In this document: piece by piece, positions 1 through 8,996 of the stretch | Layout of the letters: each line of letters begins with the position of its first letter | How positions within the stretch are numbered: the first letter of the stretch is position 1 | Source: a virus | Taxonomy: Duplodnaviria; Heunggongvirae; Uroviricota; Caudoviricetes | Length of the DNA: 8,996 nt | IMG/VR virus record: IMGVR_UViG_2579778899_000011 | Location: 1 to 8,996 of that record | Strand: one strand, 5' to 3' | Notes under the pieces: generated by a model | Told to the model about the DNA's origin: nothing | The model's database searches: none | Seen by the model: only the letters and a program-made list of their open reading frames with translations | Made by a program: the position numbers and the translations under genes

Positions 1-12
1 GGTGAGATATTT

Positions 13-363
13 ATGCCATCACGAATCCCACGCGCCTGCCGTAAGCGTGGATGTGCAGGTACAACCACAGACAGTTCTGGTTACTGCGATAAACATCGTG
101 GCGAAGGATGGGTACAGCATCAACGCGGACTGAGCCGCCACCAGCGTGGCTATGGCTCGAAATGGGATGCCATACGTGCGCGCATACTGAAGCGTGATAA
201 TCATCTGTGTCAGAACTGCCTGCGCAATGGGAGAGCCGTTGAAGCCAGAACTGTGGACCACATCATTCCGAAAGCTCATGGTGGCACGGATGCAGACAGT
301 AACCTGCAGAGTCTGTGCTGGCCCTGTCATAAAGCAAAAACAGCGCGCGAACGCATCAATTGA
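13..363 (+). CDS. Phage HNH endonuclease of the type that sits next to cos and the terminase genes in HK97-like phages
   Basis: 116-aa ORF with ATG at 13 and a GGTGAG Shine-Dalgarno at 1-6. N-terminal Cys cluster (CRKRGCAG...GYCDKH) and the HNH core CQNCL...DHIIPKAHGG...N...LCWPCH. Position directly upstream of terS matches HK97-like packaging modules. Confidence 0.85.
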   Translation: MPSRIPRACRKRGCAGTTTDSSGYCDKHRGEGWVQHQRGLSRHQRGYGSKWDAIRARILKRDNHLCQNCLRNGRAVEARTVDHIIPKAHGGTDADSNLQSLCWPCHKAKTARERIN

Positions 364-510
364 TAACAGTTCCCATCTGTAGGGGAGGGGCGGGTCAAAT
401 CTCTGCAACCCTGGCTGCTCAGTACCGCCGCCTGACCCTTCCTCACATCGCCGCAGGTTCGAAAACTTTTTTTGGAAATGTGAACAAACGATTGATAGGT
501 AAGACCGATT

Positions 511-993
511 ATGTCAGGACCTCCGAAAACCCCGCCACGCCTGCATTTGATACGAGGCAACCCCTCAAAGCGCCCCGTTAAAGACCCCAAAAAAACCGCT
601 AAAAAGGATGAAAAAGGTCTTCCTAAAATTCCGCAGCATTTAGGGGCACAGGGGAAGTACTGGTTCAGGCGAATGGCGGAAGAGCTGAATGCGGAAGGGA
701 TCATTTCTCAGCTTGATGCGCGTGCACTCGAGTTGCTGGTGGAAGCCTACACCGAATATCGGCATCACTGCGAAACACTAGATGTTGAGGGGTATACCTA
801 CCGCACGAAAACGCAGAGCGGTGATGTACTGATTAAGGCGCACCCCGCGGCGGCAATGAAAGCGGATGCCTGGAAGCGGATCCGGGCAATGCTTGCAGAG
901 TTTGGTATGTCACCGGCAAGCCGGGCTAAAGTAAATATCGCCGGACCGGATGATGTTGATCCGCTGGCGGAGCTTTTAAAAGCGAGAGACTGA
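511..993 (+). CDS. terS: Terminase small subunit, P27 family
   Basis: 160-aa ORF with a basic N-terminus (GNPSKRPVKDPKK) and the P27-family core YWFRRMAEEL...ARALELLVEAYTEY...GMSPASRAKV. Its stop overlaps the terL start (TGATG at 991-995), indicating translational coupling. Confidence 0.8.
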   Translation: MSGPPKTPPRLHLIRGNPSKRPVKDPKKTAKKDEKGLPKIPQHLGAQGKYWFRRMAEELNAEGIISQLDARALELLVEAYTEYRHHCETLDVEGYTYRTKTQSGDVLIKAHPAAAMKADAWKRIRAMLAEFGMSPASRAKVNIAGPDDVDPLAELLKARD

Positions 994-2186
994 TGGCAAA
1001 AGTGGCTGACGGGATCCGCTACGCCGAACGTGTTGTTGCAGGAGAAATTGTTGCTGGCGAATTTGTCCGCCTGGCCTGCCAGCGTTTTCTTGATGATCTG
1101 AAGTACGGCGAAGAGCGGGGGATTTATTTCAGTGAACCCCGTGCGCAGCACATCCTGAATTTCTACAAATTTGTGCCTCATGTAAAAGGGGCGCTGGCAG
1201 GCCAGCCCATTGAGTTGATGGACTGGCATGTATTTATCCTCATTAATATTTTTGGTTTTGTCATTCCGCTGGTCAATGAAGAGACCGGAGAAGTTGTCAT
1301 GCGCAGCGATGGCAGCGGACGTCCGGTGATGGTGCGCCGGTTCCGGACGGCGTACAACGAAGTCGCCCGTAAAAACGCAAAATCAACTCTGTCATCGGGT
1401 ATCGGCCTGTATATGACGGGGGCAGATGGTGAAGGCGGAGCTGAGGTGTATTCAGCCGCAACCACGCGTGACCAGGCCAGAATCGTGTTTGAAGACGCCA
1501 AAAATATGGTCAGAAAAGCCCGGTCGACACTCGGGCGGTTGTTTGATTTCAACAAGCTGGCGATTTACCAGGAGCAGAGCGCATCAAAATTTGAACCGCT
1601 TTCTTCGGATGCAAACAACCTGGATGGTCTGAACATCCACTGCGCCATTATTGATGAGCTGCATGCACATAAAACCCGTGACGTGTGGGACGTTCTGGAA
1701 ACGGCAACCGGTGCCCGTCTGCAGTCCCTTTTATTTGGTATCACCACGGCAGGGTTTAACAAGGAAGGGATTTGTTACGAGCAGCGTGATTACGCCATCA
1801 AGGTATTGCGTGGCTATAACAGCGACGTGGAGGGCGCTGTAAAAGACGACTCCTACTTTGCGATTATTTACACCCTCGATGAGGGAGATGATCCGTTTGA
1901 TGAAACGGTCTGGCAGAAAGCAAATCCCGGCCTGGGCATCTGTAAACGCTGGGATGATCTGCGTCGTCTGGCGAAAAAAGCGAAAGAACAGGTCTCTGCG
2001 CGGGTGAATTTTTTTACCAAGAAAGTAACATCACGCCGTAACAACAGTGCGACCTGTCCTGATTTTTTTAGTAACCAAATGAAAGAAAAAGATTTTTTCT
2101 TGTTCGTCGTTTTTGTTTTTTCTGGAAGGTTCTGGCTGTTTTCATCATTTGTGTATTGCACTGTGTATTGCAAAAACGGGTTATAA
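993..2186 (+). pseudogene. terL: Terminase large subunit, 5' ATPase portion only; protein-like sequence stops near 2020 and the ORF tail is AT-rich read-through
   Basis: Residues 1-~340 look like a phage large terminase ATPase domain, with a Walker-B-like IHCAIIDELH and a WQKANPGLG segment. After SARVNFFTKK (about 2004-2024) the frame reads TSRRNNSATCPDFF...FLFVVFVFSGRFWLF, which is low-complexity and not protein-like. Full-length large terminases in this family are about 500-600 aa, so the nuclease domain is absent. This length comparison is from memory, not computed. Confidence 0.7.
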
Positions 2187-2191
2187 ATCAC
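2020..2191. other. Probable left attachment junction (attL) of the inserted element: AT-rich spacer with a tandem 11-bp direct repeat just upstream of int
   Basis: Sharp change from terminase coding sequence to AT-rich sequence with T-runs. Tandem repeat tgtgtattgca at 2150-2160 and 2162-2172. The integrase ATG follows at 2192. Confidence 0.4.
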
Positions 2192-3400
2192 ATGGCTCTA
2201 AACAAACTGAGCGATAAAAAACTTCGTTCCCTGCTTGGGCGCAGGAGTGAGAGGCAGGAAACCATCGCTGATGGTAACGGGCTTTCGGTACGGGTCAGTA
2301 AATACGGATGTGTTAGTTTTGTTTTCTTTTACAGACTGGCGGGAAGGGGAACCGCGCCCATCTGGCTGACACTTGGAAAATATCCTGATCTGAGTCTCAA
2401 ATCAGCGAGAGAGATGCGCGATCAGTGTCGAACCTGGCTTGCGGAGGGCAGAGATCCACGGATTCAGATAAAAATTGAACGGGAAGCCACCTTGCAACCT
2501 GTTACCGTTCGTGAGGCACTTGAATACTGGCTTGATAATTATGCAATGGATAAGCGTAGGGGAGCAGAACATATCAGGCAGTGCTTTGGTAAACATATTT
2601 ATCCGGTGATTGGTCATGTACCACTTAGTGATTGCTCTATATCTATGTGGATCAAGTGTTTTGACAAAATAAAAAAAGTAGCACCTGTACAGGCCGGAGC
2701 TTTGTTGCGTATATCAAAACAGGCGCTTAAATTTTGTAGGGTAAGAAAATACGCGATTAGTCATGAAATTGATGATCTTGAGGTCTGTGATGTGGGAAAA
2801 AAGTCTGCGCGAAGAAGCAGGGTTTTAACAGATGATGAAATCAGAGATTTATGGCGAAGTATTAATACTGATTATGACAATCACGAATTATCATATGAAA
2901 ACCGAATTATTTTACGTTTCCTGGTAGTTTTTGGTTGTCGACTGTCAGAAGTATTACTGTCGTCCTGGGTAGAGTGGGATTTTGATAAGAAATTATGGCG
3001 CGTTCCCGCTGATCATAGCAAAAATGGCAGGGAAATAATCAGACCGATTCCTGATGGCATGTTTAACTGGTTAGTTACGTTAAAAAAAATAACAGGTAAC
3101 AAAGAAAATGTGATTGGGTTTGATATGCGTCAGTGTACGGCAAGCGTAACTATCGGTAAGACATGGAAAAGGATGAAACACTCGGAAAAATGGACGGCGC
3201 ATGATATGCGAAGAGTGTTTGCCACAAAGCTAAGTGATCATGGTTTTGAACATAATGTGGTTGAACAGTTGCTTGGGCACACATTAGGCGGTGTTGCCGG
3301 GGTTTATAACAGAAGTCAGTATATGGACAGAAAAAAAGAAGCTATGAACTGGTGGTACGACTATCTGAATAAGCTAATTAGTGGTGACGGTAATGATTGA
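2192..3400 (+). CDS. int: Tyrosine site-specific integrase, P4-like, with an N-terminal arm-type DNA-binding domain
   Basis: 402 aa from the ATG at 2192. N-terminus MALNKLSDKKLRSL...GLSVRVSKYG...F.FFYR is typical of P4-family integrase arm-binding domains. C-terminus carries the catalytic-core pattern ...RLSEVL...HDMRRVFATKL...LLGHTLGGVAGVYNRSQY. Confidence 0.9.
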   Translation: MALNKLSDKKLRSLLGRRSERQETIADGNGLSVRVSKYGCVSFVFFYRLAGRGTAPIWLTLGKYPDLSLKSAREMRDQCRTWLAEGRDPRIQIKIEREATLQPVTVREALEYWLDNYAMDKRRGAEHIRQCFGKHIYPVIGHVPLSDCSISMWIKCFDKIKKVAPVQAGALLRISKQALKFCRVRKYAISHEIDDLEVCDVGKKSARRSRVLTDDEIRDLWRSINTDYDNHELSYENRIILRFLVVFGCRLSEVLLSSWVEWDFDKKLWRVPADHSKNGREIIRPIPDGMFNWLVTLKKITGNKENVIGFDMRQCTASVTIGKTWKRMKHSEKWTAHDMRRVFATKLSDHGFEHNVVEQLLGHTLGGVAGVYNRSQYMDRKKEAMNWWYDYLNKLISGDGND

Positions 3401-3614
3401 AATAGTTACGCGTGAAGAACTTGAAAATGATAAAACAATCGACAGGATGATTAAGGAAGATGAATGTGCATGGTTAACAGCTCTTGGCCGGAGACACAGA
3501 GCATTACTTGAAAAGGAAGGAAAATTTCCACGGAAAATATGTATTGGCCCACAAACAAAAGTCTGGCGCTTATCTGAGGTGCTGGAATGGGTAAAGGGTG
3601 AATGGAAACCCTGA
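3393..3614 (+). CDS. alpA: AlpA-family phage transcriptional regulator/excisionase-like HTH protein (copy 1)
   Basis: Small ORF whose start overlaps the int stop. Carries the AlpA-type motif ...LGRRHRALLEKEGKFPRKICIGPQTKVWRLSEVLEWV. An alternative start exists at 3447. Confidence 0.65.
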   Translation: MIEIVTREELENDKTIDRMIKEDECAWLTALGRRHRALLEKEGKFPRKICIGPQTKVWRLSEVLEWVKGEWKP

Positions 3615-3637
3615 ACTAAATTAAATGAGATATAATC

Positions 3638-3662
3638 AACCCGTCTTTTGGCGGGTTTTTTT
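3638..3662 (+). terminator. Rho-independent terminator after alpA copy 1
   Basis: Hairpin aacccg-tcttttgg-cgggtt followed by a run of 7 T, seen directly in the sequence. Confidence 0.55.
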
Positions 3663-3677
3663 ATAGGTGATATTTTT

Positions 3678-3956
3678 ATGCAAAAATTTATTTATCCTAC
3701 ACCCGAAGAACGCATTCAGATTCTGAAAGAACATGGCGAACCGTATGATCGCCGTATACGCGAACATGAGTGTGCCAATCGTACCGGGCTTTCAAGAAGC
3801 AGACGTTGGGTACTTGAACAGGAGGGAGCATTTCCTGCTCGTGCTCATTTAGGGAAAGTGTCTGTTTCCTGGTTGCTCTCTGATGTGCTCTGGTGGGTTA
3901 TGCATCCGCCAGGAGTAAAGGAAGTAAACAGCCCATACAAAAACGCCAATAAGTAA
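3678..3956 (+). CDS. Second AlpA-like HTH regulator, a paralog of the upstream copy
   Basis: ATG at 3678 with an AGGTGA Shine-Dalgarno at 3665-3670. The track's TTG start at 3648 lies inside the upstream terminator and is rejected. Motif HECANRTGLSRSRRWVLEQEGAFPARAHLGKVSVSWLLSDVLWWV parallels copy 1. Confidence 0.6.
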   Translation: MQKFIYPTPEERIQILKEHGEPYDRRIREHECANRTGLSRSRRWVLEQEGAFPARAHLGKVSVSWLLSDVLWWVMHPPGVKEVNSPYKNANK

Positions 3957-3964
3957 TTACCGAC

Positions 3965-3995
3965 AACCCCGCACCACGCAATGCGGGGTTTTTTG
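3965..3995 (+). terminator. Rho-independent terminator after the second alpA-like gene
   Basis: Stem aaccccgca (3965-3973) pairs with tgcggggtt (3982-3990) around an 8-nt loop, followed by TTTTTG. Confidence 0.6.
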
Positions 3996-4013
3996 TATGT
4001 GAGGTAGAAAGTG

Positions 4014-4607
4014 ATGAATAAAAATATTGCCGCGACGGGCAAGGGTGACGCACGTCATGTGAAAAAATTCTGTGATATTCGTGATCTGGTCGTTCTGCGC
4101 TTTGATAGTGTGAACGTTCGCGTGGTGTATCTGAACGGCGATCCGTGGTTTGTTGGCGCTGATGTGTGTGCGGCGCTGGAAATTAGCAACGTTACCGATG
4201 CTGTTTCAGTTCTGGATAGCGATGAGGTAATGACCCTAGCTTTAACCGAGGGTCATTCAGGTAAGCGTGGTGGTGCCAGAAGTTGGAATGTTGTATCAGA
4301 ATCAGGTTTTTACAAGTTGATCGCCAGAAGTCGCAAAGCTGTTAATCCTGGCACGTTCGCCCATCGTTTCAGTAATTGGGTATTCAGAAATGTGATACCG
4401 GGTATCAGAAAAACGGGGGCTTATGGTATCCCGTGGGGCGCATTACAGGATTTTTCCCGCCGCAAAGAGCAATACCAGATAAGTGCCAGTGAGAAGGGGA
4501 GGGCGCTACAGGCATGTAAGCGCAAAAAGCGTGAACTGGAGGAGGAAGAAAAAAGGCTGATACGTGAATATCAGCCTGAGTTTTACTTTGGTGAGCGTAT
4601 TCAGTAA
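4014..4607 (+). CDS. Bro-N domain protein (phage antirepressor-like N-terminal domain) with a charged, coiled-coil-like C-terminus
   Basis: ATG at 4014 with a GAGGTAG Shine-Dalgarno at 4001-4007. Bro-N signatures: F...IR...DGDPWFVGADVCAALEISN...SESGFYKLIARSRKAVNPGTFAHRFSNWVFRNVIPGIRKTGAYG. C-terminus KRKKRELEEEEKRLIREY. No KilA-C/Ant C-terminal domain is apparent. Confidence 0.7.
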   Translation: MNKNIAATGKGDARHVKKFCDIRDLVVLRFDSVNVRVVYLNGDPWFVGADVCAALEISNVTDAVSVLDSDEVMTLALTEGHSGKRGGARSWNVVSESGFYKLIARSRKAVNPGTFAHRFSNWVFRNVIPGIRKTGAYGIPWGALQDFSRRKEQYQISASEKGRALQACKRKKRELEEEEKRLIREYQPEFYFGERIQ

Positions 4608-4890
4608 CCGCGTACGGTGCTGATTATACGGTACATCGTGTTAACCGGGAAGTTACCCACCAGCAAGGCAAAATCTTCTGCTAAAAAATGACATATGGCC
4701 AGTCGTCCGGAAAGCATGAAATTTTACAAAAATGGAAAATGAAGATTTTTATTGTGCTGGTGGGTAAAAACAAAAAGCGCCCCGTTACCGGAGCGCCCTT
4801 GCGAACAATTAACCTACTGCGCAAAAAATGAATCTGTGCGGGGGGATTATATCAACCGTGGTCGAAATGACCATAGTTGCAGGATAACAG

Positions 4891-4920
4891 GCAAAACAAA
4901 GGCCACCCGCTACGGTGGCC
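4891..4920 (-). terminator. Rho-independent terminator for leftward transcription
   Basis: Perfect 7-bp stem ggccacc/ggtggcc (4901-4920) around a 6-nt loop. On the minus strand it is followed by a U-rich tract (plus-strand caaaacaaa at 4892-4900). Confidence 0.5.
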
Positions 4921-4998
4921 CCTCGACACAAGCACACGTTATCCCCAACGCATGAGCATAACCAACAATGCCACATTTACGGCTGGTGGGCAATGTGA

Positions 4999-5172
4999 TC
5001 AGTCAGATTTGGTTCGTTCCAAGGTTTGCAACGAGAGCTTTTTCCTGTGCTCTTTAAGGAATTTCTCAAGAGCAAAAGCACATGGCGCGAATCTTTCTGA
5101 TTCATGCTCTATCTTTCTGCGCCGTCTTTTCCGTGCCGGTGATAATGTTTTGGTCAATTCTTTATCGGTCAT
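4999..5172 (-). CDS. Hypothetical small, highly basic protein downstream of the RHH-like gene; may be non-coding
   Basis: ORF in the six-frame track (4999-5187). An internal ATG at 5172 has an AGGA-like Shine-Dalgarno. Contains RKRRRRK. No recognisable family. Confidence 0.2.
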   Translation of the reverse strand: MTDKELTKTLSPARKRRRRKIEHESERFAPCAFALEKFLKEHRKKLSLQTLERTKSD

Positions 5173-5229
5173 TGTGTTGTCCTGCATAGCAATGCGCCGT
5201 AGTTACTCACACCACGGCGCTGGTGATGG

Positions 5230-5409
5230 TTACTCCTGCTCTTTGGCCTTGCGACGCTGGCGGTACTCAACTTCTCGCTTTAATGCTGCTGTTACAAACT
5301 GCCCTGTACTTTCACCAGGCATTTTTACCGCCTCAACATTGTTCATAACTTCATGCGGAACCCTTGCCGCAACTGTTTGTGATTTTGCGTTTACTGCTTT
5401 TGTCGCCAT
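5230..5409 (-). CDS. Small ribbon-helix-helix-like DNA-binding protein, candidate repressor of the divergent switch
   Basis: 59-aa ORF translated by hand from the minus strand: MATKAVNAKSQTVAARVPHEVMNNVEAVKMPGESTGQFVTAALKREVEYRQRRKAKEQE. GAGGGG Shine-Dalgarno about 8 nt upstream of the ATG. Not in the supplied track because it is under the length cut-off. The RHH assignment rests on a beta-strand/helix/helix pattern judged by eye. Confidence 0.4.
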   Translation of the reverse strand: MATKAVNAKSQTVAARVPHEVMNNVEAVKMPGESTGQFVTAALKREVEYRQRRKAKEQE

Positions 5410-5459
5410 GTTGTGTACCCCTCACAAAAAACAAATGCAGTATGCAGGAAAAAAAATAA

Positions 5460-5511
5460 GTGTTCAACACTTGACGTGTTTAACACCTGGGTTTAAATTG
5501 GTGTTCAACAC
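5460..5511. promoter_or_regulatory. Divergent promoter/operator region with three copies of an 11-bp palindrome
   Basis: gtgttcaacac at 5460-5470, gtgtttaacac at 5476-5486, gtgttcaacac at 5501-5511. Each is a GTGTT/AACAC inverted repeat. A -35-like ttgacg (5471-5476) and a -10-like taaatt (5494-5499) 17 bp apart sit between and over the operators, pointing rightward toward the operon starting at 5609. Confidence 0.5.
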
Positions 5512-5608
5512 CTTATTAATGCAAGGTGCAGAAACGACGAAACCCGGCAGTGCGCGAACACTAACCGGGCTTCTAACCACCAACGATAGCAAGCGTATCG
5601 AGGTAGCT

Positions 5609-5815
5609 ATGAGAAATCATACCACACACCCGCAAGGGCGGGACTCGCACAACCTGAATAAATACATCTGGCGTTTTATCGCCCTGAGTACGGCACAACC
5701 GCGCGTAATTCACATCGAGGCCACCAGCGAACAGGAAGCACGCCAGCAATCTCCTGATGGCTGCGTGATGGTATTCGCCGCCCGTATTCGTCAGGAGGTG
5801 AGCCATGTGCAATAA
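5609..5815 (+). CDS. Small protein resembling the Icd-like (host cell division inhibitor) family of P4-like elements
   Basis: 68 aa, MRNHTTHPQGRDSHNLNKYIWRFIALSTAQPRVIHIEATSEQEARQQ..., with GAGG just upstream of the ATG. The family assignment is from memory of annotations in P4-like islands, not from a search. Confidence 0.4.
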   Translation: MRNHTTHPQGRDSHNLNKYIWRFIALSTAQPRVIHIEATSEQEARQQSPDGCVMVFAARIRQEVSHVQ

Positions 5816-6050
5816 CACCCGTCCGGACGCAGCCGCCGAAGCTATCAGAACGCTGATGCACGCGCTGATTGATATTTCATGCACGGCAGCAACCGCAGAA
5901 AAACACATTACCAGAGAGACGGAATATACAGGGGCAATAATCCCGCATTCGCTGGTCTACACACAGCTTACCGCTGATATGGCGCTGAATGAGGCTAAAG
6001 CCATCCTGATTGCTGATTGTGAAAATGGCGGGGGCGATTATGCGAAATAA
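5805..6050 (+). CDS. Hypothetical protein, translationally coupled to the upstream gene
   Basis: 81-aa ORF with a strong AGGAGGTG Shine-Dalgarno at 5793-5800. Its ATG at 5805 overlaps the stop of the preceding gene at 5813-5815. Confidence 0.4.
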   Translation: MCNNTRPDAAAEAIRTLMHALIDISCTAATAEKHITRETEYTGAIIPHSLVYTQLTADMALNEAKAILIADCENGGGDYAK

Positions 6051-6258
6051 ACATGATATTGAAGACCTGGCATTTGAAGCCCTGCACTCTGCGAAAAAAA
6101 TCAGGGAAGTCGTCAATATGTGGATGAACAGCCTTAGCACCGATAAATCCGATAGCAGAGAAGAAATTCTTATTTCTTTGTTGTTAGACCTGGCAAATAC
6201 ACAGGTTTCTCTGACATCTGATATTGAGCTCGCCGCTAAAAAGCTGCCTCTGGAGTAA
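6040..6258 (+). CDS. Hypothetical small acidic protein
   Basis: The ATG at 6040 overlaps the stop of the previous gene at 6048-6050. An alternative ATG lies at 6025. No recognisable motif. Confidence 0.35.
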   Translation: MRNKHDIEDLAFEALHSAKKIREVVNMWMNSLSTDKSDSREEILISLLLDLANTQVSLTSDIELAAKKLPLE

Positions 6259-6264
6259 AAAAAC

Positions 6265-6579
6265 ATGAAAAAGAAAAATTCTGGCTTTACTGCCAGCGGT
6301 CACGCTCGGCCTGAAATCCGCCCCGGTGATATTTTCCGGGATAAATACGGCAGCACGATAACGATTAAAACCGTCGATGATTTTCGTGTGACCTATATCC
6401 GCGAAGGTTATGCGCATCCCTGCGTGTCGTCACATATGCGCTTTGACAGGGAGTTCACCCTGGTAAGCAAAGCACCACCAGCAGAATTAAGCGACATCGA
6501 CAGAATCATGCGCGTTACAGGAATGGAACGCATTAAGGCAGTACGTGAAATTATTCGTGAACGGGGAAAGGCAAAATGA
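6265..6579 (+). CDS. Small protein, DUF4222-like, of the kind found immediately upstream of replication genes in P4-like islands
   Basis: 104-aa ORF with a GGAG Shine-Dalgarno about 8 nt upstream. Motif PGDIFRDKYGSTITIKTVDDFRVTYIREGYAHPC. Its stop overlaps the start of the next gene (ATGA at 6576-6579). DUF assignment is from memory. Confidence 0.35.
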   Translation: MKKKNSGFTASGHARPEIRPGDIFRDKYGSTITIKTVDDFRVTYIREGYAHPCVSSHMRFDREFTLVSKAPPAELSDIDRIMRVTGMERIKAVREIIRERGKAK

Positions 6580-8702
6580 AGCGCGCACCAAACTTAAAGC
6601 ACCAGCCAGCCGACAAAATGACGGAGGTTATCATCTTTGCGGGTAGTGATGCGTGGAGCCATGCGAAAGAGTGGCAGGAATGGGCAGGTAAACATATTGC
6701 CGCCGACAATGTGCCGCCTGTCGTTCTGTCAGATGAACACCTGAAAGATATTACTGGTTATCAAATTATTGATGATAGCCGTCAGTGTGTGCGTATTTAC
6801 CGCGCAGGGCACATCACTGAACGTAGCCTCACACAGATCGTCACGTTGCTGGCTGTGGCTGGCGTGAAGACCGTATACGAATACGCGGGGATAACTGACA
6901 CCAGCCCGGCGGATTTATCCGACCAGTTGCCTCGCCTCAAAGACGAATACGAGCGCGGGGAAAGTCTGGTGTTGCCCTTAAAGAAAAAAATCACAGAAAG
7001 CCCGGGTGATGATGAATTAAAGCCCCGCGTTGAAAGCCGCGCCGATGGTGTTTTCTGGGTAACGCCAAAAGTGGATAAGCAGTCAGGCGAAATTATCCGG
7101 CCTGAAACGTGGTTATGCTCCCCGCTTGAGCTACTGGGAACGGGGACAATCGGCAAAGAGCATTACCGCGTGATGCGCTGGAAAAAGCCAGCAAACCATG
7201 ACGTCATCACGATGGCGGTTCCGTGCGGTGGCATTGGCGACCGTGACGGCTGGCGGCTGCTGAAAGACCACGGACTGAACGTGACAACCAACGGTAAATA
7301 CAGGGCTATCCTGGCTGACTGGATGCAGTTAAGCGGAAACCATGAGGAATGGCAGTTAAGCACAACAACGGGCTGGCATTTTGGCGCGTACATCATGCCG
7401 GACGGTTCGGTCATTGGTGATTGCGAAAAGCCAGTCCTGTTTACCGGAAAAACGGCTGCCGTTAATGGTTATTCCGTGGCAGGAACGGCGGAGGGCTGGC
7501 GCGATACCGTGGCGCGACTGGCTGGTGGTAATCCGTCCATGATGCTGGGTGTGGCGGTATCGCTATCCGCACCATTAATCGGGCTGGTGGGCGCTGATGG
7601 CTTCGGGGTACATCTTTTCGAACAGTCATCAGCAGGTAAGACCACAACGCAGAACATCGCATCAAGTTTATGGGGGGAGCCGGACGCACAACGGCTGACC
7701 TGGTACGGCACAGCGTTAGGTATCGCCAACGAAGCAGAGGCACACAATGACGGGCTTTTACCCCTGGATGAAATAGGTCAGGCCGGAAACGCGCGGGAGG
7801 TGTCCACGTCAGCCTATACGCTGTTTAACGGTTCAGGGAAATTACAGGGGGCAAAGGACGGCGGCAACAGGGAGATAAAACACTGGCGAACGGTGGCAAT
7901 CAGTACCGGAGAAATGGACGTTGAAACATTCCTCAAAACGGAGGGGATAAAAGTCAAGGCGGGGCAGCTTGTCCGTCTGCTTAACGTGCCGATGGAAAAA
8001 GCCACGCAGTTTCACGAATACAGCACCGGAAAGGCACACGCAGACGCGTTAAAGGATGCCTGGACAGCAAATCACGGGGCGGCTGGTCGTGAATGGGTTA
8101 AATGGCTGGCAGACCACCAGCAGGAGGCAAAGGACGCGGTAAGGGCATGCCGTGAACGGTGGCGCAATCTGATACCGGAGAGCTACGGCGAACAGGTTCA
8201 CCGCGTGGGTGAGCGATTCGCCATACTGGAGGCCGCGCTTGTGCTTTCCGGTCATGTTACTGGCTGGGATGTTCAGGCGTGCCGCGATGCCATACAGCAT
8301 AATTTTAATGCCTGGGTGAAGGAATTCGGTACGGGTAACAGGGAGTTTAAACAGATGGTTGAACAGGCAGAGGCTTTTTTAGCGTCGTTCGGATTCAGCA
8401 GATACCTTCCGTGGCCCAACACCGACGAGCGTGATTTACCGATTAAAGAGCTTGCCGGATACAGAAAGGGGAGTATCAGAAACGAAGATGACGAGTTCCG
8501 TTTTTACACGTTCCCACATGTATTTGAGGGTGAGATAGCACAGGGATTTAATCCGTCTCACTTTGCCCGCGCGTTGAGTGCTGCCGGAATGCTGGAAGCG
8601 GGTAACGATCGCCGTTACAAGAAAAAGGCGCTCGGCAGGATTGGGGGGAAGCAGCATGTTTTTTACGTGCTGATGTTCCAGCCAGAAAGCGAAGAAGATT
8701 AA
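6576..8702 (+). CDS. Replication initiator, a P-loop NTPase (primase/helicase-like; DUF927 or SF3-like family candidate)
   Basis: 708-aa ORF. Walker A EQSSAGKTT at residues 349-357 (nt 7620-7646). Walker-B-like LLPLDE about 40 residues downstream. A large N-terminal domain has no motif I can name. Lies immediately upstream of an iteron-rich origin-like region. Confidence 0.65.
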   Translation: MKRAPNLKHQPADKMTEVIIFAGSDAWSHAKEWQEWAGKHIAADNVPPVVLSDEHLKDITGYQIIDDSRQCVRIYRAGHITERSLTQIVTLLAVAGVKTVYEYAGITDTSPADLSDQLPRLKDEYERGESLVLPLKKKITESPGDDELKPRVESRADGVFWVTPKVDKQSGEIIRPETWLCSPLELLGTGTIGKEHYRVMRWKKPANHDVITMAVPCGGIGDRDGWRLLKDHGLNVTTNGKYRAILADWMQLSGNHEEWQLSTTTGWHFGAYIMPDGSVIGDCEKPVLFTGKTAAVNGYSVAGTAEGWRDTVARLAGGNPSMMLGVAVSLSAPLIGLVGADGFGVHLFEQSSAGKTTTQNIASSLWGEPDAQRLTWYGTALGIANEAEAHNDGLLPLDEIGQAGNAREVSTSAYTLFNGSGKLQGAKDGGNREIKHWRTVAISTGEMDVETFLKTEGIKVKAGQLVRLLNVPMEKATQFHEYSTGKAHADALKDAWTANHGAAGREWVKWLADHQQEAKDAVRACRERWRNLIPESYGEQVHRVGERFAILEAALVLSGHVTGWDVQACRDAIQHNFNAWVKEFGTGNREFKQMVEQAEAFLASFGFSRYLPWPNTDERDLPIKELAGYRKGSIRNEDDEFRFYTFPHVFEGEIAQGFNPSHFARALSAAGMLEAGNDRRYKKKALGRIGGKQHVFYVLMFQPESEED

Positions 8703-8724
8703 TTTTTTCTCGCGTGTAGGGTGA

Positions 8725-8880
8725 AAATTTTGCGGGTTATGCGGGTTATTTCTGTGGATAAATCAGCATCCATATGATTATTAAAGGAATGACAGAAAAA
8801 TCGTAACCCGCAAAATACCCAAAATAACCCGCAAAACGGCAGTTATAACCCGCAAAAGTGCGATTATAACCCGCAGAATT
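8725..8880. repeat. Origin-of-replication-like iteron array with a DnaA box and an AT-rich spacer
   Basis: Four direct repeats of (t)ataacccgca(a/g)aa at about 8804, 8824, 8845 and 8866, spaced roughly 20-21 bp. Inverted tandem copies gcgggttat at 8731-8749. A perfect DnaA box TTATCCACA on the minus strand (plus tgtggataa, 8753-8761). AT-rich stretch at 8750-8800. Confidence 0.6.
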
Positions 8881-8938
8881 TCACCGTAAGGGTGTAAACA
8901 AGCGTAACCATCAACGTTAAAACCGGAGAGCAGACAGC

Positions 8939-8996
8939 ATGACAGCACAGATAGCGGCTTACGGGCGGCTGGTGGCTGACCCGCAGTTAAAGACCA
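8939..8996 (+). CDS. 5' end of a gene running off the window; N-terminus resembles the start of SSB-type OB-fold proteins
   Basis: ATG at 8939 preceded by GGAGAG. MTAQIAAYGRLVADPQLKT resembles the N-terminal strand of SSB family proteins. Only 19 residues are visible. Confidence 0.25.
   Translation, partial: MTAQIAAYGRLVADPQLKT

Follow-up and report, generated by a model that had tools for sequence, protein, structure and literature searches.

In the window analysed here, an 8,996-nucleotide stretch of viral DNA, a phage large terminase gene (terL) breaks off near position 2020 and an integrase gene soon follows, which raises the question of what has entered terL and whether the terminase can be made whole again. 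The reading that we favour, with a probability of about 0.84, is that a ~15.4-kb satellite occupies terL of its helper prophage, its integrase recombining the 7-mer TTACCAA in that gene, and that excision gates the helper terminase, the satellite making its own small capsids and using the helper's tails. The original prediction called an insertion into the packaging gene of a probable helper unusual. It is not new: satellites in terL, including at the same 7-bp site, were published in 2023 as helper-embedded PICIs (HE-PICIs; Tommasini, Mageeney and Williams 2023, NAR Genom Bioinform, PMC10111431).

A terL gene split at a 7-bp core

The left part of the window carries the packaging genes of a helper of the HNH-TerS-TerL cos type, a phiP27/HK97-like lambdoid prophage of E. 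coli, and runs into the satellite as follows.

13-363, plus strand: HNH endonuclease of the helper prophage, a packaging accessory of HK97/phiP27-type cos phages (Pfam HNH, E = 1.9e-16; 95-99% identical to phage records)
364-510, no strand: probable helper cos region, the HNH-terS spacer, placed by the cos-site annotated in phiP27 under the homologous stretch (window 13-432)
511-993, plus strand: helper small terminase, P27 family (Pfam Terminase_4, E = 2.6e-25; annotated as P27-family small terminase in L001)
993-2020, plus strand: 5' fragment of helper terL, codons 1-343, which span the ATPase domain and reach position 68 of 286 in the nuclease domain
2014-2020, plus strand: attL crossover core TTACCAA, left end of the satellite; identical 7-mer at attL, attR and attB, equal to the published identity block 'ttaccaa' of A_Terminase_1_246
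2021-2186, plus strand: element-derived tail of the truncated terL' ORF, 55 unrelated codons; ending in TAA at 2184-2186, with the int ATG 5 nt further on
2150-2172, plus strand: downstream copy of the doubled arm-type motif tgTGTATTGCactgTGTATTGCa, the HE-PICI attP signature, ~135 bp from the core centre

Eleven phage records align with the window at 95-99% identity from ~3-13 to 2020 and none beyond; the blastn alignment with an intact phage stops at 2020, and the GC content drops from ~0.52 to 0.41 at the junction. The ORF at 993-2186 matches Pfam TerL_ATPase (E = 8e-28), but TerL_nuclease is matched only at positions 2-68 of 286, leaving 218 of the 286 positions missing. Thus the claim that a PICI-type satellite sits in terL of a cos-type helper held up, and the switch placed near 2020 could be refined to the core at 2014-2020, the next 55 codons of the ORF being element DNA. 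This tail is open in only 5.8% of dinucleotide shuffles.

The same element is carried by two comparison loci, in E. coli O177:H21 (L001) and E. coli 042 (L004). The core falls in terL codons 341-343, and in both loci a second TTACCAA, the attR copy that the original prediction proposed to look for, lies ~15.4 kb downstream and is followed by the in-frame nuclease part of terL. Short homologues, or a missing 3' segment or att repeat, had been named as counting against an insertion; what we found were intact homologues of 585 aa, from which the window diverges at 2020, with the terL 3' segment and the repeat both present. When the terL 5' part of the window was joined in silico to L001 from position 37470 onward, a 585-aa TerL resulted that is identical to that of phage vB_EcoM-606R7 at 585 of 585 residues. 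Precise excision is thus predicted to restore terL exactly, and the repaired junction should contain GAATTTTTTTACCAAACACATGAATG. The satellite brings no replacement terL segment: past the core, the terL frame runs through the 55 unrelated codons to the stop. Because attP lacks replacement sequence, the target late gene would stay disrupted until excision. Both the inactivation of terL and the excision switch, which had been offered as separate readings, are supported in silico and agree with the published 'regulated gene integrity' proposal (PMC10111431).

The doubled TGTATTGC motif is present on both attP arms, spaced as in 11capE, another HE-PICI. The doubled motif tgTGTATTGCantgTGTATTGCa stands at 2150-2172 in the window, ~+135 bp from the core centre, and its upstream copy at 37366-37388 of L001, ~-98 bp; the offsets in 11capE are ~+134 and ~-100 bp. 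For HE-PICIs, a doubled motif at a constant distance from the crossover was described on each attP arm, with 132 and 81 bp quoted (PMC10111431); these values and our offsets probably use different reference points.

The satellite and the prophage around it

From 2192 onward we found every part of the satellite module that had been predicted: integrase, two AlpA genes, Bro-N gene, divergent switch, primase operon and iteron origin.

2192-3400, plus strand: tyrosine integrase of the HE-PICI clade with a P4-type arm-binding domain (Pfam Arm-DNA-bind_3 and Phage_integrase)
3381-3614, plus strand: AlpA-family regulator/excisionase 1, overlapping the end of int (Pfam Phage_AlpA, E = 2.5e-9); PGAP start equivalent to 3393
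3648-3956, plus strand: AlpA-family regulator 2, probable ATG at 3678 (Pfam Phage_AlpA, E = 7.2e-10)
4011-4607, plus strand: Bro-N domain protein, Bro zone (Pfam Bro-N, E = 1.8e-16)
5187-4999, minus strand: 62-aa ORF of the leftward switch arm (whole arm 4999-5409)
5409-5230, minus strand: YlcI/YnfO-family gene of the leftward switch arm (NCBIfam YlcI_YnfO_N, E = 2e-16)
5460-5513, no strand: operator-like triple palindrome GTGTTyAACAC, overlapping a rightward promoter-like site at 5471-5499
5609-5815, plus strand: first gene of the rightward operon, 68 aa, with an Ash-like N-terminus and an Icd-like C-terminus by comparison with the ash-family and Icd-like CDSs of L001
6265-6579, plus strand: DUF4222 replication gene (Pfam DUF4222, E = 9e-19)
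6576-8702, plus strand: DUF927 primase/helicase (Pfam DUF927, E = 1.4e-45; weak match to a replicative helicase family)
8727-8878, no strand: iteron origin with four ATAACCCGCAAAA repeats at 21-bp spacing (8804-8878) and two inverted copies (8727-8749)

The integrase is 50% identical to that of 11capE over 396 aa without gaps (E = 4e-144). Terminator-like hairpins follow the first and second AlpA genes (3638-3657 and 3965-3990), and a terminator at 4923-4898 closes the leftward switch arm.

Two conserved candidate small RNAs were also noticed in the switch region.

4763-4873, minus strand: candidate small-RNA gene with a promoter-like site (4873-4846), a predicted RNA of ~75 nt (4838-4763) and a strong terminator (4800-4773)
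5536-5608, minus strand: candidate antisense RNA resembling SymR, on the strand opposite the first rightward gene at its ribosome-binding site and 5' leader

The first has an invariant -10 box and a conserved body, with similarity ending after the U-tract and compensatory changes in the terminator in other PICIs; it matched no Rfam family. The second reached 32 bits with the Rfam symR model, whose gathering score is 61 (E = 7e-4; 1.15 kb searched). It is kept in O177:H21, 042, CFT073 and 11capE, with compensatory changes in 3 of 28 pairs.

The window ends inside the ~15.4-kb satellite, which is co-oriented with the helper late operon, and its best full-length match has 98.1% identity over 95% of the window. 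Since the late zone lies outside the window, we infer it, together with attR and the rest of the helper, for the window's own genome from the same element elsewhere. In O177:H21 and 042, the late zone (PGAP annotation) consists of capsid, protease, portal and connector genes followed by hnh, terS and terL, the type of the capsid-forming PICIs (cf-PICIs), and no tail genes are annotated between attL and attR of either locus. The packaging proteins of the satellite are only 27-42% identical to those of the helper, and no similarity was detectable between the helper cos region (364-510) and the HNH-terS spacer of the satellite. The PICI at the fis site of PD7 has this late module too, at 97% identity, and so does Sakai Sp7, at 82%. 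The int, alpA, primase and late genes are all intact ORFs.

We considered whether the interrupted element is itself a capsid-forming satellite rather than a true helper phage, as one part of the original prediction suggested. Nothing upstream of HNH can be seen in the window, cf-PICIs typically carry an HNH-TerS-TerL module too (bioRxiv 10.1101/2022.09.08.507074), and 24 HE-PICIs of a different site group do sit inside PICIs (PMC10111431). However, in both O177:H21 and 042 the genes of the interrupted element include Q, holin, lysozyme, Rz, portal, protease and capsid, with a full tail module as well in O177:H21, and the helper prophage of the comparison locus was mapped as 57 kb at tRNA-Ser (PMC10111431). 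Window 1-2020 is 95-99% identical to phage genomes of about 38-53 kb. Nesting in another satellite is therefore very improbable: both loci are full lambdoid prophages, and the capsid-forming satellite is the inserted one.

Occurrence of the junction and a proposed excision switch

Among 5,426 complete E. coli genomes, the integrase was found in 36, the attL junction in 36 and an empty attB in 901. The integrase adjoins a terL fragment in all 36 genomes and was found only at the terL site. The same junction in 36 independent complete genomes, and the doubled motif TGTATTGCnnTGTGTATTGC matching once in the window against 0.00 expected, show that the junction is not due to chance. Genes for tRNA or tmRNA are common targets of integrases with an Arm-DNA-bind_3-type arm-binding domain. 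These usual targets would favour an off-target or accidental integration, by a P4-type integrase whose proper targets are tRNA genes, or an artefact of assembly or deletion, and 28 off-target HE-PICI events are on record (PMC10111431). Such an accident does not fit 36 of 36 integrases at terL, the same 7-bp core with a matching attR in independent closed genomes, or the 68 published members of the site group (PMC10111431). The survey rules this reading out, and we leave it practically no probability.

The carriers are varied strains whose sources are human, swine, poultry, bovine and river water; their satellites vary in mosaic fashion, and the well-studied strain 042 is one of them; eight near-identical OkiPb genomes among them represent clonal inheritance. 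A search of 50,697 phage records did not turn up the satellite, which is expected for such an element and gives no positive support for packaging. By alignment, the arm has the window's length in 29 of the 36 genomes, a length at which the terL' frame ends 5 nt short of the int start codon, and one extra base in the other 7; in two of these 7, read directly, the extra base fuses the terL' frame to int. A T-run indel joins the two frames in O177:H21 and 042, whereas the window has the A+T6 variant of the T-run, and it differs from O177:H21 in mosaic fashion in the Bro and switch zones.

We propose that helper induction would lead to antiterminated late transcription through HNH, terS and terL' into int and alpA. 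On the plus strand, no terminator-like site was found between 1537 and 3637 and no promoter-like site before 5471; with neither a hairpin nor a recognisable promoter between HNH and int/alpA, late read-through would therefore make Int and AlpA late. These proteins would then excise the satellite, and only after excision would a functional helper terminase be made, so that helper packaging would be delayed and reduced. The satellite may replicate from its own iteron origin with the DUF927 primase/helicase, and its capsid, protease, portal, connector, HNH, TerS and TerL proteins would form small capsids that pack satellite DNA, only the tails being taken from the helper. Hairpins follow each alpA gene, and convergent minus-strand terminators and the candidate sRNA lie beyond bro; it is thus not assured that transcription would passively continue into the remainder of the satellite.

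The link between helper and satellite might also be translational as well as transcriptional at this site group, an idea that we regard as doubtful. No consensus promoter was found upstream of int and no obvious Shine-Dalgarno sequence was seen by eye; with the terL' frame open, Int synthesis in the lysogen could therefore need ribosomes on the helper terL' message. If so, the satellite would be a direct sensor of helper late translation. Splitting terL would then work purely against the helper and cost the satellite nothing, because it has a dissimilar terminase of its own. Fusions of terL' to int were treated as annotation errors in the published work (PMC10111431).

An inert pair would have no such switch: the satellite would have integrated once into a decaying prophage remnant and been inherited vertically with it. 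In O177:H21 the integrase gene of the helper carries a frameshift, the OkiPb genomes are clonal, many HE-PICI helpers look truncated, and virions were not recovered even for 11capE (PMC10111431); some composites may therefore be dead ends. Decay is hard to reconcile, however, with two perfectly intact terL halves that reconstitute 585 of 585 residues, with the intact integrase, alpA, primase and late ORFs, and with a junction found in diverse strains and sources with mosaic satellites, and the sister element 11capE does excise on induction (PMC10111431). We therefore consider a remnant unlikely and prefer a satellite with a working, excision-gated switch.

Helper-embedded satellites add a cis-acting layer to the conflict between satellite and helper, in that the packaging enzyme of the helper is incomplete until the parasite leaves. 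The idea has been in the literature since 2022-2023, the exact terL site included, and what the window adds is modest: independent confirmation, in silico, that the TerL rebuilt by excision would match a free phage's in every residue; an occupancy estimate of 36 occupied against 901 empty sites; and the observation that the terL site group joins helper embedding with a full capsid-forming module.

Comparison with known systems

The closest system is the published site group A:Terminase_1:246, which has 68 members and to which the comparison locus CP016546.1/4486766-4502213 belongs as Eco4041.15.A_Terminase_1_246, with identity block 'ttaccaa' (PMC10111431). Target gene and codon, TTACCAA block, element-side attL arm, doubled TGTATTGC motifs, zone order (Int/AlpA, Bro, replication, late) and size (~15 kb) are the same; we found no substantive difference, and the window's genome is not established as a listed one. 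As in HE-PICIs generally, the Integration (Int, AlpA), Bro and Replication zones follow one another in the window and the Late zone in O177:H21 and 042; int, alpA and primase lie on the same strand as terL in the window, and full prophages surround the element in the two loci. HE-PICI integrase subclades match site groups (PMC10111431), and the identity with 11capE, the 36 of 36 copies at terL and the published listing place the integrase in this clade without a phylogenetic tree.

11capE (Eco567.11.E_Phage_cap_E_80, E. coli NRG857c) is the founding, experimentally induced HE-PICI, and precise excision on helper induction, at a time after the helper itself has excised and replicated, was shown only for this capsid-gene element (PMC10111431). 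Its integrase is alike over the full length, its arm motifs lie at the same offsets, it is co-oriented inside a helper late gene, and its AlpA, YlcI/YnfO, Icd-like, DUF4222, primase and SSB genes come in the same order. It differs in its target, the major capsid gene E, in its 10-bp core, and in its late zone, where capsid and decoration genes alone, with a HEPN/DUF262 pair, take the place of a full head and packaging module; unlike the element type of the window, it presumably uses the helper terminase.

The cf-PICIs, whose prototype is EcCIEDL933 (Alqurainy et al., bioRxiv 10.1101/2022.09.08.507074), have the same late zone of capsid, protease, portal, connectors, HNH, TerS and TerL without tail genes, the same size (~15 kb), and Int, AlpA, primase, SSB and PerC-family genes upstream. 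Own small capsids that need only helper tails were shown for EcCIEDL933 only, and cf-PICIs were described at chromosomal attB sites (bioRxiv 10.1101/2022.09.08.507074). 'Prophage Sp7' of O157:H7 Sakai, examined as a related element whose identity with EcCIEDL933 is not assumed, is 82% identical in nucleotides over ~5.5 kb, but it lies between roxA and phoQ, has a different integrase and would interact with its helper only in trans.

P4 depends on a helper, and the satellite is likened to it in this respect. The label P4-like fits in part: the P4-type arm-binding domain of the integrase, AlpA, the Icd/Ash-like genes and the primase/helicase with an adjacent iteron origin are shared, whereas none of sid, psu and delta is annotated in the full element of O177:H21 or 042, and no C4/isrK-type immunity RNA matched in the switch region even at E up to 10. 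P4 resizes the capsids of its helper and uses a tRNA-gene site; the satellite here would use its own capsid proteins and a phage-gene site.

'Regulated gene integrity' was proposed as the mechanism of HE-PICIs (PMC10111431). In such systems a site-specific element interrupts a gene for which it brings no replacement, and the gene is made whole at a set time by precise excision; the satellite would act likewise. Examples of regulated gene integrity, or active lysogeny, are the skin element in sigK and phi10403S in comK. The gene split here, in contrast, is that of a second mobile element, the helper phage, and the timing presumably serves the satellite and not the cell.

Disruption of the helper terL gene and its predicted restoration by excision

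The left end of the window carries a phage packaging module, and the large-terminase gene of this module, belonging to a lambdoid phiP27/HK97-like cos prophage (the helper), is broken by a satellite.

Features of the helper module and of the satellite within the window
13-363: HNH endonuclease, phage packaging module, left end of the window
511-993: small terminase, P27 family, phage packaging module
993 onward: large-terminase ORF, matching the TerL ATPase domain and part of the nuclease domain
2192-3400: tyrosine integrase with a P4-type arm-binding domain
Right of the break: two AlpA genes, Bro-N protein, leftward YlcI/YnfO-family gene, DUF4222, DUF927 primase/helicase
Switch region: three GTGTTyAACAC palindromes overlying the rightward promoter-like site
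Directly 3' of the primase gene: iterons, four ATAACCCGCAAAA at 21-bp spacing plus inverted copies

The domain profile matched the ORF starting at 993 over only positions 2-68 of the 286 of the TerL nuclease domain. Homology to 11 E. coli phage records, at 95-99% identity, extended from the left edge to 2020 and then ended, and the GC content of the window fell from about 0.52 to about 0.41 at the same position. The original prediction, made from the sequence alone, placed a broken terL frame here with a satellite module to its right, and every feature that it listed (integrase, AlpA genes, Bro-N, switch, primase and iterons) was found. Because attR lies beyond the window end, we read the right part of the element from the loci of E. 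coli O177:H21 (L001, CP016546.1) and E. coli 042 (L004).

Attachment sites
attB, intact terL of phage vB_EcoM-606R7: GTGAATTTTTTTACCAA-ACACATGAATG
attL, window: GTGAATTTTTTTACCAA-GAAAGTAAC
attR, E. coli O177:H21: GAAATATTCTTACCAA-ACACATGAATG

The core common to the three sites is TTACCAA, which corresponds to window positions 2014-2020 and to terL codons 341-343, and the element is 15,448 bp long in O177:H21. When window 993-2020 was joined to the sequence past the attR core, we obtained a 585-aa ORF that was identical to the TerL of phage vB_EcoM-606R7 at 585 of 585 residues; on this basis, a precise excision event would give back the exact terL gene, a mechanism that had also been proposed for this class (PMC10111431). 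The direct repeat and the in-frame nuclease part expected at the far end were thus located in O177:H21, and this identity on joining favors the suggestion in the original prediction that terL is restored by excision. The interrupted terL frame continues past the core for 55 unrelated codons, so the satellite provides no replacement terL segment. The junction in the satellite attP is predicted to read ...GAAATATTCTTACCAAGAAAGTAAC..., and that in the repaired terL attB to read ...GAATTTTTTTACCAAACACATGAATG.... Taken together, these in silico results show a site-specific insertion at TTACCAA, by which most of the TerL nuclease domain is lost and which excision is predicted to reverse.

Past the window end, the element is annotated in both strains as encoding SSB, a PerC-family regulator and a late module consisting of the major capsid protein, prohead protease, portal, head-closure and connector proteins, HNH, TerS and a full-length TerL; tail genes were absent from the annotation of the element at both loci. 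TTACCAA is missing from the terL that the satellite itself carries. Protein identity between satellite and helper was 42% for HNH, 27% for TerS and 32% for TerL, and no similarity was found when the helper and satellite cos regions were compared. Because the satellite's own terminase is dissimilar, the split helper terL should harm the helper only. In silico, the element combines strict site specificity with an independent head and packaging module. The proposal that it is nested inside a capsid-forming satellite found no support; the inserted element is itself the capsid-forming one. In O177:H21, a second cluster of GCGGGTTA(T/C) iteron-like repeats in both orientations (L001 37020-37080 and 37150-37190) lies between the satellite terL and attR, a long way from the origin next to the primase gene (window 8727-8878).

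Prophage context and survey of E. coli genomes

In O177:H21 and in 042, the prototype enteroaggregative strain, the interrupted terL is part of a lambdoid prophage that also has Q and genes for replication, lysis, portal, protease and capsid, and the terL 3' fragment immediately follows the inserted element. The tail module of the helper prophage is also visible in O177:H21. The helper prophage integrase of this strain is frameshifted (L001 1949-2999), and its composite may be trapped in the chromosome even with a satellite that is still able to excise.

Occurrence in 5,426 complete E. coli genomes
This terL type: 931 genomes
Uninterrupted attB region: 901 genomes
attL junction: 36 genomes
This integrase: 36 genomes, directly adjoining the terL fragment in each

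With these counts, the broken terL can be attributed neither to an assembly artefact nor to a one-off deletion or off-target event. Along with the three attachment sites, the rebuilt TerL and the prophage context in both strains, the counts bear out the original claim of a satellite inserted in the helper terL. Satellite DNA was absent from all 50,697 phage records searched, and the helper type with an intact terL was present among them. In the plasmid collection, similarity to the satellite was confined to short stretches, mostly of the switch region.

Proposed transcription into the satellite and candidate regulatory RNAs

It was proposed that helper replication and late transcription spread passively into the co-oriented satellite (PMC10111431). 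Here, helper late transcription would proceed through HNH, terS and the 5' fragment of the helper terL (terL') into int and alpA; on the + strand, a window scan found no terminator-like hairpin between 1537 and 3637 and no promoter-like site before 5471. A strong terminator-like hairpin lies right after each alpA gene (3638-3657 and 3965-3990, + strand). Antitermination would be required for transcription coming from terL' to continue into bro and the genes past it. The satellite would then be excised by Int and AlpA, replicate from the iteron origin and, by analogy with EcCIEDL933, the prototype capsid-forming PICI (cf-PICI), be packaged in its own small capsids, with the helper supplying tails only. 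[quoted passage not shown] Excision data come from 11capE only, and for the terL site group we infer the mechanism from in silico results.

The terL' frame runs on through the attL arm without a stop; in the window its stop codon (2184-2186) comes 5 nt ahead of the int ATG. In 042 and O177:H21, where a T-run differs by one base, terL' is fused in frame to int. Three forms of this run were seen, A+T6, A+T7 and T8 (window 2090-2100; L001 22091-22102; L004 16070-16081), and the form decides between the stop and the fusion. Judging from alignment lengths, the window arm length occurs in 29 of the 36 genomes and the +1 form in the other 7. A frame this long stayed open in 5.8% of dinucleotide shuffles, which makes it only marginally unusual, and in the attL sequence published for the capsid-gene site group we read a stop about 13 codons past the core (PMC10111431). 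The idea that int translation is coupled to terL' is therefore weak, though it can be tested. In that study, terL'-int fusions were flagged for re-annotation; the continuation of the terL' frame through the arm is a detail left unexplored there (PMC10111431).

Candidate RNAs and repeats in the Bro and switch zones
4763-4873, minus strand: candidate sRNA gene, with promoter-like site 4873-4846, strong terminator 4800-4773 and a predicted RNA of about 75 nt (4838-4763)
5608-5536, minus strand: SymR-like antisense RNA candidate (Rfam 32 bits vs a gathering score of 61)
4653-4664 (-), 4756-4767 (+) and 4982-4993 (+): 12-mer GCTGGTGGGYAA, three copies vs 0.1 expected

The promoter-like site of the candidate sRNA is strong (TGGTCA-16-TATAAT, with an extended -10 TG). 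The segment, usually unannotated, occurs in 263 E. coli genomes at about 90-93% conservation, CFT073 with its roxA-site PICI among them. Across PICIs the -10 box shows no variation and the body almost none, changes in the terminator are compensatory, and the similarity stops at the U-tract. No Rfam family matched it; Esr41, considered as a name, is in Rfam and did not match. Nor was a trans target evident in the window, where the best non-self duplex (-35 kcal/mol) was no better than the shuffled mean (-36). The SymR-like candidate faces the ribosome-binding site and 5' leader of the Ash/Icd-like first rightward gene (ATG at 5609), with an extended -10-like TGgTATGAT about 7 nt upstream of its predicted 5' end. 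It is kept in three PICI lineages (terL HE-PICIs, EcCICFT073 and 11capE), with compensatory changes at 3 of 28 pairs. Both elements may be RNA regulators of PICI immunity, and we regard them as leads, not findings.

One copy of GCTGGTGGGYAA is complementary to the other two, reminiscent of the P4 seqA/B/C logic. The repeat was rejected as part of the candidate sRNA unit, as it sits immediately beyond the terminator and CFT073-type PICIs do not conserve it. The Bro and switch zones gave no hit to a P4-type immunity RNA (Rfam C4, isrK), even with E values of up to 10 allowed. The description "P4-like" is only loosely apt.

Relation to published HE-PICIs and cf-PICIs

The arrangement is already known, as a published class and at this exact site. 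The published set of HE-PICIs has 491 members, which occupy 14 sites within nine late genes of prophages and have integrases all of one clade (Tommasini, Mageeney and Williams 2023, PMC10111431). The O177:H21 element is the published CP016546.1/4486766-4502213, listed in the supplementary table as Eco4041.15.A_Terminase_1_246 with helper Eco4041.57.S and identity block "ttaccaa" (PMC10111431), and the element-side attL arm of the window is identical to the published attL alignment of the terL site group. The diagnostic HE-PICI attP motif tgTGTATTGCantgTGTATTGCa (PMC10111431) occurs once in the window, at 2150-2172, vs 0 expected by chance. Its offsets in the two arms are about +135/-98 bp here and about +134/-100 bp in 11capE, and the two integrases are 50% identical over 396 residues without gaps. 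At the sequence level, the window element has each defining feature of HE-PICIs that was open to testing.

The late gene order is the one that defines Proteobacterial cf-PICIs (bioRxiv 10.1101/2022.09.08.507074). The late module is 97% identical to that of the fis-site PICI of E. coli PD7, whose replication module is different, and 82% identical to that of "Sp7" of O157:H7 Sakai, which lies between roxA and phoQ. For replication, the shared module is paired with a RepA helicase at fis, and with a primase at the roxA/phoQ site. That one late module is found with different integration and replication modules shows modular exchange among PICI lineages.

Follow-up and report, generated by a model that had tools for sequence, protein, structure and literature searches.

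The window, by which we mean the whole 8,996-nucleotide stretch of viral DNA that was analysed, opens with late genes of a prophage, the last of which (terL) is cut short, and continues with an integrase gene (int), two alpA genes and further genes of a second element (Table 1). The N-terminus of the integrase (Int) matches the Arm-DNA-bind_3 family (PF13356, E=1e-17), and the columns consistent with the catalytic residues R/K/H/R/H/Y are invariant in our alignment of integrases (alignment A3). The start codon of int, ATG at 2192-2194, is kept in homologues, which begin MA.NKLSD. Behind the alpA genes the window contains a Bro-N protein, a DUF4222 protein and a DUF927 primase, as assigned with Pfam. 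The HNH endonuclease gene, terS, the truncated terL (terL') and int are all on the plus strand, so that the element is co-oriented with the prophage late gene that it interrupts.

Table 1. Features of the prophage terL junction and of its surroundings. Positions are those of the window; a slash marks the crossover.
Feature	Position	Strand	Basis or remark
HNH endonuclease gene	13-363	+	Upstream of the region studied
terS, P27-type	511-993	+	Upstream of the region studied
terL 5' fragment of the helper prophage	993-2020	+	Codons 1 to ~342; Pfam TerL_ATPase and partial TerL_nuclease
attL core TTACCAA	2014-2020	+	attB/attL/attR alignments; equals the published 'ttaccaa' block
P' arm spacer, core to doubled motif	2021-2149	+	T-rich; matches the published attL sequences of the group
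Imperfect IHF-like site TAACCAAATGAAA (YAANNNNTTGATW)	2071-2083	+	Putative; 7 of 9 specified positions; about midway from core to motif
Half-site 1 of the doubled motif, TGTGTATTGCA	2150-2160	+	Putative arm-type integrase binding site; invariant in alignment A4
Half-site 2 of the doubled motif, TGTGTATTGCA	2162-2172	+	12 bp after half-site 1; putative, on the same basis
TAA stop of the truncated terL frame	2184-2186	+	ORF 993-2186; 55 element-derived codons; 5 nt before the int ATG
int, tyrosine integrase, probably of the HE-PICI clade	2192-3400	+	PF13356, residues 6-92; PF00589, residues 211-377
alpA paralogue 1	3381-3614	+	PF05930, E=2.5e-9; candidate excisionase or regulator, rival binder of the motif
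alpA paralogue 2	3648-3956	+	PF05930, E=7e-10; start annotated at 3676/3680 in relatives
attB crossover			GGGTGAATTTTTTTACCAA/ACACATGAATG
attL crossover (window)			...TTTTTTTACCAA/GAAAGTAACATC
attR crossover (L001)			CTTGAAATATTCTTACCAA/ACACATG

The rest of the element can be followed in an E. coli locus of 33 kb (NZ_CP016546, called L001 here), whose element is 98% identical to that of the window. Its later genes encode an SSB, PerC, a major capsid protein, a prohead protease, a portal protein, a head-closure protein, connectors, an HNH protein, TerS and TerL, and no tail genes are present in the annotation of the L001 element. About 15.4 kb past the break, the 3' part of the interrupted terL resumes, followed by the portal, protease and capsid genes of the prophage. 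Four zones are present in all: integration (int and alpA), Bro and replication (primase) in the window, and a late zone that is read from L001. Given the gene content on either side and the arrangement in L001, we read the window as the left junction of a satellite that carries capsid genes and sits inside a prophage terL. Helper-embedded phage-inducible chromosomal islands (HE-PICIs) have been described that occupy 14 sites in the late genes of prophages (Tommasini, Mageeney & Williams 2023, NAR Genom Bioinform 5:lqad036, PMC10111431). We believe that the segment 2004-2191 is probably the attL junction of such an HE-PICI, ~15.4 kb long and with its own capsid and packaging genes, in the terL of an HK97/P27-type prophage, with an intasome built on arm sites and an int gene expressed by read-through.

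A reading of the DNA from its letters only (the sequence-only reading) had proposed this segment as a candidate attL, and the order of parts found here agrees with it, as the crossover core at 2014-2020 is followed by the element-side arm and then by int. TTACCAA is the 7-bp block that attB, attL and attR have in common in our alignments, in which attR was taken from L001; it falls at about codon 343 of terL, and the sequence from 2021 on belongs to the element. Aligning an uninterrupted terL had been suggested as the way to find the breakpoint, and the intact alleles L002 and L003 (585 aa) place it in this block: they are identical to the window up to 2020, and they match L001 from its core onwards, on the attR side. 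Aligned in this way, the alleles show strand exchange to fall within TTACCAA, and all sequence to the right of this core to be the P' arm of the element. Some alleles have TCACGAA or TTACAAA as the core, with the difference at the Thr wobble position. In the interrupted protein, Pfam matches the ATPase domain but no more than the first 68 positions of the nuclease domain, and in relatives PGAP calls the interrupted terL a pseudogene. The uninterrupted form of the same terL is carried by many E. coli genomes.

The crossover within terL had also been expected to define a new integration target, and here the expectation failed. The terL site is not new, because the site group A:Terminase_1:246, known from E. 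coli and E. albertii, has already been published with the att identity block 'ttaccaa', and window positions 2000-2120 equal the published attL entries of that group (PMC10111431 supplement). We also considered the satellite's own terL as a carrier of attB and rejected it; its product is 32% identical to the helper TerL and has LTKRFNIW where the helper has FTKHMNVW. On this comparison, self-targeting of the satellite's own terL is unlikely.

Upstream of int, TGTGTATTGCA is present as two exact 11-mers with 1 nt (C) between them. The tandem repeat had been described as having 11-bp units; both copies of the unit are exact, but because of the intervening nucleotide the period of the repeat is 12 bp, not 11. 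Its distance from the int ATG, put at about 20 bp in the sequence-only reading, measures 19 nt. The junction had been called T-rich and AT-rich, and a composition count of the segment 2021-2191 gives just that, with 64% A+T and 37% T. In first-order Markov simulations of the whole window (n=2000), an exact 11-mer tandem with a period of 11-20 arose 37 times, corresponding to p ~0.02 from the window alone, and the count of the 9-mer with at most one mismatch, 2 seen against 2.5 expected, is unremarkable alone. A scan of the window with Rfam returned no family at the gathering score. Decisive support for the repeat comes from comparison with sequences outside the window, namely from the twin pairs in L001 and from the invariance across integrases described below.

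The exact 9-mer GTGTATTGC has only four copies in the 33 kb of L001, all on the plus strand, and these form two pairs, one per arm, both with a spacing of 12 bp. The copies in the other arm are at L001 29367 and 29379, ~80-100 bp left of the attR core. Measured to the core centre, this P-arm motif is 78 bp away from its end and 100 bp away from its start, and from its end to the last base of the core it is 81 bp. In the P' arm of the window, the distance from the core centre (2017) to the start of the doubled motif is 133 bp. A doubled motif, tgTGTATTGCantgTGTATTGCa, has been reported in both attP arms of HE-PICIs, at ~81±2 bp upstream and 132±2 bp downstream of the attP centre (PMC10111431). 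Our P' distance of 133 bp stands against the published 132±2 bp, and our P-arm distance agrees with the published 81±2 bp within ~3 bp, the text of the paper giving no reference points. At least six further IMG/VR loci of A:Terminase_1:246 have the same attR arrangement. The window ends before the right end of its own element, and attR and the P arm were read in relatives that are 98-100% identical. Comparison with the other end of the element, which had been proposed as a check, found a matching core and a matching doubled motif there, in L001 and in the further loci of the group.

We searched the viral contigs of IMG/VR for a doubled TGTATTGC and obtained 137 matches, 46 of which have an Int homologue (45-100% identity to the Int of the window) ~30-90 bp downstream. 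With a control pattern of equal complexity, two copies of the Shewanella-type variant TGTGTAGC, none of the 148 matches in viral contigs adjoins an Int homologue. In IMG/VR, integrases that adjoin the same attL are 100% identical to the Int of the window; for the other motif-carrying integrases the identity is 48-71%. We also drew a sample that was blind to the motif, with loci from one genome per species, picked by integrase similarity only. The motif, matched at 15 or more of its 16 positions, is present at 14 of the 17 loci with an Int at least 48% identical, where it starts 40-75 bp upstream of the int match, and these carriers belong to Xenorhabdus, Arsenophonus, Rahnella, Kosakonia, Cedecea, Kluyvera and Erwinia. 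At the loci with a more distant Int, none (0/25) exceeds the motif background of the same loci. Columns in the alignment of the regions upstream of int are on average 56% identical, and the two half-sites form its only invariant block; the doubled motif is unchanged even where the integrase is no more than 48-71% identical to that of the window. Variant repeats (TGTGTAGC, TGTATCAA and GTrTAAA), each specific to a lineage, are found in PICIs at the fis site and in other PICIs. The motif has been stated to be unique to HE-PICIs (PMC10111431), and the variants in fis-site PICIs contrast with this statement.

Between the core and the doubled motif, the P' arm contains T-tracts at 2061-2069, 2091-2098 and 2108-2121, and GATTTTTT occurs twice in this spacer, 30 bp apart. 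The sequence-only reading had regarded the segment as typical of IHF-bound att arms. For the arm in the window this stands only in part, as the site found there is an imperfect one and the strict IHF consensus has no match in this arm. In the other arm the strict consensus is present (TATCAATCAGTTA, minus strand, L001 29419-29431), between the P-arm motif and the core; the reconstructed attP has no other strict match, and every attR copy of the group keeps this one, even a diverged, Arsenophonus-like copy. The imperfect site in the P' arm is flanked by T-tracts and lies in a partly conserved block of the motif-blind alignment, and several relatives match TTGATW there at 5-6 of 6 positions.

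Published candidates for the protein that binds the motif are the arm domains of Int, AlpA or some other protein (PMC10111431). Among loci at which the middle and catalytic parts of Int are 42-48% identical to those of the window, the N-domain of Int (residues 4-92) reaches 64-75% identity in motif carriers, against 43-57% in non-carriers. The 12-bp-period doubled site appears to be general to this integrase clade and to co-evolve with the Int N-domain. Similarity of AlpA shows no such relation: L137 has an AlpA that is 68% identical to that of the window, as close as in the nearest carriers, yet its repeat is GTrTAAA, while in the motif carriers L133-L149 AlpA is just 44-51% identical. Since the motif tracks the N-domain of Int and not AlpA similarity, the comparison favours the Int arm domain over AlpA as the reader of the motif, although it is correlative and the discordance of AlpA comes from one or two loci (L137 and L140). 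The earlier suggestion of arm-type integrase sites in this place has gained from the twin motif in the other arm, from the conservation across diverged integrases and from the PF13356 domain at the N-terminus of Int, and the sites remain putative.

An AlpA-type protein might bind the doubled motif in place of Int, in which case the repeat would be a directionality or activator site. Winged-helix excisionase-type proteins typically bind tandem direct repeats, and two alpA paralogues lie directly downstream of int, both of which would suit this possibility. AlpA was also named as an alternative in PMC10111431, but we hold it to be an improbable binder, because the doubled motif is in both arms, whereas directionality factors normally mark one arm, because the presence of the motif is independent of AlpA similarity at the loci just described, and because no AlpA homologue could be detected in the 1.5 kb behind int in those relatives from Shewanella and Photobacterium whose repeats are variants. 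The chance that the tandem repeat is only a coincidence, or a neutral duplication without function, is negligible. The window by itself would leave some room for it, given the p value of ~0.02 and a 9-mer count at expectation, but the comparative data refute it: there is an exact twin pair in the other arm, in seven genera or more the repeat stays invariant beside integrases of 48-71% identity while its flanks diverge, and its position is fixed relative to both int and the core.

With Int as the preferred reader, the four half-sites would be arm-type sites, read by an integrase tetramer through the Arm-DNA-bind_3 domain at the N-terminus of each of its four subunits. The DNA between core and arm sites would be bent, in the P arm at the strict IHF consensus and in the P' arm at the imperfect IHF-like site and the T-tracts; the arms could in this way fold back onto the core and give a lambda-like intasome, which would serve both integration and excision. 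In a lambda-type attP, a heterobivalent tyrosine integrase assisted by IHF reads arm-type sites. The likeness to it consists of an N-terminal arm-binding domain in Int, a repeated non-core motif that each arm carries as adjacent direct repeats, putative IHF-type sites located between core and arm motif (the P' one imperfect, at 7/9), and a crossover block of 7 bp, the size expected of a lambda-type overlap region. The arm sites of lambda are arranged 2+3. Here the sites are 2+2 with another motif sequence, and the arm domain is PF13356, of the P4/DUF4102 type and not that of lambda Int, with binding that is putative here.

In a consensus scan, no sigma-70-like site of at least 9/12 was found in 1900-2400, and no intrinsic terminator is predicted in this interval, i.e. 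between terL' and int. A relaxed hexamer scan gave 8/12 for the best candidates, with spacers of 19 bp, and one of these candidates has its -10-like TGTATT (2164-2169) inside half-site 2. The sequence-only reading had offered an autoregulated int promoter as another role for the region, and because these scans reached 8/12 at best, the sequence provides no support for this proposal. A weak or activator-dependent promoter may still be present in attL. A promoter of its own is not required for int, because int is contiguous and co-oriented with the late gene and no terminator is predicted between them; because it is co-oriented and contiguous with terL', read-through is also the most economical source of int mRNA. 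Based on gene orientation and on the absence of predicted promoters and terminators, we infer that helper late transcription most likely continues from terL' into int and so expresses it. Such read-through out of the late operon of the helper has already been hypothesised (PMC10111431).

In the attL of KplE1 (CPS-53), the site of the IntS/TorI system, arm sites and the int promoter overlap, and the integrase represses its own gene (Panis et al. 2010, PMC2951348), and the same autoregulation is reported in that paper for Int and Vis of P4. By analogy with KplE1 IntS and P4 Int, the repeat in the window could be mainly the operator of an int promoter embedded in attL and act in negative autoregulation, although we consider this unlikely. 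As in KplE1, int adjoins attL, reads away from the core and has putative arm sites just upstream of its start codon, which is the layout for which autoregulation has been demonstrated, and the -10-like hexamer of the best weak candidate falls in half-site 2. Unlike in KplE1, no promoter is detectable in the attL of the window with either the consensus or the relaxed scan, the 19-bp spacers of the 8/12 candidates are non-optimal, and just 19 bp lie between the motif and the ATG. Moreover, int is contiguous with the helper late gene with no terminator predicted between them, and transcription can enter from outside because int is downstream of that gene and co-oriented with it. An operator role is compatible with a role as arm sites; under read-through, which we prefer, Int could also lower the expression of its own gene by binding 19 bp ahead of the start codon.

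Compared with the published HE-PICI group A:Terminase_1:246, the element has the same insertion in prophage terL, the same orientation, the same ttaccaa block and the same attL sequence, as well as the same tgTGTATTGCantgTGTATTGCa motif in both arms at the same distances and the same zone order of int-alpA, Bro, primase and late genes. Nothing essential differs between them. The repeat, its spacing and the terL insertion site were all published in 2023 and are already known, and because the motif, its geometry and the site have been in the literature since then, the window adds one more instance only. The covariation with the N-domain, the variant repeats at the fis site, the IHF-like sites and the open terL' frame abutting int are absent from PMC10111431. 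The capsid-forming PICIs (cf-PICIs; Alqurainy et al., bioRxiv 10.1101/2022.09.08.507074) resemble the element, as read in its relative L001, in that capsid and packaging genes without tail genes come after int-alpA-primase. However, the paper on cf-PICIs requires attachment sites 'never occupied by prophages' and lists six chromosomal attB sites (10.1101/2022.09.08.507074), whereas the element described here is inside a prophage terL, and its late module is outside the window.

The junction marks how a satellite embeds itself in the packaging gene of its helper and disables this gene until excision. The four conserved half-sites are a likely scaffold of the recombination machine that times excision. 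For genome annotation, the motif is a practical signature with which to find and delimit satellites that annotation pipelines tend to miscall. The comparative data also bear on the question of the binder raised in PMC10111431, where they lean towards the arm domain of the integrase.

The frame of terL' is open throughout the 171-nt arm, doubled motif included, up to its TAA, whereas in composition-matched shuffles it stays open in 2.1% of trials. Among the attL alleles of the group (n=10), eight stop like the window and two, L001 and L325, are in frame with int and give a continuous terL'-int ORF of 807 codons. These two have independent +1 changes in the T-tract at 2092-2097, where homopolymer sequencing errors are possible; NZ_CP016546 and NZ_OZ501612 are examples of records with the +1 allele. 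The int ATG is without a good Shine-Dalgarno sequence in this group, unlike in the other site groups. We regard it as doubtful that, in the terL:246 group, Int synthesis is coupled in cis to the translation of terL', with the slippery T-tract switching between coupled and fused forms; if it were true, excision would be a direct read-out of helper late-gene translation. The open frame was rejected as a general trait of HE-PICIs. At the remaining site groups, the frame of the interrupted gene already closes 106-148 nt upstream of the int ATG, so that any coupling would be specific to the terL:246 group at most, and because the arm is nearly invariant within E. coli, the alleles provide little power to detect selection. 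Within the 807-codon ORF, PGAP names a 470-aa 'integrase'. PGAP merges int with the terL pseudogene, or lets the two overlap, in two relatives.

Five Shewanella loci (L139, L141, L142, L144, L147) and one Photobacterium locus (L146) carry Int relatives at 43-48% identity, and in these loci the 3' end of fis adjoins int, the sequence …TTAGTTCATGCCGTA being the reverse complement of YGMN-stop. The Shewanella loci have a variant doubled repeat, GTGTGTAGCAcgGTGTGTAGCA, with the same 12-bp period as the motif in the window and in three copies in L142, and the Photobacterium locus has another, GTGTATCAAttTGTGTATCAA, likewise with a 12-bp period. Pairs of the GTrTAAA type are found in two further relatives (L137 and L140). 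The fis PICIs are said to be without the doubled motif (PMC10111431). Judged by sequence in the int-side arm, the doubled-repeat architecture looks to be shared, with a repeat sequence that is specific to each lineage.

In some site groups (L043, L011, L030, L138), the doubled motif is followed 22-24 bp further downstream by a third copy, TGTGTATTGCA (or TGTGTATTGTA), which precedes int, and the distance from motif to ATG is 70-88 bp in these groups versus 33-45 bp otherwise. On the attR side, in the 98%-identical element of NZ_CP016546 (L001), a strict IHF consensus, TATCAATCAGTTA, lies on the minus strand in the stretch that separates the P-arm doubled motif from the core, and it is kept in every terL:246 attR copy seen, including the diverged Arsenophonus-like L072. 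The 7-bp core is variable at its own second base and at the wobble position of a terL Thr codon (TTACCAA, TCACGAA, TTACAAA); in published attL/attR pairs, the same core variant is present at both ends of one element (PMC10111431).

The frame of the 5' helper fragment, terL', is open across the entire attL arm in eight of ten alleles, with its stop 5 nt upstream of the int ATG. In the other two (two genomes), +1 changes in a T-tract join terL' in frame to int, giving 807 codons, and PGAP calls a 470-aa integrase. The open or fused frame could reflect coupled translation or a fusion protein, but neutral variation and sequencing error in the homopolymer are further possible causes.

Coordinates of features in the window and in other loci
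Feature	Window	Other loci	Remark
7-bp core	2014-2020	equivalents in L323, L324, L328, L118	
Variant doubled repeat		~2930-2965 of locus (Shewanella, Photobacterium)	int about 40-70 bp downstream
terL' frame; int	993-2186; 2192-3400	L001 12994-15417; L325 982-3405	
T-tract	2092-2097		
IHF consensus		L001 29419-29431	outside window
Satellite terL		L001 27285-28946	
Helper terL		L002 1994-3751	intact
Iteron-like repeats		L001 29020-29180	element right end, outside window

Between 4608 and 5800 of the window there is no convincing plus-strand gene, and Rfam gives no RNA family in the window. A 312-aa TTG ORF at 4877-5815 looks spurious. Annotation of the equivalent region in relatives has a small YlcI/YnfO gene on the minus strand plus an ash/Icd-like gene; no other part varies as much from one E. 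coli relative to another, and one relative has an IS1414 insertion there.

The satellite's own terL has just 32% identity to the terL of the helper, the gene that the satellite interrupts, and the attB-equivalent position differs (LTKRFNIW in the satellite, FTKHMNVW in the helper). The satellite packaging genes are intact while the helper terL is interrupted; the satellite sits in the helper terL and has its own, and therefore the helper is unable to package until the satellite excises. Between the satellite's terL, just upstream, and the attR arm we observed repeats that resemble iterons: GCGGGTTAT(T/C) occurs three times in direct orientation and is followed by ATAACCCGC/CTAACCCGC, also three times but inverted. 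These repeats may serve as an origin or have a role in packaging.

Follow-up and report, generated by a model that had tools for sequence, protein, structure and literature searches.

Results

Genetic Organization of the Locus

The window, which is the whole stretch of 8996 nucleotides that was analyzed, starts within the late genes of a helper prophage and then enters an island that interrupts the prophage terL gene. Its features are listed below by position and strand.

13–363, +: HNH endonuclease, late gene of the helper prophage (Pfam HNH, E 1.9e-16)
511–993, +: P27-family small terminase, late gene of the helper prophage (Terminase_4, E 2.6e-25)
993–2025, +: 5′ fragment of the helper terL gene, cut by the island (Pfam TerL_ATPase; TerL_nuclease matches over positions 1–68 of 286 only)
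2150–2171, +: doubled motif, CTGTGTATTGC twice, about 130 bp inside attL (read from the sequence)
2192–3400, +: tyrosine integrase of the island (Pfam Phage_integrase and Arm-DNA-bind_3)
3381–3614, +: first alpA paralogue (Pfam Phage_AlpA, E 2.5e-9)
3638–3664, +: intrinsic terminator after the first alpA gene (8-bp stem with 5 GC pairs, followed by TTTTTTT)
3678–3956, +: second alpA paralogue (Pfam Phage_AlpA, E 5.6e-10; PHROG 2790, E 2.4e-34)
3965–3996, +: intrinsic terminator directly upstream of bro (9-bp stem with 6 GC pairs, T-run)
4014–4607, +: bro, encoding a Bro-N protein of 197 aa
4113–4400, +: Bro-N domain of bro, residues 34–129
4155–4298, +: putative exchangeable recognition patch, residues 48–95 (variation, drop in DNA identity, allele classes)
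4434–4604, +: charged, conserved helical tail of Bro, residues 141–197 (AlphaFold2 helix 141–186; family conservation)
4608–4998, no strand: structured non-coding spacer between convergent units (minus-strand terminators at 4773–4800 and 4898–4923)
4999–5187, −: leftward ORF of 62 aa
5230–5409, −: leftward gene of a YlcI/YnfO-family protein (NCBIfam YlcI_YnfO_N, E 2.1e-16)
5454–5511, +: two copies of the palindrome GTGTTCAACAC around a rightward promoter-like site (5471–5499)
5609–8702, +: replication zone, including small ORFs
5609–5815, +: icd-like gene
6265–6579, +: DUF4222 gene
6576–8702, +: DUF927 primase

The HNH endonuclease and small terminase genes are annotated alike in the RefSeq loci L001 and L002. 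The terL fragment carries the RefSeq label “terminase large subunit, missing C-terminus”, and its 3′ remainder is found after the island in L002. The attL crossover is located near positions 2022–2030; this boundary is approximate, because the search for exact repeats revealed no shared core longer than 7 bp (TCACGAA in L002). In L002, a second copy of the doubled CTGTGTATTGC motif precedes attR by about 80 bp, and the position of the doublet agrees with that of the doubled attP-arm motif that Tommasini et al. (PMC10111431) described as specific for HE-PICIs.

Assignment of the Island to the Capsid-Forming, Helper-Embedded PICIs

Locus L002 is 97.6% identical to the window over its length. Its island contains int, two alpA genes, bro, ylcI, an icd-like gene, DUF4222 and genes for a primase, ssb and ProQ, and then a set of genes located beyond the end of the window, which encode capsid, protease, portal, connector, HNH, TerS and TerL; after these, the terL gene of the prophage resumes with its 3′ part. 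Past the island, the portal, protease and capsid genes of the prophage resume in L002, the right junction being located outside the window. The TerL proteins of island and helper are 33% identical. That the window belongs to an E. coli capsid-forming phage-inducible chromosomal island (cf-PICI), which is embedded in and co-oriented with the terL gene of a lambdoid prophage (HE-PICI), is therefore well supported, and its layout agrees with that reported for cf-PICIs by He et al. (2025), in whose description the gene that follows alpA stands out as variable and is called “of unknown function”. The satellite context supposed for bro in an earlier reading based on the letters of the window (the sequence-only reading) is thus confirmed by the comparison with L001 and L002.

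Tommasini, Mageeney and Williams (2023; PMC10111431) divided HE-PICIs into Integration, Bro, Replication and Late zones. Their islands resemble the one studied here in being inserted into a prophage terminase gene, and their Bro-zone genes resemble bro in being located after int/alpA and before the primase, in the same orientation, and in encoding a Bro-network Pfam domain. The order int (2192–3400), alpA (3381–3614), alpA (3678–3956), bro (4014–4607) and primase (6576–8702), with all genes co-oriented, makes it well supported that bro is a Bro-zone gene of a Gram-negative PICI. The Bro zone was treated collectively in that study, without function tests; our additions are a satellite-restricted distribution, a motif conserved in the tail, the confinement of the allele classes to a patch, and the terminator of the embedded islands.

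Co-oriented int, bro homologue and primase genes occur in this order in nine further E. coli islands and in islands of Serratia, Klebsiella, Erwinia, Leclercia and Proteus; of the two flanking genes, the loci of Raoultella and Yersinia yielded just the primase, downstream of the homologue. The position of bro next to alpA is fixed in every island examined. About 4% of complete E. coli genomes contain bro (about 226 loci), including copies on islands inserted into terminase genes of Stx2c and O157:H7 prophages. Among 50,697 phage records, matches to Bro were limited to the Bro-N domain and all showed less than 60% identity. Overall, the Bro family looks associated with satellites across the Enterobacterales.

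Bro Combines a Bro-N Head with a Conserved Charged Tail

The bro ORF, a genuine gene, runs on the plus strand from the ATG at 4014 to a stop codon ending at 4607 and is preceded by the ribosome-binding site GAGG (4001–4004); translation could alternatively start at an in-frame GTG (4011). Residues 34–129 match Pfam Bro-N (PF02498) with an E-value of 1.8e-16 and 61 bits, against a cut-off of 25.6, over the whole length of the profile (positions 1–96 of 96). The fold is of the Bro-N/KilA-N/APSES type. Bro-N was the only Pfam family detected at E ≤ 0.01. Because no further family matches, we conclude that Bro lacks an ANT/KilAC (PF03374), P22_AR_C or ORF6C domain. Hence, the sequence-only reading was right in describing a stand-alone Bro-N head and in noting that the usual Ant/KilA-C half is absent. 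Bro is matched by the “anti-repressor” family PHROG 2593 (E 4.4e-77) and by other Ant PHROGs, and its relatives carry the label “antirepressor” in PHROG and RefSeq.

A structure prediction, which the sequence-only reading had proposed as a check, yielded an AlphaFold2 model of moderate confidence (mean pLDDT 63) with a Bro-N core (residues 18–134) and a single long helix (141–186). The pLDDT of this helix is 44–80, and that of the linker and parts of the tail is below 50. The significant structural neighbours are DNA-binding domains in every case, among them the N-terminal domain of CpGV Orf22/baculovirus BRO and the winged-helix-like domains of APSES (Mbp1), Dachshund/Ski and DdrC. Their sequence identity to Bro is 8–18%, and they are eukaryotic-virus, eukaryotic or Deinococcus proteins, with partners and roles unrelated to those of Bro. 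A sequence search of the PDB with the single protein gave no match among solved structures, and the family profile gave only chance-level TonB matches. Bro is basic (pI 9.6, net charge +9), and residues 96–134 have a pI of 11.8.

The tail (residues 141–197) contains 14 K/R and 11 D/E residues. As its heptad pattern is weak, a coiled coil, which had been assigned to it from the sequence, is plausible only; the charged helix itself was recovered in the AlphaFold2 model. Both the core and the tail are strongly conserved, and variation of the tail is near zero among 117 family representatives. The conserved tail positions are S159, G162, L165, Q166, C168, K169, K172, L175, E178, E179, L182, Y186, Q187 and P188, and the tail is kept across the Enterobacterales. 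Compared with the gene of locus L005, the tail codons show six synonymous and two non-synonymous changes. No match to the tail was found in Pfam, NCBIfam or PDB sequences. A search with residues 130–197 for the tail on other heads returned four fragments, and this query also missed the full-length family itself.

Variation in Bro Is Concentrated in a Patch of the Head

Among the 117 representatives, variation is concentrated in residues 48–95. At the DNA level, identity in this patch drops to 11–19/30, versus 27–30/30 in the flanking stretches. The patch alleles form discrete classes; the same classes are met in different genera, and they recombine from one backbone to another. The bro gene of the window carries class A (…GHSGKRGGARSWN…). 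The patch is acidic (net charge −4), a property that would also suit a protein–protein interface. When a donor of the patch was sought among the bro genes of E. coli prophages, the matches were confined to the same 226 genomes.

We then compared the alleles with other features of the islands and their helpers. In small samples, the Bro allele did not co-vary with the integration site, the primase type, the YlcI type or the DNA-binding domain of the helper CI repressor. Thus, YlcI is nearly identical in L007 and L008, yet their Bro alleles differ, and L005 and L006 share the Bro allele, yet their YlcI proteins differ. The helpers of L001 and L005 have nearly identical CI DNA-binding domains and Bro alleles A and B, respectively (n = 2). 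No 10- to 12-mers specific for allele A were found from −2.2 to +4.5 kb of bro.

A Terminator Precedes bro in the Embedded Islands

The hairpin at 3965–3990 and its T-run form a strong terminator that stops 23 nt short of the bro ATG. Terminators in front of bro were found in 8/8 helper-embedded islands, where two different hairpin sequences occur, and in 0/10 other islands, a correlation confounded by the E. coli cassette being shared by descent. The spacing between terminator and start codon in the embedded islands is 23–25 nt. The helper Q gene is located upstream in L001, L002, L005 and L007, and in L008, bro overlaps an antA/B gene located upstream of it.

No sigma-70-like promoter was found on the plus strand between 1900 and 4100. 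The scan knows consensus sigma-70 sites only, and an AlpA-dependent promoter would therefore be missed. Within 200 nt downstream of bro, no plus-strand terminator was detected; the hairpins at 4773–4800 and 4898–4923 are terminators of the opposite (minus) strand. The upstream terminator together with the lack of a plus-strand promoter and of a plus-strand downstream terminator indicates that bro lies at the distal end of the int-alpA-alpA array and is gated by a terminator. It had been proposed that bro is flanked by terminators as its own unit. The terminator upstream of it is real, but the downstream one is not, and the gene belongs to the array rather than forming a separate unit.

A cassette comprising positions 3978–5006 is common to an unrelated PICI, and its left edge (3978) corresponds to the 3′ arm of the terminator upstream of bro. 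Positions 4765–4995, which are part of the spacer downstream of bro, are found in many more islands. This spacer contains a minus-strand promoter-like site (4846–4873), and its minus strand has a fold z-score of −4.2. The leftward genes beyond it (4999–5409) match PHROG 949 and 21027, and the GTGTTCAACAC palindromes belong to repeat family D13. RNA immunity of the P4/P1 type (Rfam C4, isrK) has been reported for some Bro zones; neither C4 nor isrK was detected in the whole window at E ≤ 1, and symR and sau-6072 matched below threshold only. For a candidate 75-nt minus-strand RNA (4839→4765), predicted pairing with the bro, alpA and replication-operon leaders was no better than with shuffled sequences. 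Only the segment 4630–4700 paired with the icd leader better than shuffles did (1/200).

Similarity of Bro to Known Systems

The Bro-N head is homologous to that of two-domain phage regulators. In the AriS family of Listeria and in Gp07 of S. aureus phage phi11, a Bro-N, AntA/AntB or pRha head is joined to an ANT/KilAC tail, whereas Bro has a conserved charged helix of 57 residues ending in YQPxL instead. Work on the AriS family with an AntA/AntB head showed that phage-specific regulation resides in the N-terminal domain and that SOS inhibition maps to the ANT/KilAC domain; Bro-N heads take the same position in AriS-like phage regulators (PMC9043618). The same split applies to phi11 Gp07, which has a Bro-N head and growth-inhibiting activity in its KilA-C domain (PMC5944126). 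N15 gp30 (264 aa), named by homology only, and the “anti-immunity” proteins of phiV10 and ZX5 are 45–52% identical to Bro over residues ~22–138; the likeness ends with the domain, the C-terminal halves of the phage proteins being longer and unrelated.

In satellite P4, eta and epsilon are located between an alpA homologue (vis) and the primase, which is an analogy to bro in position only. Kinship of Bro with epsilon was rejected (BLASTP E 2.4; PF25738 matches epsilon with E 9e-51 and does not match Bro), and so was kinship with eta (Phage_ASH), which belongs to a different Pfam family and gave a BLAST E > 1. Nor did PF25738 match any further small window ORF included in the scan. A weak BLAST match between orf81 and epsilon (E 0.001, tiny database) had no Pfam backing and was rejected too. 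A functional precedent for the mechanism that we prefer is CapR of the Vibrio cholerae satellite PLE, which acts on helper DNA by repressing the capsid operon of the helper. CapR derives from the T5orf172 homing-endonuclease lineage, though, whereas Bro has no nuclease-related domain or sequence similarity, and the helper phages differ.

Discussion

A satellite factor aimed at the helper, as suggested by the sequence-only reading, is the best general reading of Bro. More specifically, we favour, with a rough probability of 0.4, that Bro is a dimeric DNA-binding regulator that would be co-expressed with AlpA and act in trans on phage targets. The evidence fits such a regulator slightly better than a classical antirepressor. 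Such a protein would, as the sequence-only reading proposed for the helper, derepress the helper or a different resident prophage by protein–protein contact with its immunity repressor, either in the manner of P4 epsilon upon entry into a lysogen or to induce other prophages that supply tails to the capsid-forming island. Such an antirepressor is possible, if rather doubtful. It would suit the many database names and Ant PHROG matches, the location of bro where P4 has eta and epsilon, the acidic patch, and the discrete, old allele classes, which look like immunity specificities. Moreover, over-expression of the Bro-N protein of phage ZX5 lowered lysogeny (PMC9782041), and cf-PICIs often rely for their tails on a phage that is not their inducer. 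However, Bro has no effector domain such as ANT/KilAC or P22_AR_C, the KilAC domain is where the tested activities of AriS-like proteins (AntA/AntB head) and phi11 Gp07 (Bro-N head) reside, and similarity to P4 epsilon or eta is lacking. The basic character of Bro and its exclusively DNA-binding structural neighbours also argue against it, as do the differing Bro alleles of L001 and L005 beside near-identical CI DNA-binding domains. The helper repressors of these two loci are annotated as LexA-family proteins, which normally cleave themselves upon SOS, so that an antirepressor should be dispensable for helper induction; in addition, an embedded bro gene would be transcribed only once the helper is already derepressed.

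Other targets of Bro can be envisaged. If Bro bound DNA of the island itself, as a co-factor of AlpA or Int at the att site or at promoters, it might control excision or the switch to replication. The fixed position of bro next to alpA, its likely co-transcription with alpA, the overlap with antA/B in L008 and the conserved doubled motif beside the HE-PICI attP (here 2150–2171), a candidate site, would all agree with this. We nevertheless consider it unlikely: the patch alleles vary, but nearby island DNA does not vary with them and is devoid of allele-A-specific 10- to 12-mers, YlcI and Bro alleles are uncoupled, and over-expressed AlpA alone suffices to induce the cf-PICI EcCIEDL933. Still less probable is a take-over or toxic factor that binds host DNA or protein, like P4 kil or P1 KilA, and that the upstream terminator keeps silent because it is harmful. 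The tight insulation without an own promoter, the nucleoid-binding-type basic composition and the mild, transient toxicity of the phi11 Gp07 Bro domain in E. coli point in this direction, and a tail conserved across genera with different phages would suit a conserved host partner. On the other hand, non-embedded relatives do not have the terminator, a conserved host target leaves the discrete allele classes unexplained, and the toxicity of phi11 Gp07 resides mainly in KilA-C, which Bro lacks. Finally, satellites carry defence hotspots, the abortive-infection protein BstA has the related KilA-N domain as its head, and allelic diversity is typical of conflict genes; even so, it seems very improbable that Bro is an anti-phage defence or superinfection-exclusion protein carried as cargo. 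A search of PADLOC-DB 2.0 (E ≤ 0.01) with Bro and five neighbouring small ORFs gave no match, He et al. locate the expected immune loci on both sides of the packaging module and deal with the gene after alpA separately, and Bro is a single small protein without an effector domain.

Returning to the DNA-binding regulator, Bro would be a basic and probably oligomeric protein, whose Bro-N head would read its target through the exchangeable surface patch, and whose conserved charged helix may pair subunits and/or touch a conserved partner. The bro gene would be the last one of an int-alpA-alpA-bro array, with no detectable promoter of its own. Since a terminator precedes the start codon so closely in the embedded islands, substantial expression of bro should need terminator-resistant transcription. 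The likely source would be late transcription of the helper, modified by the Q antiterminator and entering from the interrupted terL gene; strong AlpA-driven transcription is an alternative. According to this read-through model, Bro would thus be made together with AlpA, on which Gram-negative PICIs depend, at satellite induction. Its targets in trans would be regulatory sequences of the helper or a co-resident phage, or perhaps a phage protein, and it would tune phage expression in favour of the satellite, the allele class setting the phages on which it works. A target in trans is favoured because the alleles are not tied to the integration site, primase or YlcI type and have no nearby allele-A k-mers. 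A tentative and more far-reaching version, which we would not hold to be probable, is that Bro is a satellite-specific adaptor of which a few ancient patch classes, common to several genera of the Enterobacterales, decide the phages that are exploited or suppressed, its expression in embedded islands being locked by the terminator to Q-antiterminated late transcription of the helper.

With its small size, invariant scaffold and few natural, swappable patch alleles, the Bro family is a handy experimental system, and as helper and satellite are physically linked in one locus, cognate pairs are known beforehand. If the adaptor reading is true, the patch classes would be a determinant of helper range or of interference specificity, and swapping the patch would re-target the satellite. 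More generally, if Bro sets the phages that are acted upon, it would help to explain the helper range of these satellites and their interference with helpers, and for capsid-forming islands, Bro could bear on the recruitment of extra phages.

The bro Gene and Its Product

The gene under study has the following position in the window:

4014-4607, + strand, bro (ATG at 4014, stop codon ending at 4607, 197 aa)

The ATG is preceded by a GAGG motif (4001-4004), and an in-frame GTG at 4011 is an alternative start. This ORF, claimed in a sequence-only reading to encode a Bro-N protein, is present and is a genuine gene, and the observation as a whole turned out to be largely correct. A Pfam search matched PF02498 (Bro-N) to residues 34-129, covering 96/96 profile positions with an E-value of 1.8e-16 and 61 bits (cut-off, 25.6 bits). 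Because Bro-N is the sole Pfam match, the ANT/KilAC, P22_AR_C and ORF6C halves common in 'Ant' proteins are absent, in agreement with the claim that the Ant/KilA-C half is missing. Residues 1-195 match PHROG 2593 ('anti-repressor'; E 4.4e-77), the RefSeq name is 'BRO family protein', and no NCBIfam or PADLOC model matched. No relation between bro and P4 epsilon was found.

An AlphaFold2 model based on an alignment of 13 close relatives (mean pLDDT 63) predicts a beta-rich core with helices at residues 18-134 and one long helix at residues 141-186 (helix pLDDT 44-80). The tail (residues 141-197) contains 14 K/R and 11 D/E in 57 residues; the proposed charged helix is thus upheld, while the coiled coil proposed with it is just plausible, the heptad pattern being weak. 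Bro has a pI of 9.6 and a net charge of +9. Its invariant segment 96-134 has a pI of 11.8, and residues ~48-95, which we refer to as the patch, are acidic. The significant structural neighbours, all of them DNA-binding domains, are the N-terminal domain of CpGV Orf22 (8.2), Mbp1 (6.6), Dachshund (6.1), DdrC (5.9), Ski (4.9) and Bqt4 (4.8), with Foldseek in agreement.

The Island and Its Helper

The window comes from E. coli: its bro region matches strain GF31 at 100% identity, and over its full length it shows 95-98% identity to some thirty complete genomes. In the reference locus L002 (97.6% identity to the window), the lysis genes of the prophage come first, followed by HNH, TerS and the truncated terL. 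The first half of the island contains int, alpA, alpA, bro, ylcI (leftward), icd-like, small ORFs, DUF4222 and a DUF927 primase gene, and the second half ssb, ProQ, capsid, prohead protease, portal, connector, HNH, TerS and TerL genes; past the island, the rest of the prophage terL (its 3' part) is followed by portal, protease and capsid genes of the prophage. This layout, a phage-inducible chromosomal island (PICI) with its own capsid and packaging genes, confirms the satellite context proposed for bro, and the gene order identifies the element as a capsid-forming PICI (cf-PICI) inside, and co-oriented with, the large-terminase gene of a helper prophage. The site list of Tommasini et al. includes A:Terminase_1:245/246 (PMC10111431). 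Since the island sits in the helper terL, helper packaging stays switched off genetically until excision of the island. The island TerL shares only 33% identity with the interrupted one.

The arrangement of a satellite with its own HNH-TerS-TerL inside the helper terL is visible at 993-2030 of the window and at 12991-14019, 26815-28476 and 28986-29729 of L002. A tandem CTGTGTATTGC x2 is present at 2150-2171, ~130 bp inward of attL; a related copy precedes attR by ~80 bp (L002 28900-28920). The tandem matches the doubled attP-arm motif specific to helper-embedded PICIs (PMC10111431).

Distribution of the bro Family

The bro region was found in 226 of 5,426 complete E. coli genomes, on the chromosome in every case, and nine further islands were examined.

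Integration sites of bro-family islands at other E. coli loci
L001, L002, L007, L012: HK97-type terL
L005 (Stx2c phage), L006 (O157:H7 prophage), L009: lambda gpA-type terL
L010, L011: portal gene
L008: tRNA-Gly

Integrases, primases and late zones differ between these islands, and in all of them bro comes after alpA, joined in L008 by an antA/B gene. At L012 (2089-3443; AP042637, strain OkiPb01706) the 3' end of bro is truncated and a 315-aa minus-strand ORF replaces the spacer and ylcI; this natural rearrangement affects one strain among near-identical isolates from cattle.

When one genome per species was scanned, 10 relatives turned up at 50-66% identity, with the tail covered in all, from Serratia, Raoultella, Klebsiella, Erwinia, Leclercia, Proteus, Chania and Yersinia. 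Nine loci had usable flanks (the Chania contig was too short), and at seven of them the homologue lies ~2 kb downstream of an integrase gene and upstream of a primase gene, co-oriented; at the Raoultella and Yersinia loci only the downstream primase was detected. Four of the loci outside E. coli are at tRNA-Arg, one is at tRNA-Gly, and others lie beside chromosomal genes. Among 50,697 phage records, matches were limited to the Bro-N domain at <60% identity throughout (N15 gp30, 52% over residues 22-138; phiV10, 45%). The Bro-N superfamily has 19,345 representatives at E <= 0.001 and 18 at E <= 1e-30. Given the distribution of its relatives, the combination of Bro-N with this tail looks like a satellite lineage.

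Exchangeable Patch and Conserved Scaffold

Across 117 family representatives, variation clusters at residues 48-95, and the tail is near-invariant. The core ESGFYKLIxRSRKA…FAHRFSNW…IRKTGxYG is invariant across genera, as are tail positions S159, G162, L165, Q166, C168, K169, K172, L175, E178, E179, L182 and the terminal YQPxL. The patch falls into discrete classes, and the same classes occur in different genera on different backbones.

Patch classes and their carriers
Class A: GHSGKRGGARSWN; window, L008, Serratia, Raoultella, Klebsiella
Class B: SYGIRGNPNH; L005, L009, Chania
Class D: LTYTPGGNQNM; L007, L010, Yersinia
Class E: GECLxPTPGGxQxMRTV; L011, Erwinia, Leclercia
Class F: Proteus

The window and the unrelated, Stx-phage-embedded L005 share one DNA block (3978-5006) comprising the terminator 3' arm, bro and ~400 bp of downstream spacer. 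Identity per 30-nt bin is 27-30/30 outside 4131-4310 and 11-24/30 within it; codon changes outside the patch are 15 synonymous versus 5 non-synonymous. L008 has the class A patch of the window (92% DNA identity) in a backbone that otherwise diverges. Judged from these alignments, the patch varies by recombination that exchanges a sub-domain between old alleles, a pattern expected of a specificity determinant.

The alleles did not match integration site (A and D both occur at HK97-type terL, and D also at portal), and no co-variation with primase type was seen. Near-identical YlcI accompanies A and D, and a different YlcI accompanies B. No class-A-specific 10-12-mers were present within -2.2 to +4.5 kb, and the N-terminal 70 residues of helper CI differ at one position between L001 (A) and L005 (B). 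These small samples make a linked cis target, and likewise specificity for helper CI, less likely.

Terminators and Expression of bro

The following terminator signals were identified around bro:

3638-3657, + strand, terminator after alpA1
3965-3990, + strand, intrinsic terminator after alpA2, upstream of bro (9-bp stem, 6 GC pairs, T-run)
4773-4800 and 4898-4923, opposite strand, hairpins terminating leftward transcripts

The tandem alpA paralogues (3381-3996) each have their own intrinsic terminator 3'; L005/L006/L009 and L010/L011 have one alpA only, followed by the same terminator-bro arrangement. A 10-bp inverted repeat in the tail coding region of bro (4554-4577), followed on the minus strand by a T-run, could stop antisense transcripts entering from the convergent side.

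The view that bro is its own terminator-flanked unit holds on the 5' side, where the terminator at 3965-3990 is a good one, and fails otherwise: there is no + strand terminator within 200 nt 3' of bro and no promoter was detected behind the 5' terminator. No sigma-70-like site was detected on the + strand across 1900-4100, including after alpA1 or alpA2, and the 23 nt between the terminator (with its T-run) and the ATG leave too little space for one. Consequently, bro is the distal member of an int-alpA-alpA-bro array behind an internal terminator.

A terminator lies 23-25 nt before bro in 8/8 helper-embedded islands, with two stems (ACCCCGC…GCGGGGT and GCCCCTC…GAGGGGT), so its structure and not its sequence is conserved. 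It was found at 0/10 other loci (8/10 chromosomal), a contrast weakened by the shared descent of the E. coli cassette. A Q antiterminator gene is present upstream in the helpers, and late helper transcription has been proposed to run into embedded islands (Tommasini et al., PMC10111431). In the embedded state, the transcription that reaches bro would mostly be of the terminator-resistant, Q-modified kind, or else be strongly driven by AlpA, and in chromosomal islands it may simply be co-transcribed with alpA; in both settings, Bro would be made with AlpA at induction.

Spacer and Neighbouring Genes

The palindrome GTGTTCAACAC occurs twice, 41 bp apart (5454-5511), and the two copies bracket the sole rightward promoter-like site (5471-5499). 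On one side of them lies the leftward YlcI/YnfO gene (5230-5409), on the other the icd-like/primase operon. The pair looks like an operator pair of an island repressor switch.

On the minus strand, a promoter-like site (4873->4846; 10/12 matches, extended -10 TG) precedes a strong terminator (4800->4773), predicting a ~75-nt RNA convergent with bro. Segment 4765-4995 is 90-93% conserved in about 200 E. coli genomes. The minus-strand region 4765-4873 matched no Rfam family, and pairing of the predicted RNA to the tested leaders was not above shuffled. A 21-nt direct repeat (76% identity; 4642-4662 and 5562-5582) links the post-bro spacer to the icd-like operon leader; the complement of 4630-4700 pairs with this leader better than 199/200 shuffles, and a sub-threshold symR-like Rfam match (32 bits; gathering score 61; minus strand, 5536-5608) overlaps the 5562-5582 copy. 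This region could be a P4-CI-like RNA immunity element missed by current models. A 312-aa + strand ORF (4877-5815) overlaps both leftward genes; its last 68 codons (5609-5815, with their own GAGG) are the annotated icd-like protein, and the ORF as a whole is probably not real.

Discussion

Gram-negative PICIs consist of Integration, Bro, Replication and Late zones, in this order, and domain-swapping 'Bro network' proteins, sometimes with immunity RNAs, dominate the Bro zone, which was described without functional tests (PMC10111431). The EcCIMP1 paper draws an 'antirepressor' gene, a label likewise given without a test. The existence and general placement of bro were therefore already known, and with element and Bro zone published, this is not a new system.

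Proteins of the Listeria AriS family join an AntA/AntB, Bro-N or pRha head to ANT/KilAC; SOS inhibition resides in KilAC, and a distinct regulatory activity, specific to the phage, belongs to the head, as tested for AntA/AntB (PMC9043618). Similarly, growth inhibition by phi11 Gp07 is carried by its KilA-C half (PMC5944126). Because these activities split between head and KilAC, the simplest view of Bro, which unlike the AriS family lacks KilAC, is that its head confers specificity and its tail serves oligomerisation or partner binding. A functional precedent for the mechanism favoured below is PLE CapR, a satellite protein that is placed in the Bro network and binds DNA to repress genes of the helper (PMC10111431).

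Several results, among them its basic charge and its structural neighbours, favour Bro as a nucleic-acid-binding regulator. We prefer, with a probability of about 0.4, to see it as a dimeric regulator that binds DNA and would act in trans on phage targets, its specificity being set by the allele. A protein-binding antirepressor, as suggested by database labels, the over-expression result for the ZX5 Bro-N protein (PMC9782041), the positional analogy with P4 and the acidic patch, would be attractive for a cf-PICI needing tails from other prophages. We consider it rather unlikely: Bro lacks the usual effector domain and is unrelated to P4 epsilon, an antirepressor seems redundant where helper repressors are LexA-family, and expression in the embedded state would follow helper derepression. 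The evidence tilts from 'antirepressor' to 'allele-specific DNA-binding regulator'.

That bro adjoins alpA would suit a regulator internal to the island, but the absence of cis co-variation makes this distinctly improbable. Terminator insulation and the conserved tail would fit a toxic factor directed at the host, which would leave the alleles unexplained and which we regard as very doubtful. Least credible is a defence protein, for which allelic diversity is the sole support.

Bro-family islands interrupt the lambda-type terminase of an Stx2c prophage (L005 17354-29835, CP028381) and an O157:H7 prophage (L006 6206-18078, CP038416), and insertions of this type could affect Stx phage production. 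The role of the Bro zone in Gram-negative satellites is a gap to which the bro family is a tractable entry, and the helper-satellite linkage in these loci simplifies experiments on the family.

Follow-up and report, generated by a model that had tools for sequence, protein, structure and literature searches.

Gene layout around the non-coding island

Our analysis covered a window of 8,996 nt of viral DNA. The island of interest, between positions 4608 and 4998, is the meeting point of two converging operons in a PICI-type phage satellite (Table 1). An integrase gene, two AlpA genes and a DUF927 primase-helicase gene are present in the window and follow the int-alpA-primase layout of E. coli PICI/cf-PICI, with the gene order int, alpA, regulatory junction, Icd-like gene, DUF4222 gene and primase. 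The divergent promoter region contains three GTGTT(C/T)AACAC palindromes, which resemble a protein operator. As read from the window, with its full size (about 10-15 kb expected of PICI/cf-PICI) and its packaging genes lying outside, the element belongs to the PICI/cf-PICI type of satellite and has a switch of the protein-operator kind.

The left border of the island is bro, the final gene of the rightward int-alpA-alpA-bro block, which RefSeq names 'BRO family protein' in an identical genome. The right border is the leftward ylcI-hyp operon. This operon is also annotated by RefSeq and has PHROG matches (phrog_21027 and phrog_949), and its first gene matches NCBIfam YlcI_YnfO_N with an E value of 2e-16. 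An earlier reading of this DNA made without database searches (hereafter, the sequence-only reading) had found no convincing ORF in the roughly 390 bp between these borders, and our results agree with it. ORFs in the island reach at most 67 aa, the three longest have zero PHROG matches, and RefSeq has no annotation there in a genome whose sequence across the region is 100% identical. The locus also accounts for the spurious long 'Icd-like' ORFs that run across the island in annotations. The part of the island next to bro is a variable spacer. Alignments restrict its homology to satellites that possess this bro gene, and other satellites carry at least five unrelated sequences in its place.

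Table 1. Coordinates of the island, its borders and the features located within it
Feature	Position	Strand	Remarks
BRO-N / anti-repressor-like gene (bro)	4011-4607	+	Pfam Bro-N, E 1.8e-16; PHROG anti-repressor, E 4.5e-77
Variable spacer	4608-4765		Has an A/T-rich block; includes the left arm of the repeat
Left arm of 13-nt inverted repeat	4653-4665		TTACCCACCAGCA; Chi on minus strand, 4657-4664; given as 4654-4666 in the sequence-only reading
Right arm of 13-nt inverted repeat	4755-4767		TGCTGGTGGGTAA; Chi on plus strand, 4756-4763, directly past the RNA U-tract; same position in the sequence-only reading
Intrinsic terminator T2	4766-4800	-	Stem-loop 4800-4773, then UUUUUGUUUUU
Predicted small RNA, about 74 nt	4766-4839	-	Promoter/terminator scan and covariance model
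Conserved core, proposed seed	4803-4822	-	GCGCAGUAGGUUAAUUGUUC; 20 nt, nearly invariant, just before the terminator
Predicted small RNA promoter	4846-4873	-	Extended -10 TGATATAAT at 4854-4846; 16-nt spacer; -35-like TGGTCA at 4873-4868
Intrinsic terminator T1	4893-4923	-	10 pairs, then TTTGTTTT; ends the ylcI-hyp operon
3' untranslated region of hyp	4924-4998	-	Conserved block; includes the third repeat copy
Third repeat copy	4982-4993		GCTGGTGGGCAA; Chi on plus strand, 4982-4989; given as 4983-4994 in the sequence-only reading
Leftward operon (ylcI-hyp)	4999-5409	-	YlcI/YnfO-family gene 5230-5409; small function-unassigned hyp gene 4999-5187

A predicted small RNA gene and its conservation

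The sequence-only reading had placed a minus-strand terminator at 4891-4920. This terminator (T1) is present, with a stem from 4923 to 4898 and a T-run that extends to about 4893. In two related loci (L006 and L007), GGCGACC/GGTCGCC replaces GGCCACC/GGTGGCC in the stem, and since these changes fall on both sides, the stem of T1 is conserved. A second terminator, T2, is stronger than T1 and had been missed, together with the promoter upstream of it. The T2 stem has 12 pairs, seven of which are G-C, closed by a GUAA loop. The unit bounded by this promoter and T2 sits between T1 and the right repeat arm, overlaps no coding sequence and lies 158 nt beyond the bro stop. Its promoter, TGGTCA-16-TATAAT, matches the consensus at 10 of the 12 hexamer positions and has a TG motif in addition. 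From these signals we infer both transcription and the exact ends of the RNA, which would start at G4839, judged by its position 7 nt after the -10, and would end in the U-tract. Based upon this arrangement, we propose that the minus strand has, in this order, the hyp 3' untranslated region with T1, a separate small gene ending at T2, and the variable spacer. A structured regulatory RNA had been considered plausible in the sequence-only reading. The island is indeed non-coding and regulatory and holds evidence of a small RNA gene, but the Chi repeats are not the building blocks of this RNA.

Conservation of the minus-strand unit was examined with a covariance model, which found exactly one match in each of 100 related loci (51-105 bits; 1.0 Mb searched). 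Pattern matches were obtained in more than 220 related sequences. The sequence-only reading had named conservation across related elements as a test of its proposal, and the unit at 4766-4839 is conserved, with one copy per locus. Mean column entropy was 0.13 in the core, versus 0.32-0.51 in the neighbouring RNA segments and 1.35 past the terminator. The -10 segment also had an entropy of 0.13 (60 unique class A sequences), and no other segment is conserved as strongly as the -10 and the core. Homology between loci stops exactly past the U-tract. The 3' flank comes in at least five different forms and the 5' context in three unrelated ones, and the core and terminator are kept in all of them. 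Each 5' context brings its own sigma-70-type promoter, as judged by consensus matches. Class A mostly lacks a good -35 element. At the same place, class B has TTCACT-17-TATAAT and class C has TTGCCC-17-TATCAT, in which the -35 element is supplied by the Chi-containing motif TTGCCCACCAGCC.

The structure of T2 was assessed by folding each variant and not by covariation counts on the model-fitted alignment; such counts give the terminator too little weight, as its two hairpin versions are out of register with each other. The hairpin was found in all 22 distinct terminator-region sequences (from 41 unique RNA-region variants), with energies of -14.7 to -21.7 kcal/mol. These variants include a compensating G and C insertion and one C-G to A-U change. 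Outside the terminator, no two-sided covariation was seen. The core may form a weak 5-bp hairpin with a GUUAA loop; 99% of its cells pair and two-sided changes are absent. Across variants, the mean unpaired probability of the core ranges from 0.38 to 0.76.

The RNA unit is carried by 443 of 5426 complete E. coli genomes (about 8%), some of which have several copies, and no RNA feature is annotated among the matches listed from these genomes. Carriers include CFT073, where the unit lies in the roxA-adjacent island (NZ_CP058222.1, 3008210-3008290, plus strand of that record), and O157 Sakai, where a class C copy lies in Sp7 (NC_002695.2, 1596812-1596892, minus strand). In a scan of 185,579 species representatives, the pattern was found only in E. 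ruysiae, besides eight chance matches in unrelated phyla. The RNA family does not extend beyond Escherichia, and given the close relationship among its members, some of the conservation may stem from recent shared ancestry.

We looked for a name for this RNA in Rfam families, RefSeq features and the literature as searched, and found none. The RNA sequence itself was absent from the papers covered by a full-text search. Scans against Rfam 15 (the whole window, and the island alone at permissive settings) gave sub-threshold matches only. The best of these scored 22-24 bits against thresholds of 50-52 and align the terminator only. Several described RNAs were considered as identities and rejected: Esr41 is located on SpLE1, a different locus; the Pas sRNAs are located in lambdoid late regions; and EsrF is the glnA 3' UTR. 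EcOnc33, a 71-nt Hfq-bound RNA at Sakai position 1557089, first looked promising by its position. It was rejected as well, since it lies in the lambdoid prophage Sp6, downstream of an esterase gene.

Does the unit constitute a gene of its own? T1 and T2 could be tandem terminators, with the conserved block a long 3' UTR of hyp, the promoter fortuitous and any small RNA a product of processing. Class C loci point in this direction because they have no T1 and the conserved unit directly follows the hyp stop region, so that the RNA might originate from a 3' UTR there. The scarcity of recognisable -35 elements in class A would fit as well, as would the Hfq-crosslinking (Hfq-CRAC) table for O157 Sakai, which has no peak in Sp7, a weak negative from one strain under one condition. 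In class A, however, a good T1 stands upstream of the unit, and the perfect extended -10 is as conserved as the core. Moreover, three non-homologous upstream contexts each have a promoter at the right distance. On this balance we regard the reading without a separate gene as improbable. We think it likely that a discrete RNA is made at 4766-4839, and the unit is probably a new satellite-borne sRNA gene, as predicted from its sequence features.

The possibility of a small protein was also weighed. A plus-strand ORF at 4740-4831 (30 aa, MKIFIVLVGKNKK...) overlaps the antisense strand of the RNA and has a mildly hydrophobic N-terminus, and it could be imagined as the toxin of a type I toxin-antitoxin pair, with the minus-strand RNA as the antitoxin. 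Its hydrophobic stretch, however, is only about seven residues, it has no PHROG match, and its start falls in the variable flank that is absent from most family members; the ORF is not conserved across classes. In addition, terminator variants differ by 1 nt in length, so that the reading frame is not preserved across variants, which argues against a toxin ORF. Judged by ORF size, PHROG results, flank variability and the frame break, conserved protein-coding potential is absent from the RNA unit, and a toxin here seems very improbable.

Chi sites and the inverted repeat

All three Chi-containing repeats reported by the sequence-only reading are present, although two of the three coordinates were off by one base (Table 1). 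The first two copies form a perfect 13-nt inverted repeat as claimed, with 89 nt between the arms. A further flank of four bases beyond Chi, G-Y-A-A, is common to all three copies in the island. Both observations favour the model put forward in that reading, in which the inverted repeat would act as an RNA stem or as a protein-bridged DNA loop within a system of P4-style immunity. The arms, however, are not inherited together. The left arm is found only in the BRO-linked flank, and most relatives read CTACCC, which leaves a 12-nt repeat. Of 13 unique variants, 2 have a broken Chi in this arm, and two variants alter the left arm while nothing compensates in the right. One locus (L139) has kept the right arm and lacks the left, and most family members have neither. 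Without conservation of the two arms as a pair, the repeat lends no support to an RNA stem or a DNA loop. Furthermore, no promoter that would transcribe across both arms was found.

The assignment to P4-type elements with RNA immunity did not hold either. The layout is that of a PICI, and the operators of the switch are palindromic and of the protein type. There is no box complementary to the core in the primase operon or elsewhere in the window, and the Rfam scan gave no match to C4 or IsrK at E <= 1. These comparative data largely refute the model of a stem or loop with P4 immunity, and we give it next to no credence.

How, then, did Chi come to be so frequent in the island? The octamer, 5'-GCTGGTGG-3', occurs three times in the island and 11 times in the window, where window shuffles predict 0.27 occurrences. 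It is the commonest octamer of the window, and the excess is window-wide, with the island holding 3 of the 11 sites. In 91 dereplicated satellites (926 kb) we counted 944 Chi sites, about one per kb and roughly five times the E. coli average. No octamer is more frequent in these satellites, and the runner-up has less than half the count of Chi. In the satellite family both orientations of Chi occur (577 vs 464), in local runs. A Chi site is present at the position of the 4982 site in essentially all loci; 178 plus-strand sites across 173 loci fall within its 250-bp bin. Full Chi activity calls for purines at positions 4-7 on the 3' side, with AAAA preferred (PMC5041463). At these positions the 4756 site has AAAA, the optimal context; the bases are ATGT for the 4982 site and ACTT for the 4657 site. 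The Chi motifs of the window were also considered as -35 elements, and this was rejected on account of poor -10 candidates downstream. The Chi motifs of the island play no part in RNA structure and belong to the satellite-wide excess of Chi.

The accumulated Chi sites presumably either weaken the attack of RecBCD on the satellite's linear or concatemeric DNA or bring in RecBCD-RecA. Among the window genes scanned, none was recognised as a recombination or anti-RecBCD gene, the right half of the satellite being outside the window. An excess of Chi without such recognised genes suggests a dependence on RecBCD-Chi, and in this the satellites would join some lambdoid phages for which such a strategy was recently described. 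Chi enrichment in satellites is unreported in the literature as searched. Phage LLS and its relatives are Chi-rich lambdoid phages that lack a recombination module, and LLS has one Chi per 1.86 kb, with 20 of 23 sites in the same orientation and clustered at one genome end (PMC12315714). The satellites, at about one Chi per kb, are similar to LLS in that Chi is strongly above the E. coli background. They differ in that LLS Chi sites are mostly in one orientation at one end, whereas satellite sites are in both orientations and in local runs.

Proposed role of the RNA and comparison with known systems

Based on these observations, we propose that the island is the junction of two converging blocks, in which T1 ends the leftward operon, a separate sRNA gene makes an RNA that acts in trans, and Chi sites have accumulated in the satellite family, presumably in connection with RecBCD. 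We put the probability of this explanation as a whole at roughly 0.55. The small gene would make a regulatory RNA during satellite quiescence, and this RNA would use its conserved core to base-pair with a target that is not part of the satellite, most probably a host mRNA. A cis-antisense RNA complements its target whatever its sequence, and it is therefore from the sequence conservation of the core that we infer a constraint acting in trans. That the RNA acts in trans on a host target is a tentative suggestion, which we hold to be somewhat less likely than not.

Searches for such a target were carried out in several sequence sets. In the window outside the gene, no stretch complementary to the core exceeds 9 nt, and seed-only duplex scans gave energies no better than those of shuffled seeds. 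Full-length duplex scans were discarded as target evidence because they were dominated by the GC-rich terminator. No recurrent target site was found in 1.86 Mb of related loci. The helper phage HK106 yielded no target either; its best site (-37.5 kcal/mol vs -34.4 for shuffled seeds) rests on the palindrome TGCGCA. BLAST searches of a phage database returned copies of the RNA gene and no target, and those of E. coli genomes returned only gene copies in a search sensitive to matches of at least about 19 nt. The core was also considered as a repeated DNA operator, and this was rejected because a second copy is absent from the window.

With this in mind, we considered that the RNA may be real and act in cis. 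The RNA, or just the convergent transcription that its strong promoter would drive, could pair or collide with read-through from the int-alpA-bro block, thereby shielding the ylcI-hyp operon from antisense interference or destabilising the alpA/bro message. Lambda OOP RNA, which destabilises the cII message, provides a model for this. The failure to find a trans target in the window, the related loci or HK106 is in keeping with action in cis, and so is the layout of the locus. No plus-strand intrinsic terminator was found in the stretch from the bro stop (4607) to the RNA gene, and neither T1 nor T2 has a T-run on the plus strand. A plus-strand terminator is likewise absent downstream of alpA in the version of the locus found in O157 and CFT073. 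The RNA unit always lies between the alpA-side and ylcI-side blocks and is always convergent with alpA. Nevertheless, a cis-antisense RNA can do without sequence conservation, whereas here the core hardly varies in loci that have exchanged the flanks and the 5' part of the unit. The gene overlaps no coding sequence, and read-through is itself an assumption. We consider action in cis unlikely, although it deserves more weight than the alternatives discussed above.

Returning to an sRNA that acts in trans, a broader proposal may be made, which we offer with considerable doubt. E. coli PICI/cf-PICI, probably including the laboratory prototypes, may carry an unnoticed sRNA whose core reprogrammes a host or helper-phage transcript during silence, together with a Chi loading of about one per kb that would allow them to survive or exploit RecBCD. 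If true, this would add an RNA layer to the conflict between satellite, helper and host. PICIs and cf-PICIs are model satellites, and their silence and their effects on the host before induction are only partly understood. The sRNA candidate is easily testable because the unit is apparently present in the laboratory strains CFT073 and O157 Sakai. Given its presence in about 8% of complete E. coli genomes, the RNA may be an unrecognised regulator in pathogenic strains.

The satellite is syntenic with the CFT073 island, which has the same RNA unit, and with Sakai Sp7. The roxA-adjacent island of CFT073 is probably EcCICFT073, and the 15.46-kb element Sp7 is probably the equivalent of EcCIEDL933. 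The copy in the window is inserted in a prophage terL gene, whereas the CFT073 island adjoins roxA. The E. coli PICI/cf-PICI family has been described (bioRxiv 10.1101/2022.09.08.507074), in a paper in which small RNA, repressor and RecBCD have zero occurrences each. No RNA regulator or repressor of E. coli PICI/cf-PICI was named in the literature as searched.

Among phage regulatory RNAs, lambda OOP and P22 Sar are about 70-77 nt long, have their own promoter and terminator, and are convergent to a regulatory gene. The candidate RNA is similar to them in size, in its constitutive-looking promoter, in its strong intrinsic terminator and in its convergent placement within a control region. With OOP and Sar, the overlap is with the target's coding or ribosome-binding region. 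In contrast, the candidate lies well past the bro stop and overlaps only a possible read-through transcript, and its conserved core suggests a sequence-specific partner elsewhere. The P4 CI RNA and the C4 RNAs of P1 and P7 are cut from the leader of the operon that they control and pair with boxes in the same transcript. Like the candidate, they are small structured RNAs of enterobacterial temperate or satellite elements, and an Icd-like gene is found both in the satellite and in the P1 immI region. The RNA unit, however, is encoded by the minus strand, diverges from the rightward Icd-primase operon and is separated from it by about 600 bp.

Further parallels are provided by the prophage and island sRNAs of pathogenic E. 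coli, namely Esr41, AgvB/AsxR and PasA-D (PMC5286369, PMC8565820, PMC4104026, bioRxiv 10.64898/2026.05.13.724894). They differ from the candidate in setting. Esr41 is found on SpLE1, the Pas sRNAs are found in lambdoid prophages beside the Q/holin genes, and none of the EcOnc peaks is in Sp7, whereas the candidate RNA, as predicted from the sequence, lies in a PICI-type regulatory junction. In other respects they are alike: these sRNAs are short (about 55-80 nt in the cases checked), belong to elements gained by horizontal transfer, do not occur outside Escherichia and Shigella lineages and differ between strains in copy number, and at least Esr41 shares with the candidate a GC-rich terminator followed by a poly-U tail.

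A predicted small RNA gene between bro and hyp

Our analysis indicates that the non-coding island of about 390 bp between bro and hyp (4608-4998) is an operon junction that probably carries a new satellite-borne sRNA gene, together with three of the satellite's many Chi sites. The observations of an earlier sequence-only reading were confirmed. The island has three motifs that each contain a Chi octamer (4653-4665, 4755-4767 and 4982-4993; the earlier reading gave two of these ranges one base off). The first two make up a perfect inverted repeat of 13 nt whose arms are 89 nt apart. The minus-strand terminator T1, which ends the ylcI-hyp operon, is real (stem 4923-4898, then a T-run). No convincing ORF exists in the island: the longest is at most 67 aa, the three longest lack a PHROG match, and RefSeq annotates nothing there. 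The proposal of a regulatory small RNA locus stood as regards a probable sRNA gene at this junction, but the Chi repeats and the inverted repeat are not its structure.

Aligned with seven E. coli homologues, the sequence is conserved mainly at about 4765-4925 and in a further block around 4982. Based on the anatomy of this region (see table), in which promoter elements, a predicted transcript and its own terminator T2 follow one another, we predict a discrete small transcription unit at 4766-4839, with a probability of roughly 0.7. Among 60 unique class A sequences, the class of upstream context to which the window belongs, conservation was strongest in the core of 20 nt, GCGCAGUAGGUUAAUUGUUC (4803-4822), and in the -10 element (mean entropy 0.13 each); variation was greater in the terminator, the spacer and the RNA's 5' part (0.3-0.5). 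Right after the U-tract the sequences are unrelated (entropy 1.35), with at least five different flanks.

Comparison across homologues showed that the terminator hairpin is kept, but no helix outside it is supported by two-sided covariation. The T2 hairpin occurs in two registers, GCGCUCCG-GYAA-CGGGGCGC and GCGGCUCC-UUAUC-GGGGCCGC, the two being related by insertion of a G and a compensating C. A C-G pair has become A-U in one variant, and all 22 distinct terminator-region sequences fold (-14.7 to -21.7 kcal/mol). The T1 stem is likewise kept through two-sided changes (GGCCACC/GGTGGCC versus GGCGACC/GGTCGCC). A weak 5-bp hairpin is possible in the core (AGYRG / YUGUU, loop GUUAA), its columns pairing in 99% of cells versus 25-63% with partner columns slid. 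Since its changes are all one-sided and wobble-compatible, and shuffles pair equally well, the data are compatible with this hairpin and are no evidence for it. The predicted unpaired probability of the core is 0.38-0.76 across classes.

Features of the window and putative promoters of the three upstream classes
Feature	Position	Strand or direction	Remark
Phage small terminase gene	511-993		Left end of window
Large terminase gene (terL)	993-2186		ATPase domain kept, nuclease domain only at its start
Tyrosine integrase gene	2156-3400		Directly after large terminase gene
AlpA-family genes	3381-3614 and 3648-3956		Two in tandem
BRO-N/anti-repressor gene (bro)	4011-4607
Terminator T2	4800-4773	minus	12-pair stem, then UUUUUGUUUUU
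Predicted transcript	4766-4839	minus	About 74 nt, after extended -10
Extended -10 element	4854-4846	minus	TGATATAAT
-35-like element	4873-4868	minus	TGGTCA
Terminator T1	4923-4893	minus
hyp	4999-5187	leftward	Small gene without assigned function; phrog_21027
YlcI/YnfO-family gene (ylcI)	5230-5409	leftward
Icd-like gene	5609-5815	rightward	In one operon with the next two genes
DUF4222 gene	6265-6579	rightward	Same operon as Icd-like gene
DUF927 primase-helicase gene	6576-8702	rightward	Same operon as Icd-like gene
Class A promoter			TGATATAAT
Class B promoter			TTCACT-17-TATAAT; strain 55989 and E. ruysiae
Class C promoter			TTGCCC-17-TATCAT; Sakai Sp7 and others

Promoter classes, distribution and mode of action

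Family members have three non-homologous upstream contexts (classes A, B and C), each with consensus matches to a sigma-70-type promoter at the right distance. A weaker explanation, most plausible in class C, is that the unit is only a 3'-UTR and tandem-terminator arrangement. In the putative class C promoter, the -35 element falls within the motif TTGCCCACCAGCC (L066 12320-12348; L212 6900-6935; Sakai Sp7), so that a Chi site and a promoter element lie in one sequence. The homologue of this motif in the window (4993-4981) lies in the hyp 3' UTR, with T1 and a different promoter between it and the RNA gene. Several relatives that have diverged elsewhere have kept the 75-nt stretch from the hyp stop codon to T1 (4924-4998, minus strand) almost unchanged. 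As this stretch resembles the 5' portion of the class C RNA, it could yield a second, 3'-UTR-derived small RNA ending at T1.

A degenerate core pattern matched 114 loci in IMG/VR and 76 in metagenomes, and Escherichia ruysiae was the only species recovered among 185,579 species representatives; with a relaxed pattern, the class of Sakai Sp7 was recovered as well. Built from 25 variants of the unit, a covariance model found exactly one copy per locus in 100 of 100 loci (1.0 Mb; 51-105 bits). A BLAST search placed the unit in 443 of 5426 complete E. coli genomes, a single genome having as many as 6 copies; among the matches listed, none carried an annotated RNA feature.

The RNA reached the threshold of no Rfam family, and its sequence was absent from searchable papers. 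Four named sRNAs were rejected by location: Esr41 is encoded on SpLE1, Pas in the lambdoid late region and EcOnc33 in Sp6, while EsrF is the glnA 3' UTR. P4-type RNA immunity, which had been suggested earlier, did not hold, nor did an identity with P4 CI-type or P1 C4-type immunity RNAs: the unit is on the opposite strand and outside the primase operon, and no complementary box occurs in the window. A type I toxin-antitoxin pair was also rejected, the opposite-strand 30-aa ORF starting in the variable flank and not being conserved.

We favor a mode of action in which the small RNA would base-pair in trans through its conserved core, because the core stays constant among family members in which promoter, 5' part and both flanks have been exchanged. 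The main rival is a role in cis, in which the RNA, or convergent transcription itself, counters read-through from the alpA side. No plus-strand terminator was found downstream of bro in the window, nor downstream of alpA in its CFT073 counterpart, so induced transcripts from the alpA side would cross the RNA gene into the antisense strand of ylcI-hyp. Yet a purely cis-antisense RNA would need no particular sequence, and the constant core would thus speak for pairing in trans. Searches of the window, of 1.86 Mb of sequence from related satellites and prophages, of helper phage HK106 and of the phage database gave no partner for such trans pairing. A BLAST search of E. coli, detecting matches of at least about 19 nt, returned only copies of the gene itself, and the O157 Sakai table lists no Hfq-crosslinking peak in Sp7; this is the one dataset that speaks against an expressed Hfq-bound RNA.

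Inverted repeat and Chi sites

The inverted repeat had been proposed to form a long-range RNA stem or a protein-bridged DNA loop. Its left arm is restricted to the flank linked to the window's bro gene (34 loci, 13 unique sequences), and most of these have CTACCC there, so the repeat is 12 nt in them. Two variants have lost the left-arm Chi with the right arm unchanged, in L139 the right-arm block follows another upstream sequence and the left arm is entirely missing, and most of the wider family has neither arm. Since the arms are separable, change without compensation and are mostly missing, support for either structure is removed.

Chi (GCTGGTGG) is no peculiarity of the island: it is the top octamer of the 8996-base window, with 11 copies versus 0.27 expected from shuffles. 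Its density was 0.94 per kb across 174 related loci and 1.02 per kb in 91 dereplicated satellite segments (944 in 926 kb; range 0.44-1.73), where it exceeded twice the count of the next octamer and was 36 times as frequent as base composition predicts. For comparison, the figure for E. coli K-12 is one Chi per 4.6 kb (PMC12315714); the density in the satellite family (whole window; related loci L018-L250) is roughly 5 times the E. coli average. Chi occurs in both orientations and in local runs across related loci, and essentially every locus has a plus-strand site at the equivalent of 4982 (178 sites in that bin, 173 loci). The site at 4756 has AAAA at 3'-side positions 4-7, a context reported to enhance Chi activity (PMC5041463), and the other two island sites lack it. 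Accumulation of Chi has a precedent in lambdoid phages without a recombination module (PMC12315714); no report of Chi enrichment in phage satellites was found in the literature searched.

The satellite and its relatives

The palindrome GTGTT(C/T)AACAC occurs three times (5461-5471, 5477-5487, 5501-5511; region 5455-5515) in the stretch that separates the Icd-like operon from the divergent YlcI/YnfO gene, overlapping a rightward promoter, TTGACG-17-TAAATT. The satellite switch thus looks protein-based, like the classic arrangement of three operators for a small repressor; in some relatives the place of the YlcI/YnfO gene is taken by a HicB-family gene. The leader of the Icd-like gene (5506-5608) contains two hairpins and a weak symR-like covariance-model match (minus strand, 5536-5608; 32 bits versus a threshold of 61, E 0.005); no C4 match was found. 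The leader may be structured or encode an antisense RNA to the Icd-like message. A 312-aa plus-strand ORF (4877-5815; compare L004 1260-2672) runs antisense through both small leftward genes into the Icd-like gene. From such ORFs RefSeq sometimes annotates oversized 'Icd-like' proteins over the small RNA gene, probably an annotation artefact.

Only the first part of the nuclease domain is left in the large terminase of an HK97-like prophage, whose gene breaks off exactly at the start of the satellite integrase gene. In a genome 100% identical across the island, the flanking terminase gene is listed by RefSeq as an internal fragment. The satellite therefore appears to be integrated within the prophage terL.

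The window's order of int, alpA, junction, Icd-like, DUF4222 and primase is that of E. coli PICI/cf-PICI satellites, and int, alpA and rep are common to the prototypes EcCICFT073 and EcCIEDL933 (bioRxiv 10.1101/2022.09.08.507074). The roxA-adjacent CFT073 island has the identical gene order, followed by capsid genes. In the Sakai prophage-like element Sp7 (15.46 kb), an integrase and a primase occupy corresponding places, and the genes that separate them are mostly unnamed. A single AlpA gene and no BRO/anti-repressor gene are present in many relatives, the CFT073 and O157 versions among them. The locus is of moderate interest, mainly in that the sRNA gene appears to be present in prototype PICI/cf-PICI elements and is directly testable. 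It probably belongs among the sRNAs encoded on mobile elements, here on a satellite whose CFT073 and O157 relatives lie next to roxA with a different integrase, whereas the window copy appears to lie in terL.

Follow-up and report, generated by a model that had tools for sequence, protein, structure and literature searches.

A putative ribbon-helix-helix repressor, its three palindromic sites and a predicted SymR-like antisense RNA in a helper-embedded phage satellite

The interval 5410-5620 of the window (the whole 8996-bp stretch of DNA analysed here) is quite likely the regulatory core of a phage satellite, combining a ribbon-helix-helix (RHH) repressor that acts on three palindromes with a SymR-like antisense RNA. 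Very probably the replication genes of this embedded satellite are kept off by the tiny RHH repressor sitting over their promoter, backed by the antisense RNA. Comparison of related loci argues strongly that the 59-aa RHH protein binds the palindromes, and it supports, with the qualifications given below, the repressor-operator interpretation put forward in an earlier note on this DNA. We infer binding, repression, the stoichiometry of the dimers and transcription of the sRNA from sequence. As described by Fillol-Salom et al. 2018 (PMC6092414), Gram-negative PICIs are AlpA-activated and their global repressor is ‘unclear’; the RHH protein is a concrete and widely distributed candidate for that repressor, in EcCICFT073 as elsewhere.

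Repressor gene, operators and promoters

The ORF list has the leftward gene starting at 5409 and the rightward Icd-like gene starting at 5609, as the earlier note placed them, and the three near-identical 11-bp palindromes that it reported between them are found there as exact matches to GTGTTYAACAC. The features of this region and of the leftward operon are as follows.

4898-4923, minus strand: intrinsic terminator closing the leftward operon (scan: 10 pairs, then TTTGTTTT)
4999-5187, minus strand: orf62, a small basic ORF of 62 aa downstream of the repressor gene (ORF list)
5230-5409, minus strand: gene for the 59-aa RHH protein of the YlcI/YnfO family, putative repressor
5440-5468, minus strand: candidate promoter P_L, read from sequence, with -10 CATACT (5445-5440), 17-nt spacer and -35 TTGAAC (5468-5463, inside O1)
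5460-5470: operator O1, GTGTTCAACAC, overlapping the P_L -35 and abutting the P_R -35
5471-5499, plus strand: promoter P_R, sigma-70-like, from the promoter scan, with TTGACG (5471-5476), 17 nt and TAAATT (5494-5499)
5476-5486: operator O2, GTGTTTAACAC, inside the -35/-10 spacer of P_R
5501-5511: operator O3, GTGTTCAACAC, over the expected +1 of P_R
5506-5608, plus strand: 5′ leader of the rightward operon, with Shine-Dalgarno GAGGT at 5601-5605 (leader alignment)

The whole window contains three exact matches to GTGTTYAACAC, all within 5460-5511, where 0.01 would be expected by chance; none of 200 dinucleotide-preserving shuffles reached three. Among 28 distinct class-A intergenic sequences, none of the 30 positions in the palindrome arms varies, against two of the three centres and 29 of the 88 positions elsewhere (Fisher p = 5.6e-5).

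Overlap of the palindromes with a rightward promoter, also claimed earlier, is borne out by P_R, whose -10 TAAATT is an imperfect match. Most of the initial set of 34 loci keep the TTGAC(G) hexamer at an unchanged offset; for a few loci, a TAnnnT -10 lying 17-18 nt downstream of it was inspected visually. With O2 in the spacer and O3 at +1, the site positions are consistent with repression. The leader begins with a hairpin (5508-5527, from the inverted-repeat scan) that takes in the right end of O3.

The candidate P_L stretch is invariant in the 28 distinct class-A sequences; both of its hexamers are imperfect, and the stricter promoter scan missed it. Other operator classes have, at the equivalent place, a -10 TATACT directly adjoining a fourth operator at +22. 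Also in this region is a direct repeat, AATGCAGTATGCAGGAA / AATGCAAGGTGCAGAAA at 5434 and 5518, the left copy of which is invariant in close relatives and is not kept in other classes.

The 59-aa protein matches NCBIfam NF041551 (YlcI/YnfO; DUF3950) over residues 9-50 with 59.7 bits (cut-off 30, E 2e-16); Pfam gave no match at E <= 0.01, and no helix-turn-helix family matched either. It models as an RHH fold: in the monomer model residues 1-18 are extended (ribbon and N-arm) and helices span residues 19-28 and 35-58, which is the beta-alpha-alpha order of the RHH (Arc/MetJ/CopG) superfamily. A fold search was needed because a PDB sequence search with the protein returned only spurious DNA polymerase beta matches (E > 0.1). 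The YlcI of K-12 was set aside as an operator model. Its gene adjoins cos/nohD and has no comparable repeated sites, and the satellite 59-aa proteins are for that reason regarded as a subgroup distinct from it.

Downstream, orf62 has no match in Pfam or NCBIfam and is probably co-transcribed with the repressor gene; an orf62 homologue also follows the RHH gene of EcCICFT073. The terminator at 4898-4923 is without a T-run on its plus-strand side.

Co-variation of protein and operators

Operator sites are found at fixed positions in more than 100 related loci. Their core tracks residues 9-16 of the protein, and together the two define about 12 specificity classes. In the initial comparison of 34 loci, with offsets counted from the repressor ATG, O2 is at +67 in 31 (+52 to +68 overall), O3 is at +75 to +93, and the remaining site is either O4 at +22 or O1 at +51. 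When pairs of loci were sorted by beta-strand octapeptide and by operator, 52 agreed in both and 455 differed in both, 20 had the same operator with different octapeptides, and a single pair had the same octapeptide with different operators.

A protein-operator codebook was built from 35 loci, with pairings such as KKLEAR with GTGGCTGACAC, KKIDVR with GTGTCTGACAC and KRFDVR with GTGTCCGACAC, and 80 IMG/VR loci served as the hold-out set. The octapeptide of 76 of these 80 was already in the codebook, and for 74 of the 76 both operators were predicted with at most one mismatch, which fell on the central base, an unconstrained position. No score was given to the remaining two because of their mutated -35, yet their sites can be seen in the sequence; among the 80 hold-out loci the TTGAC(G) hexamer carries mutations in 2. 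Two new classes in the hold-out set are single-residue and single-base-pair steps away from known classes. The comparison thereby yields predictions of the bound 11-bp sites, the specificity residues and orthogonal protein/operator pairs; the codebook is in effect a predicted set of tiny orthogonal repressors, and offers a natural system for the evolution of RHH specificity.

Part of the co-variation reflects linkage, operator and gene 5′ end lying less than 100 bp apart; what carries the argument is accordingly concerted change at 2-4 sites, together with recombinant boundaries and pairings that recur in different contexts. In one E. coli relative (L036), identity with the window is 93-100% on either side of 5314-5512 but 40-67% inside that interval, which holds codons 1-32, the promoters and the operators (there GTGTAAGACAC); as aligned, it is a swap of exactly codons 1-32 plus operators. 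The RHH protein and operators of another locus, L001, are identical to those of the window, and L002 has the same operators with an RHH protein differing at the C-terminal residue only (58/59); in both, Int and AlpA are unrelated to those of the window. The same protein class goes with the same operator even at loci that have KilA-N as the downstream gene and no leader.

Other products of the region do not follow the operators. Loci whose Icd-like proteins are 94% identical carry different operators, and orf62 is not the operator-specificity determinant, because it is 85% identical across loci of different operator classes. AlpA, the Icd-like protein and orf62 were excluded as binders of the palindromes, their distributions being discordant with operator class. 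A role of the Bro-N protein as a dedicated antirepressor is not supported: L002 has no Bro-N homologue within 4 kb despite its near-identical RHH protein, and many loci lack one.

As to how the palindromes might be read, the unconstrained centre and the co-variation of the core with ribbon residues 11-15 are indirect support for reading by the ribbon of an RHH dimer.

A SymR-like antisense RNA opposite the leader

Within the same interval lies a structured RNA, predicted on the minus strand, that the earlier note overlooked.

5529-5608, minus strand: predicted SymR-like cis-antisense sRNA of ~80 nt, covering the Shine-Dalgarno and leader of the Icd-like gene
5616-5624, minus strand: candidate antisense promoter, read from sequence, an extended -10 TGgTATGAT inside codons 3-6 of the Icd-like gene

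The 5′ part of the predicted sRNA would form helices 5607-5602/5581-5576 and 5598-5595/5587-5584, with linker GUGGUUAGA, and the 3′ part a terminator hairpin (5572-5540) followed by a U-rich tail. Its complementarity stops one base before the ATG of the Icd-like gene at 5609. RNAalifold on the leader alignment gives -33.8 kcal/mol for the minus strand versus -7.9 for the plus strand. Compensatory changes occur in 16 of the 24 pairs of the antisense structure; 96.6% of its cells are paired versus 84% in shuffles, and none of 500 shuffles reaches the observed values on all measures. Counting G·U cells gives 110 for the minus strand and 3 for the plus strand. The alternative of a riboswitch- or C4-like structure in the plus-strand leader was rejected, the same pairs being 82% canonical on the plus strand versus 97% on the minus, with alifold favouring the latter.

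The Rfam SymR model (RF01809) matches the minus strand over its full length (1-77) at 5536-5608 with 32.1 bits (E 0.005), below its gathering threshold of 61 bits. Reciprocally, a model built from the satellites (R1) finds the annotated K-12 symR with 33.6 bits (E 9e-7). The predicted RNA is accordingly treated as a relative of SymR and not as a member. Rfam C4, isrK and P4 CI-type immunity RNAs had no match at E <= 1 anywhere in the window.

The predicted layout is that of SymR, cis-antisense to an adjacent translation start with the promoter inside that gene. As in SymE/SymR of K-12, the sRNA promoter lies in the first codons of the target and the RNA covers its Shine-Dalgarno (SymR covers the AUG as well); the hairpin loops are also alike (GUGUUGGCGCAC versus GUGUUCGCGCAC). 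The targets differ, SymE there and the Icd-like protein here, and the symE promoter has LexA boxes where the satellites have RHH operators. C4 and P4 CI RNAs, in contrast, come from the same strand by processing and target the leader in trans, whereas the RNA of the window is predicted to be a true cis-antisense. Its predicted start at 5608-5610 falls where the SymR-model match has its 5′ end, and TAnnnT hexamers occupy the equivalent antisense -10 place in 30 loci; the candidate promoter consists of this TAnnnT/extended -10 match only, with a weak -35. Such an RNA would extend the relatives of SymR to mobile elements, and it hints at an origin for symE/symR.

The HE-PICI paper (Mageeney et al. 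2023, PMC10111431) names only C4/isrK-type RNAs in the Bro zone, and we found no description of the RHH repressor, the operators or the antisense RNA in the passages searched of that paper and of PMC6092414. Open-access papers on YlcI/YnfO, on RHH proteins with PICIs, on SymR with satellites and on AlpA EMSA likewise yielded no description of the module, an absence that is not proof.

The satellite, its proposed control and alternative readings

By its junction and gene content, the element in the window is a helper-embedded PICI (HE-PICI) of the published kind, within an E. coli-type prophage. The rightward operon that it would control comprises the following genes.

5609-5815, plus strand: Icd-like gene (NF033153 match), first gene of the controlled operon
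5805-6050 and 6010-6258, plus strand: two small ORFs
6265-6579, plus strand: DUF4222 gene
6576-8702, plus strand: DUF927 primase/helicase gene

Phage homology across HNH-terS-terL (95-99% identity) stops at 2020 and int comes next on the same strand; the element is thus inserted in terL and co-oriented with it, as HE-PICIs are, and its relative L001 shows both halves of the split terL. At 2152-2171, 132 bp from ~2020, is an exact copy of the arm motif TGTATTGCACTGTGTATTGC; for HE-PICIs, PMC10111431 describes a doubled TGTATTGC arm motif ~132 bp downstream of the crossover. The gene order int-alpA-Bro-replication contains that of Gram-negative PICIs (int, alpA, primase), and the proteins include a Phage_integrase with Arm-DNA-bind_3, the products of two Phage_AlpA genes upstream, and the DUF927 helicase/primase. 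Genes of the rightward operon (5609-8702) overlap or abut. Within it the scans found a single weak terminator-like hairpin on the plus strand (5 pairs, 7451-7463) and no promoter-like site, the only one being at 8789, past the operon end; both counts fall below shuffle expectation.

The same RHH/operator/antisense/Icd-like module is carried by EcCICFT073. Parts of 5150-5900 match 1744 of 5426 complete E. coli genomes, with most of the region in 435 and up to 6 matching places per genome, and circular ‘plasmid’ records of 10-17 kb carry the RHH gene. A tblastn search of 50,697 phage genomes found no homologue, so in that collection the gene is not a borrowed phage immunity gene.

In the mechanism we propose, the 59-aa protein would bind as dimers, one per 11-bp palindrome, its beta-ribbon (residues ~10-16) reading the central 5 bp and its N-terminal arm the outer GTG/CAC triplets. 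Occupancy of O2 and O3 would block RNA polymerase at P_R and leave the operon from the Icd-like gene to the primase/helicase silent; O1, over the -35 of the repressor's own promoter, would provide negative autoregulation. A constitutive SymR-like RNA of ~80 nt, starting just inside the Icd-like gene, would pair with the leader of the P_R transcript and its Shine-Dalgarno, block Icd-like translation and probably extend the effect by polarity to the overlapping replication genes downstream, on the model of P1 c4/icd/ant. In the immI regions of P1 and P7 a small RNA blocks translation of an Icd-family first gene, setting downstream expression; the first gene here is also Icd-like (NF033153). The DNA-reading half of the repressor and the operators would form a swappable specificity cassette, with about 12 ‘immunity types’ among enterobacterial satellites. 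As a guess, relief would be triggered by rightward transcription across the convergent repressor operon, either resistant to termination or dependent on AlpA, or else by an antirepressor from helper or satellite.

The earlier note likened the region to SaPI stl/str, and the likeness stands for the divergent architecture only, a leftward repressor gene diverging in both from a rightward operon with replication genes. Stl proteins are much larger and bind DNA by a helix-turn-helix. The protein of the window, a 59-aa RHH protein with no helix-turn-helix family match, is not Stl-like, as judged from the description of Stl, and no Str/Cro-like gene accompanies it; since no Str/Cro-like counter-repressor was identified, the reading as a bistable ‘switch’ is not established. 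Stl too exists in many allelic specificities (PMC6092414). The immI region of P22 (Mnt and Arc, both RHH proteins, with P_ant/P_mnt and the sar RNA) has no detectable sequence homology with the module. It has two RHH genes where the window has one, one operator of 17- to 21-bp where the window has three 11-bp palindromes, an antirepressor under control in place of the Icd-like and replication genes, and sar in place of a SymR-like RNA.

As the earlier note proposed, 5410-5620 may be the key control point for satellite induction. The contrast that the note drew with the AlpA-driven control of Gram-negative PICIs does not hold, the AlpA model element EcCICFT073 itself carrying the module. A wider proposal, which we advance tentatively and with more doubt than confidence, is that many Gram-negative PICIs, EcCICFT073 included, are held silent by this two-layer module (one layer a master repressor, the 59-aa RHH protein, which trades its DNA-reading half together with the operators as a cassette in at least 12 orthogonal types, the other a SymR-family RNA); that its relief by a helper antirepressor or by AlpA-/Q-driven read-through is the real commitment step of induction; and that the chromosomal symE/symR locus of E. 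coli descends from the leader/antisense unit by domestication and rewiring to LexA.

Repressor and antisense RNA might instead exert plasmid-style copy-number/incompatibility control, mainly after excision, with induction decided elsewhere (AlpA, helper late transcription); we regard this as possible, if rather doubtful. An RHH repressor with an antisense RNA is a classic replication-control pair, of which CopG and RNA II of pMV158 are an example, and the operon here ends in a primase/helicase. The many specificity classes and the up to 6 places per genome would fit incompatibility groups, and the circular 10-17 kb records point the same way. Over-expression of AlpA alone induces EcCICFT073, a carrier of the module (PMC6092414), so the repressor would there be bypassed or would not be the master control. 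Against copy control, the repressor gene lies opposite to the operon and not within it; CopG of pMV158/pLS1, where RNA II acts on repB, is the first gene of its own repressed operon, and a divergent repressor would be synthesized constitutively, without coupling to dosage. The replicon pMV158/pLS1 is a rolling-circle plasmid, and the replicon of the window an integrated phage satellite with a primase/helicase. Roles in copy control and as master repressor are not exclusive.

The remaining readings question the repressor or its sites. That the RHH protein and orf62 form a type II toxin-antitoxin pair, with the palindromes only its autoregulatory operator, is very improbable: the partner gene lacks conservation (unrelated and 57-75 aa long in L036/L038, 108 aa in L039, 248 aa in L042), orf62 matches no toxin family in Pfam or NCBIfam, and the two best-conserved sites lie over P_R, not P_L, in every class. 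AlpA is the known activator of Gram-negative PICI genes (PMC6092414) and has two paralogues encoded upstream, and the palindromes might be sites for it, or for another satellite activator of the rightward operon, with the leftward protein irrelevant. This we consider extremely improbable, as the operators persist in L001 and L002 beside unrelated AlpA proteins, cassette swap and hold-out test alike tie operator class to the first 32 codons of the RHH gene, and spacer and +1 are positions for a repressor, not an activator. Chance matches, or RNA/DNA hairpins such as terminators, are on these comparisons effectively refuted as a source of the repeats: the scan does mark GGTGTTCAACACC as a weak terminator-like hairpin, but 5-bp stems with a 1-nt loop are unstable, the start site comes after O1 and O2, the three matches far exceed chance expectation, and sites with invariant arms and a varying centre change in concert with the protein.

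Operators, promoters and the leftward gene for a probable repressor

The earlier note placed three 11-bp palindromes between a leftward ribbon-helix-helix (RHH)-like gene and a rightward Icd-like gene. All three are present as exact matches, and there is no fourth exact match in the whole window; chance would give 0.01 matches, and three were reached in 0 of 200 dinucleotide-preserving shuffles. The ORF list agrees with the claimed gene starts, a 59-aa ORF running leftward from 5409 and another ORF rightward from 5609. A consensus scan gave a single rightward promoter-like site in 4600-6000 (P_R), and a leftward candidate (P_L) was located by eye.

5460-5470, operator O1, GTGTTCAACAC, exact match
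5476-5486, operator O2, GTGTTTAACAC, exact match
5501-5511, operator O3, GTGTTCAACAC, exact match
5471-5499, plus strand, P_R: TTGACG (5471-5476), 17 nt, TAAATT (5494-5499)
5468-5440, minus strand, candidate P_L: TTGAAC (5468-5463, inside O1), 17 nt, CATACT (5445-5440)

With the hexamers so placed, O1 lies immediately against the -35, O2 fills the P_R spacer and O3 covers the position where transcription is expected to start. Judged by sequence, TTGAAC-17-CATACT could plausibly drive the leftward gene. Among 28 distinct intergenic sequences of the window's own operator class, 0 of 30 palindrome arm positions are changed, against 2 of 3 centre positions and 29 of 88 other positions (p = 5.6e-5). 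Invariant arms with a variable centre would be expected if the central base pair, crossed by the two-fold axis of a dimer, is not contacted. Either side of the operator block, at 5434-5450 and 5518-5534, lie the two copies of a direct repeat (AATGCAGTATGCAGGAA / AATGCAAGGTGCAGAAA), 84 bp apart; the left copy, which overlaps the P_L -10, is unchanged in 28 close relatives and missing from other classes.

The 59-aa protein, which models as an RHH fold, passes the NCBIfam YlcI/YnfO model (59.7 bits, cut-off 30) and has no match in Pfam. Its homologues are found across the Enterobacterales; it was not found in 50,697 phage records. Among 5426 complete E. coli genomes, 1744 match part of 5150-5900, and in 435 the match covers at least 80% of that interval, with up to six places per genome. 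Three small records deposited as plasmids, NZ_CP148328.1 (10.8 kb), NZ_CP142848.1 (10.5 kb) and CP018459.1 (17.0 kb), encode RHH homologues; they could represent satellites that have excised and that replicate, or were assembled, in circular form.

K-12 YlcI, which gives the family its name, appears RHH-like by sequence pattern; its gene lies in prophage DLP12, divergent from nohD and beside a cos-like sequence (by eye). No repeated operator comparable to those of the satellites occurs at ylcI-nohD (L045, 6252-6834), and the satellite proteins are a subgroup separate from K-12 YlcI. A Klebsiella protein (locus L029) is intermediate in sequence, with operators present.

Co-variation of the probable repressor and the operators

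Across the 34 related loci of the first comparison, which represent many genera, the repressor ATG and a TTGAC(G) -35 are separated by a nearly fixed distance. One site directly follows the -35, at +67 in 31 of the 34 loci (full range +52 to +68), and another copy is found at +75 to +93. The third site takes one of two positions: +22, adjoining the TATACT -10 of the leftward gene, or +51, the arrangement seen in the window. The operator core varies between loci in step with protein residues 9-16, the predicted ribbon.

Ribbon motifs and their operators (partial; more classes exist)
QT[VLI]AAR: GTGTTnAACAC
KKLEAR: GTGGCTGACAC
KRFDVR: GTGTCCGACAC
Q[SA]LK[SA]R: GTGGGCCACAC
QS[VL]TAR: GTGTAAGACAC
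QK[LV]Q[AT]R: GTGGAGTCCAC
QKMSAR: CTGGGTGCCAG
QKIQAR: CTGGAATCCAG

In 528 locus pairs, ribbon octapeptide and operator are both the same in 52 and both different in 455; one pair shares the octapeptide only and 20 the operator only, simple counts that are inflated by linkage, the 5′ end of the gene lying 50-100 bp from the sites. The QK[LV]Q[AT]R and QKIQAR operators have a central GA[GA]TC in common and differ in their outer triplets, GTG vs CTG, which go with N-terminal arms MATGTKN and MTRDHIN, respectively.

For a hold-out, 80 further IMG/VR loci were fetched after the codebook of octapeptide-operator pairings had been fixed. The octapeptide was already in the codebook for 76, and in 74 of these both operators were at most one mismatch from the prediction, the mismatch being the central base; the remaining two, whose -35 is mutated, were unscored, and their sites can be made out on reading the sequence. 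The hold-out loci also brought two new classes. In one, KKIDVR goes with GTGTCTGACAC, a single residue-class step and a single bp from the KKLEAR operator; in the other, KRIDAR goes with GTGTCCGACAC/GTGTCCCACAC, within one base of the KRFDVR operator.

Recombinant loci give sharp boundaries. In E. coli locus L036, identity to the window is 93-100% left of 5314 and right of 5512 and drops to 40-67% inside 5314-5512; the swapped interval is exactly repressor codons 1-32, promoters and operators, with GTGTAAGACAC sites. Further E. coli loci become homologous to the window again from 5508, the right edge of O3. The same pairing also recurs across backgrounds: locus L001 has RHH protein and operators identical to the window's, and L002 the same operator sequences with an RHH protein differing at the C-terminal residue only, both with unrelated integrase and AlpA. 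Other operator classes occur in loci whose Icd-like protein is 94% identical or whose orf62 product (4999-5187, minus strand) is 85% identical. AlpA, Icd-like protein and orf62 product are excluded as binders of the sites, being discordant with the operators across loci.

In these sequence comparisons several sites change in concert, recombinant loci have sharp boundaries and pairings recur across backgrounds, all of which linkage alone fails to explain. Four independent kinds of comparative evidence agree in pointing to the 59-aa protein as the binder of the palindromes; it quite probably binds them and represses P_R. The core reading of the earlier note, divergent control of the replication operon by an RHH protein on palindromes, is thereby supported.

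In three Salmonella-type contigs (L042-L044) the gene divergent from a KRFDVR/GTGTCCGACAC unit is KilA-N, and the element also carries dATP/dGTP pyrophosphohydrolase and HTH_17 genes; these contigs have no leader, Icd-like gene or antisense RNA, and so the repressor cassette moves independently of the leader/antisense unit.

A probable SymR-like antisense RNA

The earlier account of 5410-5620 was right about the operators but incomplete, missing an antisense RNA in the same interval. A permissive Rfam scan matched the whole of SymR (RF01809) to minus-strand 5536-5608, with 32.1 bits (E 0.005), under the gathering score of 61 bits. For 31 distinct homologous leaders, RNAalifold gave -33.8 kcal/mol on the minus strand and -7.9 on the plus strand. 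In the tool alignment 16 of 24 predicted pairs have compensatory changes; the paired fraction of cells is 96.6%, compared with 84% for shuffles and ~40% with partners slid, and 0 of 500 shuffles reached the observed value on any of five measures. In the same pairs the minus strand has 110 G·U cells and the plus strand 3, which settles the minus strand for the RNA. It consists of a 5′ two-helix element, whose apical loop carries the anti-Shine-Dalgarno sequence in most classes, a conserved linker GUGGUUAGA, a long terminator hairpin and a U-rich tail.

5624-5616, minus strand, candidate antisense RNA promoter: TGgTATGAT, extended -10, inside Icd-like codons 3-6

The predicted start, 5608-5610, is where the SymR match begins, and TAnnnT hexamers occur at the equivalent place in other loci. 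On this comparative evidence the RNA is very probably real.

R1, a covariance model built from the satellite antisense RNAs, scores 84.9 bits in the window and 69.5 bits in EcCICFT073, the model AlpA-type phage-inducible chromosomal island (PICI) of Gram-negatives. It also finds annotated K-12 symR on the right strand and coordinates (33.6 bits, E 9e-7). At the K-12 symE/symR locus (NC_000913.3 4579499-4579911), SymR shares the loop GUGUU(G/C)GCGCAC with the satellite RNA, and symE begins MTDTHSIAQP, like the MADIQSTQTRP of many satellite Icd-like genes, whereas LexA boxes take the place of the RHH operators. Given the reciprocal matches and shared features, the satellite RNA is best regarded as a SymR relative, not a member of the curated family; symE/symR may derive from the satellite module.

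E. coli locus L038 (CP028381.1) holds at 3455-3864 a second, unrelated RHH-like gene (VSTHKNERRGNPPFQFRL...) with a palindrome-rich upstream region, a second R1-type antisense RNA at 3540-3628 (64.7 bits) and a rightward gene apparently truncated (by eye). It looks like the remnant of a tandem second switch module.

The satellite and its proposed control

Bases 3-2020 are 95-99% identical to Escherichia phage HNH-terS-terL, the match ending within terL. On the same strand follow integrase, two AlpA paralogues and a Bro-N protein, then two small genes of the opposite strand, running leftward, and then the rightward operon of Icd-like gene, two small ORFs, DUF4222 gene and DUF927 primase/helicase. 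In a relative from E. coli TUM9812 such an element is flanked by the two halves of a split terL. The element is a helper-embedded PICI, the type described by Mageeney et al. 2023 (PMC10111431), where a doubled integrase arm motif 132 bp from the junction is diagnostic; here the doubled motif TGTATTGCACTGTGTATTGC is exact at 2152-2171, 132 bp from the junction near 2020. The satellite context is therefore already known. The interrupted terL ORF continues into satellite sequence, to 2186.

3381-3614 and 3648-3956, alpA paralogues
3638-3657 and 3965-3990, plus strand, strong intrinsic terminators directly after each alpA paralogue

Because of these terminators, transcription running rightward to the Bro zone and further would need antitermination or separate promoters.

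We propose that RHH dimers at O2 and O3 would occlude P_R and hold off the Icd-like-to-primase operon. Its genes overlap or abut; scans found no internal promoter and only one plus-strand terminator-like hairpin, weak, of 5 pairs (7451-7463). O1, over the P_L -35, would serve autoregulation, as would a site at the P_L start in most other classes. The antisense RNA would pair with leaky P_R transcripts, blocking first-gene translation and, by analogy with P1 c4/icd/ant, also shutting down the downstream replication genes. In P1, blocked icd translation leads to Rho-dependent termination before ant.

The trigger could be Q-modified late transcription through the whole helper-embedded element, reaching the replication genes by way of the convergent repressor operon; such transcription could run through since hairpins 4773-4800 and 4898-4923 have a T-run on the leftward strand only. 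Alternatively, an antirepressor could act. According to PMC6092414, over-expressing AlpA is enough to induce EcCICFT073; the module is therefore either overridden or chiefly a CopG/RNA II-like copy control, the latter a possible but doubtful role.

The earlier note set the switch against AlpA-driven control, a false dichotomy because EcCICFT073 carries the same module: its current RefSeq annotation has a YlcI/YnfO gene and an Icd-like gene, its operators are two GTGGGCCACAC sites and a degenerate third, and the antisense RNA is present as the R1 match. The resemblance to SaPI stl/str holds for architecture and nothing beyond.

An RHH repressor with palindromic operators at divergent promoters and an antisense RNA is a known kind of module, as in P22 immI and pMV158. 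In full-text literature of limited coverage no connection of satellites with RHH, YlcI or SymR turned up, and an earlier description is possible; the passages of PMC10111431 matched by term search do not mention the module, and a 2026 survey gives 'YlcI/YnfO, prophage-associated protein' merely as an accessory gene. Within the literature searched, the YlcI/YnfO-family repressor with palindromic operators and antisense RNA is new in Gram-negative PICIs. It offers specificity cassettes and makes PICI silencing a testable question.

A second sRNA-like unit lies at 4773-4873 on the minus strand. It has no credible Rfam match (terminator region: sau-6072, E 0.75, chance-level and well under gathering). 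An extended -10 promoter (TGGTCA, 16 nt, TGaTATAAT; 4873-4846) is followed after ~65 nt by a strong terminator (4800-4773; 12 pairs and a T-run). Conservation of the unit in EcCICFT073 and three further loci is 89-93%.

Follow-up and report, generated by a model that had tools for sequence, protein, structure and literature searches.

A candidate iteron replication origin directly downstream of a DUF927-type rep gene in a capsid-forming PICI-type satellite of Escherichia coli

In the iteron plasmids pSC101, R6K (gamma origin), RK2, P1 and F, the origin combines direct iterons, an AT-rich region and a DnaA box. Satellite P4 requires two cis-acting iteron regions, ori and crr, which lie apart from each other. 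The P4 repeat TGTTCACC was taken from the annotation of NC_001609, which places crr immediately 3' of the alpha gene and ori at a distance of ∼4.5 kb.

SaPI origins contain 6-12 iterons and an AT-rich centre, with at least two iterons on each side in opposite orientation, and SaPI Reps are self-loading helicases that work without a helper loader (PMC9371898). The C-terminal domain of SaPI Rep recognises iterons directly downstream of rep, and DUF927 joins the SCCmec helicase Cch to the Rep of SaPIbov1 (PMC7581432). As cited in these two papers, the SaPI origin data, of the SaPIbov1/SaPI1 type, trace to Ubeda 2007. The same origin organisation is found in Gram-negative PICIs, for which the pri-rep-ori of EcCICFT073 was validated on a thermosensitive plasmid (Fillol-Salom 2018, PMC6092414). 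Iteron sequences are listed in Fig. 2a of that paper, where the word AACCCGCA described below may already be drawn. Capsid-forming PICIs have been defined as elements of 10-18 kb with int, regulation and replication modules and their own capsid, protease, portal, connector, HNH, TerS and TerL genes, tail and lysis genes being absent (10.1101/2025.02.11.637232).

The stretch of DNA analysed here (the window, 8,996 nt) encodes, upstream of rep, a tyrosine integrase, an AlpA-type regulator, a Bro-N protein and a DUF4222 protein. Between the stop codon of the 708-aa rep ORF at 8702 and the ATG of a ssb-like gene at 8940 lies an intergenic region (8703-8939), most of which (8703-8938) had been read in a preliminary description as an iteron origin placed directly downstream of rep. 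Six exact copies of AACCCGCA occur in the whole window and every one lies inside 8731-8875, the first repeat starting 25 nt past the rep stop codon. Two copies are on the minus strand (8731 and 8740, spacing 9 bp) and four on the plus strand (8805, 8826, 8847 and 8868, period 21 bp), in agreement with the inverted tandem copies and the four direct iterons at about two helical turns described earlier. The full repeat unit approximates TAACCCGCAAAA. None of 200 mononucleotide-shuffled windows reached six copies of one 8-mer in 150 nt. The symmetry of the two arms is extended by an outer inverted repeat that is absent from the preliminary description, and an inverted repeat of 16 nt with 94% complementarity was also listed for it. 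The features of the region and of its relatives are collected in Table 1.

Table 1. Coordinates of the origin region in the window and of related features in other loci (L numbers denote loci; positions prefixed with one are those of that locus)
Feature	Position	Strand	Remarks
rep, 708-aa DUF927 helicase-type initiator	6576-8702	+	Pfam and phmmer
Putative specificity cassette: Rep codons ∼602-708 and whole iteron region	8379-8916	+	DNA breakpoints in L009
Outer inverted repeat, left half, TAGGGTGAAA	8717-8726	+	pairs with 8879-8888
Left arm, two tandem inverted iterons	8727-8749	-	cores 8731-8738 and 8740-8747
AT-rich centre, putative DNA unwinding element	8749-8803	.	base composition and stability
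DnaA box TGTGGATAA (TTATCCACA on minus strand)	8753-8761	-	adjoins left arm
Right arm, direct iterons TAACCCGCAAAA	8804-8878	+	starts 8804, 8825, 8846, 8867
Degenerate fifth direct copy TACCCAAAA	8816-8824	+	inside right arm
Outer inverted repeat, right half, TTTCACCGTA	8879-8888	-	pairs with 8717-8726
Island ssb gene, start	8940-8996	+	runs off window; annotated single-stranded DNA-binding protein in near-identical genomes
Second module, distal	L001 28712-28865		8.5 kb downstream, ∼270 bp inside right end
Second module, proximal	L004 3234-3390
Second module, proximal	L010, L011, L013, L015, L019, L021, L023, L025, L028		∼+160 to +320 after rep
Small ORF, examples	L004 3421-3672, L005 3306-3656, L007 2792-3037, L008 7285-7542

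The spacer that separates the two iteron arms is 56 nt long with 70% A+T. Its GC content reaches a minimum of 0.275 at 8760-8799 and the least stable 25-mers within 8600-8996 start at 8759-8778, which bears out the AT-rich spacer of the preliminary description. A motif, TATGAnTnnAAAGGAA, at 8771-8790 is common in alignment to the AACCC-type origins (L002-L006, L010 and L025). It differs from the IHF consensus, which was not found in the AT-rich gap of 23 of the 25 loci compared below. No RNA family of Rfam was matched in 8500-8996. A 55-aa ORF on the minus strand (8781-8948) was considered as a gene and rejected, because the indels of relatives in this stretch are not multiples of three.

Rep homologs and their flanks were gathered with one genome per species, and 330-420 nt past the rep stop codon were read. 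Of the 25 loci compared, six belonged to E. coli and 19 to other Enterobacterales. Repeats were present directly 3' of rep in all 25, so that the homologous elements do carry them, in the same layout and with differing words. Two or three tandem inverted copies (∼+25/+34, range +22 to +45) were found in 24 loci, L009 having one. Direct copies were spaced 11/21/21 bp in 17 loci, a pattern that recurs in every iteron class; the exceptions were the window and L005 with 21/21/21 bp and six loci with three direct copies only. An inter-arm gap of 45-65 nt with 65-87% A+T was present in 25 of 25 loci, all with DUF927 Reps. In the AACCC group the alignment showed invariant TAACCC cores and variable 9-nt spacers. 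The iteron word was AACCCGCA in E. coli, AACCCAC in Winslowiella and Tenebrionibacter, GAACCACG in Cedecea, GAACCAAC in many Serratia, Rahnella, Yersinia, Citrobacter and Pantoea, GAACCGR in Rahnella woolbedingensis, and GGGAYAAG in E. albertii, Serratia oryzae and Pantoea rodasii.

A natural domain swap is offered by locus L009 of E. albertii. Its Rep is 92-100% identical to that of the window up to ∼residue 583 and 32-38% identical past residue 600. At the DNA level the window and L009 match at 93% over 6574-8378, lose all homology over 8379-8916 and match again at 91% from 8917 on, so that the exchanged block consists of the C-terminal Rep codons together with the entire repeat region. The L009 repeats are GGGACAAG in a layout as in the window. 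Across all loci, the difference between within-class and between-class identity was 0.31-0.43 for the last ∼100 residues of Rep and 0.06-0.12 for the helicase core. The comparison supports the C-terminal ∼110 residues of Rep as the probable determinant of iteron specificity, the word changing with them, and with this the earlier proposal that the iteron word marks the specificity of the replicon. The DUF4222 protein was considered as reader of the iterons and rejected, its similarity not following the iteron word: that of L004, which has AACCCGCA, shares 83% identity with that of CFT073, which has TGTCTACC, and the window and L004 proteins, with shared iterons, are 51% identical. The upstream genes and the Rep N-terminus of the window also differ from those of L001, its closest relative and a near-identical island copy (95-98% identity to the window), and their origins are 98% identical, which argues against other readers.

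Rep consists of an N-terminal module (∼1-140), a DUF927 core and a C-terminal specificity module. DUF927 was the sole Pfam domain matched (E = 1.4e-45). The Walker A GKT lies at residues 354-356, and G354, K355 and T356 were invariant across 38 homologs. DUF927 homologs number at least 2114. Phmmer aligned residues 213-599 to the solved staphylococcal chain 8tch_A, annotated 'Pathogenicity island protein' (E = 7e-14), and also matched Rep to Cch, the helicase of SCCmec (5dgk_A, E = 3.5e-4). An AlphaFold model of full-length Rep built with the 38 homologs had a mean pLDDT of 59.7, with values below 50 in the C-terminal domain; modelled alone, this domain gave a pLDDT of 45. The low-confidence C-terminal models have a strand-helix-helix-strand-strand order, which is compatible with the winged helix expected of a SaPI-type Rep but unreliable, and a profile of the domain searched against the PDB returned only a chance match (E = 0.96). 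The N-terminal module was modelled as a confident alpha/beta domain (pLDDT 80-91) and had no Pfam match. This module (window 6576-7000) is shuffled independently of the helicase core: megablast found no homology between the Rep N-termini of the window and L001, and the first ∼160 residues of the window Rep share 40% identity with the N-terminus of the EcCICFT073 Pri-Rep, an unrelated protein of D5_N type.

The perfect DnaA box of the preliminary description, at the edge of the left arm, is the sole exact match in the window, and a composition model gave an expectation of 0.002 exact boxes in the 237-nt intergenic region. At the homologous position in 36 viral-collection loci of the AACCCGCA lineage, TGTGTATAA was found in 21, TGTGGATAA in five and TGTGCATAA in one; since all three match TTATNCACA, 27 of the 36 fit that pattern, the commonest change falling on its degenerate N. 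The box was degraded in the other nine (TGTATATAA in six, TGTGTGTAA in three), and its flanks vary about as much as the box itself. Among the 25 loci a consensus box is confined to the E. coli AACCCGCA lineage. Of the 19 loci of this architecture outside E. coli, 18 have at least two mismatches, which is chance level; Tenebrionibacter has a near match (AGTGGATAA) at this position. Two papers on PICI and SaPI origins mention DnaA 0 times (PMC6092414, PMC9371898), and a literature search on DnaA boxes linked them to SGI1 only. Being lineage-specific and missing from these 18 relatives, the box is probably accessory at most and not a core requirement of the origin, and the part of defining element that it had been given is not supported. 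That it functions as an accessory or regulatory site of this lineage is possible but less likely than not. The validated EcCICFT073 ori has a one-mismatch DnaA box, also AGTGGATAA (L008 7159-7167), which overlaps an iteron-like GGTAGATA and may be due to chance.

Many relatives carry extra class-specific iterons past the core origin, ∼+160 to +320 after rep. This second module is made up of one direct and two inverted copies (∼21 bp) followed by three tandem copies (8-9 bp) and, read on the opposite strand, repeats the layout of the core origin. The tandem triplet adjoins a TATATA-like element, which is directed towards a small ORF or, where the module is distal, towards the attachment site. 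The distal module of L001 contains three inverted iterons at 21-22 bp, a ∼78-nt AT-rich gap and three tandem iterons at 8-9 bp. The partner module was ∼300 bp away in nine viral-collection contigs and 7.8-10.7 kb away in eight loci (seven viral-collection contigs and L001). Downstream sequence of 11 kb or more was available for L001 and L056 only, and both had the partner; L062, with 10.5 kb, had none. No second module was found within ∼330 nt past rep in nine minimal loci, and in the window it is absent along with the small ORF. Origin-like sequences of the viral collection that have no DnaA box, and that resembled a 'second subfamily', were rejected as a variant origin, being the second module on the other strand.

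The small ORF (83-116 aa, no Pfam match) lies between origin and ssb in many islands. The window retains only its last ∼25 nt (∼8905-8930), which indicates that a deletion removed the ORF and the adjacent second iteron module.

Set against the SaPI origin, the window shares the position directly downstream of rep, the opposed iterons around an AT-rich centre, a DUF927-family helicase and, on a comparative basis, a probable iteron specificity in the Rep C-terminal domain. It differs in its Gram-negative host, in iterons of 9-12 bp where SaPIs have penta- or hexanucleotides, and in asymmetric arms, one made of tandem copies at 9 bp and the other of copies 21 bp apart; a DnaA box, an extra N-terminal module of Rep and, in relatives, the second mirror-image module are further differences. 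With EcCICFT073 the window has in common the island backbone, the slot DUF4222-rep-ori-(small ORF)-ssb and an AT-rich region between two iteron sets, but the EcCICFT073 Rep core is a D5_N/DUF5906/Pox_D5 primase-helicase and not DUF927, and its iterons are TGTCTACC. None of the four 2018 PICIs sampled contained AACCCGCA. EcCICFT073 and EcCIIHE3034 have a D5_N-type primase-helicase with TGTCTACC iterons, EcCIRM13514 and locus L007 have TGTTCACC iterons, the P4 type-1 repeat, and EcCI042 has a RepA-family helicase with AAGTGAGG iterons. Because each Rep type in the DUF4222-rep-ori-ssb slot carries its own iterons, the slot is interpreted as a cassette site for at least four initiator types.

P4 resembles the window in being a satellite replicon with a helicase-type initiator and short iterons, in the two separated iteron regions that the window's relatives have, and in its TGTTCACC iterons, which are found in sister islands at the slot of the window origin. 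Its alpha-type primase-helicase is distinct from the DUF927 Rep, and so is its word; AACCCGCA occurs once in P4, at chance level, and neither ori nor crr of P4 has a DnaA box when one mismatch is allowed. The comparison with P4 and PICI origins that had been proposed thus gave agreement with the PICI layout and disagreement with both the P4 and the EcCICFT073 words. The direct iterons at about two helical turns, the adjacent AT-rich region and the DnaA box are likenesses to iteron plasmids. On the other hand, the window initiator is a helicase and not a RepA-type dimer/monomer (Rep_3-like) protein, the inverted copies lie downstream of rep where plasmids have them at the rep promoter, the DnaA box is unconserved, and a search of the plasmid collection did not find the replicon. 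The term 'plasmid-like' of the preliminary description accordingly holds for the repeats and fails for the initiator and for the plasmid-collection search.

The region is best read as the origin of replication next to rep in a capsid-forming satellite of PICI type that is inserted into the E. coli chromosome, with a probability put at about 0.82 on sequence comparison. It is a member of the known SaPI/PICI kind and not one of the characterised examples. Since its layout fits the published SaPI/PICI origin and the Rep core matches 8TCH and Cch, and with iterons that are common in E. coli islands, the earlier suggestion of a new satellite replicon family was dropped; that of a satellite iteron origin is supported by the layout conserved in the 25 loci. 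The conservation of the layout, the co-variation of iteron word and Rep C-terminus and the homology to SaPI-type helicases were established by such comparison. In the mechanism proposed, the C-terminal ∼110 residues of Rep would recognise the 9-12-bp iterons TAACCCGCAAAA and Rep would assemble on both oppositely oriented arms. It would then melt the AT-rich 56-bp centre and load itself as the replicative helicase, as SaPI Reps do, with single-strand binding protein provided by the ssb gene directly downstream. Initiation would take place within the rep-proximal region; because relatives have a second module of identical design, it might also take place at the other module. By analogy with ori and crr of P4, a second module at the far end of the island may cooperate with the rep-proximal one by looping or handcuffing. 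An extended form of this reading is a bipartite origin, with two mirror-image modules, ∼300 bp apart or in opposite parts of the island, bridged by Rep as in P4 and, in the E. coli lineage, a host DnaA site that couples the helicase to the host initiator. This extended form is rather doubtful; if it held, the Rep C-termini and their iteron words, in at least six natural combinations, would be a ready set of orthogonal origin specificities.

The presence of two modules also allows the roles to be reversed, the rep-proximal module being a crr-like cis enhancer or a handcuffing or copy-control site and initiation occurring at the mirror-image module. P4, with its crr directly 3' of alpha and its annotated ori far off, speaks for this, and so do the relatives with a partner module at either distance, among them L001 with 8.5 kb between the two. 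Such a reversal is nevertheless unlikely: the rep-proximal repeats are the functional ori in SaPIs and EcCICFT073, the rep-proximal module is in every locus, including the nine minimal forms without a second one over the ∼330 nt examined, and with a shared design either module could fire. A plasmid-type, DnaA-dependent origin, in which Rep on the iterons and DnaA on the box recruit host DnaB-DnaC as in pSC101, R6K, RK2, P1 and F, would account for a perfect box adjoining an AT-rich region, for the retention of TTATNCACA in 27 of 36 related loci with variation mainly at N, and for the 21-bp iteron spacing. It was judged very unlikely in view of a Rep that is a P-loop DUF927 helicase, homologous to the self-loading SaPI Reps and not of RepA type, of a box that is missing or degraded in the loci given above and varies about as much as its flanks, and of the silence on any DnaA role in PMC6092414 and PMC9371898.

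It is scarcely plausible that the repeats are mainly transcriptional operators, used for autoregulation of Rep or control of ssb and morphogenesis genes. The terminator scan found none after rep, for which reason rep and ssb are probably co-transcribed, and in longer relatives three tandem iterons lie directly upstream of a TATATA-like -10 element and the small ORF. That promoter-proximal cluster is missing from the window, however, where the promoter scan gave a single weak promoter-like site where 0.6 would be expected by chance. A conserved AT-rich centre flanked by opposed arms characterises origins and not operators, and the initiator is homologous to origin-binding helicases. Origin and operator roles can also coexist, and a transcriptional role of Rep binding alongside the rep-proximal origin is possible because the iteron triplets of relatives abut the promoter-like TATATA.

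The window is DNA of the E. coli chromosome. A megablast search with the 347-nt ori-ssb stretch gave matches in 868 of 5426 complete E. coli genomes, nearly always in the chromosome and at up to 6 places per genome. Neither the plasmid nor the phage collection contained a meaningful match to the replicon; one 2.2-kb 'phage' fragment had 67% identity. Past its origin, L001 encodes ssb (Pfam SSB, E = 8.5e-16), ProQ, major capsid, prohead protease, portal, connector, HNH, TerS and TerL, and its island gene set has no tail and no lysis genes. This gene content is that of a capsid-forming PICI, several of the L001 genes being pseudogenes. The same iterons are common among E. coli islands, including the O157:H7 capsid-forming island L004.

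For these widespread capsid-forming E. coli satellites, whose replication is not mapped in the literature examined, the comparison offers a concrete candidate origin and a putative specificity determinant (Rep ∼600-708 with TAACCCGCAAAA). The natural exchange of C-terminus and iterons suggests orthogonal Rep-ori pairs that can be tested, and would explain the coexistence of several such islands in one genome. The published picture of PICI origins is extended only by the second module and by the lineage-specific DnaA box.

The L001 island sits between the split halves of a prophage terL (10297-11325 and 29142-29885, the 3' half resuming ∼18 kb downstream). In the window the satellite is likewise inserted in a prophage large terminase gene (993-2193), with HNH-TerS-TerL at the window start, and homology to uninterrupted terL ends at ∼2020, the junction. 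The terL/int junction is shared by 36 of the 5426 complete E. coli genomes; in most of the 856 other matching genomes only the first 65-71 nt align, within annotated terL. Attachment sites never occupied by prophages were selected in the preprint on capsid-forming PICIs (10.1101/2025.02.11.637232), for which reason integration into a phage packaging gene may be noteworthy. Directly upstream of int, the decamer TGTGTATTGC occurs in tandem at 2150-2159 and 2162-2171, 12 bp apart, and it is repeated near the right end of the island (L001 ∼29050-29072); these copies are probably arm-type binding sites of the integrase. The Bro-N gene, intact in the window (4011-4607), is split in L001 by an IS100-family element (13855-15660), and the L001 protease, portal and connector genes are pseudogenes. 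Because of the interrupted gene and the pseudogenes, the L001 copy is considered to be decaying.
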